Shown: positions 1 to 64,000 of the stretch, one piece after another | Layout of the letters: the number at the start of each line of letters is the position of its first letter | How positions within the stretch are numbered: position 1 is the stretch's first letter | Source of the DNA: Vicugna vicugna | Lineage: Eukaryota | Length of the DNA: 64,000 bases | Assembly (NCBI GenBank): GCA_013265495.1 | Contig: MU057403.1 | Coordinates: forward strand, 287,965 to 351,964 | Direction: 5' to 3' | Notes under the pieces: generated by a model | The model's input: only the letters and a program-made list of their open reading frames with translations | Told to the model about the DNA's origin: nothing | The model's database searches: none | Program-made: the position numbers and the translations under genes

Positions 1-690
1 CGCGCTCGGCCGGGCCCCCTCCCGCTCCCCTGCCCCTCACTTTCACCTCGCCCGGCTGCGCGGCCACCATGGCGTCCAGCGAGGAGGACGGTACCAACGG
101 CGGCGCCTCGGAGGCCGGCGAGGAGAGGGAGGCCACGGGCAAGAGGAGGCGCCTGGGCTTGTTGGCCACCACCTGGCTCATCCTCTACAACATCGCCATG
201 ACCGCGGGGTACGTCCGCCCCGAAAGACCCTCCCCGCGCCCCTGCCCGCCGCACATTCCGTCCTCGGGGCGCCGGCTGGGCGGCTGAGCGCGCGGGGCTC
301 AGGAGCGGGGGGCGGCGAGCGGGCCGGGCGGCTGGGGGGTCGCGGGGAGGGTCGCTGGCGGCCGCCGTGGGGGGAGGGGTGCGGCCGCCGCCGCCGCCGG
401 GCTTGAATGGAGTGGGGCGGGGGAAGGGGGGCCGGGGCCCGGCGAGCCGGGCATTGCCTAATACGGTGCACGGCGTGGCGCGGCGGCCGCGGGGCGCGGG
501 CCGGAGGTTAAGTATAGACCCGGGCAGGAATGCGGGGCCGACCCGCGGGGGAGGCGGCTCCGGCCCGGCCGCCCCGGACGCCGCTGCCCGCTGCTTCTGC
601 TGCTGCTAAAGAAACGCGACGATCTCGCCACCCCGGAGCCCCTGTCCGGCCGTTGACCCAAACCCGCTTCTTCGGCCGCCCACCCTGGAG
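1..690. promoter_or_regulatory. CpG island over HACD1 5' end, exon 1 and start of intron 1
   Basis: Very GC- and CpG-rich sequence, GC boxes and G-runs; composition drops to AT-rich after about 700. Confidence 0.9.
69..208 (+). CDS. HACD1: HACD1 (PTPLA) coding exon 1
   Basis: Perfect Kozak [29 protein letters not shown]...[12 protein letters not shown]; donor GG|GTACGT at 209. Confidence 0.95.
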
Positions 691-1184
691 TGCATTTGCT
701 TGTTAGTATCACCAAGTTGCTTTTTCTTTTTTCTTTCTTTAAGTAATGGTGCGCCCGAGAGCTTCTCACTTGGGACGATTTTCAAAACACCCTGCCATAT
801 CAGAGCAAGGCACGGGTGTCCAGCATCTTGACGGCTCCATACTGATACCCTGTACTTTTGTTTCTGGCATTGGGTATGACTTCCAAGTTAAGGTTACATG
901 ATGACTGTCGCTCTTTAAAGAGCTGTCGGAGTGACTTGTGTCAACCGCTTTCAGAACCTGCTGGGAAAATGCTCTATCGTTTCTAAATGGCATTGCCATT
1001 TAAAAAAAGTGATTTTCCCATTATTACATGAAGTGTTATTAACCTATACACGTGGGGAAAAGTTTAGTAGCTTATATTTTCCTATAAGGCCTCAAAGTTT
1101 AATTGACAAAGATTTAATAAATGATTTGACGCAGTACTGAATACCTACTATGTGCTTTGCCAAATACAGTTGATAAAATCAGTA

Positions 1185-1400
1185 TTTATTGAGGATTCAC
1201 TGCGTGCCAGGCATTATCCATTGCTTTAGATGAATTATGTCGTTTGGTCCTCTGCAATCCTGTGATCCGAGTGCATGATAATACATTGGATAGAATCGGA
1301 AACTGAGGCCCAAATAGGTTAAGTAATTTGCTCAAGTTCACACAACCAGCAAGTGTCAGACTTGGATTTCAGCCCAGACAGTCTGACTCCACAGCTGTGC
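1185..1400 (-). mobile_element. MIR SINE remnant
   Basis: gaaactgaggccc...aggttaagtaatttgctcaagttcacac...cagtctgactcca MIR core motifs. Confidence 0.7.
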
Positions 1401-2589
1401 GCCTTCTGCTTTCCACTTTACTAAACTTTATCATCTTGAAAGAGAAAACTAATATGTTCAAAGCTACTGGAGAACAGTTGAGTACCCACTATGTGTTGCA
1501 GCTTTCAGATACCCTGGAGGCTGAAAAAGATGCCCTCTTCTCTGTGCTAGTCTCGTCCAGTTAATAAACACTTGGAGGATACCTGCCATTTATTAACGGG
1601 TCTGCTGGGCCTTTGCTTTCCAGGCCATTCTCTCTTTTGAAGACCAAGTTACCTTTTGAAAAATGAAAATCAACACATAACTCCAGTTCAAAGCCTTCTG
1701 TGACTCCCCATTACCTCCACGGTAGTGGACAGGATTTAGGCTGTCATTTCAGTGTCCTTTGCAGTACCTCCCTGATTCCCCTTTCCAGTGTTACTGCTTT
1801 TGAAATCTCCTGTAACTCACTGCGCCCTTCAGTGGACCGTGCAATCTTATTTTCATGGCTCTCTGCATCTCTGCTCAGGCTGTTCACTCTTTGGATAATA
1901 TCCCCCTTATTCCTCCCATGACTTCTAACCAAGCCACCTCTTTGAAATTTCTTGGGTCTCTTACCCAACCTGATGCAGAATTAAATGTTCTCTCCATTGT
2001 GTTCTCACACTTCATTCCCAACCTTCCTACCTGGCCCTGCGAATTACTGCTTCCCTGATACTTGTGTCTCTGCCAGCGTTACCATTATTGTCTCTGTTTA
2101 AAGGCGAGTGTAATGGAAATGGAATAATACCTATAATTACATCTTTGGAGGCTTTGTGAAGATGTTGGGATTTGAAGAAGGGATAGGATTTGCTTATGTA
2201 GAGGGTAGATATTTCAAGTGAGATGACTTCTGGAAATGGACATGAGATGCAAGAAAGCCTCCCGATTTAGTTGGAGGTTGGAGAGTTGTGGCAAGTGAGT
2301 TGGGCGAAGTCGTAGTGTTGACAGTGGGACCCAAACCCGTACGTTTTGGGGTTTGGATGGCAGAGGTTCTTTCTGTTCATTTAACTTGTTTTGTTTTTCC
2401 CTTTCAGCAGAACGTCGTAGGGTTTATTAATTTTTTGTAACAGTTTTGAAAAGAGTAAAATAACATTTAAGAGATAAAATTTTTACTTAACTGTAAAAAA
2501 AAGAACTTGCCTAATTCTGTAAGCTTAGCATGGTGTTTCATTTCTCCTTATTATCGTTTGTGTAACTTCCTTTGGAGTTTTACTGTCTC

Positions 2590-2820
2590 CCTCCTCAGGG
2601 AAGCCTTCCCTGACTACCTTCATTCAAATAGCAACCCCACACAAAAACTGATTCCCCACGCCTGCTTTATTTTTCTCCATCACACTTACTACCATGTAAC
2701 TGAACAACGATTTTACAAATTCATCTTGTTGCTTATTGTCTGCATCCCCCTCCATCACAGTGTAAGTTACAGTGTAAGCTCCATGACACACTCAAGAAGT
2801 ATTCGTTGAGCAAGTGAATG
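2590..2820 (+). mobile_element. L2 LINE 3' remnant
   Basis: ctcagggaagccttccctgact...tgtaagctccatga...ctcaagaagtattcgttga L2-type motifs. Confidence 0.5.
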
Positions 2821-3776
2821 CACATCAGAGTATTGTAGTGATTGTATCTGCTCTATTGTATATTCTATCTTTGCTCAATATTAGACCAAATAGTCCTGTA
2901 TAGTTTGAATAATTATGCTCTTTCATGGTCATAGAGTTAAGGAACCAGTAGTGCATTAAATCATGCGTCTCGTGACATTTTGTTTTATTTGTTTCTCTTG
3001 AATTAGTTGTTTAGGATGAATTCCCAGAGTAGAACTACAGGATATAATTAATTTAATTAAATAGTCCAAAGGATGTGAGGATTTTTACGATGCTTGTTCA
3101 CAATAGAGATTTGACGAGGAAAGTGGGCATTTCTTTCTCTCTTTTTGTTTTTTGTGTTTTTTTGTTTTTATTTTTGTTTTTGCTTTGCATCTGACACTTC
3201 TGAAGCCTGCATGTGTTAAGTGCATTGTCCTAGATCAAGCGAGAAACAGAAGATAAGTATTTTAGGTCCTGTCCTTGGAGAGGTGTTACCTGGGGCATTT
3301 AGATACTGCAGTAAAAAAAAGAATGAAGTAAGTGTTCCACAGAGGTGTCAAGTCACACAGGGAGAATCGGGGGAAACTTTTGCGGAGAGACCATCACATT
3401 TCATCTGAGCTTTGAAGGATAAGTAGGGTTTACTGGGCAGGGATGCAGACACAGCATGAGCTGGGGGACAGAGATGTGACATTGCTTGACATGCTCTTGG
3501 CGGTGACAACACGTGGGCCTGAAGTGTAGGGTGGGAAGTGAAGGGGGACGGGTCACCTGGGCTGTTGCACAGGCTTTACATGCCTTGCTAACAGGCTTGG
3601 ATTTTAATCTGTAAATAGTATGTAAGGTGTTGATTGAAGGTTATGTTCCACTCCTGTTCAGCCCAGTAACCTCAGATAAATTACATAACCTCCCTGACTC
3701 TGGCTTTTCTCATCAGTCAGATTGAAACAACACAACTACTTTGCTAGATGATTACAAGGAATAAAAAAATAATGGA

Positions 3777-3890
3777 CATGAAGTATGAAAACAAATATAT
3801 GTATGTATATGCATGACTGGGACATTGGGCTGTACACCAGAAATTGACACACTGTAACTGACAGTACTTCAGTAGAAAATAAAATAAAAA
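3777..3890 (+). mobile_element. Young 5'-truncated L1 3' end with TSD
   Basis: gactgggacattgggctgtacaccagaaattgacaca...A-tail; flanked by repeated aaaaaaataatgga. Confidence 0.75.
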
Positions 3891-4139
3891 AAATAATGGA
3901 TATGAAGTGATCGGCAGGATGTCAGACACACAGAGGATGTTTAGAAATGATCATACCTATTCCTAGTGGTTAATTTACAAATGCACTTCATGCAGATGGA
4001 AACTAAGGCATTCTCACAGTATGCGTGGTGTGAGTTATCATAGCACCAAACCCAAGGTTCAGGCACAGACATTTCTCAAAATGTTAAGTAATAGACATGT
4101 TTTATTCTGGAAGAGGATAGATCCGTGTCTAGGCTCACC

Positions 4140-4790
4140 GCAGCTAGTTTACCCATTCATCTGCTGGAGGACATTTGGGTTCTTTGACAAATAACGCTGT
4201 GAGCATGAGTGTGCAACTCTTGTGTGGACCCATGCTTTCATTCTCCTTGGGCAAATACCTATGAGCAGAATGGCTGGGTCACACTGTAGGCACATTCTTG
4301 ATTTCTTACGGAACTACCAAACTGTTTGCCAAAGTGGTTGCACCATTTTACATCCCCACAGGCAGTGAATGAGAGTTCAGGTTGCTGCGTGTCCTCTCCA
4401 AACACTTGGTACGGTCGGTCGGTCGTAATTTTACACCTTCTAAGAAGAGTATTGTGTTATCTCTTTGTCATTTTAATTTGTATTTCCCCAGTGACTAATG
4501 ACACTGGGCATCTTTTCACGGCTTTATTAACCAATTGTGTGTCTTTTTCGGATATAGAGTCTGTTCAAATCTTTTGCCCATTTTTTATGGGTTTGTTGTT
4601 TGTTTTTCAGTTACTGCGTTTTGAGAGTTCTTTATATAGACTGGATGCAAATCCTTTGTCAGACATGTGATTTGTAAATATTTTCTCTCAGTTGTGGCTT
4701 GCGTTTTCATTCTCTTTACAGTGTCTCCCAAAGAGCAGAAGGTCCTAATCATAACGAAGTCCATTTTATGTTTTTTTTTCTTTTATGAAC
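4140..4790 (-). mobile_element. Old L1M 3' region
   Basis: ggacatttgggt...ccaaagtggttgcaccattttacatcccca...tctgttcaaatcttttgccca. Confidence 0.75.
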
Positions 4791-5019
4791 CTTTCAGCTT
4801 AGCTCTTATCAGTATGAGTGTCTCATGTGTGATAAATTGAAATATGTATTGGCTGCTAAATCAAAGTCTCCATATAGTCTAGGAAGGGAAGTTTAGAGAT
4901 GTCAGTGAACAATATATGGGAGTATGGATTGTATGAACATCAAAGATCTTCTCTGGTACAAGCCTCTAAATGGTTGCTTTGAACTAAGTTTGAAGAAGAA
5001 GTGATAAAATTAGAATATC

Positions 5020-5780
5020 ATTTTTCAGTAACTACTGAAATAATGAATCTGGGCAATGATCATCAATAACTGTAACATCACACAGACACAAAGGAGGGAC
5101 GGCCGGAAATTGTGTGCTTCCTAGAGAAGGACACAGCACAGCCTAGGAATTAGCCTCCAGTGTGAATCTGTCTAATTGAGCCCCTAGAACTACCAACTTA
5201 CAGGAAATACAGGGGACAGAGAACGTAATAAATGGCATATGGATATCTGATGAGTAAAACCCAGACTGAGGGTAACTGCAGGACAAACCACTCAGTCTTC
5301 AACAGATAAATTTCACGACAAAGAGAGGGAAGGAGAAATGAATGGATGGAAGGAGGGAAGGAAGTGAGACCTATAGATTAAAAGAGTCATAAAAGACATA
5401 GCAACTAATTACAATGTAGGAATCTTATAATAAGGAATCTTAATTCAATTTTTGAAAATTATGAGACACTTTTAAGGAAATGTGTGCCTTAAGTTTTGTG
5501 ACTTGAGAAGTTATTGTTAAATTCTTTACATGGGATAGTGGTGTTATGTTTATGAAAAATAAACCTTTCAGAGATGCATGATTCAGCATTTATGATCTCA
5601 TGGGTTGTATGAGATCTGATTGAAAATAATCAGGGGAAGGATATGGTGGGGAGAGAAGTGAATAGAGGTTTGGGTGAAACAAGATTGTCCGTAAGATGAT
5701 GATGGTCAAAGCTGGGCAAGGGGCACGGGGGGTTCTCTATACCTCTGTCTACACTTAAAGTTTTTTAATAAAAAAAATTT
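5020..5780 (+). mobile_element. Old L1M (L1MC/MD-like) 3' UTR
   Basis: aatgaatctgggcaatgatcatcaat...gaaacaagattg...aagctggg, ending aataaaaaaa. Confidence 0.6.
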
Positions 5781-7689
5781 AAAAGCAGTGTTAAAGGAAA
5801 AAATGAGATAGATTCGTGTGTAGAAAACCAAGTTCTTCAAAAGGCAGGTGGTCTGCAAGAAATCTCAGGATTAAAAGAAGCACCAGAAGATAGAAGAAAG
5901 AGCTCCACCTTCAGTAATATTTTTCAGGATTATTGTAGCCATAGTAGCATGAGAAGAAGGCGTTTAGTAAGTGTTAGACAGTGTTTAGTAAGTTATGCCA
6001 CGTATATCTCATTACAGCACTGTCCCGTTGTCTCCTCTTACTAATTTTAAGATATCCTTGAGCCCAGAATGCCCTGTTTATCTCTAATTCCCCAGTGTCT
6101 AGCACAGTACCTGGCTTAACAATAAATGTTGATCCTTGAGACGACTGAATAAATAGAGGAATAAAGCAAGCAAGCAAACAAGAAACCTTCTGCATGTAGA
6201 ACACGTTTATAGTCTTCAGAGTGTTTTATCCTGGACTCAAAGTGTCTATTTGGGTTCATATTTGGGTAATCAGTAGCTCTGGCATGTTAAAGAAAAAAAA
6301 CAACAACAAACTTTCCAGAAAAGAGTCCTCATTGTAGAAGCTCCAGTTGCTTTTGGAAGTATTTAAAATTATAGTAAATAAACTGATAGATGTAGGAAGT
6401 CCAGTTAGCCAAATGTAGGGCCCTTAAGAGAGACTTTAATTTTCACCCTTTGTGATGGAGGGCTTAGGAAGTGAGCACTGATTAGATCAGATTAGCCCCT
6501 GGCTGTATGTACTGAAAAGCAGATGACAGGTTAACATAGATGGTGCCATGGTCCTTTCTAACCGGGTGTTAATTTCTTTTAGTTTCAACAGGTTAGTAAT
6601 TCGCATTATCATGATGCTATACCAGTTGGTACAGTGCTGCCACCTATGGGACAACAGTAGAATTTGTTCTAGTGTTGTAATGCATGGATTTTTACATCAT
6701 GCTTTAAAAAATGTAGAAAACTTGCCATCTAAATGAATTTTTCGATGAATTCTTTGGTAGGTTACTGATGACCTCTCAAATTGCTCTTTTGTAAAGATCT
6801 GATTTGGATTTGCCTTAACGAAAAGACAGGTGTATGGGAAAATGTGAATTAAAACATCTTACTATGCTTTTTGTTTTCTTATTAGAAGTTGTACAGGGAC
6901 TTGGAATTGAGAATAATGAAACCATAATGTTTTAAATCTGGAAGGTGCCCAAAGCGTTGTCCAGATTAGTACACTCAGATTAGCCCAGCATAAGGTTATT
7001 GTGAGGATGAAATATTAATGTGTTAAATATGCAAAAAGAACATGAAAGCTCTCTGAAAGTATACTGATTATTATCATTGTCATTATCATTAATTCTTCTA
7101 CATTTCAAAGGGCTTTATGATAGTTTCAGACATTTCCCTGATTGCTTGTCACAGCTCACTAGAAGGTCATTATTTTTACCTCCTTATGTGCTGAGGAGGA
7201 GACGTTCTCAGGGTCAAAGTGCTGTTCCGCCGTTTTCATTGAGCTGGCATTTTCATAATATTCAATCAGTCATTTCTTTGCAGGAATCTTTAAGCCATTT
7301 ATGTATCTTATGAGTGTTCTTTAAAAGTTAAAAAACTGTATAATGATTTTATAATTCATAAATCCATTTCACTGGACACTTTGGAGACCACTGGTTCTGA
7401 AAGCCTGGGGTAGCAGTTGGTTTCCATGGGGGTATCATTAGGGATTTTGAAAAGTTACAGGTGACGCAACTTTTTAAAACTTCAAAGTACATTTGTAATG
7501 GCAATGGAAACTAGAAAAAAAATTCTCTAATCAGTGATTTTTGGAGATTGAGTACTAGGGTGAGAAGGCTGGTCTCCACAGGGGTAACCTGTATTTTAAG
7601 TATCTCTAATTCCCAGTTGTTCTGTGAATTAAGTGTAAGTTGAAAAGCGAGGGCATATGCAGTTTTTCTTTTTTTTAAAAAAACCTGTT

Positions 7690-7922
7690 TTTAGTAAATT
7701 GAAGTATAGTTTATTTACAATATTAGTTTCAGGTGTACAACAGTGATTGAGTAGTTTTATAAAATATACTCCATTTAAAGTTATTACAAGACAATAGTTG
7801 TATTTCTTTGTGCTGTGCAATATCCCCTTGTTGCTTACTTATTTTATACACAGTAGTTCGTCAACTCCCTACTCCTGTCTTGTCCCTCCCCGCTGCCCTC
7901 TCCTCATTGGTAACCACTGGTT
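7690..7922 (-). mobile_element. Cetartiodactyl-type L1 3' end
   Basis: aattgaagtatagtttatttacaatattagtttcaggtgtaca...ggtaaccact. Confidence 0.75.
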
Positions 7923-8024
7923 TTGAAACAGACTCTTGAAAAGTAGGCTTACATCTGACTTTCCATATGTGTCTCTTCTGTGGCACCACAGTTGTTTCTA
8001 TTTAGTCAAAATTATAAAAAAAAT

Positions 8025-8147
8025 TTTTTGTGGGTAGATAATTAAGTTTACTTATTTTATTAAAAAAAAATGGAGGTACTGGGGATTGAACCCAGGACCT
8101 CATGCATGCTAAGCACATGCTCTACTCTGAGCTATACCCTCCCCCCC
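8025..8147 (-). mobile_element. tRNA-Ala-derived SINE (Vic-1-like)
   Basis: Reverse complement of ggggagggtatagctcaga...gcttagcatgcatgaggtcctgggttcaatccccagtacctcca plus AT-rich tail. Confidence 0.85.
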
Positions 8148-8508
8148 AAATATTAATTAATGATTGTTATGAAAGATTTTTACTTCTAATTAGATATAAT
8201 TATATACTGTATATTTACATAAAATACATATTTATAAGCCCAGACTTTTACTTTAAATCTTAATATAATTATGAAGTGCTTTATAAAAACTTTATTTTGG
8301 TACAGAAACCTGTATCTTCAGTCTGTCCGTTTATTTGCTGAAACCAAAAATATAATGGGCATTGTTTAACATTTGTATGTAGTTTGGTCTCCAATATGTT
8401 CTGTTTATTCCCTTGAAGAGTCAATGTAAAAATGATGTTTGTCATTTCTTCCTGTGGGTTTTTAAAACAGAGTAATGAACTGAGAGCATAATAAAATATA
8501 CATGTTCT

Positions 8509-8650
8509 GGGAGGAGGGTATGGCTCAAATGGCAGGGCACACGCTTAGCATGCATGAGGTCCTGGGTTCAATCCCCAGTACCTCCTCTAAAACGAAATAA
8601 ACCTAATTACCTCCCCCCTCAAACAATAAATAAAATAAATAGAATTTTAA
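8509..8650 (+). mobile_element. tRNA-Ala-derived SINE (Vic-1-like)
   Basis: tRNA-Ala head, tail aaacctaattacctcccc, A-rich end. Confidence 0.85.
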
Positions 8651-8751
8651 AAAATACACATTCTTACTATATAAATTATGGCATTTCTTTTCAGGAAGAT
8701 CTGTGGAATTCGTTTTGATAGAACTTTATAAAATACTTCTATTTTCTCTAG

Positions 8752-8869
8752 GTGGATGGTACTAGGCATTGCCATGGTACGTTTTTATATGGAAAAAGGA
8801 ACACACAAAGGTTTATATAAAAGTATTCAGAAGACACTTAAGTTTTTCCAGACATTTGCCTTGCTTGAG
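8752..8869 (+). CDS. HACD1: HACD1 exon 2 (118 nt)
   Basis: ttttctctag|G acceptor; [39 protein letters not shown]; donor GAG|GTAAGT; phase matches exon 1. Confidence 0.95.
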
Positions 8870-9056
8870 GTAAGTTTTCAATGGTGGTGTTTTTCTATCA
8901 ATTTACTATTTATTTGAACATACATCAGTTGAGCAAAATCAATTTTATTTTGGTGACTATTTACACCCTATGAATTCATTTAAAACCAGTGATGACAGGA
9001 GTTGATTTTGTTGTCTGCTATTGACGTGAGCTTTTTATTTTTTTGTTTGCTTGCAG

Positions 9057-9075
9057 ATAGTCCACTGTTTAATTG
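9057..9075 (+). CDS. HACD1: HACD1 exon 3 (19-nt microexon)
   Basis: ttgcttgcag|ATAGTCCACTGTTTAATTG|gtgagt; encodes IVHCLI(G). Confidence 0.92.
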
Positions 9076-9152
9076 GTGAGTTTTTGATTTAACTTTCATT
9101 TTTGGCATAGATTGCATTTAGGGACAGTGGTTGACTTGTTTTTCTCTTTAAG

Positions 9153-9241
9153 GAATTGTACCTACTTCTGTGCTTGTGGCTGGGGTCCAAGTGAGTTCAA
9201 GAATCTTTATGGTGTGGCTCGTCACTCACAGTATAAAACCA
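9153..9241 (+). CDS. HACD1: HACD1 exon 4 (89 nt)
   Basis: tctctttaag| acceptor; [30 protein letters not shown]; donor CCA|GTAAGT. Confidence 0.95.
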
Positions 9242-9494
9242 GTAAGTGACTCAGCACGTTCTCTGCTTGAACCTGTAAGAGAGCTTTCTTATTAACAGGA
9301 ATCCCAAATGTTAACCTTGCTGTTTTTCAGGAAGCAGAACCCTTGGCCAAAGAAGGATTGGGTCTGGATTTAAAGAGTGATTGTACATTGACTTCAGTGC
9401 GTTTTGTAGAATGACATTGAAATACAAGCGAAAGCAAACATTGGCATTTTTAGATCCATAATAATCCACTCTCCTATTGGGTTTTCCAATTTTT

Positions 9495-9545
9495 TTTTAC
9501 ATTTTTTTGTATTGAGTTATAGTCATTTTACAATGTTGTATCAAA
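9495..9545 (-). mobile_element. About 50-bp L1 3' tip with 16-bp TSD
   Basis: T-rich tail then tattgagttatagtcattttacaatgttg; flanks ggg(t/c)tttccaattttt at 9479 and 9546. Confidence 0.7.
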
Positions 9546-10285
9546 GGGCTTTCCAATTTTTAAAATTAATGTTCCTAATCCTGACAAATAGTGAACTGAA
9601 AATTTTGTGTTGACATTATGTGAATTCTCTTTGATTATGTAACTGAAGTTGTCAGTATAAACAATTGATTTTTCCTCATTTAGCACTGAGTGAGACATAC
9701 AGAGTTCATGTAGTTTTGCCAATCTGAACAAATGGAACAGACTGAATTCAAAGTTAGAAGGGTTAAGGAGCTTAGAGAAAAATAAGCTGGTTATTTATTG
9801 AGGCATGACAGGAGACAGACCTGGGTCTAATTAGTGGCTTAAGCCCTTTTAGCCAAACAAATGCCGCGCTTAACCATGTCAGGCCACTGGGCCTTTTAAA
9901 CCCATGATGGAAATATTTCCCACGTGGGCCCTTCTGACCTTCTGGACAGCCTCTGGAGTCTCCTGTCCACTTGAGGACAGCTCTCTGGCCTCCTTTCCAT
10001 TCCTCAGATGCCTTTCTTGTCCTCCCTGCTTGGGGCGATACCTACTCTCCCTTCCGTTGCCTACTGGACTCACTGGCCTCCTGTCTGTGTGGGGACAGAT
10101 GGCTGACCTTCTGCCCTCTTCCTGCTCCACACCTCAGCCCTCTTGACTAGGCCCTTTCACTCAACTTATTCCAACCACCTGGTCCCTAACCGGTGCCTGC
10201 CGTATGGATAGCAGTGAGCACCTGCCCCATGGGGAGCCAGCCTCTGGATTCAGATCCCCTGTCGTTTAAAAGCGGGAGCCCTAGT

Positions 10286-10406
10286 GGGGAGGGTACAGCT
10301 CAGTGGTAGAGCGCATGCTTAGTATGCACAAGGTCTGGGTTCAATCAAATAAATAAGTAAACCTAACAATCTCCCCTGCAAAAAAATTAAAAAATAAAAT
10401 AAAAAC
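10286..10406 (+). mobile_element. tRNA-Ala-derived SINE (Vic-1-like)
   Basis: ggggagggtacagctcagtggtagagcgcatgcttag...; family tail. Confidence 0.85.
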
Positions 10407-11704
10407 ATTAGCCCAAAATTAGCAGAGAAATAAAATAAGAGACACTGATCCAGACAGTGAATGGGTATCATAGGTGGGCCAGTTCCACAAACAGTCTGAA
10501 GACTGAGGAGGAAGAAGGACAAGATCGAGGGCCAGCAGTCACTAGTGAAAAGAATTCAAGGGACGCTAAAGGGTGGCTTTTCCCCAAGAGAAAACAAAAA
10601 GTTCCAACTGCTCTCTTTTATCTTGCAGAAGATCCCTGCCTTAATATCGCTATTTAATTCTCTCCAACAGTGATTTCCCATTGGCACCTTTCCACCCCCC
10701 TTTAATTAATCCAACCCACATTTATTACATGCCCGCTGTACACCTGGCACCGTGCTTATTTCTGGATTTACGAAATGAATAAGGCAGCCTCAGCTGTCAC
10801 GTGTACTGACCGCGGGGGAATAGGGGACAGCCCTACAGATGTTGAGTCATTCAACAAGTGTGAAGCACGCACCCATCTGTGCCCGACACCGTGCTGGGAA
10901 TCTGGTTATTCATACTGTAAACATGGTTCCCACCTCATGGAGCCTGTAATTAGCAGAGAAGCTAAATAAGTTTTTGCAGAAATAATTGTTTGATTACATT
11001 AGTGTTAGGGTTTGAAACGAGACCAGTGTGGATTGCAGTACCTGGGGGACTTGGCCTGACTTACGGAGTGAAGAAAGGCTTCCCTGAGGAAGGAATGTAT
11101 TCGCTGAGCACTGACAGAGATACAAGAGTTAGGCAGACACGTGGTAATAGAAATTGGCAAGTGCTATGATACAGATATGAACAAAGGACTGTGAGAACAG
11201 CAGGTGACCAAGTGACTGCTCAGGGTGAGGGGAGGGGTTTGGGAAAAGGTTTCTAGGGGGTGTGATGTTTTAGCTGGATATTTAAAGATGAGAAAGGATT
11301 TTCTATGAGAAATATGAAGGGAGCTGCATTCTGATTAGAGGGAGTGGCCTGTGTTAAGACCCAAACATTCAGAGCATATTCTGGAAATAATACAAAGTTT
11401 AGTGTCACCAGAGAGAAAGAGGTGTGATGGGGGCTGGGGGCATGGGAGATGATAAGGTCCTGAGTTCAGACAGTGGTAGCAGGGCCAGAGTGGGTGGCAG
11501 ATTCAGGAGTTAGTGCTAAGGCCAGGTGGGATGTGATTTGACAACTAAGAGAGAGTTGCCTAAGAATGGTCAAAGGGCAGACCGTTCCCATGCTGGATTT
11601 GAGGGGGTGATGGTGTCCTGGGGTGGCTGGGTTATGGGCTGAAGTCAAGGATGAGAGAGAGAAACCAGTAGAAATTTGAGCATTCCTGTGCTTAGGGCAT
11701 GTTT

Positions 11705-11866
11705 ATTTCTACTTTATTTTATATTTTTTATTGAAGTATAGTCTATTTACAATGTTGTGTTAGTTTCTGGTGTACAAACTACTATATATAAAATAGGTAA
11801 ACAACAAGGACTTCCTATAAAGTACAGGAAACTTGTAATAACCTATAATGAAAAAGAATATGAAAA
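11705..11866 (-). mobile_element. L1 3' end with internal inversion
   Basis: Minus-strand L1 tip joined to a plus-strand upstream L1 segment; TSD agggcat(g/a)ttt. Confidence 0.7.
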
Positions 11867-12059
11867 AGGGCATATTTCAGTGGCATGTTTATGAAGAAGT
11901 ACGTAATGGTGACTGCATCACGTTTTATTTTTGTATTGCTCTAACACTTAACTTTCCATTATAATAAACGGTACGTAGTAAATAATAAAAATAAAATATC
12001 TTCATGGAGAAGGAAGTTGAAGGTTAAACAACACTGTGGATTTCTCTGTAATTCTGCAG

Positions 12060-12181
12060 ATCCAGAATGAGGAGAGTGTGGTGCTTTTTCTGGTCGCGTG
12101 GACGGTGACAGAGATCACTCGCTATTCCTTCTACACATTCAGTCTTCTCAACCACCTGCCATACTTCATTAAATGGGCCAG
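12060..12181 (+). CDS. HACD1: HACD1 exon 5 (122 nt)
   Basis: attctgcag| acceptor; [41 protein letters not shown]; weak donor AG|GTGGCG. Confidence 0.95.
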
Positions 12182-12981
12182 GTGGCGATGTCTTGCAGTG
12201 TGGTTGCTCTCAGTCCTGTGCATGTGTGTTTTGTGTGCTGAGCTAACACAGAGAATTAAAATTTGCGTCTTAGCCCTGTCTTGCCAGGAGGCTGTTGTTT
12301 TGGATACTAGCAGTGTTATAACTTGCATTCTAAAGGCTTAATTTATTGACCAGAGAGGAGGCATATTAATATATATCTTGGGTGAAAACAATGGCAGACA
12401 AATGATCTTAGTGTTCTGAGATCATCTCTGAATCGATCATTGATTTTTCTTTGAAAGAAAAATGCACATTTTTGGAATCACATTAAATAAACCCTGTGCC
12501 AAAAATATGGCATTTTGTCTAATTGACTTAAATTATTTTAATATCCAATCTGGTGTCCACAATTTTTAGTATCATGTATACAATGCCAACTTTTTTTACA
12601 TGTATTAAGTAGTGGAGACATTTTAAAAAGTCATATTTAACTTGAAATTGTGTTATTTGGAGTGAGGATAAAAAATATATTTCTAGGGCTCTAAATATAA
12701 CTCTTTTAAAGCAGCAATTTTTAAAACAGAAGGTGTTCCATCCTTTTTAAAGTTTGCATTCTTTGAGCAGCCTATATTTTGCAAAGGTTTTATAAAAACA
12801 AGGCTGCTCTTTGGAGAACAAATCACATATCAGCCTAGATTTGTTCATTCCATTCTCTATATTGTATTTATAGTCAAAAAAACCCCAATAATAACAATAA
12901 CATATGCTGTGTGCATACTGCACACCTGAGCTACGGGTGTGAACACAACAGCATCTCTGTCCTCTCAAGATGGAGGAGACA

Positions 12982-13107
12982 GGGGGAGGGTATAGCTCAG
13001 TGGTAGAGTGCATGCTTAGCATGCATGAGGTCCTGGGTTCGATCCCCAGTACCGGTAAATGAATAAATAAATAAAAATAAATATAATCGCCCCCCCCCCA
13101 CAAAAAA
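12982..13107 (+). mobile_element. tRNA-Ala-derived SINE (Vic-1-like) with TSD
   Basis: Near-consensus head; TSD GGAGGAGACA at 12972-12981 and 13108-13117. Confidence 0.9.
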
Positions 13108-13216
13108 GGAGGAGACAAAAAAATAAATAAATAAACCAACAGGTATGAGAAATGCCAGGTGGTGAGAAGTACAAGGAAACAGTTGCGTGAAGGGACGTCT
13201 ATCCCATAAACATTTA

Positions 13217-13218
<2 letters not shown>

Positions 13219-13260
<42 letters not shown>

Positions 13261-13270
13261 AAGAGAGAGA
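13219..13270. repeat. (GT)17 microsatellite followed by GA tract
   Basis: Read directly. Confidence 0.95.
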
Positions 13271-16200
13271 TCCACATAGGTAGGATAAAAGGGTTCAATA
13301 ATATTTTTCATTCTTTAAATTTTTTGTTAAGTTACAAAAATAATACATTTTCATTGTAGGAAAAAAACCCTCAAAAAACAGTCCAGAGGTATGTAGAATA
13401 AACACAGGAAATTCCTGTTTGTATTCCTACCTGACCCCCACTCCCTTCCCCGGGAGAGAAAAAGTTGCAAGTTTGCTCATCCAGAATTTTCCTTCTTAAC
13501 AAAAATGTGACCACACAGATGTGAATTTTTAAAAACATGAGTAGGATGACATGATACTTGATTTTTGTTTTTATGTTGGGGCTCTTTTTTAAAATCAGTG
13601 CAGGTATATTGAAGTCCAGCTCTCATAACGCGTAATGCTGCATAATACTCCATAGCAGGCCTGACTCAGTTCTGTGTTGCTAGAGGTTAGAGTATTCCCA
13701 GTTTTCTAATATTAATAAATGCTGTTTTGTGATAGTAAAAACAGTGCTATTTCTGTATTTCTGTTATTTTTTTTAAACTCTGACATGTATATTAATACAT
13801 AGCTAACTTACGAAGGTAATTCATAACTAGTGTTAGACTTGTGTTTGATCCACGTATCCTAAAAGCCTAAACTTTTTCTTAAGTAATTGTTCCTTTTTTT
13901 TATAACTCCTATATTATACATGTTCAGATATAGTAAATTAGTATATATAAATAAACCAAAAAGAAGGAAAAAACCTTTTAAAATTTTAAAAAACCTTTAA
14001 AAACCTATATTACCCCCTGCAAAGGATAATCACTGTTAATTATGCTATATTCTTTCAAACTGTTTTATATTCTCAAGCTGCTATTTTAGACTTTTGTGGC
14101 TTACCATTTCGATGTAATAAAATGCTTTAAAATTATAATTTGAGCTTAAGCATATTGTCTGCCATTAGAAGCTTGTCCCACCATGTATAAGCGTTTGGTT
14201 GGTTTTAGTTTTCTTGTACCTGGAAACTTAATCACTCGGAGCACTTGGGCCTTTCACAAGATTGGTGGTTTGGAATGTAGCTGGATTCTAACCCTAGAAT
14301 GCATCTCAGTGTCATTTTACATTACCTCAGTCTTTCAGACCTCTGGCATCTCCGAAAATACTAATTCATGATACAGTCTCTTTTATGTGCTGCATTTATA
14401 AAATTTGTGGAAGATAATGGTCTTTCATACTTTGCCTGCCTTTTAGAATGCATTTGCATGTCTTGAATTTCTGGAAAAGTTCAAAACTCTACCACTGCAT
14501 GTTTAGATTTGTGTTAGAAATTCTTTGTCACCTACCTTAATGTTAAAAATGTTACTAAAAAATCTTTCAGCTTTGAAATGGCATGTGTTGTTAACATAAT
14601 ACATCGTATCAGTCAGAAATATTCATGAATAATTATATTTCATGTCAAAAATCTTAAAAATCTCAACGATCTCTCTATATATTTACCAACCCTATTAAAC
14701 AGCCTCAGATAACATAAGTACTTATGTTCAAATGCTATTCTCAAACTAAACTTCACGTTAAAAATGGCTTCTTATTTATAAGTAGTTGCCCTACTGTGAT
14801 GCTTTGAAAATACTTTGATTCTATTCATGTGTTAGAAGTGTCCCTAGAAAAGCCCACTGAATAGATAATTGTATATAGTTATGTTTTCATATGGGTTTCC
14901 ATTTTAGTTTCAAAAAATGCGTTCCCTTCAAAAAATTTTCAGTGACAGGAATCTGTAAGGAAACATATCTTTTTCTGAGTAGGTAGTTAAATCTCTCGTG
15001 CTGCATCAAAGCTTAGAAAGTTGGTGACATACAGCCTTTTTAAAGTGCAAATAAAGTCAGTGTATTACGTGGTGCATATAATAAATTACATAATGGGAAT
15101 ATTTATCGTTCCCATTTCATTAAAAATAATCACCATCTTTTAGGCTTTAACCTAGTTTATTCTGAGTGATTTTTTTTTTCTGATTAAAGAACAATCCTAC
15201 AAAAACAAAAAATCAGAGAGTCACAAAGTTAAAAGAACACTTAATAAGTTTAAATGTTTTACTTGAGAAGGGAATATAAAATGTTCAGTTATGGAATTTT
15301 AAATTGAGCTGGGAAATCGAGTTTGGAAAAGATTGATTTAAATGATATACAGATAACTAGACAAGACTGGTGAGGAAGCAGGTGCCAAACACAAAGCCAA
15401 GAGTGGGTACATGGGGACAGTAAGGGGGTCCTTCTCCTTTCTCTGCCAGTTAATCTATTTTGGCAGATAATTCTGCCCCCTCATCATCTCTTATCCTTAC
15501 ATATTCTTGGTGTATAGAAATACTGTGATTTTTAAGTTGTCTCCAGGCTCTGCCATCCTGACACATTGGACTTTTCTTTACAAATATGTCTTAATCACAA
15601 CCAAATGATTAAATACAACACAGGTCGATTTGATTTCTTTCTTTCGCCACCAAAGTTTTGACCTTAATTTTCCGTGGTTACCATTATATAGTGACTGACT
15701 TGGAGAAAACTGATTTTCTTTGTTGGAGAACTGTGGCTGCCCTGGCTGGATGCTGGCGGCTCTCCTGCTGGACACCAGTACAGGCATCTGAAGTGTTCCC
15801 CTAACTGTAGGCGTCAGGGATGCCTGGCCCACTCTGTTAGAGAATGATCCACAGTCCCAAATGAACACATTGTGATTGGATTTTGAGCAGAATTTTCTCA
15901 GCTCTCTCTCAAGCAAGCTAACTATTCCTTTGATGTGGGATTTTAGGACACAGTCTGTCTTCTTTGTTTCATCATGAAAGCAGTTTTAGACAAATATCTT
16001 CATTAGTAGTTACTGATGCTTCAGGTGATTTTATCAGTTTTCTAAAATAGTCACTCTTTTAATTAGTAACCAGAAAGCATTTTCCAAATGGCTCCAAAGA
16101 ACTAGCTTGTCAATTTCAAGATTTTGGTATAAAGTTAGGATCATAACTAGTCTTTTAAAGCACAGTGTTTAATCTACAGATGACTAGCTGCAGGGAGAAA

Positions 16201-16596
16201 AATCAGTGTGAGCCCAGGTGTCAAAGAAGTTACCTTTACAATACCTTACAACACTTGCATTTACTTTACAATATAATATGTTTATAATACTTGTATACTT
16301 TACAGTACTTAAACTGCATATACATTTTAAATGTACAGTTATTTCAGTCTGTGAAGTGAGTTGACTTCTTACTGTATTAAGATACTGCTATTTAAAATGG
16401 AAACTGCTGTGAGAAAAAAGTGTGATAAATTAATAAGCAAAAGATTAAAGTAGAAGAAAAGTAACCTTATGTGAAATTATTGTAAGTAAATATATATAGG
16501 AAGGAGAATTTTTAAGTTTAAATATAGTAGCAAAAAAGGCATGATATAAAATCCAACAATTATTCTAGAAAATAATTGAGGTTTTTCTTTCTCCAG

Positions 16597-16775
16597 ATAC
16601 AATTTTTTTATCATCTTATACCCTGTCGGAGTTGTTGGTGAACTTCTTACGATACACGCTGCCTTACCCTATGTGAAGAAAACAGGAATGTTCTCAATAA
16701 GACTTCCTAATAAATACAATGTCTCCTTTGACTACTATTATTTTCTTCTTATAACCATGGCCTCTTATATACCAT
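16597..16775 (+). CDS. HACD1: HACD1 exon 6 (179 nt), with catalytic Tyr/Glu motif
   Basis: tttctccag| acceptor; [24 protein letters not shown]...TMASYIP; Y-x6-E spacing as in Phs1/HACD enzymes; donor T|GTAAGT. Confidence 0.95.
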
Positions 16776-19481
16776 GTAAGTATGCATTTATTAGTACTTT
16801 GATTTAGCACATGCTGTGAAAGCTTTTTGGAAGATGTTGTAAAATGCTAAATTAATAAGCAAGGAGAAAGAATGTCTTACAAGTACATTAGAACGTCTTT
16901 TCAATCCCACATGTATTCATAATTTGAAATAATTGAAGAGGGAGTTGTGAGAAAAAAGATAAGTTAATACACAAATGATGGCTTTCTCAAAATCATTTAA
17001 AATATGCTTAGTATAAAAAAATACACTTAGTATGATGTGTGTTTTTAAAGAGAAATCATGCATCGGTGAATGCTTTGCAAGTGTTTAGAATTATGTATCT
17101 GCACGTAAGCATTTTACCCAGGAAAATCTGAGGTCATCTCTGTCTTCATTAAATACTTGGAAAAATCATCTGAGTCTTTTTAGTCTTATGTATGTTGCTC
17201 TATGTACTGGAAAATAGTGTAGAAGCTGCTTTTCTTAAAATACTTTGAGTAACTCAGCCCCTTCACTCATTTCTCATCACCTTTCAATAGATGCAATGAA
17301 TTGGTGAGGCTCTGTTCGGTTCTCTTACATACTAATAGTGGTATGTTTGTAGGTCACATTCTGACAATCTCTAGCAGGAAATGTGATGATAAAGCCAGGC
17401 TGTTAGTTGTCCTTCTCACTAAAATGAGAGACTCTGAGGTCAGTGGGGGGAAAAGGGAAATGAGAAACTTTAATAGAATCTGAAATTGACACTGACACTA
17501 TATAAAATATTTCAGCTCCAGGGGATGAGCGTAAAATTTGGCCGCTTCCTTGAGGACTCCAACTTTAAGTCTTTCCACACCCAGAGTTGACTTGATGGTC
17601 ACAGAGGGTCTTTATTCCCTCATCCTCTCCCGTGTCAGCCCGACTCTGTCATCCAATTGTCCGGCAGAGCCAGTTCAGGAGGGCTCAGGGGTGGGGTGCC
17701 TGCAACACTTGTTTCACCCCCGATTTTCCCCACATCTAGTGAGTGAATGCAGCATGCCTTGAGCAGAGCCTCGCCTGGCTTCAGTATCGTCATGGTTACA
17801 GGTTCAGCTATTGGGGTCCCCCCCCCCATCCTCACAACCACTGTAGCATCACCATGGAAACACGGGGCCCAACAGATCCTGGTTTGACACCATCAGACCT
17901 GTACTTCTGACTGCACATGTGCAGGTCTCCTGGAAAACTGAGACTCCAGCAACTTCTCATTTGACCAGGTTGTCAGTTACCCGAGAGCCCCACTTGCTGG
18001 AGGGTTAGTCAGCCCGGGCGGTGTTTTCCAGCTGTTTATCAGTGTTAGTAGTAATAACAACTGACTTGACTTTGCTTATTAAGCCCTTTGCTAATTATGA
18101 GTATAAAAGTTCTTTCAAGTGCTTATTTTAGTGCTCAGAAAAATGCTCTTAGTCATCATTTATTCATATGGACATTATAGATCAGAGAGGTTAAGTGAAT
18201 TGCTTAAAAATCATCCAGTTAATAAAAAAGGCCAGGATTTGAACTCAAGCCCATGCTTCTACTGAACTACACAGAACATTAACTGTGGTTAATATAGTAA
18301 GACTAATTAACTGTAGTTAATTTGTCATAACTACTGCAAGAAGTATTTGCAGTAACTAAATCAGTTGGCTTTGAATGTGTATGACCTGGATATATTTAGG
18401 TCCCTCAGTATCATATGGTGGTTACATTTATCAAGATGAGTAATAAACACCTCCCTAAGTAAAAATAAAATCTTCTGTGCATTTTAGCTCCATTTGAGCT
18501 AAGTTCTAAAGTAGTTATCCACTGGTGCCTAAGCAAAATATTCAAAGCTGGTTTTGTCTTTAGGTTCATTGGTTTTGATGATTCTGTTCATCGTTTTGAG
18601 AGCTATTTCTACATTTGTATTGTCTGTAGCTGATGTTAATTTGTTCATCCACCTACGTTTACCCTATAATTTAAAGTTCTGGTTCAAATTGGGTCAAAAT
18701 AATTCTCCAGATTTGACAGAGCAGGGGACCATTCATCTAACTGACCTAATTAATAGGCATTTATGTGTTTGTATGTAACAGACTACCCTTATGCCCAGCC
18801 AAGAGGGGCTTCTGCTCTGGGCCACATTTTAGAGGGCGCCATTCCAGCTCTCTGCTGATAACCGCCCCCCCAACAGGACCCCCTTCTAAATCACATTCTG
18901 GAACCTGGGATCACGGAATTGGCTATCCATACAGTGCTGAGCACCCATCTGGGGACTGCATAGGTCTGTTCTGAGGGTTAGCTGTGTCAATGGTGTACAC
19001 ATCCCTGAGATCAGGGGTAGCCAAGGGGCAGCTGGTTGTTAAGGAGGATGGATGAAGCTGGATTATGTGGGCTCGAATATCCACACAACTGTTCATGAGA
19101 CCCCTCCTGGTACAGGACGGCCAATAAAACAGAAGGGAGCCAGGGGGCAGCTTTTCTTCTGCTGGAGTGTACTGGCATGATATTCCAAAGAGAGAATTCT
19201 AAATTCAGACATGGCCTTCCAGGTCATTATGAAGGTATACTTATCATGATATTTTAAGTTTGCTTTAAATATAAACCTAACAGTTTATGGCATTAAAAGA
19301 TGTCAGTGTATGGTGTGTGGGTCTTGAGTCTTACTCTGAGGGTGAGCCCTGTAAATATAGGGGAGGTAGCAGTGGTACTTGGTGGGCCTGCTCTCAGAGT
19401 TTGCCGTGTTGAAGAGGTTTTTAAGTAGAAAACATTTCCAACAATAGCTTATCTTTCTTTGTTTCCTTCTTTCCCACTCAG

Positions 19482-19564
19482 TGTTTCCACAACTCTATTT
19501 TCATATGTTACGTCAGAGAAGAAAGGTGCTTCTTGGAGAGGTGATTGTCGAAAAGGATGATTAA
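19482..19564 (+). CDS. HACD1: HACD1 last coding exon
   Basis: ttcccactcag| acceptor; [30 protein letters not shown]; the seven exons sum to 750 nt, one open frame. Confidence 0.95.
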
Positions 19565-19634
19565 GTGATCCCTACGAACAAGGTGCTTTTTCCAAAACAG
19601 CCAGGATTACTTGAGTCCAAGTTTTAATAACAAG

Positions 19635-19640
19635 AATAAA
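19635..19640 (+). terminator. Proximal AATAAA poly(A) signal candidate, HACD1
   Basis: AATAAA 70 nt after the stop codon. Confidence 0.55.
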
Positions 19641-21266
19641 CAACTTCATGAAATAGTATGGATTGTATAATTTCTTAAAATATAACTCGAGACACGTGGT
19701 GTTTGCCAATACCTGTGTTCATACTGTGTCAGGTCCATTTTCTACAGGAACTATGCAAGTATTTATCAACTGCTGGGTAGGCGGTGATCAGTAAGAAATT
19801 AATTGGGTGTATTACCTGGGGGAAAAAAAAACCAAACTTTTGCTAGGCTTTTAGTTTTTTTAGTTTTACTAAATTTTTTTGCAACATATGTTCAAAGCTT
19901 TTTAAATCAATAGTTAGAAATTAGTTTAATGATTTACCATTATGATACTTGCCAAGTGATATTTACAAATGCAACTAAATACAGAATTATAATAATTTGT
20001 TAATAATGTATTGGTCTTTCTTAACCAAGGATTTATTTCTCTCAAGTTGTAAGGCAGAATTTTTGATGAATGATGATTTTTGGAAACACGATGTGGTTTG
20101 CTATGGTAAATCTTTTGATGTAGATAAAGTAGCCATATAAAAAACCAAAAATATTCAATTAGATGTCACAATTGGAAAATAGTCTTTGGAAATATGTTTA
20201 GAGCATTGAAATTACTTAAGCTACTAAGCAGGTTTATTTTTATTTGAATTAACTTCTCGAGGTCAGTCTTTTCAACTCGAAGGATTTTAAGGAATTCAAA
20301 AGAATGTAAGGATGTACTTGGCCTCACTTGTGAAAAAAAAAAATTGGGTCTGATGGTAACATTGGGTTTGTTCCACTCAAAACTTTGGCTGAAAAAGGCC
20401 ACTTTATACTGTGGAATCATCTAATGAAAATCATCTTATGATAACCTCTTTGTAGTACTTAAGTAACAGAAAGTTTTGGTATGATCTGAAATAGACATGT
20501 TTTATTCTGAATTCCATTGAACAGGAAAAAGTCTTATGATAATGCTTCTGTCCACATGTTTAATAGAAAGATACACTGAAGATACCCTGATAGTGCTTTT
20601 AATTCTTTAAATACGTCCTTTACAGATTCCCCCCACCCCCTACTGAGGTCTGCTGCTTTACTGGCCTGGTTTAGAGAGAATATTAAATAGGTGAATTTAA
20701 AAGACAAGGAACTTGTATGCCTGCCATAAATATGTAGGTGTAATTTTGGCTTAAAGTGTTCTGTATCTGTATTTGCATTTACAATCAGTGTGTAACATCA
20801 CACTTTTCAAAATTACTTGTCTTGTGTTACCACCTTTTCAAATTATTTCATGTGGAGATTCAGAATAGTTTTGCAAACTTACATTTTAGATAACTTGATT
20901 TTAAAAGGTGCTATTTCTTTTATTACATTACATCTTAACATTTCCTCCGCAGCTGAATGCTTTAACGAGCAACATGTATTAGATTATTAATTCTCAAAGA
21001 TGCTGGTGTTCATTCTGCACTTACATGCCTTGATCTGTCTTCATCTTGAGTTTTTATACAGAAGAAATTTTCAGGGAATGTTCCCATTTGCTAACATAGT
21101 GTAAGAAGTTTGCATATCTGTTATGTGCCTGTCTTATGAAAGCTATTTTAAATCCTCTTCCTGCAACTTGCATTAATTCAACTTGTGCTCCCTACCAGCA
21201 GCTGTAATACTTTTTTTTTTTTCTGAAGTTGTGGAATATCCTGAAATAGGAATTGTGATCAACTTT

Positions 21267-21402
21267 AATAAAAATGAAAATGTATCAAACTCATCAGTGA
21301 CTATGTTAATATACTCAAAGTATGCCTAAACTTTAGATTTAGTGTATCTTCAGTATCTTTTATTTCAACTAATTCTCAACCATCTTTTGTGTAGAAAATA
21401 AA
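21267..21402 (+). terminator. Distal AATAAA poly(A) signal candidates (21267, 21397), HACD1
   Basis: Two hexamers after about 1.7 kb of AT-rich UTR-like sequence with no obvious repeats. Confidence 0.45.
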
Positions 21403-23611
21403 GTGCTTAAGTGGTAGTTTGATTTTAAAAAGACGAAGTATTTGAAAGTCCTTAGCACTTGTCTTCTGTGGCTGCATTGTCTTTTGAGTGTCTCCCAAAG
21501 TCACCGTAATGTTCCTTTTAGTAGTTCCTTGATTGAGTCAAATAGACCCAGAATTCAATCCTGAAGATTTTGGATTTGAAAAATGTATATCAAGAAATTT
21601 TGATACGAGCACCCTCCTGTTGGACTTGACATTCCTTACAGTTCTGGCTTTAAATTTTTCATAGCTTTATAGCTTGATACATCAAGCTATATTGTATTGT
21701 GTATCATACTATATGTATAATATGTCTTTTTAGAAACTTTTCATGGTCTTAATTTGATATTAATACACAACATCCTTGATAGTTATAACTTAATGGAAAA
21801 AAAATGCCAAAATAAATATTAAAAGTCATTCTTCACCAAAGGCTTTTGTTACTTGACATCTATAGAATCTCAGAAGTGTTATGCTCGCATCTTCGGATTT
21901 TTAAGCATCTAATTATTATACCACTACCTCCTGGTTTCTGACGCTCTTTTGCAAAAGTGACACAGAATAGTGCAATCCCTTCCTTTCTCCCCTGACCTTC
22001 CAAAATATTTGTGCCTATTGTGAGCCAGGTACTGTTGTGGGGAATTAGCAGTTTCCTCCTGCCACACCTCTCTCTTCAACCTACATAGTAAACCTCTGAC
22101 AAAATTACTAGGTTAGATCGGTTAGGAAATCATTTTGCAAAATAATGATTTGCGCTTTAACAAAATTTAGGGCATTGGTAATCTGATGTAGCGGGATTCT
22201 TTGTTACTTACATGTGTTAAATGTCTCAGAACACCACTAAAGAGGCAACATTCTGATTTAAAATTACTTTTGAACAAAATCAGTTACAGATATGAAACGT
22301 TATTAAGGCACAACGCTGAAGGAAAAAGAACTCTTAAGAAGCAACATTTAAATGAATGTGTAAAATGCAGAGGTATTTTCCATTAAACATATATGTAGAT
22401 CTGGAATATACATATAATTGATAAATATAAGAACAACACGGTTTTGTAATTTCTACTATGAAGACATCAACTGGAACTGAAAATTCAGTTTGTTTAGTCT
22501 AAATTTTTGAAACATCTAAAATAGACATTAATCATTCCTCTAGGCTTGAAGTTTAAAAATACATTCTAAAAATTTCAGATTTTTTTTCCAGCTTTTAAAA
22601 ATATATTTATCATTTTTTTTTGTTTTGATAGAATTTCAAACTTACAAGTTGCAAGAAGACTTACTAAGAAGTCTTCACTTGAATTCCCTTAACATTTTGC
22701 CCTTTTGCTGTAGTAATCTCTCTTCATAATATTTTGTGAACCATTTGAGAGTAAACTGGAAACATTAGCCCCTCATTACTTCAGTGTATGTTTCCTAACA
22801 AGGACACAGGACAGTGACCCAAATCAAGAAATTAACACTGACAGAATATCTAAACTACAGACCTTATTCAAACCTCATCAGCATGGATGTTCAGAACACG
22901 TACGTTCTGGGTCAAGATTCAGTCCAGCTTCGGGCGTTTTATTTAGTTGTCATCTCTTTTTGTCTGGAGTGATTGCTTGATTTTTTTGTTTGTTTGTTTC
23001 ATGATTTTAACATTTCAACAGTCAAGAACAGTTATTTTGTGGAAAGTCTCTCAATTTAGGTTTGTTTGAAGTTTCCATATGATTAGATTTAATTTATGCT
23101 CTCTCCTGTAGGAATATTGATTTGTTCCATTTACTGGTATTTTAGGAGTTTTGTTTTTTAATATTTTGGTTTCAGAATAACACATAGGCCTTTTGGTCTT
23201 AATTCATTGGAGTTTGGCTTTGAAATGAGGCACCAGGATTTTTTTTTCCTGCATGATTAATATGTCTTGTTCTGATACATGAAGATTGATGTCTTTTTAA
23301 GGGCTTAAAAAGTACTAAATTATTTTTATACACACAATTTCCAGGCACATTGTTAGCCTGTTGACTTTTATGCCCCTAGACTGTAAAACTCTATGATTAT
23401 TAATATACTTTGATTCTGCTTTAAAAATATTTAACTACAGCATCCTGGTCTACCTAATTGTATATTCTCACCATGTCATTCTGCTCCACTGAAATGATAC
23501 ATAATGCAGGATTGAGGGTGCTCCCAAAATACATTTTTATTTCCTACTTATGATACTGCCTTGCCCCAGTATTTTAAAATGCAGTGTGTTTAATTTGAAA
23601 ATTAAAATTAC

Positions 23612-26340
23612 TTTTTTTTTCATTTGGCAAAGTGTTTTATTCAAAAGCTTCTCAACACCATCTAGTTGTCAGAAAGAACAGATATCCCCTTTTCATGCCC
23701 ACCCAACTCCCAATTCCAGAGGCAGAAGTTAAACCATTTGGCGAGAGTTCCCCCTAATGATTATAATTCAGATCATGATAAGGTTTGGGCTGCTCTCTCA
23801 CCCACTTCCTCTAAGCCTCTGCCTAACTCTGACTCAGGTAGAGCTGTGTTCCCCCGCAGTTCAGAACAACAGGAAGGAATCGTGTCAGTGTTGATCAACC
23901 TCCCATTCCTGGGCTATTAGAGGCACATAAAATTACCTTGAAAAAACTGAATTCAGTGACTGCCATCTAGGCAGGACAGTGACACTGTCAAGCAGCATGC
24001 AGTTCTGAGAGCTTGAATATTAGGGCACCCTCCCCCCACTCTACTCTAGGACCAAGGAGCACTAGGGCATTTTCTCTCCACACACCTCTATTGCTCATCC
24101 TCTCCTGCCACATAAAAACAGACATGGAACCAAAGTTAAACCATTTGGCGAGAGTTCCCCCTAATGATTATAATTCAGATCATGATAAGGTTTGGGCTGC
24201 TCTCTCACCCACTTCCTCTAAGCCTCTGCCTAACTCTGACTCAGGTAGAGCTGTGTTCCCCCGCAGTTCAGAACAACAGGAAGGAATCGTGTCAGTGTTG
24301 ATCAACCTCCCATTCCTGGGCTATTAGAGGCACATAAAATTACCTTGAAAAAACTGAATTCAGTGACTGCCATCTAGGCAGGACAGTGACACTGTCAAGC
24401 AGCATGCAGTTCTGAGAGCTTGAATATTAGGGCACCCTCCCCCCACTCTACTCTAGGACCAAGGAGCACTAGGGCATTTTCTCTCCACACACCTCTATTG
24501 CTCATCCTCTCCTGCCACATAAAAACAGACATGGAACCAAACCTGTTGACAGAATTAAGACAGTTACATCTGATTAAAATGGTAAGAGATCCTGAGCTGC
24601 TGGAGATGAGGAGAATAGATAGTATGACCTGATCTTTCCCTTTTTTCTTTAAGAACATTTTGTTTCAGCATAAAGCACACTTCCCCAAAGGGGTTCCTGG
24701 AAGAGAAATTCAGGGGTCTGACTGTGTCCTGTGGGAACACACAGTCACCTGGGTAACTTTGGTTTCAGGTCTGGATCTGTCCTTTGTAGCTACTTCAGGT
24801 CCCACGGGAGGAGGAAAGGCTGGGGGGCAGAGTCACTCGGCCAAAGTGGGGTCCCAGGCTGGCAGGATGATGGGCTCCTGCTCTAGCATGGCCAGCACCT
24901 CTCCAGGGACATGCTTCTTGTCCACCACCACCTCGTAAACATATTCACAGAACCACTCCTCTGTCATGCACAGGTAACCTTTATGGCCATGGTCTTCACC
25001 CCATGAATTTTCTACTCTCCATTTCAGGAAACTACCAGCCTGATCATCCTTCTCTGAGACAGCAGTGAAGGTCATGGCGTGGGTCATGAGTGACTCACCA
25101 AAAGTCAACCTCTCAGCTTTATTCATGTTCTTCATGGAGACACCAAACACTAACTCATGGTCATAGGCATTCATGTCACTGAGGCCCAGCTTGCTATTGA
25201 AGTGTTTTCCAACATCACAGCCAAACCACACAGCCTCTCCATCTTTGATGGAGGCAGCAACCATCTTTTTCAAGAAGTCAGTGGGTTGGTTGTTATATAG
25301 AGTTTTTCTCCTTCCAACCATATTGCTTAAGTAGTCCACCGTGTAAAGTTTGTTGTACTTGTGCTGGGCTGAGGGTCATTCACTAAACAAATTTTATCTT
25401 CCATGTTGAAGAGTGGCTTGACATGTTCCCTGTAAAACTGCAAGGGTGTTAGGGGGCCCATCTTCTGATAGTTTTTATCCTTGTCTCAATACTGCCAGGT
25501 GAACGTCTCTGGTGGACTACGCAAACAGATGCACACCACTCTGAGTATCTCCTCCACCATGACGTCCTGTGTGGCTGAGATCTCTCCTTTGGTTGCTCCA
25601 CTGTGTACCAGGTTCCGTAGTCATATACAGAATTCTCTCATCTTGTGATTCGGAATATCATTCATCCTTCTGGTTGCCTCTGTTGTGTAAGAGTCAGGGA
25701 AGCATTTCTTAGGGACAACACCATATTTTTCAACAATATTGACAAGCATATCCCATTGGCCACCATCATTTGCAGGATTTGTAAGCAAATACTGCACCTG
25801 CCTACCATCCTCAGGCTCCTTGTTCTGGGCTGTGTCCACAAAGGCGTTTAAGAAGAAGTAACAGTGTTCAACCTTGCCCCAGAAAAAGAGGTAAGACTGA
25901 ATAAACTCAAATTCCTCAATATTTAATTTTCTCATGAATGGACGTCTCATAACATTCCGACAAGAAAAGACCCAGCATCTCCCTGAGCTCTTCTGGTTGG
26001 TGGCTGGCTTGCCTTCCTGATGCACATTGGGCTGGAACACATGCTGCGCACCCTGGGCCGTGGCCCTCTTCAGGCAGATGCCCAGCAGGGCGTGGGTGGT
26101 GCCGACATTCTGAGCCAGGACGAACTGAGGGTCAGAATTCAGTTTCTGAAGCAGAGCAGCTACCTTCTCCGTATTCAGCCCCGCGTTGTTCACGGTGCCC
26201 ACGCTGCCCGGGTTGGAGGACGGTAGTTTTCGGGGTCCTCAGACCCGACCTGCCTCTCGCACCCCGAGCGCCGGAAAGAGGAAACCGGCTCGGTGGCGGC
26301 GGAGGGATGAGGCCGAGAGAAACGGCGTCCGCGGAGGAAC
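23612..26340 (-). pseudogene. BLMH: Full-length processed pseudogene of bleomycin hydrolase
   Basis: Intronless CDS 26193-24833 (NQKSSGRCW...THAM...ENSWG...WDPTLAE); ATG->GTG, CGA->TGA stops (25621, about 25486), 1-nt frameshift near 25365, 6-nt deletion at C-terminus; AATAAA (23636-41), poly(A) (23612-20), TSD taaaatta at 23603 and 26342. Confidence 0.95.
23726..24541. repeat. Tandem duplication, 2 x 407 bp, in BLMH retrocopy 3' UTR
   Basis: Units start at 23726 and 24133; identical by eye and give identical ORF-track peptides. Confidence 0.95.
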
Positions 26341-29300
26341 CTAAAATTATTCTTAAATCTACTTAACACTTTGTGGGGTTTTTTTGGTTTGTTTGTTTTT
26401 TGCTTTTAAGATAAGGACTGTACCAAATGGGTTTCAGACCACAGCTTTCAGAAGAGTGATCGGAGACCCCAGACTCCTTACCTTAGAGATTTTGCATCAG
26501 TGGTTGTGGGGTTAAGAAATCTGCATTTTTAGCAAGATGCTGGGCAGTTTGAAGCAGTTTAGTCCGCCTCCCTTTTGAGAAAAACCGCAATAGAGAAATC
26601 CCAGGGGGTGGATGGAGATGATGTATAAATGCCGTATCCCATTTACTTAATATAACTGAAAAAATCAGCATTACTGTGTTATTCTATTGTTTCTAGCCAA
26701 AGTGAATACCATAGTTTTAAGTTTATGCAAACAAAAAACTTGATATTTGCATAGTGTGAAGTAGGAAGACATTTTGTATGTTTTTTTAAAGCATATTTTA
26801 TAGCCATGCAGTTATCTGTCTGTTCCCTTAAGTAGTACAGAGTGTAAGACAGAGAACAGAGGTAAAATCCAGAGTAATAGTTTTTCTGGTTGTACTGAAT
26901 TTAATGATATGAAATAAATGGACATCACTGCAGTTAGAAACCATGGTAAAAGTTTAGTAGCGTTGTTAATTGAACAGAGCTAGTCTTTTCTTTTTTTGTA
27001 AATAAGCCAGACACACACATGCGCACGTTTCTTGGAAAGGACTATATTAAAGATGGTGAAAAATATGTGTGCTCCTGTTTTTGAGAAATACACACAACAG
27101 AAAATAATTATAATTTGCCCGAGTGATTTATAATTTAATCATCAGTTGGCTAAAATAGGTTTGTGGCTAAATTAATATGTCCAGAAGCTAGTTTTATTGG
27201 GTATACTTTGAACTTTATTAAAACCTTGATGACAGAAACTAATCTTAAGAACTGAGGAAATTGAAAGATTAATTTACATTAAATGTACTCAAGAAGAAAA
27301 AATGACTCAACCAGTTTTCAGCTGGAAGAATGTTGATTTTTGAGCATCAAATAATTTTTTTCAAAGCTACTGCTTTATTTGTGTCTTGTATGCATAAGCA
27401 TTTGCTCTAAAATCTGGTTCTGCTTTTTTGTTTCAGCTCCAAAAGCAACATATATGAGATAATTTATAGACACTGATTTTGTAGCATTAAAAAGGTACTA
27501 CTGTTTTAAGGAAAAGTAAAATTCTAGAAAGTTCATAACTTCAGGATAATTTCTTTTTGCAAAGAAATGCTTCTGCAAATACTGTATGTGGTAGATGGTA
27601 TGATCAACTATGTGCTAGGTAGCAAAGTCAGATATGAGCAGAGCTAGCAAAAAAAAAAACAGGCCTTTAAAAACAGTTTTGCGAAAATGCTGGTTATTTT
27701 ACAGGTGATACATATTCATAGTTATGAAGTTTTTGGCCCCGAAAAATTCCTAATGATGTGCTTATGGAATTACCTGCTTTCTGTAAATGCATTCAGCCAG
27801 TTTTGGAAAAAAATATTCTAAAATATTCCCTGTGAATTAACTTTAGTTGTATAGATACTTTGGAAACACTCACTTGGTGTGCTCATTTTTAAATGTGTTT
27901 TGTTGAGTAAGCATTAGAAAGGAGAAAAGAAGTCGTTACGACATTTATTTTAAGCTTTGGTGGAATTAAGGCTGAGTTGTTTTAGTACTAATTTTAGTCT
28001 TCTAGTGAATGAAATGGATTAAAGCTATAAATGTTTCTTTAGGAGGAAAGTGTACATAGATTTATTTCTCGATAAATACTAACAAAATTATAAACAGTGC
28101 CTTTGAGTATTACTATCAGATTCTGATGACAGGTATTTTTAAATTCTCTCATCAGTCACATTCAGTGGTGGAATGATGACACGTGTAATGGTTAAGAACT
28201 GGAGCCTGGGAAGGAAACCAGTCTAGGTTTAGGGAAAACTACTTAATTTTCTTAAGCTTCTGAGTCCTCATCCGTAAACTGGGGTAGGAAGTTGTCTGAA
28301 TTGCAAATGAGATAACATCTATAACTATTTAGCACAGAGCTTGGCAAATATAAACGCTCAATGAATGTTAGTTGGTATTGCTGACAGTTTGCTCTCAATG
28401 GTTTTATAATAACTATGTTGTGCTGGGTGAAATTTCTGAAGTCGTACCAAACCCACTTATGTCTGGGATAGAGTTTAATGTCACTGTCACATAATTGTCT
28501 TGGGTAAAATTTTCTTTTCCTATATTTTTTCCATTTTTTTCTGATTTGGAAGATTGCGTATATGTAGTTATTTTTCTTATCTTGAATTAGAAGTAGGGGG
28601 CTGTCATTTCATTTAATAGTAGGACAGTAGGAAGAAGCTACCTAGACACTGGTCTCTTTCAGAGTGTGTGTGGTATCTTGATGGCTGGGTCTTTTGAACG
28701 TGAATATTTCAGATAAAGCAGAAGCTGTAATGATTTATTTTCCAGCCTGGCCACCTGGCAGGGAAGGAGGGTGGGGCTCTGAGTCACTGAGGGGATGTGA
28801 CCACTGTCTTCACAACAGAAGATATTTTTAGAGAATTCTCCTGCATTAGGATGATATTAATAATTTGTATGTACAGTGTTAATGGAAGAATATGAAAGTT
28901 TTCTAGGTTCCTCAAATGAAGAGTTCCTTAATCAGAATATGATGAAATAATTTTGTTCAGAAATGCCTCATCAGTCAGCCATTATTCGCAATAAGAGGAT
29001 TGACCAAAAACCTTAAGCTCATCTTAAGTCCCCATTTTAAAAAATTAGATATAAATCTCTGACTTCCTAAATGGTGTGCAAAATCTAGATTATAAATTAT
29101 CTTCTCTCATTTCTAATCTGAAAAGCCTAGATGACCTAATTGGTTAGAGTTGACTGAAGTCATATGGCCCAGCTGTTCTGGTTTCAGATGAGTCAAGTTT
29201 ACTGGTTTTAGAGAGAACATGGCAGCTTCCGTTGGCTGTTTCAGAAAGGTCAAAATTCAAACCACACAGAATGACCTAAGATAAAAAAGTCTTAGCTTTC

Positions 29301-29414
29301 TCTTTACTTTTCCCCTTTGTTCTGATAACAACAGGCATTAATAAGAGTTTGGTATCTTTTTAGATCCTTAGATCCTTATAAACACGCGTTTATTCTTTCT
29401 CTTCCCCTTTATGT

Positions 29415-29417
<3 letters not shown>

Positions 29418-29447
<30 letters not shown>
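29418..29447. repeat. (CA)15 microsatellite
   Basis: Read directly. Confidence 0.95.
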
Positions 29448-29449
<2 letters not shown>

Positions 29450-31868
29450 TCATTCTATAAATGGAAATAGCCTATACATTTTGTATGATTTTGCTCACAT
29501 GTCTTGGTGATTCATGTGTGTACCCACATAATAGGTGCATGCTATTTCTTAATATGTCTTTCTCCACTGATGGACATTTTTGTTTACAATTTATAATCGT
29601 AGGTACTCAAAAATAACAGATGGTAATGATGATCATAGTAATATCAATATGTAACACATTGGAATTTATTGTGTACCAGGCCATGTGTTAATTTATCTCA
29701 TTTAAAAATAACAACCACTTGAGTTATTCATATTATAATAAATATTTCAATAATGAAGGATCAGTCTCCGAGAAGTGAAGTAACAGCGCCTTTGTGCCTT
29801 TGTACAGATGTATACGTGCAAGAAAGACTTGTAGGTGTAAACCTGTTAGGTTAAAGAGAACACTCACTTTAAATTCTGGTAGATACTACTAAATTGTGTC
29901 CCCAAAGAGCTGTAACTCAGTTTAATCCCAGCAGCAAGGCATGGAAGCACCTGTTTCCTCGCAGTCTTACTTTTGTAAAATCTTTGAAATGTAACGCTTG
30001 TCTGTAAATCTTTTACTTTTTTCCCATTTATGTTTACCTGATTATTTACATTGAACATGTTTTCAGGTATTTGTTGGTAATTTGTGTTTTCCTGTGAGTG
30101 GTCCTTTCATGTGGCTTGCCTACAGTGCTGTTGAGCTCTTAGTCATTTTTATTAATTTGGAAGTGCAAATGTATATTATTTATGTGTATTATTTGTACAT
30201 ATGTTCCTTTCCATAACATGCTTATATTTAGCTTGTTTGTGATGGCTTTTGTCTTATAGGAGACAAATTTTTATGTACAAATCTGCCAATTTTTCCCTTT
30301 GATTATATGTTTTGCTTTAAAGACTTAGACACCTCAAAATCTTAAGTACATTTTCTTTAATTTTCTTATTCTTCTGTGGCTCATATAACTTATTTGACAT
30401 TTTGACTGTTATGGTGTAAGGTTGGGTAAGAATCTAATTTTTCTTTTACCTGCATGAATCTCAAATTATTCTAACAGGATTTGTTGAACAAGACCTTCCT
30501 TCCTCTCACCATAGTGGAATATTGCCTGTGATGTAAGTCAGGGAACTGTTCGTTTCAGCGTTACTTGAGTATACTATTATGAGACAAAAGAGAAGACCCT
30601 CGCACTTGTCACATGTGGAGGTGATTTGCGTGTTTCGATTTCCAGTCTTTCCTCTATTTTTGTCTCTGTGTCCCTTCAAGCACAAGCGTGAATCTGCTTT
30701 CATTATGAAATGGAATTTTTTTTTTTGGGCGGAGGTATGGTTTGTGTCTGAGCTATCACTAGCGGTGCTGTTGGCTAGAAATGCCTGCGGCGCTCACCTG
30801 GGCCCGGACTACCTCTAGGGGCCCTGTCGACACTTCACAGACTGGAGCCAGTCTTGTGATGTCATGGCTGGTCCAGCCCTTGTGATTCTTGTTAGGATTA
30901 TAAGGCACACCTCAGCAGCTACCATCAGGGAACTTCGGAAAATCAAGGTTTATGACTCCAGGGTCCTGGAGAGTACCTGGACACGCCCCATGGGCACACA
31001 GCAAGGTCATAGGCAGACAGCACGAACTTGACGTTCTGCTTTTCTGGGGTTGAGGATGGGCTATCTAGGGTTTCTCAGACTTTTATTGGTGAATTTAAAA
31101 TGTGTAAGAGCCAGGAATTAAAGCACAGAAAGGGAAAAGCGGGGTCACTCGGGACTTTGGAAAAGGGGAGCTTTATGGAGGAGGGCCTGACTGTCCAGTT
31201 GTGTATGTGGCAATGCGTTTCTTTGAGGTAGATGTCTTTGAAATAGATGCTTCAGCAACCAAAAGCTTAATATCAGACACTTATGTTACAATTAAAAAAA
31301 AACCAACTTTGCACTATGAGATGAAATAGGAAGAATCCATTATGATCTACTTGTGGGTTATTTTTTCTCCTTGGAAGGTCAGGCTTCAGTAAGAAACGGT
31401 GTTTTGGGGGCCACTTGTGAATCTAGAGAGGAAAGAGCTACCTATATTCTAAAATCTCTTACCTTTTTGTGAGTGGTCAAGAAATTCTTTTGTGGGACAC
31501 ACAGCATCTTAATCTAGAGCTAGCCATATGGTAGAAGTTTTTTTTTTTAAAGAATATGATTTTAAAATGAAGCTCCCTATGTAAAAAGTCCCCAAGATGT
31601 ATTACTAATGTTGGAAATAGCAAAGGGGTGGACTCATGTGTATAAAATGCATGTTTTGTTTAAAAAGTGGGAAGAGAAGAAACCTAATGTATACTTGTAT
31701 GAATATACAGAAATTCCAGACTGATATCTAACAAAATAAGGATGTTTTTTACCCACTGGGGACAGAGATGGGAGTGGAATTGGCCAGGTGTGGAACAAAA
31801 TAGTAGACTTATCGTTGGTGACAATTCTAAACTTTCTGTTTGTGAACCATGTGAAAATATTAACTATT

Positions 31869-31870
31869 AC

Positions 31871-31910
<40 letters not shown>

Positions 31911-31914
31911 TTTA
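31869..31914. repeat. (TA)n microsatellite plus poly(T)
   Basis: Read directly. Confidence 0.9.
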
Positions 31915-32094
31915 GGAGGGAGTGGTCAGTAATCAAATACAGCAAGGGTTTCAGTAAGGCGAGAATGGTGTCTATCATGTTTCCCAGTGATTTGCGACAT
32001 TATGACTTTGACCAGAACAGATCTGGGAAAGAGTTAGTGGCCAAAGCAGGACTGTATGTAGTGGATTGAAATGTGGTTGGGAAGTATTTTTATT

Positions 32095-32602
32095 ATATGT
32101 TACTGAGTTAAGAAACCACCCCAAAACTTAGGGGCTCAAAACAACAGTCATTTTACTCCCCCACCAGCCTGAGTTGACTGGGCTCAGCTGGGTAGTTTCT
32201 TTGCTTCATGAAGTCTCGGCTGCGGCTGTACCACCTGGGGACTCAGCTGGGTTAGAGCATCCACAGTGACTCACAGGTGGCTGGCGTTTGATGCTGGCTG
32301 TCACCCAGAAGCTGAACTGGGGCCCTCACCTGGCTTTCCTGGGCATGGACTTTCTGTCTGATCTTGGCTTCTCCAGTGTAGCTGGGTTCAGGGAGGAAGG
32401 AAGTCCCCAGAGGAAGGAGGGGAAGCTGTCCTCATGAAAGACCCAGAACTGGTCCAGTGGTCCAGCACCACTTGCTGGAGAACAGCATTCTGTTGTTCAG
32501 GCAGACCCAAGACAAGCCCAGACTCAAAGGGATGGGACGTTGAAGCCTCATTCTGATGGGGAGAGTGATGGATCTTTTATATGCATCTTTAATCAGTCAC
32601 AG
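32095..32602 (-). mobile_element. MaLR (MLT1-like) solo LTR
   Basis: aaaccaccccaaaacttaggggctcaaaacaaca...gactgggctcagctggg...agcccagactcaa motifs. Confidence 0.65.
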
Positions 32603-33444
32603 GAAGCAAGCTTTGGCTAGAAATTAATCACAACTGAAATGTCCACTGCACAACGCATATTAAAAAAAAATCCTAGCTGAGAGAATGACAAACTTATATG
32701 AAGAAAGTTAAGATCATAACTCCAAACAAGTGTGAATGCCCCGCCCTCCGGGGACCAGGGAGGAGCATCAGTAACAGGTTACTTCGTCCAAAATGTTTGG
32801 GTAACTAGAAAAAGTGTGTTCAGTGTGTTTTGCTTTGAAATATTATCCTCTGCTTACCTTGAAGGGAAATAACAAACCATCCCAGGCAATCTGCTTCTGC
32901 ATTTATTTCACAGTGTGGATAGTATCATCTACATAAACTCTGTGAAGATTTTTTTGTTGTTGCTCCAAATCCTCATGCTAGGAAATCTTTATTTTCTGTG
33001 AAGAACTGATATGATTGTTTCTTATAGTCAATACAAAACTGATTATAAAGAACATCAGAAAAAGGTACAGGTCAAATTTAATGATACTGTAGCATATGAC
33101 CTGCATAAATTTACATGTTGACACACTTTAGTGCTGATTCTCTATACTGGCTCTATGTTCTGAGAGGTTAATTACTATCTGTTTCTCTTCCAGTTTAATG
33201 TGTGGTCCTTATAAATCTTATAAAATCTTTTGTAAAATAAAGTAGAGAATACTTGAATGAACGAAACAAACAACAACAAAAACACTATTATGCTGATAAG
33301 AGACAGAATATCTTAAATTTACATCCTAATGATGGAAAGCAAGAATTTGTTTAATAGAAAGGCCAGAGCCAGAGAATATTGAGTCTAAACATCTGAAGAA
33401 AACGCAAAGGAATTAGAAAGGGGATACTGGAGGTCCAAAAGGTA

Positions 33445-33692
33445 CTTTTTTTTTTTCAAATTGAAGTATATTTGATTTACAATGTTGTGTTAATTTCAGG
33501 TGTACAGCAAAGTGGTTCAGTTATATATACATATATATAAAACATATATATTCTTTTTCAGTATAGATTATTACAAGATATTGAATATAGTTCCCTGTGC
33601 TATACAGTGGGTCCTCGTTGTTCATCTCCTTTATATATAGTACTGTGTATATGGTAATTCCAAACTCCTAATTTATCACCAGCCCCACCCCA
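33445..33692 (-). mobile_element. Cetartiodactyl-type L1 3' end
   Basis: poly(T), ttgaagtatatttgatttacaatgttgtg...ccaaactcctaatttatc. Confidence 0.8.
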
Positions 33693-33934
33693 CTGTTATG
33701 TTTTCAATTCAGCTTTATTCTGGTGGTCCTGGATAGTGAAATACAGGGTGAGGGGGAAAGTATATGGATGAGCAAGAAAGAAACAAAGCTGTCATTCTTC
33801 ACAGATGTTGCTGCAGAAATTCAGACAACAGATGATGTACTTCTGGTTATCAGGAACATAGGAGAAGGATGGTGGTAATCATGATTGCAGAACCAGAAAT
33901 GTTAAGTGACAAAGTGAAAGGTGACATTCTGGTT

Positions 33935-34505
33935 TGTAATGGAGACTTGTAGTCAGCCCCTAAATCTGTTCTCCTCTTATAGTAATTGAACCCTTGAGTT
34001 ACAACTCACCACTGAGACTAGAGAGCTCTTCCAGTGTCCGTCACAGCTAGGCGTGCCTGTGTGACTAAGTTCTGGGTAATGATGTTCAAGAAGTGACATG
34101 TTTAGCTTCCAGTAAGCGTGCTCTTACTGGAATGTGGATGCGGGGCAGCAATTCATCTTGGAGCATGATGCATCTCGGGACTCCCTAGGAAGAGTAGGGC
34201 AAGAGGAAAAAGGAGCATGGATCTCTCCCATCACGGAGCAGTCGTGGGACTGCTGGCAACAGCTGTGCAGTTGGACAGACACTAGCAAAGTGGGCAGAGA
34301 CCACAGTGTGCCTGGGACCCCACAGAGTGGTACAACAAGCATTAGGAGAAAGGGGGATCCTACACAACCATATCCAGTATCCCAGAGTCACCGGCCCAGT
34401 AGGCTCCACCCAAGGAGTGGGTCTGGTGAAGCTTACACCTGGACTCTTTAAACTACTGTTCCTTGGAGTCTTTGCTACAGCTTCTGAACCTCCAATGCAA
34501 GTGAC
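33935..34505 (+). mobile_element. ERVL-type (LTR16-like) solo LTR remnant, probably interrupted
   Basis: acagctagg...tgtgactaagttctgg...ggagcatggatctct...tttgctacagc motifs. Confidence 0.45.
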
Positions 34506-34673
34506 ACAAGATTCTAAATCAAGGAGAGGTTGTAGTGTCCTTTAGCAGAGAACGGAAGTCGAACAGAGTGGTAGCCAAGGGGCAAGGTGAATTTCACACT
34601 CTTCGAGTGAATGCTGTGTGCAAAGATCTACGGTAAGCGCTGGTGGGATATAAATAAAGGACAGTTCCTGCTC

Positions 34674-34880
34674 CCCCAGGAACCTAGAATCTAGTGAGGA
34701 AAAACACATTTATAAGTTCTGATAACCTTAGGGAATAGAACCCTCAAGGAATTTATAATCTAGTGAAAAAAGATATTTATACCAATAGTTTTAATACATA
34801 GGAGTGAAGTGTGGCTTTGAGGGCAACAATCTAGCAGGAAAAGACATTTATGCCAATAATATTAATGCAGCAGTGAAGTG
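34674..34880. repeat. Degenerate triplication of an about 70-bp unit
   Basis: aatctag-x-aaaa-x-atttat recurs at 34688, 34757 and 34828. Confidence 0.7.
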
Positions 34881-36819
34881 GGTACTGGAGGCTTTCCTGA
34901 TATTAAGCGCACTATAACTAGCTTCCAGTTCCCAAATCACGGCGTTCATCAGTTTTCCCTAAAGACATCTTTAAGTTATGAGATAAAATTCTCATTTTTC
35001 TATTTCAGTGTCCTTAAACATCTGGCTTTCTGCAGCACATAAGCAGTTTGCCCAGTGTATTTTAAAGAATTTTTTTCTCAGTGAAAGAAGAAGAAAAATC
35101 AATATTGTTTTATTTGCACACAAAAAGGAAAAAAAAAAACAGACTTGGCCTCAGAGGAACAAAACATCTAATTTGCTTTGCAGTGTTTTCTAAATATCAC
35201 TCCAGAGAGGCTTATGTTTATGGAGAATATCTGACTATGACCTTTAAAACAACTTACGTTGTTTTGGTGGTTTTGTTCTAAACAGACTCTGATAATAATG
35301 ATGTCCAAGAAAAGGAAATGCATTGAAAAAATTACGTGTTTGTGTACTGGTTGTGTGTGGGTGGGGACCAACCCAACATTCTGCGGATCTTTTCTCAATA
35401 TTAAGACTGTTCTCACTGCGGTAGCAATTTGCTATTTAAGCCTACTATGGATATTTATTGAGGATCTATTCTGAGCAGAGCTCTGATAGATGCTGGAGAG
35501 ATGTGGATAATAAAACAAATTCTGCATTCTCATACAGTAGGTCAATGTCCAAAAGGAGCTATAGAAATACATACACATAAACAACCAATACAGAGTGCTA
35601 AGTAGAGACCCAAGGAAGGGTGAGTGTGTTGGGGAGGAAAATATTAATTCTTTTTCTTTCATATTCAAAAAAATATTATTTACAGGAAGGGGTGTGGTTG
35701 GAATTTGAGTCTCAGGCTGTAGTTTGCTAATTCTGTTCCAGAAGAAAGGATACTGGTGAGGAAGTTCTCTTTTGGATGACAAAGGACAAACAGAAGTGCC
35801 TTAGGTCAGTCTCCTTTCTTCCCTGGGTAGTTCAGTTTGTTCTTTTAAGACAGTATTTTCCTCTAAGAGTTCATTACCAGCCTAAAAGTCATTGTCATGG
35901 GAATCTGTGTCCAACTGTTACGGCTATTCTGGTCCATGAAGAAGAGATTGTGGAACACAGTTCTTTGCCTGTGTTGGAGATAGGGTAAGGAGAGAGACCA
36001 CCGTCTCATTCTCCACCTGGCTCCCGTCTGCCAGGAGGCTTGCTGGTCAGCATCCCAGAGCTTAGGAGCAAATCTTCATCCATCCTGTGTACCAGGGAAA
36101 AGATGAATTCTTCCTGGGTGAAGCTTCACGGCTTCATTGGAATGACGGGCGTTAAGGATGGGAAACATTCCAGCATGCACAGTTAGAAGTGAGTTTGGGG
36201 CTGGGGCAGGTGTGGAAAGGGTGGGTGTGCAAACCAATAAAACTAAGAGGCCAGGAGCATATACAACAAAAACAATGGGCATGTGGTGGGCTATGTAATA
36301 AGACACAGGGCTAGAAAAGCCCACCGAGTGAGTTCCTGCCCCGTGCAGAGGCATGGTCTTGATTCAGCGGACAAAGACCATGAGAGGTTTTTGGACATGG
36401 CTGTGACAACTCCACCTGTGTTCTCATCATTATGGGAGGAACTGGAGGCATCAAAGACTGAAGGCTGGAGGCCAGTTAGGAGGCTGCTGCCTTATTCAAG
36501 CAAGAAGCACTGAGAGGTTTGACTGAGGGAACATGAGAGAAAAAGCAAAGGAGGATGAGACTTTGAGATGTCAAGAGAGAAGCTCCAGGATTTGGTGACT
36601 GGGGAGAGAAGGAAGGGGAGAATGTACACCCTCAGATAGTCCTGCGACTTTTGAGCATATAATTTATAGATATGATCTTATCATCTAACGTGAAAATAAA
36701 TACAGAAGACATTGTTTATATTTCCCACAAAGGTACACATTACTGGAATCCCACAAACCAGTAAATTGCGGAATCTATTCCCCACACCTTGCAGTCATCA
36801 CCTGCGTACTGAGCTCTCA

Positions 36820-37535
36820 TCACAATTTGTTGCCTTGAACTTCAAAGTATATCCAGAATACAAACATTTCATATCTCTACTGCTGATACCATTTTGGGTT
36901 TGGCCACCTTTTTTTTTTTTTTTTGGCCTATCTTGTCACTGCAGTCTCCTGGCTGTTTGCATCCCTGGCTCCCTGTAGTCTGCTCTTAACAGGGCAGTCA
37001 GTTATCTTGAAAACAAAAGTGAGACCGTGTCATCCCACTTCACAGAATCTTCCAGTTACTCACCACTTTGCTCAGAGTAAAAGCCAAAGTTCTAACTATA
37101 GCCTACAAACCCTCCATAACCTCACCCCCAACCCACCCTGGCCTTCTGCCTCATTTTTCTTTGCTGCAGCCACACTTGATACCTTGCTGTGTCTGGAAAA
37201 TGCCGTTCAGGCTCCTGCCTCAGGGCCATTGCACCTGCTGTTACCCTTCCCTTTAGGTTTTGCTCAGAATATCACTTTATCAGAGGAGCCATCCCTGACT
37301 ACCCTATGGAGTGGCAACTCTGCCCTCCACTGCATTCTCCTTCCACTAGACTCTAGCTTAGTTTTTTTCATAACTCTTGGCAAAATCCATACCTGTGTAG
37401 TTTGCATCTCCCCCTATATGGAAGGTAAATTCCACGAGGACAGGTTTATTAGTCTTTTTCTTTTCTTTCCTTGCTACATTTCACCTAGAAGAGCTTGGCA
37501 TAGAGCTGGTATTGAAATATTTATTGAATGAATGG
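36820..37535 (+). mobile_element. L2 LINE 3' region
   Basis: ctcagagtaaaagccaaagt...ctcctgcctcagggccattgcac...ending attgaatgaatg. Confidence 0.8.
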
Positions 37536-37911
37536 ATTCTATCAACAGAAGACTAAATTTCGCAAGTATATAAAGAGAAGCATCTTCTTAGGAATTTCTG
37601 GCAAACTACTTACAAATTGTAATGGCAAAAAAAAAATCTAATTCTAAAACACCTCAATGACCATGCTTCTTAACTGCATTCTAGCAAACTAAAGAACTTT
37701 GAGGTATGGGATTAGGTTAACAAGTGATCTTAGCATCACTTTTCAAAACAGCTCTACCCTGCAGAATTCATTAAGCAACTATCTATACGCCAACACTGTG
37801 CTCTGGGCATAAAGAGATGAAAGGTTGTTCCTGCCCTCAAGGGGCTTACAGTCTGTTAAAAAAAAAAAAAGAGAGAAAAGACAAAACAGCCTATAATGTA
37901 AAATGTGGGTT

Positions 37912-38152
37912 GGATGTAAGGGTGATCCGGCTGCGACATCTGTCTCCCCACTGATCACCAGGCTTGATTTGGCTGATCTCTGGCTGACCAGGCAGTTGTC
38001 CCCTTCCTCCCTCACCACTCCACGTGCGTCCCTCCTGAAGCTGCACGCTGGGTCTAAGAGGACCACCATCCCCAATAGAGGAGGACCGTTCTTCTTGGCT
38101 GAGGATATACAAGTAACTGTGCTCCCCTGCTAGAACCTCCAAACAAGCTCCC
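37912..38152 (+). pseudogene. RN7SK: 7SK snRNA retropseudogene, 3'-truncated at about nt 240
   Basis: ggatgtaagggtgatccggctgcgacatctgtc...cccttcctccctcacc...ctcccctgctagaacctccaaacaagctc matches 7SK with CpG decay; possible TSD aaatgtg. Confidence 0.92.
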
Positions 38153-41100
38153 AGAAATGTGTGCACCAAGTCCTTCGTGAGGATGCTATGGTGGGGTGGG
38201 GGGGAGCACAGGAGAAGGGCAGCTAACCCAGGAAAAATTCTGTTGGGGGGGGCAGGCTGGAGCTGAGTCTTGACAGAGCTGAGTCTTCATGTAAGTGGAG
38301 AAGATGGGATGGGGTGTGCTGGGCAGAGGCAACTGCAGCCTCGGGCACCCAGTTCTGGAGGATTTGGGGAAACTCCAAGTAGTTCTGTTCAGCTGGCACA
38401 CAGGCATCTATCTTTTGAGAAGTGATGAACGTGAGGTTGGAGCTCTAGCCAGAGCCTGGATTACAAAACAGAGGGAGACACAAAACAAATGTGTGATGGG
38501 CATTCTGATTGGGGCACGTGTGTCAGGAGGAAAGAGTCAGACAGTACATACATGTCGCCACATTAAAGTTCACATTTAACTCCAGGTATTTAATAGTAGT
38601 TTTCCTAAAAAAGGCTCTCAAAGTATTACAGGGTAATTATAATAAATATATCTGACTGAAACATTGTGCTGTACACCCAAAATTGATATGACATTGTGAA
38701 CTGTATACTTCAAAAAAAGAAAAAAGTAAAAAAAAAAAGGAATAAATAATACTTTGGTTCTGATCAGTTTTGATTAGATTAATTGAATTGATGCATTAAT
38801 TATAGACTGAAAGTTACACACTTCTGGGTTTTGTTTTGGTTTTTTTTTTGTATTGGGTCAGCTTAATGGAACAATGAATGATTTTTAAAATTGCAAACAT
38901 ATCTTTCTTTTTGAGAGTTCCTATATCTGATTCTTTCTTCCTGTTTCAAGGTACTTAAATCATTTTGTCAGCTCCATAAGGCCCTCCCACTGTCTGAGGG
39001 CAAGCAGCCTTGAACAATAATTGCAAGATTTTTAGAGAAAATTCCCAGCCTTTGGAGCAGAGGCGACAGCCTCTCATGTCCTCCCAATGGATTGATGGTT
39101 AGTGGCTGCCAAGGACTCGGAATCGTGCCAAGGTCGTTAGTGGTGTCTGCATGGACATGAGATAGCCCATGGCATGTGACGCTAAGTGTCTCCATCCCTG
39201 CTGAGGAGGATATAATCTGACAATTCAATCTGGTGGTAATGCCAAGAAATGTGACCCCCTCTTTTAGCCTTCTCCCCAAAGTCTTTGAAGGCTCCAAATT
39301 TTCTGAACTGCATCGACTTTTAAAGTCTTTGAACCATAAAAGACATAGGGCTAAATTTTAACACATGAATGCATCCCAGGGCCATAAACTCTCAGACTTC
39401 CTTTTTCTTGCTCTAGACCTTCATTTGGCTGTTAGACAGGTTACCTGTGTCTGCCAAACAGCCACCTGGGGTAACTGGCTGTAGACTCGTCAACCAATAA
39501 TGCTCCTTCTGTATGATACTGGACAGGGTATTTTTAAAGGCTTGTCGATATGATACTTTGACACTAAAATTAGGAATTTTTGCTCAGCTGAAAAAAAAGA
39601 GTCTAAATAGGAAGAAGGGGCATGGCAGGTAAAAAATTAGAATAGTGTTTTTTAAAAATTGAAATAAAATTGATGTATAACTTTATATTATTTTCAGGTG
39701 TACAAGATGATTCAGCACAAGTATATATTGCAAAATGATCACCACAATAAGTCTAGTTAGCATCCTTACTGAAAGAGAAAGAATAAAATCAGGGTTATAT
39801 GCATGGGAGCTACAATGTTCTAACTTGGAATTTTTGCGTGACAAAGCGCCAGCTTAATTTGTACTAATTGCTTGCTAATGCTAATTAGAAATCCTCAAAC
39901 TGAAAGTCAGGGAGTAGTGGAGTAAAACCAGCTCCTCTGATAGTATATCCAGCTCACTCCAGATAGTGACTCAGGGACCCAGCCTTCTTTGATTCCCTAC
40001 CTGTACCATGTTTCATACATGGCTTCCATGATCAATGTGCCTGTCTACCGCAGAGCAGGAGAGACACACAGATTCACATGTAGGACGTTTTTATGGGCCA
40101 GATGTGGCTGTGGAATTCACAGATACACTGTTGGCACTTAGTCACAGAGCCAAAGCAAATGGTGAAGGATGCTGGTGTCCAGGAAGCAGAGGAAACAAGT
40201 TGATGAAGAACTTTCTTATTTCTCAATGGAAATACATACCACAGATTTGGTTTCACTATAAGGTGCCTATGGGCTGGTACCGATTTACAAAAGGGTCCCC
40301 ATTTTTATTTTTTAAAAATATATTGTAAATCAAAGAAAATTTGAAGGGAAAAAAGCCCATAATTACACTCTATATTTTAATATATTTGTAATTACATAAT
40401 TTTTTTACTTAAGTCATTTTCAGATGTATGCATAGCAATTATAATTATTCAGGATAGCTATATCGTATTTCATGGGACCGATATTATTCATGTAATTCTT
40501 CTCTTTTTTGGAATATTAATTTGATTTGATTCTAAGCTTTCCCCCTCCACTTAAATGTATAAATAAGGCTGCAGTGGGTAAATTCCAGCAGATGATATTT
40601 TTATCTCTTAAATTGTTTTCTTGTAAGTCTGTCGTTGCATTATTGTATAAATAATTCTGAAGTGAACACATTTCAGAAGATAGTTTTTTCTTCCATTGTA
40701 TTATTTCCTTAGAATAAATATCGATCAATTACATGACTGAGTTCAATAGTATGAGTGTTAGAGTAATTCGGGATGCATTTTTTGTCATGTTGCTTTTCCG
40801 ACATTTATACTAATGTTCAATTCTATGAATTTTACTCTTTTATTCCAGCCTCACCAGCATTTGTAAAATGTTTTCTGAAACTAATTTAATAGGTGTAAAA
40901 TGGTACTTCAGAGCTGTCTTAATATTGATTACTAAAATGAACATTTTTTCATTGTTTGCATCTATGGGATGCTTGATGTTTTCTGTACAGATTTGAAAGA
41001 GCTGTTTCTCTGGTAGAAATATTTATCGTTGTCTGTTGGTTTTGCTGCAATTTCCTTTCCCTCTCTCTGTCTCTTGTGATTGTAGGTTTCCCATGCCCAC

Positions 41101-42072
41101 CTCCCAGTGGGCACAAGTGCTTCAGTGTGTACACAAGCTGTTTATATTTTCCTTTGTGATCTTTTGCTCTAAAATTTGCAACCGTAGAAATCCGTGGAGA
41201 ATAGGATCTATCTGAGGCTTTGTGTTTTGGTCCGTTGGTCCACGTGTTTATTTCTGTATGAATTCTGCACAATAGAGAGTTGAAAGATATTACAGAGATG
41301 GGGGGATGATGTGTATGATGAAAGGATAAACCAACCACTTAATTTTCTGCATGCAATTTTGTGATTAGGTTGATTGAAATCTCTCAGATAATGGATGAGT
41401 ATGTGTGAGCATCTGAGTGTGAATGTGTCTCTGTCAGAAAGAGGCAGGGGTGAGGAAGGACAAAGGAGGTGGTGATAAAGTGTGGGGGGACTGGGACAGA
41501 GCTAGTGAGCTGGGAAATTGTTTGATGTTCATGCAGTAATTATTCCACATTTCTGTACTGACTTCATGGATTCCAAGCAGTTTCTGAATTGTCAGACTTG
41601 ATAGAGCATAATTTTGTATTTGATTATTAATATCAGATTTAAACAAGGCTTCAAAATGAGTCATTCATGGCAATGAATTGAATTCAGGTTCTCGTATTTC
41701 CCCTAAAATTAATCAAGTGAACAACCTAGAAAGGCATTAAAATTAAGGACGTGCAAAAATGCTATCAGGAAGGTAGCAGTGTGGTGTTTAATAAAATAAT
41801 TTTGTTTTTCAGGAAGACATGGGATAAATGACTTTTTGAATAAATGCTGCAATAATTTTGTGCAGAATTCATACTTTCTTATGCTGAAAGACAAAAAAAG
41901 AATTACTTCAAGTGCAAAGAAATTTATAGTTCAGTTATAAGAATGCATTGAGAAGTAGATTTATAGCTGCCTGAGGCTTATATAAATTTATAATGAAGGG
42001 AATTTAGAAGTAAAGCAGTGTAGACTTGATCTATTCAATGTTGCGATCATTCAGAAAGACTCTACAGATTTC

Positions 42073-42374
42073 TTTTTTTTTAATTGAAGTACAGTCAATC
42101 ACAATGTGTCAGTTTCTGGAGTACAGCACAATATCCCAGTGATGCATATACATATATATATTCATTTTCACTTTTTTCCATTAAAAGTTATTACAAGATA
42201 TTTAACTTAGTTCCCTGTGCTATACAAAAGAAACTTTTAAAATCTATTTTTATATATAGTAGCTTACATTTGTAAATCTCAAACTCCCAAATTTATCCCT
42301 CCCCCCTCTTTCCCTGGTAACCATAAGATTGTTTACCATGTCTGAGTCTGTTTCTCTTTTATAGATGAGTTAAC
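42073..42374 (-). mobile_element. Young L1 3' end with TSD
   Basis: poly(T), aattgaagtacagtcaatcacaatgtgtcagtttctgg; TSD acagatttctt. Confidence 0.8.
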
Positions 42375-43684
42375 ACAGATTTCTTGATAATATAAAACTT
42401 GACTGCAACAGAATTATTGGAAGTGTATCGAATCTAGGCAGAATCCAGAACCTAGCACAATCCAGGGTAAAAGAGGTTCTTTTGTGTGGTGAATACACAG
42501 AGGCATGATACACAAAAAATGCCACCTATTCAGTCTAGTTCATGGTCTGGTCATGTCCCCTGCCAAAGCTTTTCTGGGAAACCGTAAAAAGAAAATGATT
42601 TGTTGGCCTAGCTTCTGACTTGACTTCATTGCTCTCTGTGGGGGATCACTTTACATTTCCTTAATTGCAGGGACAACTCATATGGTTGGCAGTTGTTTGA
42701 ATTGAGAAATGGATTTTAATGAACTACAGTTTCTGTTGCTCAGCTGGAATTGAAGTAGTCATGGGCTAAATTAACAGTCATGGTCAAAACTAAGATGACA
42801 ACTGTGTCACAGAAAAGGAAAGGGTTTATTTTGTGCTCCTATATTAGGATCATGCTCTTAAAATGATGGGTTTTGCAACTTCACACTTTTGAGTTATTTT
42901 GCTATTCTTTTTAAGGTACCAGAAGTCTCCTCCAAGGTAGTTTTGGAAACCTCAGATGTCAGGATAAGGAGAGCAATATGGCTGAAAGTTATTCATTATT
43001 AATCAGAAAATAATTTATATTCATCTTGCGATTTAGAGTACATCATTTTAGGTTTTTCTTCATCATGGCCAAATGCAATAGGTCATTAACATTATTCCTC
43101 TTGAACCTCTAAGGATACAAATGCAGGTAAAAGTTAAGTCACACAAACCCATAGAATAAAAACTGGAGTTATATTCCCTAATTTAATTTAATGTATAGTG
43201 TAGCTTCTGCTTCTACTTTGTGCATCACAAACCTTTCTTCAGGCATTTTGAGAGCACTTTTTATGAGACATTATACAAATTAAAATCAATAGTATTCAGT
43301 TTGTTTTTGTTCCTTTTTAGTTCGTTACTTCCTAAGGAAGTGGACTTGCCCAATACTGTAGTGGAAGACTGTTAATGATGTGTTTTAAATGCATTTCTAC
43401 TCATTTATCATTTTGATAAATAGACTTAGATTTAATATGTCATATAGTTTAGTCTCTTGAAAAGCCTTATAGCAATCTTGCAGTGGAGAGTGAAAATGTT
43501 GTGACTTAAGTTTAAAATGCACTATCTTTCCAAAGGTGTAGAGGAAATAAAATGAAAGAAAAATCTGGTGAGAAAAACTCATCACAAAAAAGTCTCTGCC
43601 CTTCTTTTTTCTTGTCAATTTGCATCTTATTTCCTGTGATAAAATATATAAAGATATATTCGCTGTAAATATCTCTTGTATTTA

Positions 43685-43793
43685 AGGGATTAAGTCACCC
43701 CAGTTTGCTGAAGACGTTGCATGTTTTAGCACTGAAAGTACCTCTTCCTGGGAAACTCAGTCACAGGCGATTTAGGATGGTTGATCATCCTAC
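43685..43793 (-). mobile_element. MER81-like hAT DNA transposon remnant
   Basis: ttttagcactgaaagt...cctgggaaac...ggatggttgatcatccta. Confidence 0.6.
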
Positions 43794-44269
43794 TTGTATA
43801 TGAAAGTCCCACAGGTAGAGAAGAGTTCAGGACTGGCTTGCTTCAGGGCTCAAATCATGTCACCTGGATCCCGCCTCTCAGGTCTACCTTTGGATAGGTT
43901 ACATTCTCAGGATTGACAGAATGGCTACTGGTAGATAGTTTCAGATCCCTGGGACTCATTTCCTCATTTTCAGTAAAATAAGTCAAACTTCACACCTTAT
44001 ATTCACTCCATCAAAACTAGTGGAAGTAGAAAAAGTATCTATCTTCCAGAGGCCCTCAGGCATCACTGGATTAGGTGGGGTTATGTGTCTGCCCTTGAGT
44101 CAGTTACCAAGGATGTATTAATTTGGGTCCATTTCTGGAGCTAGAGATGAAGTTGATACAATTTCCTAAGAAACTTTGTTGTCCTTAAAGAGATGGGAAG
44201 TATTATTGGCTGTCAAACAGCAATATTTCATCCTTTTACCTTACTAACAATTAAGAAAAAGTGTAGGGA

Positions 44270-45790
44270 ACTTTTGCCTCTGGAGAGGATGCAGTAAGTA
44301 GTGGCAGGTCATGGCTCCTGAGATAAGAATTACGGAGAAAAGCAGATAAATTAATCATACATTTAAAGGCCTTAGAGAACTAATCAAAGAGGACGACATC
44401 AGTGATTCTTAAACTCTAACATATATCAGAATCACCTGGAGGGCTTGTTGAAGCAGTTACTGTGTTTCACTCTGTAGAGTTTCTGATTTCTGTATGTGTG
44501 AGTTGGAGCCAGGGAATTTTTGTTTTTAACAAGTTCCCAGATGCTGCGGATTTAGGGACCACACTGGACTAGATGACATAAAATTTCAGGGAGGGAAGAG
44601 CCCTTCCTAATAAGCACAGATTGCTGCCAAGTTTCTTCCCAAGGGACATTTGCTGAATCTGGCTAAAGACTGAAGATTTGGCTTGGTGTAAGCAGAGAAA
44701 TGCCACTGGTGGAAAGAGAAGCCAGTGAAATTTTTGATAGCTGTGTAAGCTGGCATAACAGAATGGAATGCAGAAGCTCCCCAAACACTTGGCCATTTTT
44801 ACCCAGAGGGTGTTTTCATGGGAGAGCCAAGAGCTGGCTGGAAAGGTAGAGTGAAATCTCCTTCATTTTAAAGAGGCTTAGCATACAGAGTCTTTGTGAA
44901 AAGATGGGCCTGCCAAAAGAAATCAAATTGCAAACCAAGGTGAATGACATACAGGTTGAATCAAGCTCTAAATAGCTTGTTTCTGATTGAATTGAGATGA
45001 TCAGTTCCTTGCACTATTTGCCTAAGAAAGAGCAAATAGGTACACTCCCTAGGAGATAAAAACATCACTTTTAATCTTTATGTTTCTTCAATATACCACG
45101 TCTAGCATATAGTTTTAAAAAGAGATCCATTAAAAGAGATGGGAAAATGTGACCAATAATCAAGAGAAAAAATAGACAACAGAAGGAGACTTATGGATGA
45201 TGCAGATGTTGGAATTCACAGTCAGGGACTTTAAATATGTTAAAGAAAATAGGGGAAAAGAAGGCAAAATGGAATAAAAGATGGAGAATTTCAACAAGGA
45301 AATGGCATCTATTTAAAAAAGCGAATCAAACGTACATACCAGAACTTTAAAAATACTTTGAAATTAGGACCTCATTGCACAGATGTAAGAGGAGACTTAG
45401 TGCAGCAGAAAACACACTTACTTCCTTGAATGCAGATGAATAGAAAATATTTAAACTGAAACAAAGAGAGGGAATAAAATTAAAGAACCAAACATTAAAA
45501 AAAAAATAGGTGAGACACCTATGTAATTGAGAAAGAGAGGAGGGGGAGAGTGGATCGAAAGCAATACCTGAAGAGATAATGGTCAAGAATTATTTAAAAA
45601 CTGAAGACAAATATGAAGAAGTTCAGCAAATCCCCACAGAATAGAAACAAAGAAAATCACATCCCCACACATAAGAGTCAAGCTCTTGACAAACCTAAAG
45701 ATTATCTTGAACAAAAGAGAATATCTTAAAATCTGTTAGAGATAAAAAAAAAAAAGACACATTGCATTAAAAAGAGCACCAATAAAAGTG
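44270..45790 (+). mobile_element. Old L1M 5' UTR/ORF1 remnant
   Basis: A-rich ORF1-like sequence: atgtgaccaataatcaagagaaaaa...atggagaatttcaaca...gaagagataatgg. Confidence 0.6.
44398..44578. mobile_element. MER5A-like DNA transposon
   Basis: cagtgattctt...atcagaatcacctggagggcttgtt...aacaagttccca...gggaccacact. Confidence 0.75.
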
Positions 45791-45834
45791 ACTAAATTAG
45801 GGGTTGGCAAACTATAGTCAACCACCTGGTCCTG

Positions 45835-48830
45835 GACATTTCCTGGTAGTTTTTGATTACTGATTCAGAATCCTCTCTCATAATCTATCTGTTCAGATTT
45901 TTTTGTTTCTTCTTGATTCAGTCTAGGTGGGTTGCATATTTCTCAGAATTTCTTGATTTCTTTTAGGTTATCCAATTTATTGGTGTATAATTGTTATAGT
46001 AGTTTTGTATCATCCTTTTTATTTCTGTGCTGTCGGTTGTAATGTCTTCATTCATTTCTGATCTTATTTATTTGAATAGTCTCTCCCTTTTTCTTATTCT
46101 AGCTAAAGTTTTGTCAATCAATTTAAAAAAAAAACCTTGCAGTTTCATTTCAAACTATTGTGGTCAGAAAAGATGTTTGATATTATTTCATTCTCTTTAA
46201 ATGTGTTAAGACTTATTTTCTGCCTAATATACAATCTATCTTGGAGAATGTTCTATATGTTCTTTAGAAGTGTATGTATTCTGCTGCTGTTGGGTGGAAT
46301 GCTCTGTTTATGTCTATAAGGTTCATCTGATCTCAGGTATAGTTCAAATCCAATATTTCCTTATTGTTTTTCTGTCTGGGTGATCTCTCCATTGTTGAAA
46401 GTAGGAATATTGAAGTCCCCCACTATTATTGTATTACATCTATTTCTCCCTGAAGATCTGTTAATATTTGCTTTATAGATTTAGGCACTCCAATGTTGGA
46501 TACACGAATATTTACAATTGTTATAGCCTCATGAAGAATCGACTCTTTTATTGTTACATAATGATCTTCTTTGTCACTTGTTACAGTTTTTCACTTAAAG
46601 TCTATTTTATGTGATATAAGTGTAGCTACCCTGCTCTCTTTTGTTTTGCATTTGTATAGAGTATCTTTTTCCATCCCTTCACTTCCAGTCTGTGTATGCC
46701 CTTAAAAGCTGAAGGGAGTCTCTTATAGGCAGCACATAATTGGTAGCTGCTTTTAAATCCATTCAGCCATACTATGTCTTTTGATAGGAGAATTTAGTCG
46801 ATTTACATTTAGAGTGATTATTGATAGTTATGGACTTAATATTGCCATTTTGTTAATTATTTTCTGACTGTTTTGTAGCTCCTTTTTCCTCTTTACCTTT
46901 GTGATTTAATGATTTTCTGTGGTGGTATGTTTTGATTCCTTTGCCTCTATCTTTTGTGTATCTACTATAGGTTTTTGTTTTGTAGTTACCATAAGGCTTA
47001 CATAAAACATCTTGCAGGTATAATAGTCTATCTTAAGCTGATAACAACTTAACTTCAATGGCATACAAAACTTTACTTTTCTTTTACTAATTCCCCACAT
47101 TTCATGTTTTTAATGTCACAATTCACATCTTTTTACATTATGCATCCATAAAAATTATTGTAGGTGTAGTTATTTTTGATACTTTTAGCTTCTAACCTTT
47201 ATACTAGAGTTGTGAGTGATTTACACACCACCACTGCAACATTAAAATATTCTGATTTTAGCTATATATTTATCTTAACAAGTGAGTTTTATATTTTCAT
47301 ATGTTTTTCATGATACTAATGAAATATTTTTGTTTCTCCTTAAATAGCTCCCTTGATTATTTCTTATAAGTGTGATCTAGTGCTGATCAACTCCTCCAGC
47401 TTTTGTTTGTCTAGGAATTTTGTTGTTGTTGTCATTGTTGGGGGAGGTAATTAAGTTATTTATTTATTTATTTATTTATTTAAATGGAGGTACTGGGGAT
47501 TGAACCCAGGACCTCATGCATGCTAAGCACACACCCTATCACTGAGCTATACCCTCCTCCCTGTCTAGGAAAATTTTTATCTCTCCTTCTGTTCTGAAGG
47601 ACAACTTTGCCAGGTATAATATTTTCTGTTGGCAGGCTTTTTTTTTTTTTCTTTCGGCACTTTAAATATATAATTCCATTCCCTTCTGGCCTCCAAAGTT
47701 TTGCTGAAGAATCCTCTGATTGTTTTATAGAGGTTCCCTTGTGCATAACAATTTGCATTTTTCTTGCTGCTTTTAAGATTCTCTCTTTGTCTTTAACTTT
47801 TGAGAGTTTAATTACATTGTGTCTCAGTGTGGGTCTCTTTGGGTTCATCTTCTACCCTCTGAGCTTCATGAATCTGGATGTCTGTTTCTTTCCTCAGATT
47901 TGAGAAATTATTATCCTTTTTTTCTTTTTTTGAAGAAGGATTCTGCCCTTTTCTTTCTTCTCCTTCTGGAACATTTATGATACATATATTGGTCCACTTT
48001 ACGGTGTTGCATAATTCCCTTACATTATCTTTACTCCTTTTATTATTTTTCTTTTTGCTCTTCTGGATGATTTCCACTGATATAACTTCAAGTATGGTGA
48101 TCCTTTCTTCCCCTTGGTCAAGTCTGCTGTTGAATCTCTCTATTGAATTTTTCAGTCCAGTTATCGTGCTCTTCAGTGCTATGATTTCTGTCTAGTACTT
48201 TTTAATATTTTCTATTTCTTTGTTAAAATTCTCACTTTGTTCATGCATTGCCCTTCTGACTTCAGTAGCATCTTTATGACTGTTATTTGAATGCTCTGTC
48301 AGATAAATCGCTTATCTCCCTTTCATTAAGATCGGTTTCTGGAGACTTATTCTGTTTGGGACACATCTTCCTGTTTCTTCACTTTCCTTTACTCTCTGTA
48401 TTAGTTTCTTCACATTAAATAAAACAGTCACCTCTCCGAGTTGCGATAGTCTGGCCTCATGCAGGTGTTGAACTTCTCCAATCAGCCCAGCCCAACTTCC
48501 TGGTTACCTCTTACACCTTTGTATTCATCCAAGCTGCTGTCTTTATTTGTAATGGCTCCTGGAAGAATAGGGTGTGCCAAGACTCATCAGTGTCCCGAAG
48601 GCATGAGAGTTGTCCATATGCCCATCCAGGCTCCTGGAAGATTTCTAATTGCCTGCCCCTTGGCTTCCTGATGCAGACTAATTGGAAGCCCGAGCTTCGA
48701 GCAATAACTGGAAATATCAGGACGTTAGATATGTGGTTTAGCCTTTGTCAGGGAGAAACTAGTAGCTGGGTGTTTGTCTACTTTCTCTGTGCTGAGCTGG
48801 AGGGAATAGCGGCTTGGAGTGCCTGTGTAC
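45835..48830 (-). mobile_element. L1 (5' UTR, ORF1, partial ORF2), degenerate
   Basis: ORF-track fragments resemble L1 ORF1p (NPKRPTLRHNVIKLSKVKDKERILKAAR; ETDIQIHEAQRV); endonuclease-region sequence at 46140-46860. Confidence 0.85.
47420..47561 (-). mobile_element. tRNA-Ala-derived SINE inserted in L1
   Basis: Full head and tail; TSD tgtctaggaa at 47408 and 47562. Confidence 0.9.
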
Positions 48831-49900
48831 TGGGAAGGGAATAAAAGAGCATCTCATGTTCTGGAAATGTTTTATATCTTGATCGGGGTGATACTTAAGT
48901 AAATATAAATAGATATAACCCTTTACTGAGTTATATAGTTGATATTCTTTACTGGATATATTCATGCCTCAATGAAAAGGGGAAGTATTTGCTCTAGTCT
49001 AGTCTACACTTCTAGAATAAAGTCAGTAAGTCAAGTCGAGAACAGTGAAAAGAACAAAGGAAGGGAAGACCTAGAAGTCATATTACAGCTCTCTTCAAAT
49101 GGTTAAAATGATGTTATTTAAATAGAGAATTTGCCTTATTTTATATGGTTTTTAATTGAAGACCAAGAACCAATAGGAAGAGTTAGAAGCAGAAAACAAT
49201 TTTTAAAAAATATTGTAGATTGTTTAACAGCTACACATTTCACCCATCCTGGTATGTGTGTCCCTCAGCAATGTGACATTGTCATCTTTCCTTTTCAGAA
49301 ATGGAGTCCTTTTCTTTCCTCCATTGCATCTGGGCTAGCCTGGTGGATTTGACTAGAAAAACATGGCAGAAGTGATGTTGTATGAGTCCTGGATCCTAAG
49401 TCTCAAGAGGCTCTGCAGTGTGTGCCTTTATTATTTGGGACCACTGCCCAGTCATGTTGACATATAGAATTAATTATCACAAAGGGGTTGTTGGAGGAGG
49501 GGAGAAGATGCAATGGTGCAATGGACAGTTTATGTAATTAAAATATTTACTACCTGACTGTTTACAGAAAATGTTTACGGACCCTTAATATGAAATATAG
49601 ACTACATTAATTCTTTGATATATTTCCTTCCAGTCTTTTTAAAGCATTTTTATTTATATAGTTGAAGTTGCATTGAACATACAATTGTATATCCTGCTTT
49701 CTCACTTAATATGAGCATAATTTCAAGTTATTGTTAGTCTTGGAAAATATTTACTAGGTTGATAATATTCTGTTACATGGATCGTCCAGTAATCCTCTTA
49801 GTTAGCTCACTGATGATTTAGCTAACCAAATTCACAAGCCACAGTGGAACTTCCTGATAATTTTATATGAGAGTGAAGTACACAGAGATGACAATGGACT

Positions 49901-50845
49901 CAACTATATAGGGTTTTGGGGTAAAAGTAAATGTCCTTAAAATCTCTAGTAACAGCTGAGAAGTTTAACTTAAGCCATGCACAATAATTTTATGGCAGAG
50001 AAGATTCTTGCTTTGCCTTGTCAAATATTACTACCTCATGCTGCAAAATCACCAAAGCATGCACATAACTCCCATTCACAGTGAGGATATATTTTGCTAA
50101 GGAAACCATTTTATCAAAATGCCTCCTAAGAGTATTGAGAAAGGACCTTAAATGCTAACAGTTTAGGTTTTAAGAAAGATCCAAAGAGTGAAAAAGCATT
50201 ATAAGCAGAGTGAAGAACTCAGGTCAGATTATGGTTTATCTTGTCACAGGAAAAGCTACTGAAAGAAATAAGTGACATGATTTGATAGCCTGCCAAGAGC
50301 TTTCTGAAGACAGAGTGAAGAATAATGGGCAAATATCACCACTGCCGTGCAGCGGCCCCCTCATAGGCCTCGCTGTGCGTACAGCCTCAGGGTCTGGTGG
50401 CGCGGCCCCCGGCAACCATATAGGGTTTGGGGGTAAAAATAAATGTCCTTAAAATCTCTAGTAACAGCTGAGAAGTTTAACGTAAGCCATGCACAATAAT
50501 TTTATGGCAGAGAAGATTCTTGCTTTGCCTTGTCAAATATTACTACCTCATGCTGCAAAATCACCAAAGCATGCACATAACTCCCATTCACAGTGAGGAT
50601 ATATTTTGCTAAGGAAACCATTTTATCAAAATGCCTCCTAAGAGTATTGAGAAAGGACCTTAAATGCTAACAGTTTAGGTTTTAAGAAAGATCCAAAGAG
50701 TGAAAAAGCATTATAAGCAGAGTGAAGAACTCAGGTCAGATTATGGTTATCTTGTCACAGGAAAAGCTACTGAAAGAAATAAGTGACATGATTTGATAGC
50801 CTGCCAAGAGCTTTCTGAAGACAGAGTGAAGAATAATGGGCAAAT
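49901..50845. repeat. Direct duplication (434/433 bp) separated by a 78-bp GC-rich insert
   Basis: 49901-50334 vs 50413-50845, about 4 substitutions and one 1-nt indel by eye. Confidence 0.95.
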
Positions 50846-52044
50846 CCAAAAAAAGAAAAAAGGAAAGAAAGAAAGGAAAGAAAAGAAAAGAAAGATAGGA
50901 AAAGCAGTACTTAGAATCATTTTATTCCAGGACAGTTATTTTTTGGTTGGTGTTCCTTTAAATAAAAAGTAAAACTTTGACATAGCCTAGACGTTCTTAT
51001 GTACGCACAAGAGCAATATATATTTTTTTAAATCTCTGCAAAAATAAGCCTCCAAGAGTCCTTTTTAAAGAGTTTTTTGAAAAATAAAAAATTTAAGTGG
51101 TAAAGAAGCACCGGAAAATAGTATATTTGAAAGCAAACATTCTTTCTTAGATGTATGGATGCTAATGATGCATCCTATTTATGGCATCTTAGACTGGGCT
51201 TCATAGAACTCTCCAAATAACAGTGGTTTAAATGAAATAGGGATTTATGTCTCTCTCCCCTACTACCTGCATATAAATGGTCTGGGACTGGCACAGTGAC
51301 TACTCAACAAGATCACGTGGAGATTGAGAGACTTCAGACCTGATTCTCAGCCATTCCTAAGGTGCTCCTCTCATCTACATGACTCATCACCACACTCTTG
51401 TGCCAAGCAGCAGGAAAAAGGAAGGTGGGCAAAGAAACGTGCCCTCTTCTGTAAGGATGTAGCCCACGTACGTGGGCATGAACCTAGGCACATAGATTCA
51501 CCAAACTAGGTGCAAGGGATGCTGGATTATGGTTCCTAAAAAGATTTTCATGTTTAAAAAGCACAGTAGCAAGAACTGACAGCAGGAAAGGAAAAAGTAG
51601 CTCAACAGATAGAGCAGAAAGTGCATGCTCAGTTGTTCTGAATTTTGACAGAAGCAATCCGTAGGGACTACCAAGAGCTACAAGATGGGGTGTTATCTTT
51701 GATTTTATGAGTAAGAGACCAGAGTTGAGAGCATTTATTAGAAAAAGCTTTTTTTTTTAATTTTTGTTGGTTACAAAGAAAGGGAAACTGCAGTGTTAGA
51801 ACAAAAAGAACAGGTGTGTTAGAGAGAGGAGTTCACTATGTATTCCATGTCAGGGTAAGATTTGTCTCTGACAATCATATATTAACTAACTTCAGAATGG
51901 TAACACTGAACTTTAAGGAGGGAAAAAGAAATGGAGAGAAAATACAAATGTGAAAGGAATGACATCCATAATTGATTTTTCTAGCATTGTTATAATCTTG
52001 AATAAGCATGCATAGAGTGCATTTGGTGTTAAAAAAATTAATAA

Positions 52045-53025
52045 CATACTCAAAGAATGGTAAAAAAAACTCTTGCAAATCATATATCTGATAAGGGAAT
52101 TGCATCCAATGTATATAAAGAATTCTTGCAGCTCAACAAAGAAAAGCTAAATAACTTAATTATTAAATAGGCAGAGGGTTTGAATAGGTATCTCTCTAAA
52201 AAGGTCATACAAAAGGCCAGTGACCACAGGAAGAGATATTTCAACAGCATTATTATTAGAGAAAGGTAGATCAAAATCACAAGGAGATACCAGCTCATTT
52301 TTAAGACAGACAATAAATAAAAATGAAAATATCTAGAAGCTGAACCCCTCATACGTTGCTGGCGGGGTCATAAAATGGTGTAAGCCCTTTGGAAAACAGC
52401 CTAGCAGTTCCTCAAAATGTTAAGCATAAAGTTACTGTATGACCCAGCAATTGCACTCTTAGGTATATACCCAAGAGAAACGAAAACTATGTCTACCTAG
52501 AAATCTGTTCACAAATGTTCATAGCAGTATTATGCATAATGACAAAAAGTAGAACATCCCAAATGTCCATCAACTGGTGAATGGATAAATGTCCAACTGA
52601 TGACAGGATACATAAAAAGAAGTATCTCCATACAATGGAGTGTTCATGGGACACAAAAAGGAATGAAACACTGGTGCATGAGTAATAACATGCATGAGTC
52701 TTGAAAACATTATGCTTAGTAAGAGAAACCAGTCACAAAAGGTCACATTTTGTATGATCTCATTTATGTGCAATGTCCAGAGTAGGTAAATTTGGAGAGA
52801 AAGAAAAGTAGATGAGTGGTTGCCAAGGGCCGGAGGAAGAGGGTATGGAGAAAGGCTGCTAATGGGTATAGGGTTTCATTTGGGGGTGATAAAAACCCTC
52901 TGAAATTAGATACTGGTGATGCTTGCACAGCTTTGTGAATATACTAAAAACCATGGATTATAGACTTGAAAAATATGAATTTTATGGTATGTAAAATGTA
53001 TGTCAAGAAAGCTGTTACAAAAATT
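52045..53025 (+). mobile_element. L1MB-like 3' end
   Basis: ttgcaaatcatatatctgataaggg...ggaaaacagcctagcagttcctcaaa...gaatatactaaaaacca. Confidence 0.85.
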
Positions 53026-53548
53026 GATAATTAAAAATAGATGATAAACTCAGAATTTCTAAAGAAATGGTGCAGTTAGGTTTCTAGGTTCATATACCAC
53101 TTTTGCTTTCCCTTTGATAGTGTGAATAACTATACTTCCTTTGTAGTGCTACCAAGATTAGCTTTGCTTTCATTCATTTATTTCTTATTTTATTAAAAAT
53201 TACTTAAGAAAATGAGACATAGTTTAATTATTTATTGGGATAAAGAAAACATATTTACTATTTTTCAATTTTAATTATTTTCTTGGCACGTTCCAGTAAA
53301 TCTCAAATCTCTTTTTCCCACAGAATATGCCGTTAAAGGAAATGACTGGCTAGAGGTGGAGTGGGGGTGGGTGGGGGGAGAAAAGCATCTATAATCTTGC
53401 TATTTTTACAACTTTTTTCACATTTAACCCTGATTTTCTACTCCATGTGTACATTTTTATATGCCATATAATTTCAATTGGGTATTTTTCTTCAGTTAAC
53501 ATTGTATCAGGAATTCTTTCCCTTGGTTTGGCATAAATTCCATGATCA

Positions 53549-54008
53549 GTGCAGTTGGCAGAATGATTGACCCCCTCTCCTCCAAGATGTTTATATCCCA
53601 ATCCTGGACCCTGTGAATGTGTTATCTTGTGTGGCAAAAGGGACTTTGCAGATGTGTTAGGTTTGGCGTCTAGAGATGGGGACATTTTCCTGGACTATCC
53701 TGGATTATCCAGTTGCATCTGTTATAATTACAACAGTCCTTTAAGGGAAAGAAGAAGATGGGAGAATCTGAAAAGGAGACGTGACCATGGAAGCTGAGGT
53801 CAGAGTGAGACAAGGGACCAGGGATCAAGAACCAAGGAACATGAGCTGCCTCTAAAAGATGGACAAGGCAAGGAAACAGACTCTCTTGTATAGTGTCTAC
53901 CAATCCATTTTGGATGTCTGAGCTTCAAAATTGAGGATAATAAATATAGTTGTGTTTAAGCCATTCAGTTTGTAGTGATTTTTCACAGTCGTGATTGGGC
54001 TCTAACGA
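53549..54008 (+). mobile_element. MLT1-type MaLR solo LTR
   Basis: tgtgaatgtgttatc...ggcaaaagggactttgcagatgtg...aaggcaaggaaacaga...ttaagcca. Confidence 0.8.
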
Positions 54009-55216
54009 AATCATCATTTAAAATTGTTGCCTGTTGTCATAATGGATCATAGTTTCCCAAATCATTTCCTTGTTTTGAAATAGCAAACATTCTGAAGCAA
54101 TTGAGTCAGTGTGACCAGATCTGTGCAAGGAGGTCTGGTCTGTGGCTGCAGAGGGTGACCAGAGTCCATGACGTCATTCAGCAGGGTGGCCTCGCTGAAT
54201 GTCCACTGCCACCATTATTCATTTCTTCTCTCTGAGGAACCTTTACCATTGGACGGGACTATAGAGCACTTAGCCCCACGGCCACAGGAAAGCCCTTCAT
54301 TGCTGATTCAGGTATCACCCCTCAGGTAACGTGCAGCCGGACAGGCCTCAGTCTGTACCCTGAGTACAAAAATCATATCTTCTGAACCAAAAAAATGAAG
54401 GACAGAATATTGAAAGCTGGACTTGTGGGAAACTTGGGAACTACAGTTGTCATACCTCTGACTCAGTAAATGATGGCAACTCCTTAGCTGGCGGACAATG
54501 ATGTAATCATTGCAGAGGGCAGAGCGCCTTCTTTGTTTGCCTTCTTGACTCATTACCAAGAGACAACGTCACACCATTTCTGGTTGAAACACTGGAAGTT
54601 TTCATGTTGTCTTTCGAAGTTAGCCTGTGTTCCAGCAGACGGAGGGGCAGCAGCAGTTGCAATGGATCCATGGAGAGAGACATAAATGGAAGCAGAGAAC
54701 AATGATTAAGTTCCCAACGGTGGAAATCATGAAGCTTCCTAGAATTCAGCATTCATGGGGGAAAAAATTCACGGGGCGAATGTTCCATTAACGTCTTCAC
54801 ACCTGTGGGTGGATAAGCGATGTGCTATAAACCGTGGTGACAGTGTACACACTGTCCAATTAAACTTAGTCAATCTGACACATATGTGGTGGTTTAGATT
54901 ATTGTTCATAGGCTGCATGATGATTAGGGAAAACAGTAATTAGTTTATGTGAACGAATACAATTAGTATTATTTGCACAATGAGCCATTTTAGAATACTT
55001 GTTTTCTTCTTTTCTTTTTCTGCATTCTCTGGTATGGGGAATCAGAATCAAAATCACTATTTCCTCTCAATCCTTGCTCCATTTTCTACCCAACTCCCAT
55101 CATATGTACCACTGCAGGGCAAAGCCCTGAGTTCCCCCAAGATTTGCCCACCGTCATCACCCAAGGGAAGAGCTTCTTGAAGTGAAAGCTTAGATCATTG
55201 ACTTTAAACACTTCAC

Positions 55217-57194
<1,978 letters not shown>

Positions 57195-57807
57195 AATATT
57201 TCACTTCTAATACATGCATTTAAAGTTATATAATTTTTCCTCCAAGCACTGCTTTAGTTGCATCCTAGGGATTTCAATGTATCATATTTTTATTGTCATC
57301 TGAACCAAAACATTTTCTAATCTCCACTGTGATTTCTTCTTTGATCCATGGCTTATTAAAAAGTGTGCTGCATCATTTTAAAACATTTGGGGGATTTTCT
57401 AGATATTATTATTATTATTGTTAGTTCTGGTTACATTTCTTGGAATCAGACAGCATAGTCTTATGATTTCTGTCTTTTGAAACTCATCGAGAAATTCATT
57501 TATGAGAAACCATCTGATCTACTTTGTTAACTGTTCCTCATGCCTTTGCAAATAATGCATATTCTCCAGTTGTTGGATGTAGTGTTCCTTAACCATTGAC
57601 TAGGCTGAATCAGTGAATAGTGATGTTCAAACCTGTATATCCTTGCTTGTTGTTCATCTGTTTGTTCTATCAATTACTAGGACAAGTGTGTTAAGATACC
57701 CAACTATGTTTATAAATGTTAAAATTTCTTTTTTAACTTCTGTCATTTTTTACCACATTATTATGTACATATTAACTTAGAATTGTCTTGACTTTTTTAT
57801 ATTATAA

Positions 57808-58146
57808 TGTGTATCTAAAAAATGATACAAATGAACTTATTTACAAAACAGAAACAGACTCACAGACACAGAAAACAAACCTACGGTTACTAAAGGGGAC
57901 AGAGTAGGGAGGGAGGGGTAAATTAGAAGTTTGGGATTAACAGATACACACTGTCATATATAAAATAAACAAGGACCTACTATATAACACAGACTACTAC
58001 ATTCAATGTCTTGTAATAATTTATAATGGAAAAGAATCTGAAAAAGAATATATATATGTATATACATAACTGAATCACTTTGCTATTCACCAGAATCTAA
58101 CATATTGTCAACTATGTCAACATAAACAAATAAACAACAAAAAAAG
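57808..58146 (+). mobile_element. Cetartiodactyl-type L1 3' end inside MOAP1 retrocopy 3' UTR
   Basis: aaaaaatgatacaaatgaacttatttacaaaacagaaacagactcacagac...gaatcactttgct, A-tail. Confidence 0.85.
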
Positions 58147-59419
58147 AGAACCTATGATACATTATCACATCTGACAGCTACACTTGCGCCTATTATCACA
58201 CAAGCTGACAGCTCAAGCAGATCTGGCCAGCATGTGTACCTGACCTTGCCTGTTCGCTCAAAGTACTACACACATGTAGTGCTTAGACTTTCTGTACAGC
58301 TGTGTGTGATAAAAAAAAATCACAGGGTGAATTTAAATATATAAACACCAGTGCAGAACTGCATCCTCCTAGTCAATGACACATATAGGAGACATTAAAT
58401 AGGCACAGAAATGACAAAGGAATATACTGAGAACTGCACAAAAATGAGTTACTTGGCAGCACAAGGCAGGGATTGGTTAATGTCTATCACTGGGTATATG
58501 GACTGTTCTACCTTCATGCTCTGCTCATTGCCAGGGAGCCCTTCCTGATTCCAAGATTCAGGTGAAAAGGCCCTCTAATCCTGCCTGGAGAAGGTCCTAC
58601 TCCTCCTCACTCTTCATCCTTTATCAGTGTCAGTAACTGCAATAAGCCAGGGGCTGAGCCATCCTCTGACAGAGCAAACTTCCCACGCGGGGTTCTGGGG
58701 ACTGCTCCAGCAATGATTTGGTCTAGGCGGGCCTGATTCACAACTTCTCGCTCAATTACATCTCTCTCTACCAGTTTCTGTAATAAAGGCTCCAGCCTTA
58801 GCACATAAGCAGACAATTTTTCTTCATCCTTTTGGTAAGTAGTCAGATATTTGACTTGCAACTAGGGTTACTGATAACCCCAAACACCTGTTCAAGAGCC
58901 TGCACGCATTCAGGAACTGTAATTAATGGACTGTTTATCTTGAGGACACGAATAATATCAGATGCTGAGCCTCTAAGGCTCTCTAGCAGTCTCCTTCTCT
59001 TCTCGGTATCTAATACCTGCCATGTCTTCATCATTTGAGTGGTATGAAACAGCTAGGATTCAAATTCTTCTTCCTCTGGTTCCAGAGGATCACTGCCTGA
59101 GAATACTGTCAGCTTTCTGTATTTCAGGTATTGCAGAGCAGGCTGAAGGGCCTCACCTAAGGCCTGTGTCAACATAGGGGCCCGCATTTCTGGGATCATG
59201 TCCTGGTCTAGGCCAAAAGGGTCGTTTCCATATCCCAGAGCTCTGGTAAACTCACCCAGTGTCATGCCCTCTCCCTCTGAGAATTCATTTAATCTGCTTA
59301 AAAATTCATTATCTGGGTCAGGGGGCTTAAAGATCGCTCTCCAGGCACCCCCTTTTCCGGGTATCTCCTTGGGGACCAGAGCATGACTAGTCTCCTCAGT
59401 AAGCCCTATTAAGGCTACC

Positions 59420-60105
59420 TTCCTGTCCTCGTCCCCCCGGAACATCCTCCTGAGCAGTCGGTACACGCCCGAGGGAGCTAAAGCAGCTCGCAGGGCCTCC
59501 TCGATTGCCGCCACGTTACAGGTCTGGGGGATGCCGGCAATCGACAGCGCTTTCCGAGGGTTCACATCCACCCCTTCACACCAGTCTTCCAAGAGCCTCA
59601 GCATCACGTCCCGAAACAACAGATTTAAATGCTGATTTCTCCGGGCCACTGACGCCACCGCAGTTCACAGTTCTCCGTGGTACCCTAGTCAAGTGTCGTC
59701 AACATCCGGGGTTCAGAAGGGCCTCTCTCCGCCTCGGGCGCCCCGCAGCGGGGTCCCGCCCGCTGTCATCTAATTGTCCGCGTCTGCGTGCATCGCCGGC
59801 GGCCGAGGCGCCAGGGTCCGCTCCCGATTCTTCCCGGAGGCCAGGCCGAGGAGCGAGAAGGTGGCCTCTCCGCTCGGAAGGGGACGCTCGCGAGGGATAC
59901 CGGGGCTGCGCAGGAGGCGCGCGGGGGGTGGCGGTCGGCCGATCGCTGCGGCGCTGAGGCGCGACTGCGCGTTCCGAGCGGCGGGCGGAGCACCGGGGGC
60001 GAGGCTTCGCGGCCAGGCCCGCACGCCGGCCCACCTGAAGCGTGGCGTCCGCGCCGGTGCCTCCGCAGCCTGCAGCCGCGTCCTAGCTAGAGATGTTCCG
60101 GGCGC
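59420..60105. promoter_or_regulatory. CpG island carried by the MOAP1 retrocopy 5' end
   Basis: Dense undecayed CpGs inside AT-rich L1 surroundings. Confidence 0.75.
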
Positions 60106-60775
60106 ACTGGTCAAAGTGTTGTCTTGTCTTCTTGATGAATCAACCCATTTATCATCATCAAATAGTCTCCTCATCTCTGTCTTGAAGTCTACTTTATCTG
60201 ATATTAAAATAAGCACCGGATCTTTTTTTATGACTTGTGTATGCAAGGCATTTTTCTATCCTTCTGCTATGAACCTATCTTATGTGTAAATTGTGTCTTG
60301 TCAGTCACAAAGGCTGAACCTTGTTCTTTTGTCTAGTTTGACTGTTTCTTACTTTAACTGGAACATTTAGTCGATTGGCATTTAACTTCTGATGCAGTTA
60401 CGCCATCTTCTTGTATTCTATTTGTTCCTTTTGCCCTTTGTTCCTTTGTTCCTTGTCTTCTTTTAGATTAATCAAGTAGTTTCTAGTATTACATTTTATC
60501 TTCTTGACTGGCTTTTAGTTACACCTCTTTGAATTATTTTTAGTAGATACACAGGGGTTATAAAATGCAAACTTTGCAAACCAAACATATCAAAATCCAT
60601 CTGCAATGCCACTTACTAGACAATGTAAAACACTTTTGAGAACTGTGTCACTTCCCTTTTTGACTCTTATGGAATTATTTTCATATATTTAATTTTTCCA
60701 CATGTTAAAAATCCTATAATGCCGTATAGTTATGGTTGCTTTAAAAGGACTTCAAAGAAAAGTTGAAAACATTAA

Positions 60776-60852
60776 CTCAGTACCTCCAGTAAAAAATGAA
60801 TACATAGATAAAGCTAATTACCTCCCCCGTCAAAAATAATAATAATAATAAA
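60776..60852 (+). mobile_element. 5'-truncated Vic-1-like SINE
   Basis: cagtacctcca...ctaattacctccccc, A-rich tail. Confidence 0.7.
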
Positions 60853-62009
60853 GCATTCAAGATGACCTGTTACATCTTACTTACATATTTATCTTTCCTG
60901 ATGCTTTTCATTCCTTCTAGGCTTTTATTCAAGATCATTTGCCTTCAACTCAAAGGAATTTCTTTAGTTTTTCTTGCACTGTAGGTGATGAATTCTCAGA
61001 TTTTGTTTGCCTAAAAATTTGCTTATTTTGCCTACAGTTTGAAGGACATTTTCACTGAGTGTAACAATCTAAGTTGACAATTTTTTTTCCCTTGCAGCAT
61101 GTTAAAATGTCATTCCTTTATCTTCAAGTTTTCATTGTTTCTGAATAGAAGTGGTTTTCTGAGATGCAGAGTATTCTTTTTATCTGGATGTTATTAAGTT
61201 TTTCTCTCTGTTTGGTTTTCTTTCTGTTGTGGTTTTCAACAGTTTGGCTATTATATGCGTAGGTACAATGTTCTTTCTTCTATTTGAACAATTTTTATTT
61301 GGGGGTCTCAGAGATTCTTGAATCTGTAGGTTGATTGCTTCCTTCACTTTTGAAAAGCTCTCTACCATTATCTCTTCACACATAGCTAGCTCTGCCCTAT
61401 AATTTTCTCTGTTCTCTTTCTGGGACTCCAATTACATATTGTTCCACAATCCTCTAGTGATCTGTTCTGTTTTCACTTTTTTTTTTCCCCAATATGCTTT
61501 AGATTGGATAATTTCTCTTGACCCGTTCAAGAGCATTTATTCTCTCTTTTGTGTATCAGACTTGTCACTAAGCTCTCCCAGTGAATTTTTCATTTTAGAT
61601 ATTATATTTTTTATTATAGAATTTCTATTTGATTCTTTTTCAAGGCTTTCCATCTTAGAATGAGAATACCCCCCAATTCTCAGCACTTCCCCTTATTTTG
61701 TGCACCATTCCTTTTCGGTCTTTAACATATTTATGATCATTCTCTTAAAATCCTTGTCTCTAATTCCAGCCTCTGGGTCATCTGTGGGCCTGCTTCCAGT
61801 GATCTTTTTTTTTTTTCTTCTATGGACTTAAAGGCACTTTTTCAAGCTTCTCTTCACATCTGTAACTTTCAGTTCTCATTACGTTACAAAAAGAGCATTA
61901 GAGACTGAAGTAGATAATAATTTTTTTTCCCAAAAATGTCTTACCCTTTAGGGTTAGAGGTTGAGCTCTTTTCTCAGTAGTCAGTGAGCAGGGTCAAGAT
62001 TGCATTGCT

Positions 62010-62320
62010 GGGAGTAGGGTATAGCTCAGTGGTAGAGTGCCTGCTTAGCATGCGCAAGGTACTGGGTTCAATCCCCAGTACCTCCATTAAAACATTAATG
62101 AATAAATAATAGCTTAAGTGGTAGAATGCATGCTTAGTGTGCACAAGGTCCTAGGTTCAATCTCTTGTACTTCCATTTAAATAAATAAATAAATATATAA
62201 ACAAACAAACAAATAAATAAATAAAACTATTTATCCCCCCCAAACCAAAATCAACACAAACATAAATGAATAAATTAATAAACCTAATTACCTCCCCCAC
62301 AAAAGAAAAAATTATTTAAA
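62010..62320 (+). mobile_element. Nested pair of Vic-1-like SINEs
   Basis: Outer TSD aaga(t/c)tgcatt(g/t)ctg (61996, 62321); inner TSD aatgaataaat (62097, 62265). Confidence 0.85.
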
Positions 62321-62834
62321 AAGACTGCATTTCTGTTTTACTTGCTTTCATTTTGCTGCTGACACTTGTTGTCTTGCAAATGAGATCAAGGCTTTATAAT
62401 CCAACTCTTAACAGATTGCTCCCTGCCCTCCAGCCCCATTTTCATCTTCTCCGAGGTGCTGTTTACTCCGCGTTATTGTTGAAGCTGGCAGGCGCAGCTA
62501 GTTCTGTGTCTGGAGATCCTCCAAATTCTGATCCACTGTACCAGCCAATGTGTTTAATCCTAGCATCTTCTCACCTTTCTACCCCAGTATCCCCACCACA
62601 AGTCTGAGGGTGAGCATTTCTCTTTTTCATCATATAGTGTCTACAAACTTATATCTTATGCTATTTACATTTCATTTTTTGTTCTGATTTACAGCCAGCT
62701 TGTAAAAGAATATTTGTATAATGAGGACGTTTAAAATACGTCCACACCACCAAATGTGTTATTGAATGCATAACTGTACTAACACAGGAGCTTACCTGGC
62801 TACTTTCTAAATCATATTTTTAAGTGACATTAAA

Positions 62835-63313
62835 TCACGTTTAAACATTACTTTTGGGTGTGTCTATGAGAGTGCCTCTGTGTGAGGTTAGCGTTTGAGT
62901 CACTGGACTCAGTAAAGCAGATTGCCCCTGCTGGTGCAAGTGACCCAATGCAGGTAAGCATCATTCAGTCCACCAGGGGCCCCAAAACAGCAAAAGGCAG
63001 GGGAAGGTTGGCATCGCCCTCCCTCTGCCTGATTGTGTAAACTGAGACGTGGGTCTTCTCCTCCCTCGGACTGGGAAATACATTGTTAGGTCTTCTGGTT
63101 CTCAGATCTTTGAACTTGGACTGACCTAAACCATCAGCTTTCTTGAGTCTTTAGCTTGCAGACAGCAGATTGTGGGACCTGTCAACCTCCCTAATCATGT
63201 GAGTCATTTCCTTATAATAAATTGATCTCTCTCTAGATATACACACACATTATCTCTCTCTCTCTCTCTATCTCCTGTTGGTTCTGTTTCTCTGGATAAC
63301 CCTGTCTAACACA
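62835..63313 (+). mobile_element. MLT2 (ERVL) LTR
   Basis: gggtgtgtctatgag...agtaaagcagattgccc...gcttgcagacagcagattgtgggac...ggttctgtttctctgga...ctaacaca. Confidence 0.85.
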
Positions 63314-64000
63314 TGGGATATTCAATTACTGGTAATGAGAAGGTCCTAGAGTTACGACAGTTGAAGTGACAGAGGTAATGAACATGAAAAGATCAATAAG
63401 GAAGAGGTGTTCAAGCGAAGTGAGAAGAGAAAGAATACTCTGGACGTAGCAATGAGGAGCAAAAAGGACACTTAACCCATCTGTAGGTCCAGTGGTACAA
63501 GAACTAGAGGCTGTGTTAAAATGGTGATGACTTGGAAGGGCTGGAGAAGACACAGCATCCTCTGGGTAAAGTCAGGTTTGGGGATCTGAGCGAGAATGAA
63601 CTACAGCCATTTCTCCTATAACACTTGCTCTGGCATCTGAATTTGTTTCAACACGGTTGACGTATTAGAGAACAATTTGAGCATAAGGCAAATTTTGTGT
63701 TTACTTGGATGCAACTTCATCAGTGAGAAATTCTAAGTGAAACACAGAAGCCCTCGCCAGGCTGAGTGGGGAATCTAAGGCACACAGAGAATACACAGTC
63801 CTCAAACATCTACCACCAGCCTCAGTTTACTGCATGTGTTGTGTGAGCCCTACCCACCCACAACCGGTGTTACAAATGCCCTCTGATTTCAGCTGACCCT
63901 CCTGCCACCCAACAAGCTGCAACTTCCATGAACACATGCAGGTCTTTTTCTAGGTAAAATGCCATATTTATTGTCATGTTTATGTCTTTCTTAACCATTA

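What the first reader, a model, noticed from the sequence alone, without database searches (positions are those of the whole stretch)
59270..60105. MOAP1 retrocopy created an orphan CpG island that appears to be gaining GC
Seen: a dead pseudogene keeps a dense CpG island (59690-60105) that extends into the CDS. Against recalled MOAP1, N-terminal changes are mostly weak-to-strong: three M->V (codons 1, 13, 15), three L->S, E->A, R->G, N->D and V->A, several creating CpGs, with only about two strong-to-weak changes. Both A->G and T->C occur, so ADAR editing of the template cannot explain it alone. Known: pseudogenes normally lose CpG and GC, and GC-biased gene conversion acts at recombination hotspots, including PRDM9-independent ones at unmethylated CpG islands. 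Inference: the imported island seeded a self-reinforcing hotspot, and possibly a new promoter.
Basis: partly seen in the sequence, partly recalled or inferred. Interest (0 to 1): 0.72.

Follow-up and report, generated by a model that had tools for sequence, protein, structure and literature searches.

The report
Retrocopy-borne CpG island gaining GC
A dead, reverse-transcribed copy of the MOAP1 gene in a camelid genome brought a CpG-rich first exon with it, and that imported island has kept its CpGs and pushed the neighbouring dead coding sequence towards G and C, a natural example of how a new CpG island can be founded and maintained.

Summary
Window 57791-60118 (minus strand) is a processed MOAP1 retrocopy. 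It lacks the parent's intron, has a poly(A) remnant and has an exact 8-nt target-site duplication. The parent gene is on another contig of the same genome.

- **The island:** the imported exon 1 is still a dense CpG island (59690-60105: GC 74.5%, 63 CpG, o/e 1.09). The rest of the window has o/e 0.28.
- **Raw asymmetry against the true parent:** in the 5' 820 nt the copy has G/C where the parent has A/T at 48 sites, and the reverse at 11. In the 3' 1460 nt the counts are 27 and 31 (p=1e-4).
- **Polarised changes:** with 38 non-camelid MOAP1 proteins as outgroups, copy-lineage non-synonymous changes are W->S 11 : S->W 2 in codons 1-110, against 3:10 downstream.
- **CpG decay:** the copy's island lost at most 3 of 42 parental CpGs, while its 3' body lost 10 of 16. 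This points to long-term germline hypomethylation.
- **Parent-side share:** part of the exon-1 asymmetry is probably CpG decay in the parent, which is itself a pseudogene here.
- **Replicate:** a BLMH retrocopy 34 kb away, also with an imported island, shows the same pattern. A KPNA2 retrocopy without an island does not.

GC-biased gene conversion is the best mechanism but is not shown. Promoter activity could not be tested.

The parts
57783..57790 (.). Target-site duplication, 3' copy (TTGTCTTG on the + strand)
   Evidence: Exact 8-nt repeat of 60119-60126. It lies directly outside the poly(A) remnant.
57791..57800 (-). Degraded poly(A) tail of the retrocopy
   Evidence: The gene-sense sequence reads ATAAAAAAG where homology to the parent ends.
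57801..58557 (-). 3' UTR of the retrocopy, including an antisense L1 3'-end fragment (about 57800-58145) that the parent also carries
   Evidence: It aligns continuously with the parent, L006 5841-7744, at 92.3% identity. W/S differences are balanced at 16:12.
58558..59607 (-). Disabled MOAP1 coding sequence (PNMA family)
   Evidence: Translation. The best protein hits are MOAP1 of Camelus and 38 other mammals, carrying Pfam PF20846 and PF14893. Lesions: GTG start, TAG at 59053-59055, 4-nt deletion near 58863.
58423..58685 (-). Stretch almost identical between copy and parent (runs of 176 and 76 nt with no difference)
   Evidence: The expected number of runs of 176 nt or more at the local difference rate is 0.0004. 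A likely trace of recent ectopic gene conversion between copy and parent (inference).
59279..60118 (-). Zone of W->S-biased change on the copy lineage
   Evidence: Unpolarised 48:11 over 59300-60118. Polarised 11:2 in codons 1-110, plus 3 W->S in the exon-2 UTR. The last polarised W->S of the cluster is at 59279.
59608..59722 (-). 5' UTR part derived from parental exon 2
   Evidence: Alignment. Polarised through N-terminally extended outgroup gene models.
59723..60118 (-). Imported parental exon 1, the core of the CpG island. The exon 1/exon 2 junction is at 59722/59723
   Evidence: The copy lacks 117-120 nt of the parent (L006 7745-7861). That segment starts GTAAGA and ends in a pyrimidine tract followed by CACAG. 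The region has GC 0.75, 61 CpG and o/e 1.10. Homology to the parent stops at 60118, and the parent's upstream promoter is not in the copy.
60119..60126 (.). Target-site duplication, 5' copy
   Evidence: Exact repeat of 57783-57790. Old L1 sequence lies beyond it.

Best explanation
An L1-mediated retrocopy of a spliced MOAP1 mRNA inserted into an old L1 in an AT-rich region. This happened in the camelid stem lineage, before Camelus and this genome's lineage split.

The mRNA's 396-nt first exon was part of the parent's promoter CpG island, so the insert brought about 60 CpGs in 400 bp without the parent's upstream promoter. That CpG-dense DNA has stayed unmethylated in the germline, so its CpGs did not decay, while the 3' body of the same insert lost most of its CpGs.

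Around the island, and about 420 bp into the dead coding sequence, the copy lineage has fixed A/T->G/C changes several times more often than the reverse, and faster than further downstream. As a result the island is maintained and is spreading into the pseudogene.

The most likely driver is GC-biased gene conversion at PRDM9-independent recombination initiation in the unmethylated island. A CpG-creating repair bias (TpG/CpA->CpG) in unmethylated DNA is a probable contributor.

- **Shown:** retrocopy anatomy, CpG retention, and the polarised W->S excess with its gradient.
- **Inferred:** hypomethylation, from the CpG-decay contrast.
- **Not shown:** recombination, conversion and any promoter activity.
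For: **Retrocopy**
- The parent is at G000:C11764 and has an intron that the copy lacks.
- There is an exact 8-nt target-site duplication and a poly(A) remnant.

**Age**
- At parent codons 127, 204 and 292 (and 142) the copy keeps the outgroup residue, while this genome's parent and Camelus share a derived one.
- So the copy predates that split.
- Copy and parent differ at 5.0% of sites in the 3' UTR and 5.3% in the CDS.

**Hypo-deamination** (CpG positions shared / copy-only / parent-only)
- Exon 1: 39/20/3.
- Exon-2 UTR plus 5' CDS: 12/10/4.
- 3' body: 6/6/10.
- The copy therefore lacks 3 of 42 parental CpGs in the island, against 10 of 16 in its body.

**W->S bias**
- Unpolarised 48:11 (5') against 27:31 (3').
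- Of the 54 differing coding nucleotides, I classed 30 as copy-derived, 14 as parent-derived, 1 as ambiguous and 9 as synonymous (unpolarised). I did this by hand from that table.
- Copy lineage W->S:S->W is 11:2 in codons 1-110 and 3:10 in codons 111-351.
- The parent lineage is balanced at 6:7.
- 15 of the 30 copy-lineage changes fall in the first 110 of 351 codons (p=0.025).
- Rough equilibrium GC from these counts, worked out by hand: about 0.88 for the 5' part and about 0.21 for the 3' part.
- Of 9 polarisable copy-only CpGs, 6 are gains in the copy.

**Replicate and control in the same window**
- The BLMH retrocopy (24133-26340) has an imported island with CpG 20/6/0.
- Its copy-lineage non-synonymous changes are W->S 20: S->W 10, with the W->S changes nearer the 5' end (p=0.037).
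- The KPNA2 retrocopy 600 bp away has no island, shows 42:34 with no gradient, and lost 4 of its 13 5' CpGs.

**Literature**
- The same triad of suppressed CpG loss, raised W->S and raised rate is described for dog CpG islands (passages of PMC4350167).
Against: - No direct evidence of recombination, conversion tracts, methylation state or allele-frequency skew.
- The genome has a PRDM9-like locus with open SSXRD, PR/SET and zinc-finger exons. In the PRDM9-bearing panda, CpG islands are not strongly GC-biased (passages of PMC4350167). Island-centred gBGC is therefore less expected here than in dogs.
- The L1 flank directly 5' of the island shows no visible enrichment (GC 0.34, o/e 0.27). A symmetric effect could not be tested because the L1 is too old to polarise.
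- The exon-1 asymmetry is unpolarised and enriched in CpG contexts: 14 of 21 transitions, p=0.005. This fits CpG decay in the parent or a TDG-type mutational bias as well as it fits gBGC.
- At one exon-1 site (59787) the Camelus parent model keeps Arg, which shows a loss in the parent.
- Polarisation rests on 25 non-synonymous sites at a locus chosen because it looked biased.
- Retrocopies of KPNA2 elsewhere in the genome range from 52:107 to 146:81, so regional context alone moves the ratio about four-fold.
Confidence: 0.5

Rival explanations
1. Repair-driven mutational bias without recombination. The unmethylated island recruits TDG/MBD4-type base-excision repair, which converts TpG/CpA to CpG. 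Together with the absence of CpG deamination this raises CpG and GC. No conversion or hotspot is involved.
For: - 14 of 21 exon-1 W->S transitions and 5 of 6 W->S transversions lie at copy CpGs.
- 6 of the 14 polarised copy-lineage W->S changes in the exon-2 UTR plus 5' CDS are TpG or CpA -> CpG.
- This mechanism, and a CpG-island bias for TpG/CpA->CpG, are described in PMC4041421 (abstract and passages).
Against: - 8 of the 14 polarised W->S changes create no CpG (for example TAA->TGA, GAT->GGT, GAA->GCA). TDG as described acts only in the TpG context.
- The bias reaches about 420 bp beyond the dense island.
- The BLMH copy shows W->S changes over about 260 codons.
Confidence: 0.2
2. The asymmetry is mainly decay of the parent. 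MOAP1 is a pseudogene in camelids, its exon 1 became methylated and lost CpG and GC, and the copy merely preserves the older state.
For: - The parent has a TGA at an invariant Trp, a 9-nt deletion, and at least 10 changes at conserved residues.
- The Camelus parent is also broken.
- Exon-1 differences are enriched at CpG contexts.
- 3 of 9 polarisable copy-only CpGs are parent losses, and site 59787 is a parent loss.
Against: - In the region that can be polarised, the copy lineage carries 11-14 W->S changes. The parent lineage carries only 4 S->W and 2 W->S in codons 1-110.
- The parent's exon 1 still has o/e 0.95.
- The BLMH parent is an intact, conserved gene, yet its retrocopy island has 6 extra CpGs and has lost none.
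Confidence: 0.1
3. Selection. The island was co-opted as a promoter or other regulatory element, and G/C or CpG gains were favoured for function.
For: - Retrocopy promoters often lie in CpG islands, and about 3% of expressed retrocopies inherited a parental promoter (passages of PMC4772013).
- A retrocopy-borne island acts as a promoter in human RB1 (abstract of PMC4537222 as shown in the listing).
Against: - The changes are spread over UTR and dead coding sequence with no motif.
- A second unrelated retrocopy shows the same pattern.
- The RNA runs found hold only 10-12% of the stretch's words, about the size of the part identical to the parent.
Confidence: 0.07
4. Changes were made at the moment of copying, by ADAR editing of the template mRNA or by reverse-transcriptase errors.
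For: 6 of the 11 polarised W->S changes in the 5' CDS are A->G on the sense strand.
Against: - 4 of the 11 are T->C and 1 is A->C.
- In exon 1, T->C (16) outnumbers A->G (5).
- An event at copying would not spare the 3' half.
- It would not explain the retention of CpGs.
Confidence: 0.03

Closest known systems
GC-biased, stably unmethylated CpG-island hotspots of the dog genome (Berglund et al. 2014, PMC4350167; passages read)
   Same: It shows suppressed CpG loss, raised W->S substitution, high equilibrium GC and a raised local rate, leading to new or growing CpG islands.
   Different: Dogs lack PRDM9, whereas this genome has a PRDM9-like locus with open exons. Recombination is measured in the dog work and not here. 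Here the island's origin is known: it is an imported exon.
Retrocopy-borne CpG islands acting as promoters: PPP1R26P1/CpG85 in human RB1 (PMC4537222, abstract start only), and the 'inherited parental promoter' class of Carelli et al. 2016 (PMC4772013, passages)
   Same: A processed copy carries CpG-rich 5' sequence of its parent to a new place, where it persists as an island.
   Different: Those cases are defined by transcription or imprinting, which could not be tested here. They do not report a W->S substitution gradient.
Evolutionary regimes of primate CpG islands, hypo-deamination versus biased gene conversion (Cohen, Kenigsberg and Tanay 2011; recalled, not read; the title phrase occurs in 23 papers)
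   Same: The two regimes named there are the two processes inferred here.
   Different: This is a single locus of known birth, not a genome-wide class. Both regimes seem to act together here.
TDG-initiated aberrant repair giving TpG/CpA->CpG in CpG islands (Talhaoui et al. 2014, PMC4041421; abstract and passages)
   Same: CpG-creating transitions are enriched in and next to the island.
   Different: More than half of the polarised W->S changes here are not in a TpG/CpA context.

Membership tests
L1-mediated processed pseudogene (retrocopy) | Lacks the parent's intron(s) | tested here: met
   A 117-120 nt GT...AG segment of the parent (L006 7745-7861) is absent from the copy, precise to within 3 nt.
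L1-mediated processed pseudogene (retrocopy) | Poly(A) tail and flanking target-site duplication | tested here: met
   There is an A-rich remnant at 57791-57800. An exact 8-nt repeat lies at 57783-57790 and 60119-60126.
L1-mediated processed pseudogene (retrocopy) | Homology limited to the transcript, at a locus different from the parent's | tested here: met
   Homology runs from 57798 to 60118 only. The parent is on contig C11764 and the copy is on C84.
MOAP1 (PNMA4) gene family | Sequence and domain match to MOAP1 orthologues | tested here: met
   40 of the 40 listed hits carry PF20846 and PF14893. 22 of them are source-named modulator of apoptosis 1 or MOAP1, and most of the rest are unnamed. 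The best hit is Camelus bactrianus at 87% identity.
CpG island (Gardiner-Garden and Frommer thresholds, recalled: at least 200 bp, GC at least 50%, o/e at least 0.6) | Length, GC and CpG o/e | tested here: met
   416 bp, GC 0.745, o/e 1.09.
Unmethylated (orphan) CpG island | Lack of germline methylation | not testable with these tools
   Only a proxy is available. The copy lacks 3 of 42 parental CpGs in the island, against 10 of 16 in its 3' body.
Unmethylated (orphan) CpG island | Not at the promoter of an annotated gene | tested here: inconclusive
   The flanks are L1, and the parent's upstream promoter is not in the copy. No annotation or expression data were available.
gBGC substitution hotspot | Polarised W->S excess on the lineage concerned, local and graded | tested here: met
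   11:2 against 3:10, p=0.0048. Position test p=0.009.
gBGC substitution hotspot | Raised substitution rate in the same stretch | tested here: met
   15 of 30 copy-lineage coding changes fall in the first 110 of 351 codons (p=0.025). Exon 1 differs from the parent at 10.7% of sites, against 5.0% in the 3' UTR (unpolarised).
gBGC substitution hotspot | Bias independent of sequence context and of strand | tested here: inconclusive
   Both A->G and T->C occur, and 8 of 14 polarised changes are outside CpG contexts. CpG contexts are nevertheless over-represented in exon 1.
gBGC substitution hotspot | Coincides with measured recombination or DSB activity, and W->S alleles are skewed to high frequency | not testable with these tools
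   No map or ChIP data were available.
gBGC substitution hotspot | Effect on both sides of the initiation site | tested here: inconclusive
   The right flank is an old L1 with relatives of only 70-87% identity and none for the first 290 nt. Its GC is 0.34.
Retrocopy with an inherited parental promoter | Transcription start inside the parent-derived sequence | not testable with these tools

The most novel reading that the evidence does not exclude
CpG-dense first exons carried by retrocopies are enough, on their own and without the parental promoter, to found new germline-unmethylated islands. These islands then attract PRDM9-independent recombination and grow by GC-biased fixation, even in a mammal that keeps PRDM9. 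Two independent cases, from MOAP1 and BLMH, lie 34 kb apart in one AT-rich window. This suggests a regular route by which retroposition seeds new CpG islands, and perhaps stable recombination sites, in camelid genomes.
Probability: 0.3. Interest if true: 0.6.

Novelty: new member of a known kind. Interest (0 to 1): 0.42.

Why it matters
Where new CpG islands come from, and whether CpG-rich DNA alone sets its own unmethylated state over evolutionary time, is usually studied with transgenes or genome-wide statistics. A dated retrocopy is a natural insertion experiment. The starting sequence can be estimated from the parent. The insert has no function to preserve. The 3' half of the same insert is an internal control.

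Here the imported island resisted decay for longer than the split between Old and New World camelids, and the adjoining dead sequence drifted towards GC. If the cause is conversion, the locus is a clean single-site readout of PRDM9-independent recombination in a PRDM9-bearing species. It can be tested directly with sperm methylomes, DMC1 maps and population data. As a single locus with one replicate, it illustrates known processes rather than revealing a new one.

Tried and rejected
- **Read evidence:** sequencing runs were found. 14 DNA runs of six coded organisms hold 0.67-0.74 of the words, and six RNA-labelled runs (X15-X20, one only guessed to be RNA) hold 0.10-0.12. The one laying call returned nothing. 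Expression, population frequencies and other camelids' copies remain open.
- **Orthologous copy in other camelids through predicted proteins:** 0 of the 25 hits were the copy's open frame. P0055 and P0062 are parent fragments from Camelus.
- **Polarising exon 1 with N-terminally extended gene models:** the horse and otter models align at only 34-41% identity and are unusable. The Camelus model covers the parent only.
- **Flank test for a symmetric effect:** the L1 is too old, so this was dropped. No L1 consensus was built.
- **ADAR or reverse-transcriptase origin:** rejected on strand and position.
- **Earlier notes of this scan:** none.
- **Literature:**
  - 'retrocopies' + 'CpG island' + 'biased gene conversion' gave 1 paper, on tandem gene arrays.
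  - 'processed pseudogene' + 'CpG island' + 'weak-to-strong' gave 0.
  - None of the 12 papers listed for MOAP1/pseudogene/camel held MOAP1.
  - No supplements were read.
- **PRDM9 locus:** Only 10 kb downstream of the SSXRD exon was read. The KRAB exon and the full zinc-finger array are unchecked.
Full report
**What is there**

The window is contig C84:287965-351964 of a 2.03-Gb mammalian assembly.

On the minus strand, 57798-60118 aligns to a single other locus, G000:C11764 (held as L006). Identity is 92.3% over 57798-59722 and 80.5% over 59722-60118. A distant paralogue at 68-70% lies on C2514.

The global alignment shows three things:
- The copy lacks 117-120 nt of the parent. This segment begins GTAAGA and ends in a pyrimidine tract followed by CACAG, so it is an intron.
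- Homology starts abruptly at 60118 and does not include the CpG-rich promoter upstream in the parent.
- Homology ends at an A-rich remnant near 57791-57800.

An exact 8-nt direct repeat flanks the insert at 57783-57790 and 60119-60126, and both flanks are old L1. This is a textbook L1-mediated processed retrocopy.

Its reading frame is MOAP1. All 40 listed hits carry PF20846 and PF14893, and 22 of them bear a MOAP1 name. The best is Camelus bactrianus at 87% identity.

The genome's own parent differs from both Camelus models at many residues. The genome is therefore a camelid other than Camelus; this is an inference from named hits.

**The copy is dead**

- Its ATG is GTG.
- A Trp codon invariant in 38 of 38 outgroups is TAG (59053-59055).
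- A 4-nt deletion near 58863 shifts the frame.

**The island is real and imported**

| Region (window coordinates) | GC | CpG o/e |
|---|---|---|
| 59690-60105, island (63 CpG) | 0.745 | 1.09 |
| Window outside the island | 0.387 | 0.283 |
| L1 directly 5' of the island, 60119-60518 | 0.34 | 0.27 |

The island core is exon 1 of the parental mRNA (59723-60118).

**Age**

- At parent codons 127, 204 and 292 (and 142) the copy keeps the residue of most outgroups, while this genome's parent and Camelus share a derived residue. The copy is therefore older than the split between Camelus and this lineage.
- Codon 11 (Lys in the camelid parents, Arg in 36 of 36 outgroups, Glu in the copy) places the copy inside the camelid stem, by parsimony.
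[quoted passage not shown] Larger figures that I recall for this split are not from any call.

**Is the copy GC-richer than its true parent?**

Yes, and only near the island. Counts of sites where the parent has A/T and the copy G/C, against the reverse:

| Region | Parent A/T, copy G/C | Parent G/C, copy A/T |
|---|---|---|
| Exon 1 | 27 | 4 |
| Exon-2 UTR | 6 | 2 |
| First 310 nt of the CDS | 15 | 5 |
| Rest of the CDS | 11 | 19 |
| 3' UTR | 16 | 12 |

- This sums to 48:11 for the 5' 820 nt and 27:31 for the 3' 1460 nt (Fisher p=1.1e-4).
- Against pooled local controls (92:85) the 5' part gives p=5.8e-5. The controls are the KPNA2 retrocopy (42:34), the MOAP1 3' part (27:31) and the BLMH 3' UTR (23:20).

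**Which lineage changed?**

I aligned 38 non-camelid MOAP1 proteins and the two Camelus models to the parent's frame. I then read off, by hand, the 54 differing coding nucleotides listed:
- 30 are copy-derived, because the outgroup majority equals the parent's residue.
- 14 are parent-derived.
- 1 is ambiguous (codon 232).
- 9 are synonymous and were left unpolarised.

The copy lineage:
- **Codons 1-110:** W->S at 1, 11, 13, 15, 22, 34, 46, 58, 61, 88 and 107 (11 changes), and S->W at 2 and 53 (2 changes).
- **Codons 111-351:** W->S at 161, 223 and 243 (3 changes). S->W at 144, 172, 182, 196, 198, 211, 243, 281 and 336, plus 332, which lies beside an indel (10 changes).
- **Tests:** Fisher p=0.0048. 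A Mann-Whitney test on positions, which needs no chosen boundary, gives p=0.009.

Other points from the polarisation:
- The parent lineage is balanced (6 W->S, 7 S->W).
- Gene models that extend into the exon-2 UTR add three more copy-derived W->S changes and one parent-derived CpG loss.
- Half of all copy-lineage coding changes (15 of 30) lie in the first 110 of 351 codons (p=0.025), so the stretch also evolves faster.
- Dividing these counts by rough numbers of A/T and G/C sites gives an equilibrium GC of about 0.88 for the 5' CDS and 0.21 for the remainder. This is my arithmetic on non-synonymous sites only and is a coarse figure.

**CpG retention**

CpG positions shared, present in the copy only, and present in the parent only:

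| Region | Shared | Copy-only | Parent-only |
|---|---|---|---|
| Exon 1 | 39 | 20 | 3 |
| Exon-2 UTR plus 5' CDS | 12 | 10 | 4 |
| 3' body | 6 | 6 | 10 |

- The copy thus lacks 3 of 42 parental CpGs in its island but 10 of 16 in its body.
- This is the contrast expected if the island has been unmethylated in the germline and the body methylated. It is a proxy, not a measurement.
- Of the 9 copy-only CpGs that can be polarised, 6 are gains in the copy (59653, 59613, 59607, 59543, 59471, 59336) and 3 are losses in the parent (59643, 59489, 59430). The copy lost 2 (59603, 59451).

**What weakens the simple reading**

- Exon 1 cannot be polarised with the data I could reach. Horse and otter models are too diverged, and Camelus gives only the parent.
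- In exon 1, 14 of 21 W->S transitions lie at copy CpGs, against 37% expected if the gains were spread evenly over A/T sites (p=0.005).
- A simple mixture estimate, by my arithmetic, attributes about 10 of the 21 to CpG decay in the parent.
- That is plausible because the parent is itself a pseudogene:
  - It has TGA at an invariant Trp, a 9-nt deletion, and at least 10 changes at conserved residues since the split from Camelus.
  - The Camelus parent is also broken. P0062 and P0055 end in frameshifted tails, and P0001 is labelled LOW QUALITY.
- At 59787 the Camelus model keeps Arg, which shows a parent-side loss.
- The same enrichment would also be produced by a CpG-creating repair bias in the copy, as in PMC4041421 (abstract and passages).
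- The ratio also varies with region. Six KPNA2 retrocopies elsewhere range from 52:107 to 146:81.

**Replicate and negative control in the same window**

- **BLMH retrocopy (24133-26340).** Its parent has 12 exon matches on C3564. It carries its own imported island (26051-26400, GC 0.58, o/e 0.89).
  - In that island the copy shares 20 CpGs with its intact parent, has 6 more and has lost none. In its 3' UTR the counts are 4 shared, 2 copy-only and 9 parent-only.
  - With 12 mammalian BLMH outgroups, copy-derived non-synonymous changes are W->S 20 and S->W 10.
  - In that count, three adjacent changes in codon 56 are taken as one event. Synonymous rows, S<->S and W<->W rows, and the ambiguous codons 216, 245, 426 and 429 are left out.
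  - The split is 17:5 in the first 260 codons and 3:5 afterwards (Fisher p=0.078). The position test gives p=0.037.
- **KPNA2 retrocopy (55225-57193).** It lies 600 bp from the MOAP1 copy and has no island. It shows 42:34 with no gradient, and it lost 4 of the 13 parental CpGs in its first 300 nt.

**Mechanism**

The pattern is suppressed CpG loss, raised W->S fixation, a raised rate and a local gradient. Berglund et al. describe the same pattern for dog CpG islands and attribute it to recombination in stably unmethylated DNA plus gBGC (passages).

That paper also reports that panda islands, in a PRDM9-bearing genome, lack the strong GC bias. This genome has a PRDM9-like locus with open SSXRD, PR/SET and zinc-finger exons. 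The array is interrupted by 207 N and the KRAB exon was not checked. Island-centred conversion would therefore have to come from PRDM9-independent initiation.

Other relevant observations:
- A recombination-independent mutational hotspot at human transcription start sites has also been described. The same paper reports that BGC-unfavoured variants are the most depleted there among common SNPs (passages of PMC12658150).
- A 176-nt run and a 76-nt run with no difference between copy and parent (58423-58685; 0.0004 such runs expected) suggest that this locus has taken part in ectopic conversion with its parent. That event lies 1 kb from the island and says nothing about bias.

I put gBGC at about 0.5, a repair-type mutational bias at 0.2, parent decay as the main cause at 0.1, selection at 0.07, and copying-time changes at 0.03.

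**Comparison with what is known**

- Retrocopies that carry parental CpG-rich 5' sequence are known. About 3% of expressed retrocopies inherited a parental promoter, and half of the novel human retrocopy promoters lie in CpG islands (passages of PMC4772013).
- The PPP1R26P1 island in RB1 is another case (abstract start only).
- I recall the two maintenance regimes, hypo-deamination and biased conversion, from Cohen et al. 2011, which I did not read.
- I found no paper that joins the two ideas for a retrocopy, within the limits of that library.

**Verdict**

The finding is a well-controlled new example of known processes, not a new kind of system.

Noticed in passing
G000:C11764 (L006 about 6570-7624, minus strand); proteins P0001, P0040, P0055, P0062: The parental MOAP1 gene is itself disabled in this genome. 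It has TGA at a Trp invariant in 38 outgroups, a 9-nt deletion, and at least 10 changes at conserved residues. The Camelus parent shows different lesions: frameshifted ORF fragments and a 'LOW QUALITY PROTEIN' label. MOAP1 may have been lost in Camelidae. None of the 12 papers listed mentions MOAP1.
   Followed up: partly
window 24133-26400: A BLMH processed retrocopy (minus strand) carries its own imported CpG island (26051-26400). The island has gained 6 CpGs and lost none. Copy-lineage non-synonymous changes are W->S 20 : S->W 10, with the W->S changes nearer the 5' end. Its start ATG is also GTG.
   Followed up: yes
window 55225-57193: A KPNA2 processed retrocopy (minus strand) has no CpG island. 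The genome holds at least six further KPNA2 retrocopies, whose W/S ratios range from 52:107 to 146:81.
   Followed up: partly
window 58423-58685: Copy and parent are identical over runs of 176 nt and 76 nt, although they differ at about 7% of alignment columns (indels included) elsewhere. This is probably recent ectopic gene conversion between loci on different contigs.
   Followed up: partly
window 60044-60056: Five copy/parent differences lie exactly 3 nt apart in exon 1 (parent CTG GTG TTG ATG CGA, copy CCG GCG CGG ACG CCA). Four are T/C at TpG/CpG. The Camelus parent model shares the parent's state. The direction of change is unresolved.
   Followed up: partly
G000:C4951 about 30.9-36.4 kb (L080, L082): A PRDM9-like locus has open SSXRD, PR/SET and C2H2 zinc-finger exons. 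The zinc-finger array is interrupted by an assembly gap of 207 N, and the KRAB exon was not examined. A second SSXRD match lies on C9436.
   Followed up: partly
window 57800-58145 and L006 about 5841-6190: The MOAP1 3' UTR of both parent and copy contains an antisense L1 3'-end fragment. That L1 insertion therefore predates the retroposition, and the mRNA was polyadenylated inside it.
   Followed up: no
window 1-750: A third CpG island (GC 0.73, 95 CpG, o/e 0.95) runs off the window's left edge. It was not examined.
   Followed up: no
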